64,000 nt of DNA. It comes from Macrostomum lignano (lineage: Eukaryota). Below the pieces are notes generated by a model. That model worked only from the letters and a program-made list of their open reading frames with translations. It was not told the origin of the DNA and did no database searches. The position numbers and the translations under genes were made by a program. Location of the stretch: the NCBI GenBank assembly GCA_002269645.1, contig NIVC01000236.1, positions 434,001-498,000 of the forward strand, in the 5' to 3' direction. Shown here in pieces: positions 1 to 64,000 of this stretch; position 1 is the first letter of the stretch; the number at the start of each line of letters is the position of its first letter.

Positions 1-250
1 CTGCCACTGATCTACCTGCTCCCGCACTCCCTGAACCCAATTAACTGCCACTGATCTACCTGCTCCCGCACTCCGTGTACCCAATTAACTGCCACTGATC
101 TACCTGCTCCCGCACTCCCTGAACCTAATTAACTGCCACTGATCTACCTGCTCCCGCACTCCCTGAACCTAATTAACTGCCACTGATCTACCTGCTCCCG
201 CACTCCGTGTACCCAATTAACTGCCACTGAGCTACCTGCTCCCGCACTCC
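1..250. repeat. Minisatellite, 44-bp unit, truncated by the window start
   Basis: ctgccactgatctacctgctcccgcactccctgaacccaattaa, about 5.5 copies. Confidence 0.95.
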
Positions 251-603
251 CTCTCCGCCATGCCATTCTGACCTCAAATAAAACATGCTGATCCATTCCA
301 ATACATTTTAGTAGCCCTAAATAGACTGCTTGATATACTTCTGTGAGAAATTTGGTTCAGTGTTGTTGTGGTAACGGCATTGTTAGCAACTTTCTTACTA
401 TATTTTTTGCAGAGAAGCACGGCAAAATATGAAACATGTGCACATTTGTTCGGTCGTTTGAGAGATTATTAATGTGGTTGGCTTGTTAATATAAATTAAA
501 CTATTAATACTGTGCGCTTGCTGTGCCTCACCGATCCATTCTTGATGCAGACGAATTCGAATTTTGGAAAGCGGAAGAAGAACATATTTTAAATTGATTA
601 CTT

Positions 604-1256
604 GGGTGGCCTGAGGCGGGCGGCGAGATCAGAGAGGGCGGGTGCTGGTGGCCTGAAGCGGGCGGCGAGATCAGAGAGGGCGGGTGCTGGTGGCCTGAGG
701 CGGGCGGCGAGATCAGAGAGGGCGGGTGCTGGTGGCCTGAGGCGGGCGGTGAGATCAGAGAGGGCGGGTGCTGGTGGCCTGAGGCGGGCGGCGAGATCAG
801 AGAGGGCGGGTGCTGGTGGCCTGAGGCGGGCGGCGAGATCAGAGAGGGCGGGTGCTGGTGGCCTGAGGCGGGCGGCGAGATCAGAGAGGGCGGGTGCTGG
901 TGGCCTGAGGCGGGCGGCGAGATCAGAGAGGGCGGGTGCTGGTGGCCTGAGGCGGGCGGCGAGATCAGAGAGGGCGGGTGCTGGTGGCCTGAGGCGGGCG
1001 GTGAGATCAGAGAGGGCGGGTGCTGGTGGCCTGAGGCGGGCGGCGAGATCAGAGAGGGCGGGTGCTGGTGGCCTGAGGCGGGCGGCGAGATCAGAGAGGG
1101 CGGGTGCTGGTGGCCTGAGGCGGGCGGTGAGATCAGAGAGGGCGGGTGCTGGTGGCCTGAGGCGGGCGGCGAGATCAGAGAGGGCGGGTGCTGGTGGCCT
1201 GAGGCGGGCGGCGAGATCAGAGAGGGCGGGTGCTGGTGGCCTGAGGCGGGCGGTTA
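604..1256. repeat. Minisatellite, 42-bp unit
   Basis: ggtggcctgaggcgggcggcgagatcagagagggcgggtgct, about 15 copies. Confidence 0.95.
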
Positions 1257-1313
1257 GAGGGCAGATTTATTACTATCCGAGGATGCACTTTGCCAGACAG
1301 CTCGGTGAAGAAC

Positions 1314-3117
1314 TCACGAGCACATGACGCTCTGGGTGATGCCATCAAAGAGGGCCTCGACGCAGAGGTTGACGTAGTGCGGCAAATTCTTTGGCAGCTC
1401 GCGACAGTGCAGACCTGCGTGCGGAGTTGGGTTCGATTCTGCGAGGCTTCTGTGCAGAAGTGTTATGAAATTTGGTCTCTCTTAACTCAGGGTCTTACCG
1501 TTGAGTCTCTTTGAGCACAGGTGCTTGTGAGCCAGCTCGACCAGTTCGAATCGCCTCAGCAAACTGGCCGAGTTGCTGCAATCGTGGGTCTCGATCCTCG
1601 ACCGGACACAGTCCGACATGACCGGGTGTTTGGTCATCATGCTGTCACTGAGTGGGGGCGGGGATTTCATGGCGGGTGAGTTCATGGCGGGTGAGTTCAT
1701 GGCGGGTGAGTTCATGGCGGGTGAGTTCATGGCGGGTGAGTTCATGGCGGGTGAGTTCATGGGCGGGTTGAGTTCATGGGCGGGTGAGTTCATGGGTGGA
1801 TAAGTTCATGGGCGAGTGAGTTCATGGGCGGGTGAGTTCATGGCGGGTGAGTTCATGGGCGGGTTGAGTTCATGGGCGGGTTGAGTTCATGGGCAGGTGA
1901 GTTCATGGGCGGGTTGAGTTCATGGCGGGTGAGTTCATGGCGGGTTGAGTTCATGGCGGGTGAGTTCATGGCGGGTGAGTTCATGGCGGGTGAGTTCATG
2001 GCGGGTGAGTTCATGGGCGGGTTGAGTTCATGGACGGGTGAGTTCATGGGCAGGCGGTGCAGCGGGCCGCAGGCGGACTATCAAGTAACTGACAGCTGCA
2101 GTTTCCCCCACAGTTCATCCGCTGTGGGAATTTGAATGCCTGGGCAAACAAAGAGGCCCCGGCCGCTTCCGCATTGGAAACCCTCTTGCTCCGCATCCCA
2201 GATCCTCACGGGGATCATTGAATTCGACAGCAGGGCAAGTCGGTCGAATATTCCCTCTCGACTTCCCCATCCTCTTATTCTTGGCCCTCTTGTTCTTTAT
2301 TCTCCAATTTTTCTCGGCATTTCTCCCAACAAGCAGCTGTGGGGATGGGGGAAATTGGCCCAGAGAGGGGGGAGCGGCGCAGTGGAGTGGCGGCCGGGGC
2401 CGCCGCCCATCAAGCGATGCAAAGTGGGGAGGAGAGGATGAAGGGGAGGCTGGGAGACTCCGGTGACAACCGAATTCAAAGTCGGGGCGCCCCGAGTCCT
2501 GAACTGTCTCCACGGCCGCCTAAAATGGCAGAGACATACCATAGTAGATGCAGCACGGCGGAGGCTGGGCGGGTCTATCGCTAATCACAGCTGAAGTGGC
2601 CGGCTCTCTCGCCTTTGCCCAGTTTTGCTTTCATCCCGGCTGGGAGGATTGCAGGGAAATTCAATAACGGAGCGGCGCGGACTGACCGCTGGGCGAGGGA
2701 AATTGAAAGCGATGGGAGGGCGAGGGCGAGACTGGCGTTGCCAAAGCGAAATCGAGAGGGCGAAAGAGAGGGCGAGAGAGTAGCGGTTTTATAAATGAAT
2801 TTCAAATCGACTAAGAGGCGCCTGAAGGTCGGGGCTCACTTGCACTTTTGCTCCATCAGCACGTGGAAGCTGCGCGGCGGCGTGTGCGCCAACTCGGCCT
2901 CAAAGTCGTAGAAGCAGTCCCGGCGGATGCCTTCGAGCTCCGCCAGCGGGCAAAGGCGGCCTCCCGCTGAGTGCGGAGCCGCCGCGGCCAGCAGCAGCAG
3001 CGGCAGCAGGACTGACAGCGCCAACTGCCCGGTCACTCTGGCCTGCCCGGTCACTCTGGCCTGCCCGGTCACTCTGGCCGGCACTCCGGCTATTCTGGCC
3101 GCCGCTGAGCTCGCCAT
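1314..3117 (-). CDS. Orphan secreted cysteine-rich protein, at least 3 exons (3117-2840, 1647-1499, 1414-1314), about 175 aa; may continue through a further donor at 1317
   Basis: Hydrophobic signal-like segment LALSVLLPLLLLAAAA and 9 Cys. Junctions are phase-compatible: TGCAA|gtgagc...actcag|TGAC and AACG|gtaaga...acgcag|GTCTG. The stop TGA overlaps a perfect GTGAGT donor. Confidence 0.65.
1665..2055. repeat. Minisatellite, 15-17-bp unit (intronic)
   Basis: ttcatggcgggtgag repeats next to the exon 2 acceptor. Confidence 0.95.
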
Positions 3118-3159
3118 CTCTGCCTGCCTTCTGCTGGCCTGCCGCTGTGGCCTTCACGC

Positions 3160-3712
3160 TTGTCGTCACTCCTGTAGTCACTCCTGTAGCCACTTCTGTA
3201 TTCACTCCTGTAGTCACTCCTGTAGCCACTCCTGTATTCACTCCTGTAGTCACTCTTGTATTCACTCCTGAAGTCACTCCTCTATTCACTCCTTTAGTCA
3301 CTCCTGTAGTCACTCCTGTAGTCACTCCTGTAGCCACTTCTGTATTCACTCCTGTAGTCACTCCTGTAGCCACTCCTGTATTCACTCCTTTAGTCACTCT
3401 TGTATTCACTCCTGAAGTCACTCCTCTATTCACTCCTTTAGTCACTCCTGTAGTCACTCCTGTAGCCACTTCTGTATTCACTCCTGTAGTCACTCCTGTA
3501 GCCACTCCTGTATTCACTCCTGTAGTCACTCCTGTAGTCACTCCTGTAGCCACTTCTGTATTCACTCCTGTAGTCACTCCTGTAGCCACTCCTGTATTCA
3601 CTCCTGTAGTCACTCTTGTATTCACTCCTGAAGTCACTCCTCTATTCACTCCTTTAGTCACTCCTGTAGTCACTCCTGAAGTCACTCCTGCAGTCACTCA
3701 CTCCTGTAATCA
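3160..3712. repeat. Minisatellite, 12-bp unit with higher-order structure
   Basis: cactcctgtagt variants, about 45 bp upstream of the secreted-protein ATG. Confidence 0.95.
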
Positions 3713-4589
3713 CTAGGAGTGTGTATGAAGGGACACCTGTTGTCTGTCCTACCGAAAGTCAATCCAGTAGCCTTTGCCGCCGCTGTCCACTCCGTCTGTA
3801 GCTGGGGCTGCTTTCTGTCAATATTTATTTCTTCATCCGGCAATTAATGCTGCTTTGTTTTCAACTTCCCTGCTGCGTCACGGCTTAGCAAAGCGCGTGG
3901 GGGCGGGGGGAGCGATAGATGCTGTAGCTAGGCGATGACGGAGAGGCTGGGAAGGCTACCGAGGCTGTGGAGCAGCCAACCAGCTGAGGGATTCCTTCTG
4001 TCTGCTTTGATCTGCGATGCGAGCGGGCCGGGCTCGGAGGCGGGCGATGAATATTTCAGAGGACAATGGGGGTGGGGGGCCTCTGCCTCCTGCCGGCACC
4101 TCAGTGAATTCGCTGACAATTCAGCTGGAGCTCAAGTTGAGATGGAGGTCTTCAGTCTGAGGGAGGCTGGGGGAGGGCGGACAACTGAGTGGATGAGGAG
4201 AGAGGCTGGGCGCGTCCTTACCAATGGCTGAGTGGCTGCGGAAGCCCAGCCAGTGCGTGCCGTGAGCATGAGTAGCGATGGAGAATGGGATGAGGCTGGG
4301 CGCAGGTCAAAGCTGCCCTCCAAGCCAATTGTGATCAGCGTCCGGGGCACATCCGGGTCAATGCTGCGCTTCTAGAAGCTCAAGGTTTTTTGAGGCGCTG
4401 AAGCAAAGCCAAATCACATTTGGAGAGATTTTTCGCGAACACGCAAAAGGATGAAGATGGGGAAGCTGGGTTGTAAATTGGGTGGACAGAGATGTGATTT
4501 GAGTCTTTCAAGAGCTGCAGCCTCCACCTGGTCTGGAAGGGCTGGGATCCTCTGAAAATAATCGCGATGGTGAGACAGCTGAGATTATG

Positions 4590-5005
4590 AAGAAGCTGAT
4601 ATGCTGATCAGCTGAGATGAGGCAGCTGAGATGAGGCAGCTGAGATGAGGCAGCTGAGATGAGGCAGCTGAGATGAGGCAGCTGAGATGAGGCAGCTGAG
4701 ATGAGGCAGCTGAGATGAGGCAGCTGAGATGAGGCAGCTGAGATGAGGCAGCTGAGATGAGGCAGCTGAGATGAGGCAGCTGATATGCTGATCAGCTGAG
4801 ATGAGGCAGCTGAGATGAGGCAGCTGAGATGAGGCAGCTGAGATGAGGCAGCTGAGATGAGGCAGCTGAGATGAGGCAGCTGAGATGAGGCAGCTGAGAT
4901 GAGGCAGCTGAGATGAGGCAGCTGAGATGAGGCAGCTGAGATGAGGCAGCTGAGATGAGGCAGCTGAGATGAGGCAGCTGAGATGAGGCAGCTAATATGA
5001 GGCAA
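4590..5005. repeat. Minisatellite, 14-bp unit
   Basis: ggcagctgagatga repeats. Confidence 0.95.
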
Positions 5006-5026
5006 CAATTGTTGTTGTTGTTGTTG

Positions 5027-5560
5027 TTGTTGTTATTGTTGTTGTTATTGATGTGATGATGAGGAAGCTGAGAAACAGATGCTACACTTGATGGGCTTAT
5101 CTCCCCAAGGACTCCAGTTCTTGAGCAGTCCTTGTATCTCCCTCCTCTGTCCCCTGTCAGCCAGCAGTCTGTGCTCAGCGGACCGAGTCTGACCTATAAA
5201 GTGCTCAATGTCATCAGCTGAAGGCAATTAGCAATCATGTCCTTGCTGGGCCTGATGCAGCTCATTAGGTTCCATTTCCGCTTTGGATATTGCTGCTCTG
5301 ACAAGATTTGCCCAGTCAGTGTTTTATGGTCGATAATATCGCTGCCCATCACCCGTTGGGAAAAATGTGGCAGGAGTGAAATTTGCTGCTAATGAGCTGC
5401 GCCCAGATCTCATAAAAAATTGACTGCAATCGCGACAGACAGATAACCAGACAGATGGGCCTGTATATGCTTGCATCAAAATCCTGAATGTAAAAACAAT
5501 ATTCGCCGGAGGGCTGCGGGAAGCCTTCTTTCGATGACTTTCGTCTCACAACCATGCGCT
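5027..5560 (-). pseudogene. Degraded 3' end of a LINE (RTE-like) with a (CAA)n tail
   Basis: Broken frames HGCET...ALRRIL and MR...G.R...RP...W...V, ending near a (CAA)n tract at 5027-5050. Confidence 0.4.
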
Positions 5561-7138
5561 GAGGCAATTCTGCCTGTTCCGCTGACTCCCCGAGTACAAA
5601 CAATTCAAGTACTACTAATTAATTAAGACTACAACGACGCTGCTACACTTGCAGTTAAAGACCATTTTTATAAATTGCAAGTGTTGGCCTATATTTCATC
5701 GTTGGAATGTTCGGAATTTATCCTCCTTATGTTATTGGAAAAATTTTGAATGAAGCTACATGTAGGTGCAAGAAAAAAGCATTTAGGTACAAGTGGACCC
5801 TACTTATTATTCATAAAGACAAACCAAAAATTAATTATCTCTCTGGCAAAATTCTGAGTTTAATTTGATCAGGTCCATCTCTTGTCCCAGAGTAGCATAA
5901 CTGTAAAATTAATTAATAGCAACTCAGAAGCTGACAGTTCACTAATTTTTCGATTTAGTACTTAATAAGATTATGTACTCATCAATAATGTATAAAATGT
6001 TCACTTAAAAATGCTGAGCTTAGGAAATATTGATATCTACATTTTTCAGTAAACCTATATCTTTATTGTGCGACTAAAGAAAGAGCTAATTAAAAGTACG
6101 TATATAGAACGTTGGTTGGTATGACTAAACTAAAGATAGAAACATGCATACACAAAGAGTCTTAGTTACGACCATATACAAGGTTTCTTTAAACCAATGC
6201 TGCTATCAAATACAGAGGGCTTTTTCAATTAAAAACAGAAAAATGTATTTTTTCGTTGTCTTCAATTTTTCCTTGAATCGAGAGTGTTGCATATTTTTAA
6301 CTACCAAATGGTCCTTAATACATGTACACACGCGCGCAGATACTGTACCCGGCATGCACTCGTACACACGCTCACACAGGTTGTTCAGCCGCCCTGACTT
6401 TCCAATCGAAACAATTTTAGACACCTGAAATAGACAAAGATTTTAGCCTGTGTACTTACAGTAAGTAATGTAGTACAATCGCATGTACATGTAATTCTTT
6501 TAATATGTGAAGCAAGGATGACGTCTATTATAATACTAAAGTAATCACATGTTAATTTAGTCTGCTTGTGAATTATCAAAACTGGAATAATTTATTAGCG
6601 ACATGGACTAACCCTATCCAGCTATTATTAGTGCCAACAGCCACCTACAAGGAAACTATAAAATTTTGAACGGGTGCAGATTACTAAGGTACATATATAT
6701 AATGCTAATATCCCGATAAATTGTATTACCCATAAAAAAATAAAGCTCAATCCGCCCACCCCAAACCCGCCATTAGTGAATAAAAGCATGAAAAATCTTG
6801 TTATGGAGTATTCCGGGCTTTACGATGCGCAAGTTGAAAACTAAACAGCATTAAAACTAATAACAACACAACAAAGCGTAAACAGCAGAGTGCATCAACG
6901 TATAATTTTGAAAGAGTTAATATTCTAATACTTTAATTGCTTTTAAACAACCAGACCTAAAAAATGTTCATTTACTTTTTGATTTCGCAGGCGTTGCTTA
7001 AGAGACTTAAAAGGGCAAGTGTTCAAAATAATTTTACAAGTTGAAATATAAAACAAGTTGAACTGCATTCGCTGTAGCCAATTAAAAATACCATTTAAAA
7101 TTACCATTTGAATGCCTTCTTGCAAGTAGAGGACCAAA

Positions 7139-18356
<11,218 letters not shown>

Positions 18357-18674
18357 TGATTATTGCTGATGCCAGCTCGCTGCGGTTGCTGGCAAAGGCT
18401 GACATCCACGTGTCCCACGCTTTCCTGTTGGCATATCGTGACTCTCTAATTACCTACAGTGCCTTTTGTGAGATAATGTAATGAGAGACACTAATAAACC
18501 AGATTATACTTAACAGAATATTCAAACTCAACAGCTAATTTTGCAGAACAGGGGCCTTTTGCATCTTTTGTGATTCTTTGCTTTGCCTGATCGCTGGGGT
18601 GCTGCTAAAAATTGCTTTTGCGTGAAAAGCTCTTCTGCTTTGATCATGATTATTAGTAATCTTTTTACCTGGGC

Positions 18675-20536
18675 TTGCAGTGAGCCGGTGCCTGAGGTTC
18701 TGCAGTGAGCCTGTGTCTGAGGTTCTGCAGTGAGCCTGTGCCTGAGGTTCTGCAGTGAGCCTGTGTCTGAGGTTCTGCAGTGAGCCGGTGCCTGAGGTGC
18801 TGCAGTGAGCCTGTGCCTGAGGTTCTGCAGTGAGCCGGTGCCTGAGGTGCTGCAGTGAGCCGGTGCCTGAGGTGCTGCAGTGAGCCGGTGCCTGAGGTGC
18901 TGCAGTGAGCCTGTGCCTGAGGTGCTGCAGTGAGCCTGTGCCTGAGGTTCTGCAGTGAGCCGGTGCCTGAGGTGCTGCAGTGAGCCTGTGCCTGAGGTGC
19001 TGCAGTGAGCCTGTGCCTGAGGTTCTGCAGTGAGCCTGTGCCTGAGGTGCTGCAGTGAGCCGGTGCCTGAGGTTCTGCAGTGAGCCTGTGCCTGAGGTTC
19101 TGCAGTGAGCCAGTGCCTGAGGTGCTGCAGTGAGCCTGTGTCTGAGGTTCTGCAGTGAGCCTGTGCCTGAGGTTCTGCAGTGAGCCTGTGCCTGAGGTGC
19201 TGCAGTGAGCCTGTGCCTGAGGTTCTGCAGTGAGCCTGTGCCTGAGGTTCTGCAGTGAGCCAGTGCCTGAGGTGCTGCAGTGAGCCTGTGTCTGAGGTTC
19301 TGCAGTGAGCCTGTGCCTGAGGTTCTGCAGTGAGCCTGTGCCTTAGGTGCTGCAGTGAGCCTGTGCCTGAGGTTCTGCAGTGAGCCTGTGCCTGAGGTGC
19401 TGCAGTGAGCCTGCAGTGAGCCGGTGCCTGAGGTGCTGCAGTGAGCCTGTGCCTGAGGTGCTGCAGTGAGCCTGTGCCTGAGGTTCTGCAGTGAGCCGGT
19501 GCCTGAGGTGCTGCAGTGAGCCTGTGCCTGAGGTGCTGCAGTGAGCCGGTGCCTGAGGTGCTGCAGTGAGCCTGTGCCTGAGGTGCTGCAGTGAGCCTGT
19601 GCCTGAGGTGCTGCAGTGAGCCTGTGCCTGAGGTGCTGCAGTGAGCCTGTGCCTGAGGTTCTGCAGTGAGCCGGTGCCTGAGGTGCTGCAGTGAGCCTGT
19701 GCCTGAGGTGCTGCAGTGAGCCTGTGCCTGAGGTGCTGCAGTGAGCCTGTGTCTGAGGTTCTGCAGTGAGCCTGTGCCTGAGGTTCTGCAGTGAGCCGGT
19801 GCCTGAGGTGCTGCAGTGAGCCTGTGCCTGAGGTTCTGCAGTGAGCCTGTGCCTGAGGTGCTGCAGTGAGCCGGTGCCTGAGGTTCTGCAGTGAGCCTGT
19901 GCCTGAGGTTCTGCAGTGAGCCTGTGCCTGAGGTGCTGCAGTGAGCCTGTGTCTGAGGTTCTGCAGTGAGCCTGTGCCTGAGGTTCTGCAGTGAGCCTGT
20001 GCCTTAGGTGCTGCAGTGAGCCTGTGCCTGAGGTTCTGCAGTGAGCCTGTGCCTGAGGTGCTGCAGTGAGCCTGCAGTGAGCCTGTGCCTGAGGTGCTGC
20101 AGTGAGCCTGTGCCTGAGGTGCTGCAGTGAGCCTGTGTCTGAGGTTCTGCAGTGAGCCTGTGTCTGAGGTTTTGCAGTGAGCCGGTGCCTGAGGTGCTGC
20201 AGTGAGCCTGTGCCTGAGGTTCTGCAGTGAGCCGGTGCCTGAGGTGCTGCAGTGAGCCGGTGCCTGAGGTGCTGCAGTGAGCCGGTGCCTGAGGTGCTGC
20301 AGTGAGCCTGTGCCTGAGGTGCTGCAGTGAGCCTGTGCCTGAGGTTCTGCAGTGAGCCGGTGCCTGAGGTGCTGCAGTGAGCCTGTGCCTGAGGTGCTGC
20401 AGTGAGCCTGTGCCTGAGGTTCTGCAGTGAGCCTGTGCCTGAGGTTCTGCAGTGAGCCTGTGCCTGAGGTGCTGCAGTGAGCCGGTGCCTGAGGTGCTGC
20501 AGTGAGCCTGTGCCTGAGGTGCTGCAGTGAGCCTGA
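18675..20536. repeat. Minisatellite, 25-bp unit
   Basis: ctgcagtgagcctgtgcctgaggtg, about 74 copies. Confidence 0.97.
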
Positions 20537-20885
20537 TGTATTTTCTACTTGCTTCTCAACTGCAATCGGGGGGCATAGAACAGCGAACTTGAGTCCCGCA
20601 GCTTACAAGCAAGCCGTGCATAGAAGAGCGGATAAAAATAGGGGGGGGGGGGCAGGCTCATCAAACGGAGTTGGATAGTTTTCTCTAATCTCTAATAAGG
20701 CGGTGCATTGCCGACTTCAGATATCGCTTGTTGTCGAAGTTTGCTTTCTTAAAGAGATTCGGATTATTTGCGTCGCTCATATTTCAGAGTATTGAATTTA
20801 CCTTTGGTTAGAAAATTTCGAAAGGCTTTTGACTCAAGACTTCATTAGAAAAGGGATTAAAACTGGGCTCAAGAGCAGGAGAATA

Positions 20886-22150
20886 TCTCTGAGATCTAGG
20901 TTACAGCACCTGCAGATCCGATACAGAATGAGCACAGGCTCTGAGATCTAGGTTACAGCACCTGCAGATCCGATACAGAATGAGCACAGGCTCTGAGATC
21001 TAGGTTACAGCACCTGCAGATCCAATACAGAATGAGCACAGGCTCTGAGATCTAGGTTACAGCACCTGCAGATCCGATACAGAATGAGCACAGGCTCTGA
21101 GATCTAGGTTACAGCACCTGCAGATCCAATACAGAATGAGCACAGGCTCTGAGATCTAGGTTACAGCACCTGCAGATCCGATACAGAATGAGCACAGGCT
21201 CTGAGATCTAGGTTACAGCACCTGCAGATCCGATACAGAATGAGCACAGGCTCTAAGATCTAGGTTACAGCACCTGCAGATCCAATACAGAATGAGCACA
21301 GGCTCTGAGATCTAGGTTACAGCACCTGCAGATCCGATACAGAATGAGCACAGGCTCTGAGATCTAGGTTACAGCACCTGCAGATCCAGTAAAGAATGAG
21401 CACAGGCTCTGAGATCTAGGTTACAGCACCTGCAGATCCAATACAGAATGAGCACAGGCTCTGAGATCTAGGTTACAGCACCTGCAGATCCAGTAAAGAA
21501 TGAGCACAGGCTCTGAGATCTGGGTTGCAACACCTGCAGATCCAGTACAGAATGAGCACAGGCTCTGAAATATGGGTTACAGCACCTGCAGATCCAGTAA
21601 AGAATGAGCACAGGCTCTGAGATCTGGGTTACAGCACCTGCAGATTCAATACAGAATGAGCACAGGCTCTGAAATATGGGTTACAGCACCTGCAGATCCA
21701 GTAAAGAATGAGCACAAGCTCTGAGATCTGGGTTACAGCACCTGCAGATCCAATACAGAATGAGCACAGGCTCTGAGATCTGGGTTGCAACACCTGCAGA
21801 TCCAATACAGAATGAGCACAGGCTCTGAAATATGGGTTACAGCACCTGCAGCTCCAGTAAAGAATGAGCACAGGCTCTGAAATATGGGTTACAGCACCTG
21901 CAGATCCAGTAAAGAATGAGCACAGGCTCTGAGATCTGGGTTACAGCACCTGCAGATCCAGTACAGAATGAGCACAGGCTCTGAAATATGGGTTACAGCA
22001 CCTGCAGCTCCAGTAAAGAATGAGCACAGGCTCTGAGATCTGGGTTACAGCACCTGCAGATCCAGTACAGAATGAGCACAGGCTCTGAAATATGGGTTAC
22101 AGCACCTGCAGCTCCAGTAAAGAATGAGCACAAGCTTTCAGATCTAGGTG
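20886..22150. repeat. Minisatellite, 52-bp unit
   Basis: ctctgagatctaggttacagcacctgcagatccgatacagaatgagcacagg, about 24 copies. Confidence 0.97.
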
Positions 22151-22724
22151 CAGCACCGGCAACTCCCGAGAACTTCAGGGCAAACGGAATGGAAAAAGCC
22201 AGCTGGCACAGGTATCATTATCGCAATTAGTTCGGTTGTCAAGCGACAGAGGCCGGGAGACGTGCGGAGAGGACGGCCAGATGTCCTGCGAACTGAGTGA
22301 CCTGGCACTGGGATTCGACCCGGACCTGTCGTCGCTCATGTGATCTCTTTCGCCGCTTTCTCCGCTACAGTGCGCATCTCGCTGAAAGCCCCTGGCGCAT
22401 TGCTGGCTCACTCATTTCTCCTATTTAGTCGGGAAGTGAACTATTCGAGTTCGGGGATTTGAGAATGAGAGCTGCCTCACATAGTTTCAATCGATGCAAA
22501 GTGGAGCATTTTCTCAGCGCTGGAACTGTTTTCGATCGGTATGCTTCGATGGGCCGCAGTTTCAGAGTGGGCTGAGCTCTCGCTGCTGCACTCAAGGCTT
22601 CTGCGGGTGCCTTGGAGGCGGCATTGGGGGACTCAGAGAAGGGAGGGTTGCAAGGCATGCTTGCTTTTTCATTTGGATCTTTTTTTAAATGAGCTAACCC
22701 ACCTGTATCAGTTGTATAATGAGC

Positions 22725-23150
22725 TCTGCTCAGAAAGCACTGCTCAGCTCAGTAAGCACTGCTCAGCTCAGTAAGCACTGCTCAGCTCAGTAAGCACTGC
22801 TCAGTTCAGTAAGCACTGCTCAGTTCAGTAAGCACTGCTCAGTTCAGTAAGCACTGCTCAGTTCAGTAAGCACTGCTCAGTTCAGTAAGCACTGCTCAGT
22901 TCAGTAAGCACTGCTCAGCTCAGTAAGCACTGCTCAGCTTAGTAAGCACTGCTCAGCTCAGTAAGCACTGCTCAGCTCAGTAAGCACTGCTCAGCTCAGT
23001 AAGCACTGCTCAGCTCAGTAAGCACTGCTCAACTCAGTAAGCACTGCTCAGCTTAGTAAGCACTGCTCAGCTCAGTAAGCACTGCTCAGCTCAGTTAGCA
23101 GTTCTTAGCTCAGTTAGCAGTTCTTAGTTCAGTAAGCATTGCTCAACTCA
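22725..23150. repeat. Minisatellite, 19-bp unit
   Basis: cagtaagcactgctcagct repeats. Confidence 0.95.
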
Positions 23151-23809
23151 GAAACCACTTTAAGTGTGGCAAATCTACTTTGATTTCTGAACGAGCAGAA
23201 ATAATTGAATTCTCAATGAGCCAAAGAGAACTCAGACCTGCGAACTTAATTCCCTATGCTTTTTGGCTGGGCTCTCACTCCCAGAAATTCCATGGATTTT
23301 CCAACGCTTTCGATCTACTAACAGTAGAGTAGATTAATACCTCACTTTAGGATCGAAGTACAGCCGCTTATGCAGAGAGTTGAGCACTTTTTTCTTGTAA
23401 GCCAGTCTAGGAGCCCAATTTGCTCTCCGCGGTTGCTGCGACCGCTCTCATCTCTGCTCAGCTAGTTGGGAAAAATGTCTCGAAAAATTAATTTCTGCGA
23501 CTTCTCCTTGAAAAAGTCGATACAGAAATATTCACCGTTTTGTGCAGGGCGATTCTCCTGAGACCGGCTTATCGCCCCTCACTGCTGGCGGCCAATCCAT
23601 CATCTATTTCTGGCAGCTGGAAAATCTTCAGAATCCAATTCTGGTTGAATTTGCTTGAGGGATCAGCTGTAGCAACACCAGGCCCGTTTCTGCGCCCCTT
23701 TTATACTGAGGGATTCTCCCCCAATAGTTTCTGCTGCGCCAGAACGGAGCAACGCAGGCACACAAAATTCATAAACATCCACCAAATTTTTGTTGGGCCT
23801 TTGTCAGAT

Positions 23810-24740
23810 CAGATTTAGCAGTCAGACATGCCAGCTGAGCTCAGGCTAGTGTCATATTTAGCAGTCAAACCTGCCAGCTGAGCTCAGGCCAGTGTCAGAT
23901 TAGCAGTCAGACATGCAAGCTGAGTTCAGGCTAGTGTCAGATTAGCAATCAGACATGCCAGCTGAGCTCAGGCTAGTGTCAGATTAGCAATCAGACATGC
24001 AAGCTGAGCTCAGGCTAGTGTCAGATTAGCAATCAGACACGCCAGCTGAGCTTAGGCTAGTGTCAGATTAGCAATCAGACACGCCAGCTGAGCTCAGGCT
24101 AGTGTCAGATTAGCAATCAGACACGCCAGCTGAGCTCAGGCTAGTGTCAGATTAGCAATCAGACACGCCAGCTGAGCTCAGGCTAGTGTCAGATTAGCAA
24201 TCAGACATGCAAGCTGAGTTCAGGCTAGTGTCAGATTTAGCAGTCAGACACGCAATCTGAGTTAAGGCTAGTGTCAGATTTAGCAGACAGACACGCAAGC
24301 TGAGCTCAGGCTAGTGTCAAATTTAGCAGCCAGACACGCCAGCTGAGCTCAGGCTAGTGTCAGATTTAGCAGCCAGACACGCCAGCTGAGCTCAGGCTAG
24401 TGTCAGATTTAGCTGTCAGACACGCAATCTGAGTTAAGGCTAGTGTCAGATTTAGCTGTCAGACACGCAATCTGAGTTAAGGCTAGTGTCAGATTTAGCT
24501 GTCAGACACGCAATCTGAGTTAAGGCTAGTGTCAGATTTAGCTGTCAGACATGCAAGCTGAGCTCAGGCTAGTGTCAGATTTAGCAGCCAGACACGCCAG
24601 CTGAGGTAAGGCTAGTGTCAGATTTAGCAGCCAGACACGCCAGCTGAGCTCAGGCTAGTGTCAGATTTAGCAGCCAGACACGCCAGCTGAGCTCAGGCTA
24701 GTGTCAGATTTAGCAGCCAGACACGCCAGCTGAGCCTCAG
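23810..24740. repeat. Minisatellite, 39-40-bp unit
   Basis: gctagtgtcagatttagcagccagacacgccagctgagctcag-type repeats. Confidence 0.95.
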
Positions 24741-25892
24741 TTCCAAGTGCTGCATCGATCAATCTGAGTTTGCAGCCTCAATAGCAGGAGAGAGCAGCAG
24801 ACGGCTGAGAACAATCAATGAGAATATAAGGTAAAAAGCAAAAAAGAACAATGACAACCCAAGGCTGCTCTAGGCAGCTCAGCTTGCTTTTGGACTAGCA
24901 AAGCGTCCTTTGTTTTCTGAGCAGGGAGCGGCTAGAGTGCAGAGCGCAGTGCATTCAGAATCCGCGGAGCTGCAGCATTAAAAAATAGGCTTTATTTTAG
25001 ACAGGCGAGAAATAGAAGAGAGGAATAGGCAGATGAAAAACCTCAATCTGCTCGGGGATCAAACTGAGGCTGGATTTGCACCTGGGCCCGGGAGGCGTGG
25101 GCGGCCTAAACCGTTCGGGAATCTGTGGTAGGGAGTTTTAAAAAACTTCAAACTAAAAATCCCACGCATAGATGGCGGTTAGGTTGTTTTCCCGAATTGC
25201 GGCTAAAATTGAGATCCCCTCGAGAGTTTCAGTTAATTAATGGCTGCTTGCTGCCTCTCCTCACACAGCGGGGTGGGCAGGGCCCGCATCAACAAACGAT
25301 TAATCATTAGTGCAGCGGCAGCTCTTCCCCTGTCACTCCCCTGACATCAGGAGGATCCGCTCTCCCGTGTCAACTTGATGAAGAGGATTTCTGGTCTGGC
25401 CCGGCTGCAGTGCGCTGCAGATGACGGCTGGGGGTGAGACTGGGGAGGAGGGGGAGAGGGGGCTGGGGAGATTCCGGGTGAGACTGGGGAGGAGGGGGAG
25501 AGGGGGCTGGGGAGATTCCGGGTGAGACTGAGAAGGAGCAGAGATTTGGTCAGCTAGAATCGCTAGTTAAATTGCGCAGGAATAATTTAGAGAGATTAGA
25601 TAAGATTTGAAGCTGCTCAAGAGCAAGAGAACAGAAGAGAGAAAACGATTGGGGCTGGCGTGAGCGAAGTGAGCAAAGTTTTCTTGCACGCAGAGAACGC
25701 GACCAATGCCGGGGATGACTGACCAAGCAGCAGAGAAGGTTGGCTTGGGATACTTTGATCATCTTGATCCCGGATGGCTCACCGGTGGGTCGGTCTCGGA
25801 CAGGTGAAGAGCTGGTGAATGAGAGAATGGACCGAGGGGATAAGTTCAGTTGGGTCTGCATTGGTCATGCGTGAGTCAGCGTGACGGGCAGC

Positions 25893-27425
25893 TCAAGCTC
25901 GTTTCTGCTGCAGCTTGATGCGATAAGGCCGCGGTACCTCGCCGCGTCGGAGCATCCGGCGCATCCGGTCGATGTCAGGTCCGCCGCCGCCGCCGCTTCC
26001 GAGAGCGTCGAACCAGCGCAGGCCGAGATCCGCGCACAGGGCGTGCAGCCTGGCGAAGACCTCCCCGCAGCCGCCGCTGCCCAGCCTGGCGGCCGGCTCG
26101 AAGGCCAGCAGGTTGTACAGCAGGTTCTTCGTACGCTGGTTGAGCTTCGGCCGTTCTTCAACCTTCGGCCTGGGAGCGGCGCGCCAAAGTCGCAGGTAGC
26201 GCCGCTTGGTCAGCTGCGGGTCCTCGCCGCCCGCCGGAGCCGCCGCCAGCGCCTGGCGCTTGTGCTCATCGAACGGCAGCCGGCCGTAGAGCATGTTGAA
26301 GAGCAGCGCTCCGAGGCCGAACCAGTCCGCCGAGTGGTCCACCGAGCCGCCCGACTCGTCCAGCTGCTCAGGCGGCACCCAGCGCACGGACATGAAGGTG
26401 CTGGGGTCGCAGCGGCTGCCCCAGTAGTAGTACGGGTTTTCCATTTTGCGGCCCAGCCGGCATGGCTTGGCCAGGCCGAAGTCGCCCAGCTTGGCGTCGC
26501 CGAACTCGTCCACAAACACGTTGTCCATCTTGAGGTCAAAGTGGATAAAGCCGGACTCGTGTAGGTAAGCCAGGGCCTCGGCCACCTGCAGGGCCAGGTA
26601 GAGCGAGCTGGCCTGCAGAAAGGTGGCTTCCCTGTGCTTGCTGTTGGTCTCTTCCGAGTCCACCGATATGTAGCGCAGCAGCCGCATGGCGTCCCCAATA
26701 GCGTAGTACTCGTAGACCTCGAAGGGCGTGTCGTGCGTGGTGAGCGCGTACTGCGAGTCCAGCAGCCTAGCGATGAAAGGGTGGTCGCAGTGCTGAATGT
26801 GCGCAATGCTCTTCACGATATCCATCGATTCCAGGGTGCGGCCGTGAATCTCCAGCGTCTTGGAGTTCAGCGCGGCGGCTTCGGCTTCGCGGGCGTCACC
26901 AGTCGCAGTTTTGATTTCTTTGACCACCACTGAGCTGCCTTGCATGAGGGCGAGCAGCTGGCGCTGGTCCTTGAGGGATGTTGGGGACAGCGGCATGTCC
27001 TCGTGAGCCTGGAGGCGGCTCAGCCGCTTGGCACACTCGATGCGGGCCAGGTAGGTGGTCCCGAAGCTGCCCTCGCCGATGCGCGCCACGATGCGGTAGG
27101 CGGCGTTGGCCGTCTCCAGTTCGGTGCGGTCGGCCTCCCGCCGGCGCTGCGGAGATAGGTGGTGCCGGGCGCAGGCCGGGATCTCAAACACCCGCTGCGG
27201 CTGCTGTGACTGCAGGCTGCCGGCGCTGCCCGGAGCCTGCGGCCGGCGAGGCGGCGGCATCGCCACGAGCGATGCGCGCGGAGGTTTCGCACCTCCGGAG
27301 TTGCTTCTCTGCCGCGTCAGGAAAGCCAACGAGAAGTGCAGCTGGCCTCTTGAGCGCTTCGCGTTGCGTCTCGAGGGGGGTCTCGGGGCCGTTAGATTGG
27401 CGCTAATATGAGGGAGTTGAGACAA
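25893..27425 (-). CDS. Intronless divergent Ser/Thr protein kinase (AGC-like), 510 aa
   Basis: Gly loop IGEGSFG, VVVKEI, catalytic HFDLKMDN, DFG, WVPPE, SADWFGLGALLFNMLYGRLPF, RLGSGG. Confidence 0.85.
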   Translation of the reverse strand: MSQLPHISANLTAPRPPSRRNAKRSRGQLHFSLAFLTRQRSNSGGAKPPRASLVAMPPPRRPQAPGSAGSLQSQQPQRVFEIPACARHHLSPQRRREADRTELETANAAYRIVARIGEGSFGTTYLARIECAKRLSRLQAHEDMPLSPTSLKDQRQLLALMQGSSVVVKEIKTATGDAREAEAAALNSKTLEIHGRTLESMDIVKSIAHIQHCDHPFIARLLDSQYALTTHDTPFEVYEYYAIGDAMRLLRYISVDSEETNSKHREATFLQASSLYLALQVAEALAYLHESGFIHFDLKMDNVFVDEFGDAKLGDFGLAKPCRLGRKMENPYYYWGSRCDPSTFMSVRWVPPEQLDESGGSVDHSADWFGLGALLFNMLYGRLPFDEHKRQALAAAPAGGEDPQLTKRRYLRLWRAAPRPKVEERPKLNQRTKNLLYNLLAFEPAARLGSGGCGEVFARLHALCADLGLRWFDALGSGGGGGPDIDRMRRMLRRGEVPRPYRIKLQQKRA

Positions 27426-28389
27426 GTGGAGAGAGAACAGTGACGCAGGGCGGTCGCCTGGTGGAGGTCGGGGTGGGCGGTACAGTAAAGGCCGCGCTGT
27501 TTGGAGCTTTGAGGCTGGCTGTTTGCTAATAGGAGCTTAGAGTTGAGGTGAGCTACAGAGCCAGCAAGCCAGGTGAGGCACAGGTACAGGTGAGAGGCCA
27601 AAACGGTTTCTTGTCGCGCGCGTGACTCTTTCTCATTCGTGCCCATGAAATGCAGAGAGCAGCCGTGCAAACCTACCACCGCAAGCCTATCAAGACAGCT
27701 GGAGCCAGGGAGGAACAGCGCCAGTGCAATGAAGACTTGCTGCAGCCGGGGCTGCATGCGCGATACAGCCTAGGGAGGCAGGCAGGGCTCTCTGAGGTGG
27801 GGAAATGGAGGGAGAGAGAAGAGCCTATTTGTATGGGCGAGAGCTGGCCGGGCCGCAGTCGCGGGAAGCAGGCGGAGAGAAGAGATGAAGCTTTAGACGG
27901 CCCTAAAACACGGGCACGAGCAACCTGAGCCCCTAAGCCAAATGCGGGCCACTTGACGTGCGAGACTGGACTGAGCCTGTGGAGAGGTTGCGGGGCGGCG
28001 GGCTGAAGTGGTGTGTGGCCCAGCGGGGTCTTTCTAAGGGCCATTTTAGCAGTCTATCAATTAAAGTCTCTTAAGTCAGAAATTGGATTCTCACGGTGCC
28101 CCGAGCTGGGAGTGAATTCTCAGCGGGTGAGGGTCAGCGGGGGCAATAAAATCTAAACAAATTTACCCAGGCAAAGCGAAGTCGACTGGCCGAAGCAGGT
28201 GAGAAATTTTCGCCTTTCTAAAACCAAGTTTTATGGCGCCTAGCGACCGACTCAAAAACCCGAGGCGCAGATCTGTGAGGGGGCGCAGAACTTATGAAAT
28301 TTGCTGCAAACAGCTTTGCTAGCAGCGTCTCTACATAGCTGGAACCAAAGTACAAGCAGAACTTTCGTCGAAACATTGCTACGGCACTT

Positions 28390-28762
28390 TTTACAAAACA
28401 TTTATCGACACATGGTGCTGGTGCTCATGGTGGTGCTGGTGCTCATGGTGCTGGTGCTCATGGTACTCATGGTGCTGGTGCTCATGGTGCTGGTGCTCAT
28501 GGTACTCATGGTGCTGGTGCTCATGGTGCTGGTGCTCATGGTACTCATGGTGCTGGTGCTCATGTGCTGGTGCTCATAGTGCTGGTGCTCATGGTACTCA
28601 TGGTGCTGGTGCTCATGGTACTCATGGTGCTGGTGCTCATGGTACTCATGGTGCTGGTGCTCATGGTACTCATGGTGCTGGTGCTCATGTGCTGGTGCTC
28701 ATGGGGCTGGTGCTCATGGTGCTGGTGCTCATGGTGCTGGTGCTCATGGTGCTGGTGCCCAT
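28390..28762. repeat. Minisatellite of 9/15-bp subunits
   Basis: catggtgctggtgct and catggtact units. Confidence 0.93.
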
Positions 28763-29319
28763 GATATAGGGCTAGGCTGGCATTAAGGTCATGGGTGCTT
28801 CTGAAATGGTGCTCTCAAAAGACGTGGGCCGCATCAAACGCTCCTGGCTACGCCCCCGATGCCACAACTCACAAGCAGTGACGGCGCTGTTCATGTCTGC
28901 CCGGGGTTCCTTCACATGTAACTGAGTGAGTCACCAATGACATTGCGTGACTGTGTGAGTTTGGCAGATTTAGGGAGTTGCTGGGCATTGATAATCGCCG
29001 GGGCTATTTTCAAACAATGAAACAATTGAGAGTAAGAGATCAGAAAAAAACATTTGTAAAAGTTAACAGGTATGCTGAAAAATGAAATAACATGCGCGCA
29101 AATTAGGAAAATACGCCCGGACATAAGCGCACTTATCACCCCCCCACCTAATAAAATATTCAGAAACATTGACGAATTCACAGTACAGCTGCGCAACTCT
29201 GCCCTGCCTTTGGTATTTCTGGGTACATTTACGGAAACACAACCTTATAACCCAACGCGTACACTCACTCGTTCGTTATCTAAGAGAATGCTTAGCTCAA
29301 CTCACTGACGCATGCCGCC

Positions 29320-29790
29320 CCCGACCCCCTAGTCCTTCAGCTGGCCGCCCGCTACCCCCTAGTCCTTCAACCAGCCGCCCGCTACCCCCTAGTCCTTCAA
29401 CCAGCCGCCCGCTACCCCCTAGTCCTTCAGCCGGCCGCCCGCTACCCCCTAGTCCTTCAACCAGCCGCCCGCTACCCCCTAGTCCTTCAGCCGGCCGCCC
29501 GCTACCCCCTAGTCCCCTAGTCCTTCAGCCGGCCGCCCGCTACCCCCTAGTCCTTCAACCGGCCGCCCGCTACCCCCTAGTCCTTCAACCGGCCGCCCGC
29601 TACCACCTAGTCCTACAACCAGCCGCCCGCTACCCCTTAGTCCTTCGACCAGTCGCTCGCTACCCCCTAGTCCTTCAACCAGCCGCCCGCTACCCCCTAG
29701 TCCTTCAACCAGCCGCCCGCTACCCTCTAGTCCTTCAGCCGGCCGCCCGCTACCCCCTAGTCCTTTAACCAGCCGCCCGCTACCCTCTTT
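29320..29790. repeat. Minisatellite, 30-bp unit
   Basis: ccgcccgctaccccctagtccttcaaccag repeats. Confidence 0.95.
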
Positions 29791-30091
29791 CGTTGCATAC
29801 CAGCAACTGTTCCTAACTCATTCTAGAGTAATCAATTAGATGCAGCATTGCAGAATTTCAAGAAAAAAAATAAATATTAAATTTTTCATTTATTTCGATT
29901 ATTAAAAACTCACAAATGATGATAACAAAGCTTCGGTTCTACAAGCATACTACTGCCACACTGTCCAGCAAGTAGGCAATAAAGTGGGTTAAAATTTATT
30001 CGATACCGCCAACTTAGTTTCCAAACTGTCTACTGCCAACCGTTTGGTCAGTAGACAGCTAGGGACATTGTAAAAATATTAAGTATTTTAT

Positions 30092-30490
30092 TTAGGACGG
30101 CATGCTGCGCACCTGCAAGATGCTGAAGATGGCGCTGACGATGGCGCAAACCGCCGAGTAGGCCATGCGGTCCGAGTGCTGAATGGTCCGCCCGATGCCC
30201 AGCACGATGATGGCGCTGAACCCGGCGATGAAGGCGAACACCAGGCCCACGATGAGCACCACGGAGCTGCCAGTGCCCTCCACGAACAGGTAGAGGAAGT
30301 TGAGCATCACGGCCAGGAAGTAGGAGCAGACCCCGATGATGAGGAAGGCCTCGTAGGCGGTTGCCAGGCTGGAGTTGGTGGTCACCAGGCCGACGCTGCC
30401 GGCGTCCAGCCACACCACGAGGCCGACTGTGATGAGCACGAAGCCCGCCTTCATCCACACGGAGCCGCTCTGGAAGGTGCCGCCAGACAT
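30092..30490 (-). CDS. Small four-transmembrane protein (claudin/MARVEL-like topology), 132 aa from MSGGT
   Basis: Four hydrophobic stretches, strong GC3 codon bias, AATAAA immediately after the stop, candidate acceptor cttcag just upstream of the ATG. Confidence 0.65.
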   Translation of the reverse strand: MSGGTFQSGSVWMKAGFVLITVGLVVWLDAGSVGLVTTNSSLATAYEAFLIIGVCSYFLAVMLNFLYLFVEGTGSSVVLIVGLVFAFIAGFSAIIVLGIGRTIQHSDRMAYSAVCAIVSAIFSILQVRSMPS

Positions 30491-30644
30491 CGCGCTGCGA
30501 GCCTGAAGCACCGAAGTGGGAAGAGAAGGGGACGGCACGGTAGCTTCGCAAGCGCTTCCATCGAACCCAAATTGAATGCAAGATTTACATGAAAGCTGAT
30601 GCTCTGTGATTTTTCCCGCGCTGCACAGATTTCTTCGATGACTT

Positions 30645-31205
30645 GGCAGATCAGTGAGTGCAGATCAGTGAGTGCAGATCAGTGAGTGCAGACCAGTGAG
30701 TGCAGATCAGTTGACTGCAGATCAGTGAGTGCAGACCAGTGAGTGCAGATCAGTGAGTGCAGATCAGTGAGTGCAGATCAGTTGACTGCAGATCAGTGAG
30801 TGCAGATCAGTGAGTGCAGATCAGTGAGTGCAGATCAGTGAGTGCAGATCAGTGAGTGCAGATCAGTGAGTGCAGATCAGTGAGTGCAGATCAGTGAGTG
30901 CAGATCAGTGAGTGCAGATCAGTGACTGCAGACCAGTGAGTGCAGATCAGTGACTGCAGATCAGTGAGTGCAGATCATTGAGTGCAGATCAGTGACTGCA
31001 GACCAGTGAGTGCAGATCAGTGAGTGCAGATCAGTGAGTGCAGATCAGTGAGTGCAGATCAGTGAGTGCAGATCAGTGAGTGCAGATCAGTGACTGCAGA
31101 TCAGTGAGTGCAAATCAGTGAGTGCAGATCAGTGAGTGCAGATCAGTGAGTGCAGATCAGTGAGTGCAGACCAGTGAGTGCAGATCAGTGAGTGCAGATC
31201 AGTGC
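30645..31205. repeat. Minisatellite, 14-bp unit
   Basis: gcagatcagtgagt repeats. Confidence 0.95.
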
Positions 31206-31849
31206 TACTTGAACAGGAAAAAATCAAGAAAAAGAAAAAGAAAAAGAAGAAGATAAGAAGCTTTAGCAATCAAAAAGCTTACTTTTTAATAATCGGTTCT
31301 AGTCGCTTTTCTTTTTTCGGAAATCTTGCAGGCTGACTCCTTTTCTGCAGTTTTCTTTCTGTTTCTTCCATCAACCCGCCGAGCCATTTTAACCCCGATG
31401 CGAATGCAGGAAAGGCAAACAGGAGTGGCCACGCAAGTTTTTGTTTCTGCTCCTCCCGCCTACAATTTTCGGGCTCGAAGTGAGCAAGAAAGCAGTGAGA
31501 TTTGGACGAGCGGCAACCTCGGGCCCCCTGAGCTCGCCCTGCCCGCCTGGGTGGGTCCGGCCGGGCCAGCCGCCATTTCTCTCATTGTTTACAAGACTGC
31601 GAATTCCTGCCACCTCTCCGTTGCAACCTTTCAGTGGGCCATCATCTAATGCCAAATTAGGTTCAAAACCGGCTGCAACACAGCGAAACTGGGCAACGCA
31701 TTTCACAGCGTTTCTCTCCGTGTGTTGTTATTGTTGTTACCTTGTTTTCAGCTGGCTGCGGCCGAGAGAAATGTAAAAATAGATTCATTAAATAGCCTCA
31801 TTGTGAATTGGTGTGTCTGGCATTAACGATAGACCGAATTACAGGACAG

Positions 31850-35495
<3,646 letters not shown>

Positions 35496-36009
35496 GTATC
35501 AAAAGAAGCAGCCAAAACCAACAGGAAAAAGATCAAAAGACAGAAGCTTCGGTTCGCAACGTCTTGAACAATAAATCAGCTTTTCCTGCTGGCACAATGC
35601 GGTCTATTTGCCAAAGGAATATCGCTAGTTAATGTCACAGGGTGGGAGCGGCAGAGCTGCGGAGGAGAAAACTGGAGGCGCAGGTAAAGAAGAAAAGCAG
35701 AGAAGTGTCAATGAGAAGCAGAACAGAATAATGCTATGTAATAAACAGTTACGCTTGTGTCTGCAGATTTGTGAGCATTGCAGCCGCAAGACCCAGATGA
35801 CAACTCGGATGGCCGTGAAGCCTGAACAGACTGCAGGGATGCGAGACGCTACTCTAACACAGGTAATCTGAAGTCTTTCTCACAGTAGACGGCTGCGGCA
35901 CCTCTAACGCTTGAGGAAAAGTTTAGAAGCCTCAATCAGTCTTTTCTACTCAAAAAAGACATTGCCGCAAGTTAAAGATAATTATGAATGCGATCCACAC
36001 CAGCTGGTC

Positions 36010-39000
36010 TCAGGCGTTCTGCTGCAGCCGCTCGCCCAGCTGGCGAAGCTCCTCGGCCACCGGCGGCGGCAGGTCGCGGTTGAGCTGGCTGCTGAAGTAG
36101 GTCTCCAGCTCCTTGCACTCGTTCAGCCAGAAGTCCACGGGCACGGAGAACAGCGCGTCGACGTTGACGGGGCTGTCAAGGCCTTCCAGGTTCAGCGCGT
36201 TCGGCTTGGGCAGGCGGCCGATGGGCGAGTCCACAGCGCAGTCCTCGTTGTCCACCCGGCGGCAGATCCAGTCCAGCACGCGGCAGTTCTCGCCAAAGCC
36301 GGGCCACATGAACTTGCCGTCCTCGCCTTTGCGGAACCAGTTCACGTGGAAGATCTTCGGCAACTGGAGGCCGGGCTTCTCGTCGAAGCTCAGCCAGTGG
36401 TCGATGTAGTCGGCAAAGTTGTAGCCGAAGAACGGGCGCATGGCGAAGGGGTCGTGCATGATCACCTTGGTGTTGTGCTCAGCTGCCGCGGTGGCCTCCG
36501 AGCGCATCGCAGCGCCAAGGAAGACGCCGTGGCGCCAGTTATTGGCCTCAAACACCAGCGGCACCCCGGCTGGCCGGCGGCCGCCGAAGATGATGGCGCT
36601 GATGGGAACGCCGGCCGGGCTCTCCCAGTCGGGGTCCATGGAGGGGCACTGCGAGGCCGGGGCGCAGAAGCGGGAGTTGGGGTGCGCGGCCAGGATGCGG
36701 TTGTACGGCGTCCACATCTCGCCCTTCCAGCTGGTGACGCCGACCGAGGTGTCCACCTGGGTAGCGGGACAGCGGCGGGGTGGGGCGTGAAAATGGAGAT
36801 TCTAGAGTTGATGCGAGATTGCCTACTGACAGTTAATAGAGCATCGGGCCTGCGACTCAACTCTTATCGATGTTCTTAACTCAAGGTTTTTGGCAGATCT
36901 TTGCTGGTTTCTGAGGGAGAGTCGGGCAGGTCTTTGCTGGTTTCTGAGGGAGGTTCGGGCAGATCTTTGCTGGTTCTTGAGGGAGGTTCAGGCAAGTCTT
37001 TGCTGGTTTCTGAGGGAGGTTCGGGCAGGTCTTTGCTGGTTTCTGAGGGAGGTTCGGGCAGATCTTTGCTGGTTCTTGAGGGAGGTTCAGGCAAGTCTTT
37101 GCTGGTTTCTGAGGGAGGTTCGGGCAGGTCTTTGCTGGTTTCTGAGGGAGGTTCGGGCAGGTCTTTGCTGGTTTCTGAGGGAGAGTCGGGCAGATCTTTG
37201 CTGGTTTCTGAGGGAGAGTCGGGCAGATCTTTGCTGGTTCTTGAGGGAGGTTCGGGCAAGTCTTTGCTGGTTCTTGAGGGAGGTTCGGGCAGGTCTTTGC
37301 TGGTTTCTGAGGGAGGTTCGGGCAGGTCTTTGCTGGTTTCTGAGGGAGATTCGGGTAGGTCTTTGTTGCTTTTTGAGGAAGATTCGGGTAGGTCTTTGTT
37401 GCTTTTTGTGGAAGATTCGGGCAGGTCTTTGCTGTTTAAAGGGAGCCTTTGGCGCACTGCTCTCCAAGGTACGCCAATCGATTTCCAGGACCAGCAAGCA
37501 GCCACCCGCCCGCTCACCTCCTTCTCGAGGCCCTCCCAGAAGACGCCGCCATCGTCAGTCTCGGCCACATTGGTGAAGATGGTGTTTCGCTGAATCGTCT
37601 TCATGGCGTTGGGATTCGTGTGGCTGCACGTGCCGGGCGCCACGCCGAAGAACCCGGCCTCCGGGTTGATGGCCCGCAGGACGCCCTCGGAATCGAATTT
37701 CATCCAGGCGATGTCGTCGCCAACGCACTCGACCTGGCGGGCGCGGGGAGCCGGGAGCAAACAATTATAGCAAACAATTTATAACATTAATATTTCATAA
37801 TCATTTATACTTCAAGATGAGCAAATTGAGCTATAAATGTTTATAAATGCATAAATTAAGATATATTAGACAGTATTTTTATTATTGTTAGGATTCTTGA
37901 GACTTCAAGCCTTCTTGATCAATTGTCAATATTAGGCAATCTGTAAACATGGAGTCTGAAGACACAATACAACTTTGGTGGGTCAGCAGAGATGCTCAGC
38001 AGTATAAAGGGTAGGGTAGTAGAGATGCTATTTTATTTGATTAATAGCTTTTTTTAACATGGCATTCTAGAATTCAATTTAGCTACATAAATTTGGATCC
38101 AGAGATACCTAATGGCACCATGATGCTAATGCTCAAAAACCAAGGATTTGATTATATTATAAATTAATATTTATATAGTTTTATTAAACTTTATAAACTT
38201 TTATAGATCTATCAAAAATAAATAAACAAAAATAAATAACTTATACATAATATAAACTTAATATAGAAAAACATTATGTCAAATTATTAGACTAAGTATG
38301 GGATGTAAAAAGTAGGAATTAAAAATTAATGGGTCTCCTATAGATGGCCTACATGTGGTCATGGGTGTGGGTGGCAACAATTGTTTGGGCATTTCTAGCA
38401 ATAGAATAATATATATATATATATATAGTATAACAAAAATTAAACAGTATTTAAACAATATAAATTTACCAAAAACCACAAAAACCAATTTCATACAGAA
38501 ATAAACAAAGCTAAGCAGACTTTCTCTAAATTATTGCATTTATAAATTTGAATTTAAAATCATACCTTGTATCCTGGCAGTGTAGGCTGCATCATGGCCA
38601 AGTTGGTCTTTCCACAGGCAGATGGGAATGCAGCAGCAACATACTTCTTCTTGCCCTGTGGATTGGTGATGCCAAGGATGAGCATGTGCTCAGCCAGCCA
38701 GCCTTCCCGCTTGGCCAAGATGGAGCCCAGGCGCAGGGCAAAGCACTTCTTGCCCAGCAGCGAGTTGCCACCATAGCCAGACCCGAAGCTGGCGATCTCG
38801 TTGCGATCGGGAATGTGGGAGATGAGGATCTTGGACGGGTTGCAAGGCCAGTTCTGCACCAGCGGCTTGTTGACACCTGAGAATGGCAGGCCGACCGAGT
38901 GCAAGCACTTGACGAAATTGTCGCCCTGAATAGCCTCAAGAGCGTCCTTGCCCATTCGGGTCATGATGCGCATGGAGGCCACCACATAGGGCGAATCGGT

Positions 39001-39525
39001 GACCTGGATGCCCACCTTGCTGATCGGTCCGCCCACTGGACCCATGGAGAATGGGATGATGTACATTGTCCGGCCCTCCATGCAGCCGGGAAATCGATCC
39101 CGCAGTGCATTCTCCAGCTCGGCAGGAGACAGCCAGTTGCCCAGCTGGCCTTTGACGCCCTCCTTGGGCACCGGGACAGTTTCGCGCTTGTCAGAGGTGC
39201 TGATGACGGTCTTACTCTCGACGCGGGCAACATCAGCAGGGTCCGTGCGCACCAGCCAGCAGTTGTCCATCTTGCGCAGCGGTTTGGCAATGCCAGCGCG
39301 TCGCATGATTTCCAGAAAGCGTTTGTTCTCTTCCTCGGAGCCGTCGCACAAGTACACATCGTCCGGCTGGCAGATGTTGGCCTTCTCTTTAACGTAATTG
39401 CGAGCAATGGTGGGGAGGCTGCTCAGAGTTGTTGGTATGTCAGCTAAGCCGCGACATGGCGTTAGTTTAACTTGCAGGCTGGAACTGAGGAGCCGGTAGA
39501 TTCCAGGTCGAAAAATCCCAGACAT
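36010..39525 (-). CDS. PCK: Phosphoenolpyruvate carboxykinase (GTP), probably mitochondrial; exons 39525-38566, 37733-37518, 36756-36010; 640 aa
   Basis: [59 protein letters not shown]. Basic/hydroxylated N-terminal transit-like peptide. Both introns are phase 0. Confidence 0.95.
36890..37435. repeat. Minisatellite, 33-bp unit (PEPCK intron 2)
   Basis: aggtctttgctggtttctgagggaggttcgggc, about 16 copies. Confidence 0.95.
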
Positions 39526-40631
39526 AATCTAGTCAGAGTTTAACCTTTGCTTGTCCTTACGAGTATATAATTCTCTAGGGTTGGGAGTGCTGGGCAGATA
39601 TCTGAGCGAATTCAGCAAGGCCTTGCTTTTAATTCCAAGTTCACCAACGCACAGCTAATGGGGGTAAGAAAACTTAGCGATTAAATGTACAGTCTGCCCA
39701 TTCTGACAACCCATTCTGCTAGGGGGCGGGGTCGCGGGGCAGAGGGGAAGCCCAGCCCATACAAGTGTACATTGTCGTCGTTTCCCCGCAGAATGTGCGC
39801 AAATATCTCTTATTGCCCCTTTCTGTTAAGGGGAGGGGTCGCGGGGCAAAGGGGAGCCAGTCCGCCACAAGTGTACATTGTCGGTCGTTTCCTCCGCAGA
39901 ATGTACGCATATATTTTTTATTGCGGAGACCCCAGCTGAGTAATAGAGTGAGGTGAGGTGAGGCCTGGGGGGCTGTTTGTTCGTAAAATTGGAATGAATC
40001 GCAACCACTACAGAGATTTTGGTTTGTTGCGGGCAAGTAGTGCGCTGCAGTGCACCGAAAACATAACTGTTCGTAAAAAATGAGTCTGGCAGCAGCGCGT
40101 GCAGATAAGAACTAAATTAAATAACAAACAGAGCAGCTAGTTGAGTTCTGAGCTTGTCGCACTTGTGAACTGTCTAACTGGCAAAAATTTTATCTACTCA
40201 ACACTAAATTAAAGCCGTTCTTCGAAGTATATGGCATTTTTACATGGAAGGGCAAAGCAGAGCATGCTGCACTTGAAATATAAATGTTATTAAATTGAAA
40301 ATTTTTCGTTATCAATTCGTAAGAAGTATAAACAATTTGTACTTTTTCGATATGAACTTTGCTTACCCTAGCCTGCTTCTTGGCTGCTAATATTTCCTTC
40401 ATTCCGGCTCTTAATTCAAGCCTTAGCTTTAGTTTCGCCCACAGACAGTGGCTTTCCCTCGGACTCATAGACAGCTAGGCCCAGCGGTACAGTCTCCCCA
40501 CGGCTCTGCTAAACCCAACTAGTGAGCTAAGACAGCTAACAAGCACTCAATCCAGCCCACACCCAACAGCCCTCGCAATTGAACTTTGCTTTTAGAGCTA
40601 AGCTCAACCCGTCAACACCGCAAAGTCCGGC

Positions 40632-41647
40632 ATGTTTCCCTGGGCTGCACCGAAGGAGCCGCCGGCAGAGTCCGTGCGCAACAACTGCCCCGCCGTCTGG
40701 GGCAACGGCCTCGACGATGGTGACAACAGCATCTCCATGGACGAGATCGAGGCCCGATTCCGCAACAAGCAGGTCATCGTGCTCAGTCGCTTCCACGAGA
40801 AGGAGCGCCGGACGTACCGCAACCTGGCCATGAAGTCTAAGCGGGTTGTTGAAGTTCTCACGGGCGAGTACCTCGGCATTTCACACGATGTAAGAGCTCG
40901 ACTTGTTTGATATCAGCAAGGGAGTTTGTTGTTATACGAATTATTTACGAGCCCGGAACCTCCGTTATCCCATTCAATCCCAGATGTCGATCGAGAAGGA
41001 GAAGAACACCCCGTCATGGATCGCAGTCGGCGCCTGCCGTTTCCGCGACGGCAAGAAGGGTTACGAATGGATGGACAGCGACCCCAACTTCATGGGCAAC
41101 GACCTACTGAGCCACACACACGAGGCTTGGCTGATCAAGCTGGACGAGGCCGAGGCAACAAAAGACGGTAAGGGAAATAAAATGTTTAGAATGCTACTTA
41201 TCCTGCCTCTCAGTAGAGTGTTTTGGGCATCATAATCTAAAAAAACCTCGGGCACCATGCGCACCCGCTTTAGGCAACAACATTTGGTTCCTCAACAACG
41301 TGTTCTGCAAGCGCGAGGACGTCCCGGCCGCCATCGAGAAGCTTAACGGCCTCAAGCGGGGCATCCAGAAGTACAGTGGCCGCGTGGTTGCTAACAACAA
41401 TCTGGGCCTGCGCATCAAAGGCAACAGCACGGCTCCCGAGTACATCATCCTCATCCAGTTCCGCAGCTTCCAGTACTACCGCGACTGGATGAAGTCCCAG
41501 GAGGGATTCGAATTCCTAGACGTCGTGAACCCGCTGGGCGACCGCGAGTCGCTGCTGTTCGCGCTCTGCCCAGACTTCCCCTCACCGTCGGAGTGGAAGT
41601 CGAACGACGACCTGGCCGATTACATCAAGATGCACGGTCAGGACTAG
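40632..41647 (+). CDS. DUF1330-like (dimeric alpha+beta barrel) protein, probably two tandem domains; exons 40632-40889, 40984-41167, 41274-41647; 271 aa
   Basis: Phase-compatible GT-AG introns (GAT|gtaaga...cccag|ATG; GACG|gtaagg...tttag|GCAAC). C-terminal half IQKYSGRVV...IKGNSTAPEYIILIQFRSFQYYRDWMKSQE resembles the DUF1330 pattern (KYGGRFL...EG...P...VVIEFPS...AWY.SPEY). Family recognised by eye only. Confidence 0.6.
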
Positions 41648-42194
41648 TCCGAGCCGGGGATCCCTAGTTTGATGAAGGCCACGCGCTGTGTCTGTAGGCG
41701 ACCCGCTGTCCTCAGTGACGACAATGTTATTTTCCAAGAACCGCTCGCCTAACTTACCTGTATTATAGGAGGTACACCGCTTTGTTTTAGTCAGTGCAAA
41801 ATGTGATTTAAATATTTATTTTCAATGTGATTGCGAACATTAGACACTAAAGCTGCTTTTCCCCCGCAAATTTGTATGCGCGCCCCCTTCTCGTGCGTTT
41901 TTTTCTGTCGCCCAGCGCAGCGCGTGCAGTAGCGATAATAAAAGGCGGCAAGACTCGGCGAATTTTCGATATCCCAGCGTGTGAAGGCTCGCCAAACGCT
42001 TATCAACTATAAAAAAATCATTGCGGTCTCGTCACAATACCCAATTACGATTTACCATGCCCAACAAAAAGCTTCTTTTATCGAATAAACTATTTTCCCC
42101 GTTAAGGGAATTCCGCAAGCTGCATCTAATTGTCCATTGAGTCCTTGACGGCATTCAAACTGGGCTGGGCTGTCCTCAAATTAGTCTGTCTTCT

Positions 42195-42415
42195 GTAAGA
42201 CTGGGACTGTCTTTTGTAAGACTGGAACTGTCTTGTGTTAGGCTGGGACTGTCTTTTGTTGGACTGGGACTGTCTTCTGTTAGACCGGGGCTGTCTTTTG
42301 TTAGACTGGGACTGTCTTCTGTTAGACCGGGGCTGTCTTTTGTTAGACTGGGACTGTCTTCTGTTAGACTGGGACTGTCTTCTGTTGGACTGGGACTGTC
42401 TTCTGTTGGACTGGG
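42195..42415. repeat. Minisatellite, 21-bp unit
   Basis: ttagactgggactgtcttctg repeats; resumes at about 42735-42790. Confidence 0.92.
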
Positions 42416-42444
42416 TGACGTGGTGGGTGTGATTATGTACTGTG

Positions 42445-42690
42445 TATAGTAGTTGTTATCGCGTCGCGTTCTCGCAGGTCGCGTTGGAAGTCACCCGAGT
42501 GATGAAGTGCGTGCTAGCTGGGGGCCCCGCCCCTGCTGAGTGGTGGACTGCGTATATCGTCGGGATACCAAAGAAACCAGGCTCCGTCAAGATCGAAGAG
42601 CATCGCGGGATTTCACCAATGTACTGCACGGCTAAGCTGTTTAACAGGGTTCTGCTGTCGCGGCTGCAGCCTGTGCTGGGCCGGCTCCCT
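42445..42690 (+). pseudogene. Fragment of a non-LTR retrotransposon (RTE-like) reverse transcriptase
   Basis: PAEWWTAYIVGIPKKPG...HRGISPMYCTAKLFNRVLLSRL matches the start of LINE RT domains; truncated on both sides. Confidence 0.7.
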
Positions 42691-42789
42691 CGAATCTACA
42701 AATCTTCTAACAAAACTTCTACAAGTCTACAAAACTGAGACTGTCTTCTGTTAGACTGGGCTGACCTGTTAGACTGGGACTGTCTTCTG

Positions 42790-44312
42790 TTAGATTGGCT
42801 GTCAAGTGTTAGATTGGCTGTCAAGTGTGAGATTGGCTGTCAAGTGTGAGATTGGCTGTCAAGTGTTAGATTGGCTGTCAAGTGTGAGATTGGCTGTCAA
42901 GTGTTAGATTGGCTGTCAAGTGTGAGATTGGCTGTCAAGTGTTAGATTGGCTGTCAAGTGTGAGATTGGCTGTCAAGTGTGAGATTGGCTGTCAAGTGTG
43001 AGATTGGCTGTCAAGTGTGAGATTGGCTGTCAAGTGTGAGATTGGCTGTCAAGTGTGAGATTGGCTGTCAAGTGTTAGATTGGCTGTCAAGTGTGAGATT
43101 GGCTGTCAAGTGTGAGATTGGCTGTCAAGTGTGAGATTGGCTGTCAAGTGTGAGATTGGCTGTCAAGTGTGAGATTGGCTGTCAAGTGTGAGATTGGCTG
43201 TCAAGTGTTAGATTGGCTGTCAAGTGTGAGATTGGCTGTCAAGTGTTAGATTGGCTGTCAAGTGTGAGATTGGCTGTCAAGTGTGAGATTGGCTGTCAAG
43301 TGTGAGATTGGCTGTCAAGTGTTAGATTGGCTGTCAAGTGTTAGATTGGCTGTCAAGTGTTAGATTGGCTGTCAAGTGTTAGATTGGCTGTCAAGTGTGA
43401 GATTGGCTGTCAAGTGTTAGATTGGCTGTCAAGTGTTAGATTGGCTGTCAAGTGTTAGATTGGCTGTCAAGTGTGAGATTGGCTGTCAAGTGTGAGATTG
43501 GCTGTCAAGTGTGAGATTGGCTGTCAAGTGTGAGATTGGCTGTCAAGTGTGAGATTGGCTGTCAAGTGTGAGATTGGCTGTCAAGTGTTAGATTGGCTGT
43601 CAAGTGTTAGATTGGCTGTCAAGTGTTAGATTGGCTGTCAAGTGTGAGATTGGCTGTCAAGTGTTAGATTGGCTGTCAAGTGTTAGATTGGCTGTCAAGT
43701 GTTAGATTGGCTGTCAAGTGTGAGATTGGCTGTCAAGTGTTAGATTGGCTGTCAAGTGTGAGATTGGCTGTCAAGTGTGAGATTGGCTGTCAGGTGTTAG
43801 ATTGGATGTCAAGTGTTAGATTGGCTGTCAAGTGTGAGATTGGCTGTCAAGTGTTAGATTGGCTGTCAAGTGTTAGATTGGCTGTCAAATGTTAGATTGG
43901 CTGTCAAGTGTGAGATTGGCTGTCAAGTGTGAGATTGGCTGTCAAGTGTTAGATTGGCTGTCAAGTGTGAGATTGGCTGTCAAGTGTTAGATTGGCTGTC
44001 AAGTGTTAGATTGGCTGTCAAGTGTGAGATTGGCTGTCAAGTGTGAGATTGGCTGTCAAGTGTTAGATTGGCTGTCAAGTGTTAGATTGGCTGTCAAGTG
44101 TTAGATTGGCTGTCAAGTGTTAGATTGGCTGTCAAGTGTGAGATTGGCTGTCAAGTGTGAGATTGGCTGTCAAGTGTTAGATTGGCTGTCAAGTGTTAGA
44201 TTGGCTGTCAAGTGTTAGATTGGCTGTCAAGTGTTAGATTGGCTGTCAAGTGTGAGATTGGCTGTCAAGTGTGAGATTGGCTGTCAAGTGTGAGATTGGC
44301 TGTCAAGTGTTA
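42790..44312. repeat. Minisatellite, 19-bp unit, about 80 copies
   Basis: agattggctgtcaagtgt(t/g). Confidence 0.97.
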
Positions 44313-44670
44313 CACACGGAGTCCCGTCTATCACCCTATTAACCTTTTACATAGACAGCAAAATTCTCATTTAGCGAGCTGATGATAGGTTTGTAAAACC
44401 ATTAAGACAAGAAAAAGCAAATTTCAATTTTCGAACGCTCAATATTACTGATTGGAACGGTTATTGGTATTATTACCATCGAACTATTACTATCTTTATT
44501 GCTATTACGAGTATTTAAATAATCAGTAAGATAAGCAAGCCCGGGATGTCAGTAAACAGGGGAAGGCGCACTCAGCGCACTTGCGCAACTGGTGAAGAAG
44601 CAGGCAGCTGAGCAACTCCCGCTGAGCTGCCGCCTCAACTAAAAACAGAGGGAATTTTAAAACATAAAAC

Positions 44671-45637
44671 TGTTGTATCCCCCTTCCTCGCTGGCACGGC
44701 CGGGTTGGGCGACGGGTAGCGGTGTCGGGGTTCGGGTACTGGACTGCCCAGGGCTTACGAGCTCGATCGGCGACCCCGAGGCGTACGGACACTTCGGGGG
44801 GAGGTCAAGGTTGAGAAGTCGAGAGAGAGGGGAGGGGCGGCTGTGGGCGGGCGGCCACTCGACAGCCTGGTGAGTCAAGGAAGAGAGAGAGGGCTGCGGG
44901 CGGTCGGCCACTCGACAGCCTGGTGAGTCAAGGAAAAGAGAGAGGGCTGTGGGCGGGCGGCCACTCGACAGCCTGGTGAGTCAAGGAAGAGAGAGAGGGC
45001 TGCGGGCGGTCGGCCACTCGACAGCCTGGTGAGTCAGACTGAGGAGAGAATGAGAGAGAGAGAGATCAGGAGAGCGACCCCGAGGAACACAGGCAATTGT
45101 CTCGACAGCTTACCGGGCCGGGTCGATTATAGCACTCATACACGGGAAGGCCGATCGATTGCAATAAATTGAGTCTTCGCAGTAAGAGACCGTCTCTACG
45201 GTTGATCGCTGGTCACGTTCGTTTATTTATCGCGGTGGGCGCAAATGGGCGCAGGCACGGTGAGAAAAGGGGCGGGGTCTGAGCGTCGCCTTAAATAACG
45301 AGTAAAAAGGGGCAGGGGCGCAAACAAGGGGGGGGAGAAAGGGCTTAAACAATGGAGCTGATTGACAGCTGATTGGCTGCGGCGAGGGGAGGGTGGAAGC
45401 GCGCACGGCCAGGGAGAGGGAGAGAGAGCAGAGGCCCAGCCAATCAGCACGGCTAGCCAAAGGGCTAAACAGCCAAGGCGAGAGAGAGAGAGAAAGAGAG
45501 CAGAGGCTCAGCCAAAGGGCTCATAGCTCCAGACTGGCTTGAGCCGGGGGGGGGGGGGTAACAATAATCAACTACCAAAGTCAACAACTATCAAAGTGCA
45601 CTTGCACCAGGGGAGCACTGTGACACAGGTCACAACA
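44671..45637 (-). repeat. 3' LTR (967 bp)
   Basis: Copy of 52272-53237, preceded on the minus strand by the polypurine tract. Confidence 0.97.
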
Positions 45638-45648
45638 CCCTCCCCCCT
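45638..45648 (-). promoter_or_regulatory. Polypurine tract (AGGGGGGAGGG)
   Basis: Purine run directly abutting the 3' LTR, preceded by a U-rich tract. Confidence 0.85.
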
Positions 45649-45749
45649 AAAAAAAAGAAAACGACGCGCTTTGACTGAATGAAAATGAAAAAAAATGTAA
45701 TGAAATGAAACTGAATGAAAGAGACCAAGAGTGTCAGGCAGCGGCCGAG

Positions 45750-46005
45750 AGCGCAGGACAGGGGCCGAGGATGTCGGACAGGCCGAGAACACCGGGTACG
45801 GCCGAGAATGCCGGACTGTGGCCGAAAACGCCGGGCATGGCCGAGAATGCCGGACAGCGACCGAGAATGCCGGGCAGCGGCCGAGAATGCCGGGCAGCGG
45901 CCGAGAACGCCTGGCATGGCCGAGAATACCGGACAGCGGCCGAGAATGCCGGGCAGCGGCCGAGAATGCCGGGCAGCGACCGAGAACGCCGGGCATGGCC
46001 GAGAG
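45750..46005. repeat. About 20-bp GC-rich tandem repeat in the retrotransposon 3' UTR
   Basis: gccgagaatgccgggcagcg variants between the ORF3 stop and the PPT. Confidence 0.9.
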
Positions 46006-46137
46006 TGTTCCCCGCCCTTCCTTCGGGGCCGCTCCCAGTGCCAAACAGAGGGATCACAACGACGATCAGAGGAGAGATGGGATGAAATGAAGGAGTGAAG
46101 GTCTCTTGCCCGCCCTGGCATCCTGCCCCAGAACCCC

Positions 46138-47019
46138 CTAGACCGCCACCTCCGCCGCCCGGCGCAACAACCCCAACACGCGTCCTCCGTCGATTAGTTC
46201 AAACTGAGGGATCGCAACACTCATGACGAACCGAGTGCTTCGCTTGAAGGCAGGCCGCCGCCAGACACGCCGAGCATGACCCCGACACTTGGCGCTGATG
46301 TCACGGAGAATGAACTTGACAGTCTGAGCCAAAAGCTCGGCGATTTCGCGTCGATGATCCAGCCGCTCGCTGCCGCACAACCCCACCATTTCAGTCAAAA
46401 GCCGGAACATCGCAGCTGGACTCCCCGACAACAAAGCGTGCCGAAGCTCCGACCGGATTCGAGCTCTTCGCTGCGTTGCCTCCCCGCTCCAGGTGTATTC
46501 CACCTCGGTACTCGGCTCGCTCCTCATCAGCCACGCTGGCGACTCCCGTTGGTCGATGACGAGCTCCGGTTCGTCTTCTGACATCGAAGTTTCGCCGTCG
46601 AATTCATTCAAGAGCTCTTCTTCCTCTGACTGCGTGATTTCACAGCAGCTCTGAGCAGTCTCCTCGCCGCCGCAACCACCACGCTCGCTTCCTTCCGACT
46701 CCCTGTCCTCGTCTGACTCTTCTGTTTCGTCTTCAATCGTTACGACAAACTCCTCCGGGACGCACATCCCATCCGGCGGGACAAAATACCGGGCGCACTC
46801 GAGCGGGTTGCTAACGGCATCCTGCCCGAACCGGTCGTACAGCGCTCGTCGAAACGGACACAGCAGGACCGCACTCGCATGCTGCAGCCTCTGGAAATTC
46901 TCCGTTCCACCGGGTCCACACTTGTCGGGGTGCCGTCGCAGGCTCTCACGGCGGTACGCACGTCGCAGCTCCTCCTCCGTCGCGAAGGGGCTGACACCAA
47001 ACTCGGCGTAGAGGTCCAT
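46138..47019 (-). CDS. ORF3 of the retrotransposon: J-domain (DnaJ/Hsp40, class C-like) protein, 293 aa
   Basis: MDLYAEFGVSPFATEEELRRAYRRESLRRHPDKCGPGGTENFQRLQHASAVLLCPFRRALYDRFG matches J-domain helices I-IV with an intact HPD. It is followed by an acidic tract and a novel basic/helical C-terminus, and lies between pol and the PPT in the same orientation. Confidence 0.9.
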   Translation of the reverse strand: MDLYAEFGVSPFATEEELRRAYRRESLRRHPDKCGPGGTENFQRLQHASAVLLCPFRRALYDRFGQDAVSNPLECARYFVPPDGMCVPEEFVVTIEDETEESDEDRESEGSERGGCGGEETAQSCCEITQSEEEELLNEFDGETSMSEDEPELVIDQRESPAWLMRSEPSTEVEYTWSGEATQRRARIRSELRHALLSGSPAAMFRLLTEMVGLCGSERLDHRREIAELLAQTVKFILRDISAKCRGHARRVWRRPAFKRSTRFVMSVAIPQFELIDGGRVLGLLRRAAEVAV

Positions 47020-47351
47020 GCCCGGAAAGCAGTGCCTGCAACAACCACGACTCACTTTTGAGAGCAGGGCAATGGTTCCTTCGAGCCTCTTTGGGGCGCC
47101 GATCCTTCATCCCTGATGGCAGGGTTGGGCAGGTGGGACCTCCACTGACGGGCCTTAAGAGGGGAATATATATTTTTGTTTGTGAAGCAGAGGCAATAAC
47201 ACGAGCCCAGTTTTCAATAACGCGGGTGATGACGCAGACGATGCTTCGAACCAAATGTTGATGACGCAGGTGATGACGCGGATGATGCTTCGAACCAATT
47301 ATTTATGACACAGGAGATGACGCGACATTGCGCACGCACTCACGTCCGCTC

Positions 47352-50300
47352 TTAATAATAAACGGGCGTTCCATAACGCTGCGGAACCCTTCGATCCCTC
47401 TGGGGTCGACCTTCGATGACTTCAACTGGCGCTTCCGGCTGCGGCTGCACTCCTGGCTGCTGCACATCCATTGGTTCTCCCTCCTCTCGAACCCGCCCGG
47501 AATGTCGCCACCATCGCTCCTCATCCTCATCGTCCGATTCCGTCTCTTGAGCAGGACCTGGGTGGTACCTCCTTGGTGCAGGACGCCGAGGGCCACCGGT
47601 GCCGTCGACCGGGTACTTCCGGTACCGAGGCAGGAGGTTGTTAAAGTGCACCACCTTGATCGGCTTCCGTCGACCTTCCTGTCGAATCCTATAGCGCGTC
47701 TCCGACAGCTTCTCGAGAACTACGGCAGGTCCGGTCCAGGGTGAGTGGAGCTTCGCTTTGGCACCGGCCTTCAACACGGGGTTGTAGACGAACACCTCGT
47801 CGCCAGCCACGAATCTCGACCCTTCACCTTCCGGTCGTACCAGTCTTTCTGCACTCGTTGATATGACGTTATTCTCTCACGCACCACCCGATGGGCTTCC
47901 ACGAGCGTCTCCCGCAGGTTCTGGACTTCCTCGCAGTACGGTTCGATGTCCAGTGGGCGCGCCACTCCCAAGTCAACTGGCAGAGACATCTCGCGACCAT
48001 GCAGAAGGAAGAAGGGTGAGTAGCCGGTGCCGCGGTGCACACTGGAGCGATACGCCATGAGCGCCGGGGCAACGAATTCGTCCCACCGCTCTGATCCGGC
48101 TCCTTCACCAGGTGCGCCCGGATCACTGCAGTCAGCGTCTTATTGAAGCTTTCCACTTGGCCGTTTCCAGAGGGGTGATAGGCGGTCGTACGCGTCTTTC
48201 GGATATTCAGACTTTCGCACAGCTGGCCGATCAATTGCGACTCGAAATTGGCTCCCTGATCCGAGTGGATTGTCCTGGGGCTCCGTAGTGACAGACCCAC
48301 TCCTCGAGCATTGCCCTTGCACAGGTGCTGGCCGTCTGATCTGGCACCGGTACTGCCACTGGCCACTTACTGAACGCGTCCTGCATCGTCAGTATGTATT
48401 TGTTGCCTCGGACGCTGGTTGGCAGTGGTCCAATCAAATCCACCATCACTCTTTCAAACACATGGCTGCTGGGAATCGGCTCCAATGGGGCCTTCCGCCG
48501 CATCCCGGGCTTGCTCCGGTTACAGTCGTCACACCTTCGCACAAACTCCTCGACCTCTCGCTTCAAGCCGGGTCTCCAGAATCGGTTCCTGACTTTCTCC
48601 AGAGTCTTTGCTACGCCGAAGTGTCCACCTCCTGGTCCAGAGTGCAGCGTCTGCAGAGCGTCGGGGATCAATTTCTTCGGGAGAACAGCCCGCGGTGGGT
48701 GACGTCCCAGATCCTTGATGACGAGGGTGTTGTCCACAATTTCCAGCCGAGGCTTTTGTGCCCAGATGGCTCGGGTCGTTGGTGACGCACCCCGAGGTGG
48801 CTCTTCGTTTGCTCGGCCGGCGTGCATCGACTGGTAAACTGGAGCGATGTCGTTGTCCACAGCTTGTGCTGCTGCCAGCTCATCTCGGCTGAGCAACCCG
48901 AGCAGCGTCGTTACCCTGACCCCGGGGAGGTCATCAGTCCGGCACGACGGGCAGTTATCCATTTCGGGATGTCGTCGCGGCGGCTTGCGTGACAGCGCGT
49001 CCGCATTCTGATGACGCGCCCCTGGCCGATGCTCCACTGCGAAGTCGAATGGCGCCAACCTCTCCATCCACCGAGCCAACTGGCCTTCCGGCTGCCTCAT
49101 ACTTCGGAGCCACTGCAGACTTGCGTGGTCGGTGCGCACCCGGAACCTCCGGCCAAGTAGATAGTACCGGAACCTCTCTGCGAATGTCACCAGCGCCAGG
49201 AGCTCGATTCGTGTCGTGCAATAGTTGAATTCGGCCCCTTGCAGACGCCGACTCCCGTACGCAATAACCCGCTCTGACCCGTCTTCTTGTACCTGCGACA
49301 AGACTGCTCCGAGACCCTGTCGGGTACTTCCATCGGTATCCAAGATGAACTCACCAGCCGTGGGGTCGAAGTTCGGGTAGGCCATCACGCGGCAACCGGT
49401 CAATTCTTCTTTCAGCTTTTTGAAGGCCTCATCGTGTTCCTCTCTCCAACTGAACGGCTTGTCTTTCTTTGTCAGATCAAAAAGTGGTGCAGCGACTATC
49501 GAGAATTCTGGTATGAAGTTTCGGTAGTAACCAGCCAGACCCAGGAACGACTGAAGGTCTTTTGCATTTCTTGGAATGCTCCAGTCACGGACTTCCTTGA
49601 TCTTCTCCGGGTCGACATCGATTCCGTCCTTTGACACGACGTGGCCAAGGAATTTGACCTCATCGGCCAGGAATCTGCACTTAGATGGCTTTAGCCTCAA
49701 GTTGGCTGCGCGCAGGCGCTGGAATACCGCCTCGAGATTCGTTAGATGCTCGCTGACAGTTCGGGACCAAATGATGATATCGTCGATGTAGACGAGCGCC
49801 ATTTTCCACAGAAGGTCGTGTAGTACCATATTCATCAACCTTGTGAATGTCGCCGGCGCATTGGTCAATCCGAAGGGCAGCACCTTGAACGCGAATTGCC
49901 CCCGATGCGGAATGACAAAAGCAGTCTTTTCTTGATCCTCCCTTTTGACCTTAACTTGCCAATAGCCGGAGCAAAGGTCGAGCGTCGAAAATACAGCCGC
50001 ACCTCCGAGCGCTTCAAGTGCGTCATCGACACGCGGGATTGCTATGGCGTCCTTGACAGTTCGTTGATTCAACTCTCTGTAGTCGACACACAGTCGCAGT
50101 TCCCCATTCTTTTTACGGACACAGACCACTGGCGAACTCCACGGCGATTGGGTCGGTTCAATCATCTTCGTTGCCAAAAGCTCGTCGATTTGTCGGTCGA
50201 CTTCGCCGCGCCAATGTGGCGGTAGCCGTCGCGGAGGCTGTTTTACGGCTGTTCCGGTGGTCTCAATTTCATGCTGCACGATGTCCGTCGTCCCGAGGCG

Positions 50301-51302
50301 CGCTGTACTCTCTGCGAAAACATCTGCGTATCGATTCACCAATCTTAGGAAACTCGCTTTGTCTGCCCCCGTGAGCTGCTTGGAGCCGTGCTGGTTCAGT
50401 GCCGCCTCTGGGTCCCATGGATCGCAGCTGGGTCGTAAAACCGACGCTTGCTCTTCGATGCTGGCTACCAGAACCTCTTGAGCCGGATCTGATGGTCGAA
50501 ACCAGCCGATGACAGCTCCCTTCCGCAGCCGCAGCTCGGAGTCCGTGACATTCGCGAAGTGAACTGGTAGGGTGTTGCCCTGCTGGATGAGGCAGACGCT
50601 CCTGGCTAGCATTGGTCTCTCATCGCTCTTCAGTTTTTCGTCTGGTTCGGCGACGCCGAGCACTCCGGAATTCTGTGTCGCTGTTCTCCGAATCCTGGCT
50701 GAGACGGTCCGTTCGTGATTGGCCGGAATGATCAAGTTTTCGTTCAGGTACAACCGGCAGACGACTGGTTTGTGCTTGGTCTCTCGGATTGGCACACGTG
50801 AACCGTTCACGCGGAAAACTCCTCCGGCGAAATCGATTTGGCACCGGTGGCGGCGTAAGAAGTCGGTGCCTAGCAACAGTTCGTAGCCGACCCCTTGGAC
50901 CACCGCAATTGGCGTCTGTAAAGTTTCTGATCCGAACTGTAGGGGAAGCGACGCGCATCCTAACACATTCATGGGAGTTCCGTTCGCTGAGATCAGGTGG
51001 GTTTCCGAAGGGCTGAGTTCAACTCGAACCGACTTGCTCAACTGCCGCCAGGTCCTCTCGTTCACCAGCGACATGACCGAGCCCGAATCCAACAGACACG
51101 GCAACTCAATCTCGCCAATTTTTACCGACACGTAGATTGACACGGGATTAAAAGCTGTTGCAGGTTGATCTCTATCTCTTGAGCAGTCCGCCGGACATCC
51201 TGCTGCACGTCGCTCCGGGGCTGCATCTTCGTCTCGGGTTGGGGCCTCTACTGTCTCGGCGGAACTCCCTCGCCCCTGCGGAAGTTCCCCTTGCCGTTTC
51301 CC
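47352..51302 (-). CDS. pol: Pol (protease, RT, RNase H, integrase with GPY/F-type tail), reached by a probable -1 frameshift; integrase interrupted by three apparent 1-nt deletions (about 48278, 48086, 47817)
   Basis: LLDSGS, LCVDYRELN, YIDDII, ILDTDGS/ELLAL/TDHASL, HHCC zinc finger (LHSGPGGGHFG...CDDC), VDLIGP, HSDQGANF, HPSGNGQVE, SPWTGP. The pol frame is open back to GGGAAAC at 51302-51296. Confidence 0.92.
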
Positions 51303-52228
51303 TGTTGCTGACGGGTTGGGCAGTTAGTCGCGATGTGCCCTGGCTTGTTGCAGAAGAAGCAGCGAATTCCTCCCGTTCGTCGAGGCTTCTGATGGTCGCC
51401 TTCGTCGGAGTCGGTCGGTCGAGCTGCGGCGCTGCTATGCGGTTCCGCTCTCAGCGACTCGAGCTGAACCACTTTGCCTTGAAGCTGCCTCACCAGTTTC
51501 TTCAACTCCTCGAGCTCTTTGTCCTTTTCTTGGGAGTAGGCTCCATCCTCCCGAGGCACAGATTCCGCCGCGCCGCTCACCACGAAGACTCCTCGGTGGC
51601 CGCTGCCAGTTGCTCCAGCCGATCTCGGTCCCTTCGCCGCCTTGGACGCCGCCTCGAGCTGCCTCACCGCGCGTTGTGCTGCCACCAGACCTTCGGGCTG
51701 CTGCAGGTAGAGCTTCTCTCGCTGGAGGTCGGAGAGTCTCACCCCTTGCATGAAGCGATCCTTTGCGAGGTCGTCCTGCAGCTCGGCAGTTGCCGCCGGG
51801 TAGGCACAGCGCACCAGTTCAAGGAGAGCATCTGCGTAGGCCTCCAACGACTCGCCATCCTTCTGATCTCGGGTTTTTAGCTCGACCTTGCTGTCCTGCT
51901 CTGTCCGGTACCGGGAGAAGCGAGCCTCCAACCGGGCGGTGAATCCCTCGTAGTCCAGCGGATCCACAGGATCGTCGGGTCCCGGCAGGTTCAGATTATC
52001 GACCGCAGCGTACGCCGTAGCGAGATCCAGCATGCTCATCAAGTGCTCGCGGCGATGCTCCTCGTCAATCTCGGCGGAGTCGCAATAAGCGTTGAAAGAG
52101 CGCAGCCAGAGTCGAAAATTCATGCTTGACGTGTACTTCACGGGCTTCGGGAGTCTCGGTGGCTGGGCTGGTCCATCCGCTCGCAGACGCTCGGCTAGCA
52201 GCCGAATCAGTTCGTCCACATTCGCCAT
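51248..52228 (-). CDS. gag: Gag (326 aa) with a single CCHC zinc knuckle
   Basis: CFFCNKPGHIATNC knuckle; retrotransposon gag-like QKDGESLEAYADALLEL; located just after the PBS. Confidence 0.9.
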   Translation of the reverse strand: MANVDELIRLLAERLRADGPAQPPRLPKPVKYTSSMNFRLWLRSFNAYCDSAEIDEEHRREHLMSMLDLATAYAAVDNLNLPGPDDPVDPLDYEGFTARLEARFSRYRTEQDSKVELKTRDQKDGESLEAYADALLELVRCAYPAATAELQDDLAKDRFMQGVRLSDLQREKLYLQQPEGLVAAQRAVRQLEAASKAAKGPRSAGATGSGHRGVFVVSGAAESVPREDGAYSQEKDKELEELKKLVRQLQGKVVQLESLRAEPHSSAAARPTDSDEGDHQKPRRTGGIRCFFCNKPGHIATNCPTRQQQGNGKGNFRRGEGVPPRQ

Positions 52229-52252
52229 GACAGCTCACAAGCAAACTGAGCA

Positions 52253-52270
52253 GTCCCTGTTCGGGCGCCA
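52253..52270 (-). promoter_or_regulatory. Primer binding site for tRNA-Lys (TGGCGCCCGAACAGGGAC)
   Basis: 18-mer 1 nt inside the 5' LTR, complementary to the 3' end of tRNA-Lys(UUU). Confidence 0.92.
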
Positions 52271-52271
52271 A

Positions 52272-53237
52272 TGTTGTATCCCCCTTCCTCGCTGGCACGG
52301 CCGGGTTGGGCGACGGGTAGCGGTGTCGGGGTTCGGGTACTGGACTGCCCAGGGCTTACGAGCTCGATCGGCGACCCCGAGGCGTACGGACACTTCGGGG
52401 GGAGGTCAAGGTTGAGAAGTCGAGAGAGAGGGGAGGGGCGGCTGTGGGCGGGCGGCCACTCGACAGCCTGGTGAGTCAAGGAAGAGAGAGAGGGCTGCGG
52501 GCGGTCGGCCACTCGACAGCCTGGTGAGTCAAGGAAAAGAGAGAGGGCTGTGGGCGGGCGGCCACTCGACAGCCTGGTGAGTCAAGGAAGAGAGAGAGGG
52601 CTGCGGGCGGTCGGCCACTCGACAGCCTGGTGAGTCAGACTGAGGAGAGAATGAGAGAGAGAGAGATCAGGAGAGCGACCCCGAGGAACACAGGCAATTG
52701 TCTCGACAGCTTACCGGGCCGGGTCGATTATAGCACTCATACACGGGAAGGCCGATCGATTGCAATAAATTGAGTCTTCGCAGTAAGAGACCGTCTCTAC
52801 GGTTGATCGCTGGTCACGTTCGTTTATTTATCGCGGTGGGCGCAAATGGGCGCAGGCACGGTGAGAAAAGGGGCGGGGTCTGAGCGTCGCCTTAAATAAC
52901 GAGTAAAAAGGGGCAGGGGCGCAAACAAGGGGGGGGAGAAAGGGCTTAAACAATGGAGCTGATTGACAGCTGATTGGCTGCGGCGAGGGGAGGGTGGAAG
53001 CGCGCACGGCCAGGGAGAGGGAGAGAGAGCAGAGGCCCAGCCAATCAGCACGGCTAGCCAAAGGGCTAAACAGCCAAGGCGAGAGAGAGAGAGAAAGAGA
53101 GCAGAGGCTCAGCCAAAGGGCTCATAGCTCCAGACTGGCTTGAGCCGGGGGGGGGGGGTAACAATAATCAACTACCAAAGTCAACAACTATCAAAGTGCA
53201 CTTGCACCAGGGGAGCACTGTGACACAGGTCACAACA
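52272..53237 (-). repeat. 5' LTR (966 bp)
   Basis: Directly repeated at 44671-45637; the only difference I could see is the poly-G length. TATA-like TATTTAAG, AATAAA at 52828-52823, CCAAT boxes. Confidence 0.97.
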
Positions 53238-53600
53238 AAACAAGGTCAGCCGGGTTCGCAAGGGGACAGCGGGACGCTGAAGCACCCCGACTAATTAACT
53301 AAGTTAAAATATTAACACACCCTCTCGGGTAGAGTTGAGTAACAATGTGACATCTGTACACAAAGATTCGCTTAGGATGGGGCCGGGGCCAAGCACTCCA
53401 GCGAGGGCATGCATTGGCGAGGTGGGAAATTTCCGCTGAACCTTCTTGTTCGTCTTCATAAATGGGAAGCAAAATGCAGCACTTCGGGGGGGGGTGTAAA
53501 ATTTCCTAACTCGCCAATGAATTTCCTTGCGTTTAGGGAAATTCGGATTTAATTGGGTCTGCCTAAGAGACCAGACCTCCTCGAGGCCGCTCAACGTGAC

Positions 53601-60479
<6,879 letters not shown>

Positions 60480-61769
60480 TCAATCTGCCAATGTAAAAAT
60501 TGTTTAGCAGTGTGAGAGATACTACTGTTTCGTCGTCCCAACTGGTAAGTAGATCGGCATGTGTTGGATAAATAAATCTAGTGTTTGATTTACATTTGAA
60601 ATAGCTAATTTGTTATAATACCTCTTCCCTCCACGCAAAACAACATTTTCCTTAATTCAATACACCTAAATGAAGCAATACTAATAATAGTGTTGCTGTA
60701 TAACAAATAAATGATAATATTTAATGTTATTAAATTTTATATTTGGTATCAATATCAAGTCAGTGTTTAAATTTCTATTCAAGAAGCCATCAGTAAAATA
60801 TATGTAATTGATTTGACAATTTGGTAGAATCAGTTTATAAAATAGCAGCCGGAGCAATATCACAGAAATTCCTTACCTTTGATTAGTAGATTTCTGTTGA
60901 GAATTTGGTTTGAATATGATCTATGAAGTTATCGCCGATCTTTAAACAGTAATGAATCTGAGTTCGTCTAGAGCTGGCTGTGTCTGCGGTTCCGGGGCTA
61001 TAGCAGTATAGCAAGTATATACGAGAGCTGAGGCCGGATGGCTGGGGTGGGCTATTTTGGGGGTTAGGACCACAGATACTATAAACACTAGATAGGCCAC
61101 TCCAGCTAATTTTCACAACACGACACTTTACTCTACTTTCTGCTTAGTAGTAGTAAAAACATTTTAGCGTTATTTATATTTTTTAAAAATAAAAAAACAG
61201 ATGAATGCAATGCAGCAATTATATTGATTTTATTTGCAAAAAGAAACTTATAATTATACTTTCCACAGTTCAAAGCAACATTGTGAATGCTTTAGATTGC
61301 ATAGAAGGCTATATTATTGCAGTCAACTATTGTATATTTAGCAAATACGAGCTATATCATATACTCCATAATCCATATTCGTGTAGCAAAATAGAAAGAT
61401 TTCTCATCTTAATCAGCTCATCTGTTTGTGAAACTCGCAGCGTGCTGTCGAAGAACAGGGGGTCGCCAGTCGCCCTTGTTCAGAGGCAGCATTCAGAACG
61501 GCCCAACAGATGAAAAAAACTGGCGAATGCGCCACTTCAAGGTCCAGGGATGTATCCGATGGAGAGCCAATCCTCAGTGGTTTCGTAACAGGCAGCCGAT
61601 AAGCAGCAGGACTTTTGTGGTGCAGCTGCAATGAGCTGCTGATGAAATGACATCCTTTGACCAGAGCACCCCTGACTGCGAGCGCCCTGCCGCCCAGTCG
61701 ACCGCTGGAAGCTGCGCTAGCCACGCCTCCACAGTCCATGGATGCACGACTGCGCTGCACTTGCCTTGA

Positions 61770-62720
61770 CCATCGAGAGTTGCCGCTGCAGCCGCTTGAT
61801 TTGCCTGTCGCTTTCGGGATTGCCGCTGCAGCCGCATGATTTGCCTGTCGCTTTCGGGATTGCCGCTGCAGCCGCTTGATTTGCCTGTCGCTTTCGGGAT
61901 TGCCGCTGCAGCCGCTTGATTTGCCTGTCGCTTTCGGGATTGCCGCTGCAGCCGCTTGATTTGCCAGTCGCTTTCGGGATTGCCGCTGCAGCCGCTTGAT
62001 TCGCCTGTCGCTTTCGGGATCGTTGCTGCAGCCGCTTGATTTGCCTGTCGCTTTCGGGATTGCCGCTGCAGCCGCTTGATTCGCCTGTCGCTTTCGGGAT
62101 TGCCGCTGCAGCCGCTTGATTTGCCAGTCGCTTTCGGGATTGCCGCTGCAGCCGCTTGATTCGCCTGTCGCTTTCGGGATCGTTGCTGCAGCCGCTTGAT
62201 TTGCCTGTCGCTTTCGGGATTGCCGCTGCAGCCGCTTGATTCGCCTGTCGCTTTCGGGATTGCCGCTGCAGCCGCTTGATTCGCCTGTCGTTTTCGGGAT
62301 TGCCGCTGCAGCCGCTTGATTCGCCTGTCGCTTTCGGGATTGCCGCTGCAGCCGCTTGATTCGCCTGTCGCTTTCGGGATCGTTGCTGCAGCCGCTTGAT
62401 TTGCCTGTCGTTTTCGGGATTGCCGCTGCAGCCGCTTGATTCGCCTGTCGCTTTCGGGATCGTTGCTGCAGCCGCTTGATTTGCCGGTCGCTTTCGGGAT
62501 TGCCGCTGCAGCCGCTTGATTCGCCTGTCGCTTTCGGGATCGTTGCTGCAGCCGCTTGATTTGCCTGTCGTTTTCGGGATTGCCGCTGCAGCCGCTTGAT
62601 TCGCCTGTCGCTTTCGGGATCGTTGCTGCAGCCGCTTGATTTGCCGGTCGCTTTCGGGATTGCCGCTGCAGCCGCTTGATTCGCCTGTCACTTTCGGGAT
62701 CGTTGCTGCAGCCGCTTGAT
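61770..62720. repeat. Minisatellite, 40-bp unit inside the P-like transposon
   Basis: tgccgctgcagccgcttgatttgcctgtcgctttcgggat, about 24 copies. Confidence 0.96.
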
Positions 62721-62984
62721 CGTTGCCTCTAGCGCTTGGAACCCGCGAATCGGCTGCAGAGGTGAGAGCTTTCAGCCGCAACAGCTGTTCTCGGCGCAGA
62801 ATCTGGTAGCCGAAGGTTGCTCTGCCACAGCACTGGCAGCAGGCAAGTCGCAGGCTCGGCTGCAGATAGATTGCTAATTGGCCCCAGCACTGGAGGGTAC
62901 ATGTCGTCTGCCTCTTCATCGTTTATCAGTCCTTTGCACAGAGGGTTGCTGGTCTATTTGAACGAGCCGAGGCAGCATCAACTC

Positions 62985-63270
62985 TTGGTGTGGGATTGCG
63001 TCCCAGCGAAAACAGATGTCTTGCACATCCGTGGCACTTTGTAAGGCAGCAGTAGGCCTCGTCCATAAAGTGCAAGCCGAACACACGGAGGCCCCGTGAT
63101 TTAATTGTTTATAAAGGTCAATATCCACGCTCCTGCAGTAGCTGCTGCCAGCGCTTCGCCAGTGTCATCTTTTGGTAATTAATGCATTCGCAACGGATTT
63201 TTCTTTCTCGGATGTTAATAGCACTAGTACAAAGCTCGTGCAAGTGGAGCACAGCAGTGGTTCGAATCAA
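62985..63270 (-). pseudogene. Frameshifted THAP zinc-finger remnant (transposase N-terminus)
   Basis: Ordered motifs across shifting frames: NHCCAP, LPKD, LAKRWQQLL, VCS/LHFMDEAY, WDAIP. Confidence 0.65.
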
Positions 63271-64000
63271 AACATTTCTCGAGTACAAGATTAGATAGAA
63301 AAGCTAGTATGCACTCGAACTTTCTTTAACTCTGACTCTTGTCCTGTTCATCTATATAAGCTTGTATTTAAGCACGATTCGCCACCCCCAAATTTTCTAA
63401 CCCACAACCTCTCAACCCCCACCCCTAACCCAGGCTAGCTATGTGCAGTCCTTTATTTTCTATCCCACCACCAGTAGGCCTAAATTATTGATCCACTCAC
63501 CCTGCCTTATACGAAACTGATATTAACCCTATTCCAGACTACCCCCTTCCTCCACTTTGAAAGATAGCGGCATTGCACACTGTCTGTCGCGTCTTAATGT
63601 ACACCATTACTGCACAAAACAAGTTAGTTGTTTATGGCGTTAGCAAAACGATGTCTTAAAAACAGTCACTCGATTTGTCTAATTTAGCAAATAATACTTT
63701 TGCTTCCTTTCATTGCTACTAAGCAGAAAGTAGAATAAAAAACTTGCCCAGAAAATTAGCCTGAGTGGCCTATCTAGTGTTTATAGTATCTGTGGTTAGG
63801 ACTGGCCGCCCCGGCTATCTTAATGGCTGAATCACACTGGAGTAAAGTCTAGTCGAGGCCGGGGGTCATTAACATATGCAAATAAGGTTATGACTGGCTG
63901 ACTGAAGAGAAAGATATCGCATCTCGGGGCAGGCTTTGGGGGTTGGCGTGGGGTGGCGGGTGCGACGGGGGCTGCACTAAGAATCGACCGGGAAGGGGGA

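Follow-up and report, generated by a model that had tools for sequence, protein, structure and literature searches.

A J-domain protein gene carried as a third open reading frame by Ty3/Gypsy retrotransposons of the flatworm Macrostomum lignano

Within the genome of Macrostomum lignano, Ty3/Gypsy LTR retrotransposons carry between pol and the 3' LTR a third open reading frame (ORF3) that encodes a J-domain protein. ORF3 is an accessory gene borne by the elements themselves, with the pattern of a single old acquisition that was subsequently retained. The same ORF3 is found behind pol in seven diverged families (A, B, C, D, E, G and I, the letters A-I being labels coined in the present analysis), its copies are linked to reverse transcriptase (RT) sequences, and its dN/dS values are low, in agreement with a first-pass annotation that had described the gene as the element's own; it also proves to be of old standing and subject to purifying selection.

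The window, that is, the whole stretch of 64,000 nucleotides that was analysed, contains a family A element of 8567 bp on the minus strand (44671..53237), with TG...CA ends and flanked by a 4-bp target site duplication (TSD), AAAC, at 44667-44670 and 53238-53241. The 5' LTR (52272..53237, 966 bp) and the 3' LTR (44671..45637, 967 bp) are one indel and no substitutions apart, and thus the insertion is young; a TATA-like motif occurs at LTR position 340 and AATAAA at position 410. Along the same strand, a primer binding site (PBS, 52253..52270) complementary to the 3' end of the host tRNA-Lys(TTT) is followed by gag (51248..52228, 326 aa with a CCHC zinc knuckle), pol (47370..51300, encoding protease, RT, RNase H and integrase in the Gypsy domain order, with its stop at about 47370), a spacer with short repeats and an acceptor-like YAG ending at 47036 (47020..47369), ORF3 (46138..47019, 293 aa from ATG to TAG), a 3' UTR array of ~20-nt repeats whose length varies among copies (45760..46035), and a polypurine tract (PPT, 45638..45648). 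The LTRs, TSD, PBS, PPT, gag and the order protease-RT-RNase H-integrase identify a Ty3/Gypsy LTR retrotransposon, and the placement of ORF3, 351 nt past the pol stop and 500 nt ahead of the 3' LTR, agrees in coordinates and strand with the earlier description of an intact 293-aa frame between pol and the PPT, inside both LTRs and on the gag/pol strand. The integrase region of this copy is frameshifted, with three breaks between ~47800 and ~48270 that were absent from the earlier description; gag and ORF3 are both open despite this damage. An Rfam search of 44000-54000 returned no match.

Elsewhere in the window, inspection by eye picked out a PEPCK-like gene in three frames (36010-39525, minus strand) with a tandem-repeat stretch inside it (~37100-37700), a Ser/Thr kinase-like ORF (25893-27260, minus strand), GPCR-like exons (10059-12221, minus strand) and a CtBP-like exon (60108-60476, minus strand). 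Satellite arrays of 4/8/12-nt and 20-nt units occupy 31700-35500, 42780-44310 and 15600-16200, and one of them ends ~350 bp from the family A element.

The ORF3 protein of the window, encoded throughout on the minus strand, falls into three parts. Residues 1-99 (46723..47019) comprise a J domain at residues 2-62, with its HPD motif at residues 30-32, and a short helical extension; residues 100-175 (46495..46722) form an acidic linker that is predicted to be disordered (27 D/E versus 4 K/R); and residues 176-293 (46138..46494) form a conserved basic domain of five helices (23 K/R versus 11 D/E) that belongs to no known Pfam family. Pfam DnaJ matches residues 2-62 at E 1.2e-12, above the cut-off, and with the HPD intact and the YDRFG present, both the complete J domain and the acidic linker with its unrecognised basic C-terminal region stand as first described. 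The hydropathy maximum over 19 residues is 1.09, which indicates that there is no transmembrane (TM) segment, and by the same measure none of nine ORF3-type proteins has one. With this peak, and with DnaJ as the sole Pfam finding, ORF3 differs from env products, which are membrane glycoproteins that have a signal peptide and are anchored by a TM segment, and the earlier verdict that it is not env is upheld.

In AlphaFold models of ORF3 the J domain, which continues into the helical extension, is predicted with confidence, the acidic linker is disordered, and the C-terminal domain folds into five helices. The modelled J fold has a pLDDT over 90 and superposes on several solved J domains with an rmsd of 1.2-1.8 Å. 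The G/F region, zinc finger and beta-sandwich domains of classes A and B are lacking, and the J fold, HPD and layout characterize ORF3, as judged from sequence and model, as a predicted class C J-domain protein. The C-terminal part, which lies within the residues 70-293 that the first-pass annotation had marked for AlphaFold prediction, proved to be a confident five-helix domain when modelled alone (pLDDT 92.6, pTM 0.86), and residues R, L, G, Q, D and W occupy invariant positions in its alignment. Searches of Pfam gave nothing above cut-off for any of the eight members, searches of BFVD gave no match at E<=0.001, and the ESM Atlas gave no usable ORF3-related match. Against the PDB the best hits were cobalamin-binding cap-type bundles (Z 8.1, rmsd 2.2 Å over 80 residues), a score that lies within the background for helical bundles, so that the fold is without a functional clue. 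The basic five-helix domain is a new conserved protein domain.

A search of the genome with ORF3 gave 153 matches, 150 of them listed, although such counts are not counts of insertions since the published M. lignano assembly is described as redundant in the accessible text of PMC12801592. At least 14 matches are full-length at 99-100% identity, and 12 of 14 keep both the ATG and the HPD. At all 25 of the near-identical loci fetched, the 3' end of pol, ORF3 and the 3' UTR stand in line, and the host-genome search that had been proposed as a check thus finds ORF3 inside its element context at each of these 25 loci. Loci of more distant matches were sampled by reading three of ~60 at 30-35% identity, one per apparent family, and seven more from further groups. 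In families B, C and D, gag, pol and ORF3 are all present, with LTR pairs in B and D that are 99.4-99.6% identical over the parts fetched, and in families E, G and I ORF3 comes after pol. Between families, RT is 56-64% identical and ORF3 27-40% identical.

By coordinates, 80 of the 100 nearest RT matches are followed downstream on the same strand by a match to the J or the C-terminal domain, mostly at an RT-to-ORF3 distance of 2.0-2.2 kb, an arrangement with a chance expectation of ~4e-4 per RT match; three others have a TatD-like match alone, and 17 have none among the matches listed. These 17 include all six RT matches of family F, and the family F locus that was read has a satellite array and no ORF3. 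Three of the loci, with a pol interrupted by a LINE-like insert (L037), a satellite array after a broken integrase (L036) and a C-terminal fragment whose upstream 2.5 kb contain no pol (L038), speak neither for nor against linkage of ORF3 to pol. The pol and ORF3 trees are concordant at supported nodes, where C is joined with C' and G with I. At G000:C3819:26050-30167 a family D ORF3 is inverted relative to its own pol, owing to either a rearrangement or an assembly error.

Purifying selection is evident in both folded parts of the protein, as all eight dN/dS comparisons between subfamilies, a check suggested beforehand, are below 1. The J region has values of 0.09-0.16 and the C-terminal domain values of 0.20-0.25 (four comparisons each, bootstrap intervals below 1), figures that are rough because dS, at 1.0-2.2, is near saturation, and three of the four J comparisons use the same family A sequence. 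The linker gives 0.20 and 0.51. Among five copies of family D there are 19 synonymous versus 13 replacement changes (pN/pS 0.22), and among 18 loci of family A, on only 18 changes, seven synonymous versus 11 replacement (pN/pS 0.51); the integrase of C versus C' has a dN/dS of 0.52, but involves a decayed copy and is not a clean control. Two integrase control comparisons of family A were discarded as mis-framed. The HPD is intact in 12 of the 13 ORF3 lineages compared.

The closest of 19 host J domains is 37-42% identical to ORF3, over the J domain only, and among 63 matches no host gene with the ORF3 C-terminal domain was found, bar some fragments. The phylogeny of the J domain against host DNAJ genes, as first suggested, yields a qualified answer: 12 element-type J domains form one group versus 18 host J domains with support of 83/99, a value below the tool's starred level, and an initial tree that included more outgroups placed family E apart from the element group. 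The second tree has L065 in the element group and omits L066 as a long branch. The J domain of L066 (G000:C575:335200-336400) sits in a 1449-aa open frame that is unrelated to ORF3 and occurs in five places (also C1901, C3488 twice and C1744); this frame could be another multi-copy gene or mobile element.

One might suppose that ORF3 is a passenger, a host DNAJ gene lately transduced into one element and decaying neutrally, and the public filing of the family D ORF3 as a host gene (PAA83624.1) fits such a view. Host J domains so distant and confined to the J domain, a C-terminal domain in no host gene found, and seven families with dN/dS well below 1 leave it next to no probability, and it is ruled out by the dN/dS values together with the presence of ORF3 downstream of 80 of the 100 nearest RT matches. 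The outcome that the first-pass annotation had set against its own proposal, a single-copy recent transduction of a near-identical host DNAJ gene, fails on the same seven families and low dN/dS.

ORF3 is modular, consisting of a core to which domains have been added by family. In family D a chromodomain lies within the linker part, between the J and C-terminal domains (Pfam E 1.4e-12). Its closest solved relatives are Swi6 and HP1, and it has two of the three cage aromatics; the third position is V or L, which makes methyl-lysine binding uncertain. The chromodomain was detected in this one family alone, and the B, C and D pol frames gave no match to Chromo, which chromoviruses have at the integrase C-terminus. 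In families G and I a TatD-like domain is appended to ORF3 (L035:3458-5131; L040:2453-3701) at a Pfam E of 5.5e-05, below the cut-off, and in family G its catalytic residues look altered when set against the motif. The HPD is missing in family G and present in family I. The family G ORF3 is nevertheless an open frame of 558 aa that retains the C-terminal domain and has at least 13 near-identical long matches, and the amplification of a family without the HPD shows that some lineages can do without canonical Hsp70 stimulation. A 181-aa TatD-like ORF seems to be all that a related family has behind pol, with no match to the J or the C-terminal domain (G000:C222:40073-40588, C150:364368-364862, C2475:101461-101976). 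Family F and the three RT matches with a TatD-like match alone indicate that close relatives manage without the J protein. The locus L039 (G000:C94:929800-933200) is a mosaic in comparison with family C, its pol being 93% and its ORF3 69% identical at the DNA level, which points to exchange of the ORF3 cassette.

An exhaustive single-sequence search recovered the same J plus C-terminal layout outside this genome in P0002, P0004 and P0006, which are full-length, and in P0057, which is partial, all four being Logan and JGI records. In long matches P0004 and P0006, the two for which distinctness was tested, are at most 46-47% identical to anything in the M. lignano genome, and thus originate elsewhere. 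Metagenome and viral scans found no genomic locus for the outside homologues. Searches with the C-terminal domain gave no further homologues, and as one of them missed the known member P0002 they are insensitive. A candidate chromodomain remnant in P0057 was unsupported.

Features around the start codon suggest how ORF3 could be expressed. A YAG lies within 1 nt of the ATG in four (B, C, D and E) of the six families with an ATG at the J start, and the YAG to ATG distance is 7 nt in G and 16 nt in A; C' and D'' likewise retain a YAG near the ATG. For four of seven families to have YAG at the ATG, a rough binomial calculation gives 4e-4. To judge by these sequence signals, the most likely source of ORF3 protein is a subgenomic RNA of its own, either spliced or spliced-leader (SL) trans-spliced. 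Three presumed RNA runs and one unlabelled run have contigs that cover ORF3, gag and pol; these hold no splice joint at the acceptor before ORF3, an absence that settles nothing as such contigs drop rare forms. Of 24 sequencing records, 19 contain the queried stretch and none is recorded as RNA. Candidate joints 46278 -> 52761 and 47463 -> 52761, with sides of 21-22 nt and loose ends, were rejected as chance matches of SL-capped host transcripts. The gene identifiers Mlig001265 and Mlig020785 did not turn up in the supplements searched for PMC5730564 and PMC5816591, nor in supplement 2 of PMC12801592, which uses other identifiers.

The 5' LTR also holds a spliced-leader-like stretch (52761..52804, minus strand), with a twin in the 3' LTR at ~45160-45203, and within it 52793-52761 is identical to 33 nt of the 35-nt SL published for M. 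lignano. It begins ~20 nt past the poly(A) signal, is without a donor site and is kept in the 21 loci that reach there; it may have been left behind when a trans-spliced element RNA was reverse transcribed. Contig depth at this stretch is 54,000-72,000 in three runs, versus 5-15 inside the element.

As the best explanation we tentatively propose, at a likelihood falling just short of even, that ORF3 is a class C J protein that delivers Hsc70 to a nuclear, probably silencing-related target. The pattern of its occurrence shows a gene acquired once, in an ancestor of this Gypsy clade, and selection has retained it. Its J domain, given the fold and the HPD, would trigger ATP hydrolysis by the host Hsc70, and stimulation of Hsc70 is in our view quite probable. 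The five-helix basic domain, across the flexible acidic linker, may hold a client or a nucleic-acid-protein complex, and Hsc70 would thereby be delivered to a target of the element's choosing. The target might be chromatin that is silenced or a complex that silences the element; Hsc70 would loosen it much as the SV40 T-antigen J domain acts on Rb-E2F, and the HP1-like chromodomain in D and the TatD-like domain in G and I would retarget the core. If Hsc70 is indeed stimulated, the chance that the target is nuclear and related to silencing is about even; such a target is favoured by the HP1-type chromodomain and the swapping of the ORF3 cassette. This reading is weakened by family G, which lacks the HPD, by family F, which lacks ORF3, and by the restriction of the chromodomain to a single family. 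The first-pass annotation had proposed a dedicated Hsp70 adaptor, and the J fold with HPD in 12 of 13 lineages supports this, with the proviso from family G that the HPD is not universal; of the two roles it had offered, the family D chromodomain tilts the balance to chromatin or silencing and leaves assembly of virus-like particles (VLP) less favoured. It is possible, but rather unlikely, that the whole Gypsy clade carries a modular anti-silencing J protein that recruits host Hsc70 to dismantle H3K9-methylated chromatin or silencing complexes on the element, with operon-like expression by the host's SL trans-splicing, and with swapping and re-equipping among lineages as part of an arms race with the host.

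Other uses of a J protein have to be weighed against delivery of Hsc70 to a nuclear target. Hsp70 and Hsp40 assist reverse-transcribing agents, and ORF3 might be a cytoplasmic assembly factor that brings Hsc70 to Gag, Gag-Pol or genomic RNA for particle assembly or RT activation. The conserved J domain and HPD would suit this role, as would the basic C-terminal domain, whose invariant R and W residues could bind RNA; an HP1-type chromodomain has no clear cytoplasmic use, sister families without ORF3 or the HPD still spread (RT 56-81% identical), and an ORF3 that is swapped (69%) under a pol of 93% speaks against ORF3 being closely matched to the Gag or Pol of its element, all of which renders an assembly factor doubtful. 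The retention in family G of the C-terminal domain in an open 558-aa frame without the HPD raises the further prospect that the helical domain and its add-ons do the work, with the J domain reduced to a fold remnant or a tuner that is not essential. The J region is the most constrained (dN/dS 0.09-0.16 versus 0.20-0.25) and the HPD is kept in 12 of 13 lineages, and so dispensable a J domain seems distinctly improbable.

ORF3 could also manipulate the stress response, occupying or redirecting Hsc70 and thereby disturbing HSF1 or the piRNA machinery that depends on chaperones, with a general loosening of transposon control. Phage Rki acts in this way on sigma32 according to the accessible text of PMC13254874, M. 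lignano LTR families with heat-shock elements are reported as strongly heat-induced in that of PMC12801592, and chaperones participate in piRNA silencing, so far as the sources available describe it. The family A LTR, however, has no canonical heat-shock element, and scans of parts of the B, C and D LTRs found none either, so that these families would have no direct gain from HSF1, and the conserved C-terminal domain and the chromodomain are left unexplained; stress manipulation is accordingly held to be improbable.

Non-envelope cargo in this position has a precedent in bdelloid rotifers, whose LTR retrotransposons carry ORF3s encoding a GDSL esterase or a DEDDy exonuclease (PMC5408684, as far as its accessible text goes). 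The rotifer and flatworm ORF3s have in common a captured non-envelope gene between pol and the 3' LTR and modular exchange among lineages, but the rotifer cargoes are enzymes whereas the flatworm cargo combines the J domain of a predicted Hsp70 co-chaperone with a helical domain that is new. Virus-encoded J proteins include the polyomavirus T antigen and Rki of phage RB43, with HSV-1 ICP22 as a mimic, and the section on them in the accessible part of PMC13254874 names none from a retroelement. They share with the predicted role of ORF3 that a mobile genetic element encodes a class C J protein and through it directs the Hsp70 of its host; ORF3 differs in belonging to an LTR retrotransposon, and the sequence link is limited to the J domain. 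Chromoviruses resemble family D in that a Gypsy element encodes an HP1-like chromodomain, although in family D it is inside ORF3 and none is on the integrase. DNAJC9 is a histone co-chaperone and shares with ORF3 an N-terminal J domain, a helical extension and an acidic stretch, and the host DNAJC9 exon aligns to position 88 of the ORF3 profile, slightly beyond other host J proteins. ORF3 nonetheless lacks, by Pfam, the HTH_DNAJC9 domain after its J domain, and DNAJC9 grouped with it in neither J tree.

The elements themselves are candidate members of the Osvaldo type, of which 40 families (Gmr1/Osvaldo cluster) are reported in M. lignano in the available text of PMC12801592, and for which that of PMC3286476 gives as traits a tRNA-Lys PBS, an LTR near 1 kb and a mostly 4-bp TSD. 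Families A and B have a tRNA-Lys PBS while that of family D differs, and family A has a 4-bp TSD and an LTR of 966 bp, just below the 997-2055 bp of Culex (PMC3286476). The literature searched makes no mention of a J-domain ORF3 in Osvaldo-type elements, and full-text searches of openly accessible articles found none in any LTR element; the term DnaJ has no occurrence in the main text of PMC12801592 or in PMC13524379, PMC6338049 and PMC8775202. Non-env ORF3s and virus-encoded J proteins are thus already known, and a J-domain ORF3 in an LTR retrotransposon appears to be new.

The family D ORF3 is identical letter for letter to PAA83624.1, filed in the database as a host 'J domain-containing protein', and some annotated 'J-domain genes' of M. 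lignano are therefore retrotransposon ORF3s. Few accessory genes other than env are known from LTR retrotransposons, and most of those await explanation; here the J domain, through Hsp70, offers a clear biochemical handle together with natural variants with and without the HPD, the chromodomain and the TatD-like domain. The link between chaperones and silencing has so far been known from the host side. M. lignano is a model animal with RNAi and transgenesis, and the use of host chaperones by a transposon against silencing is directly testable in it. The conservation of the J-protein ORF3 suggests that these elements steer a host chaperone toward their own copying or toward escape from silencing.
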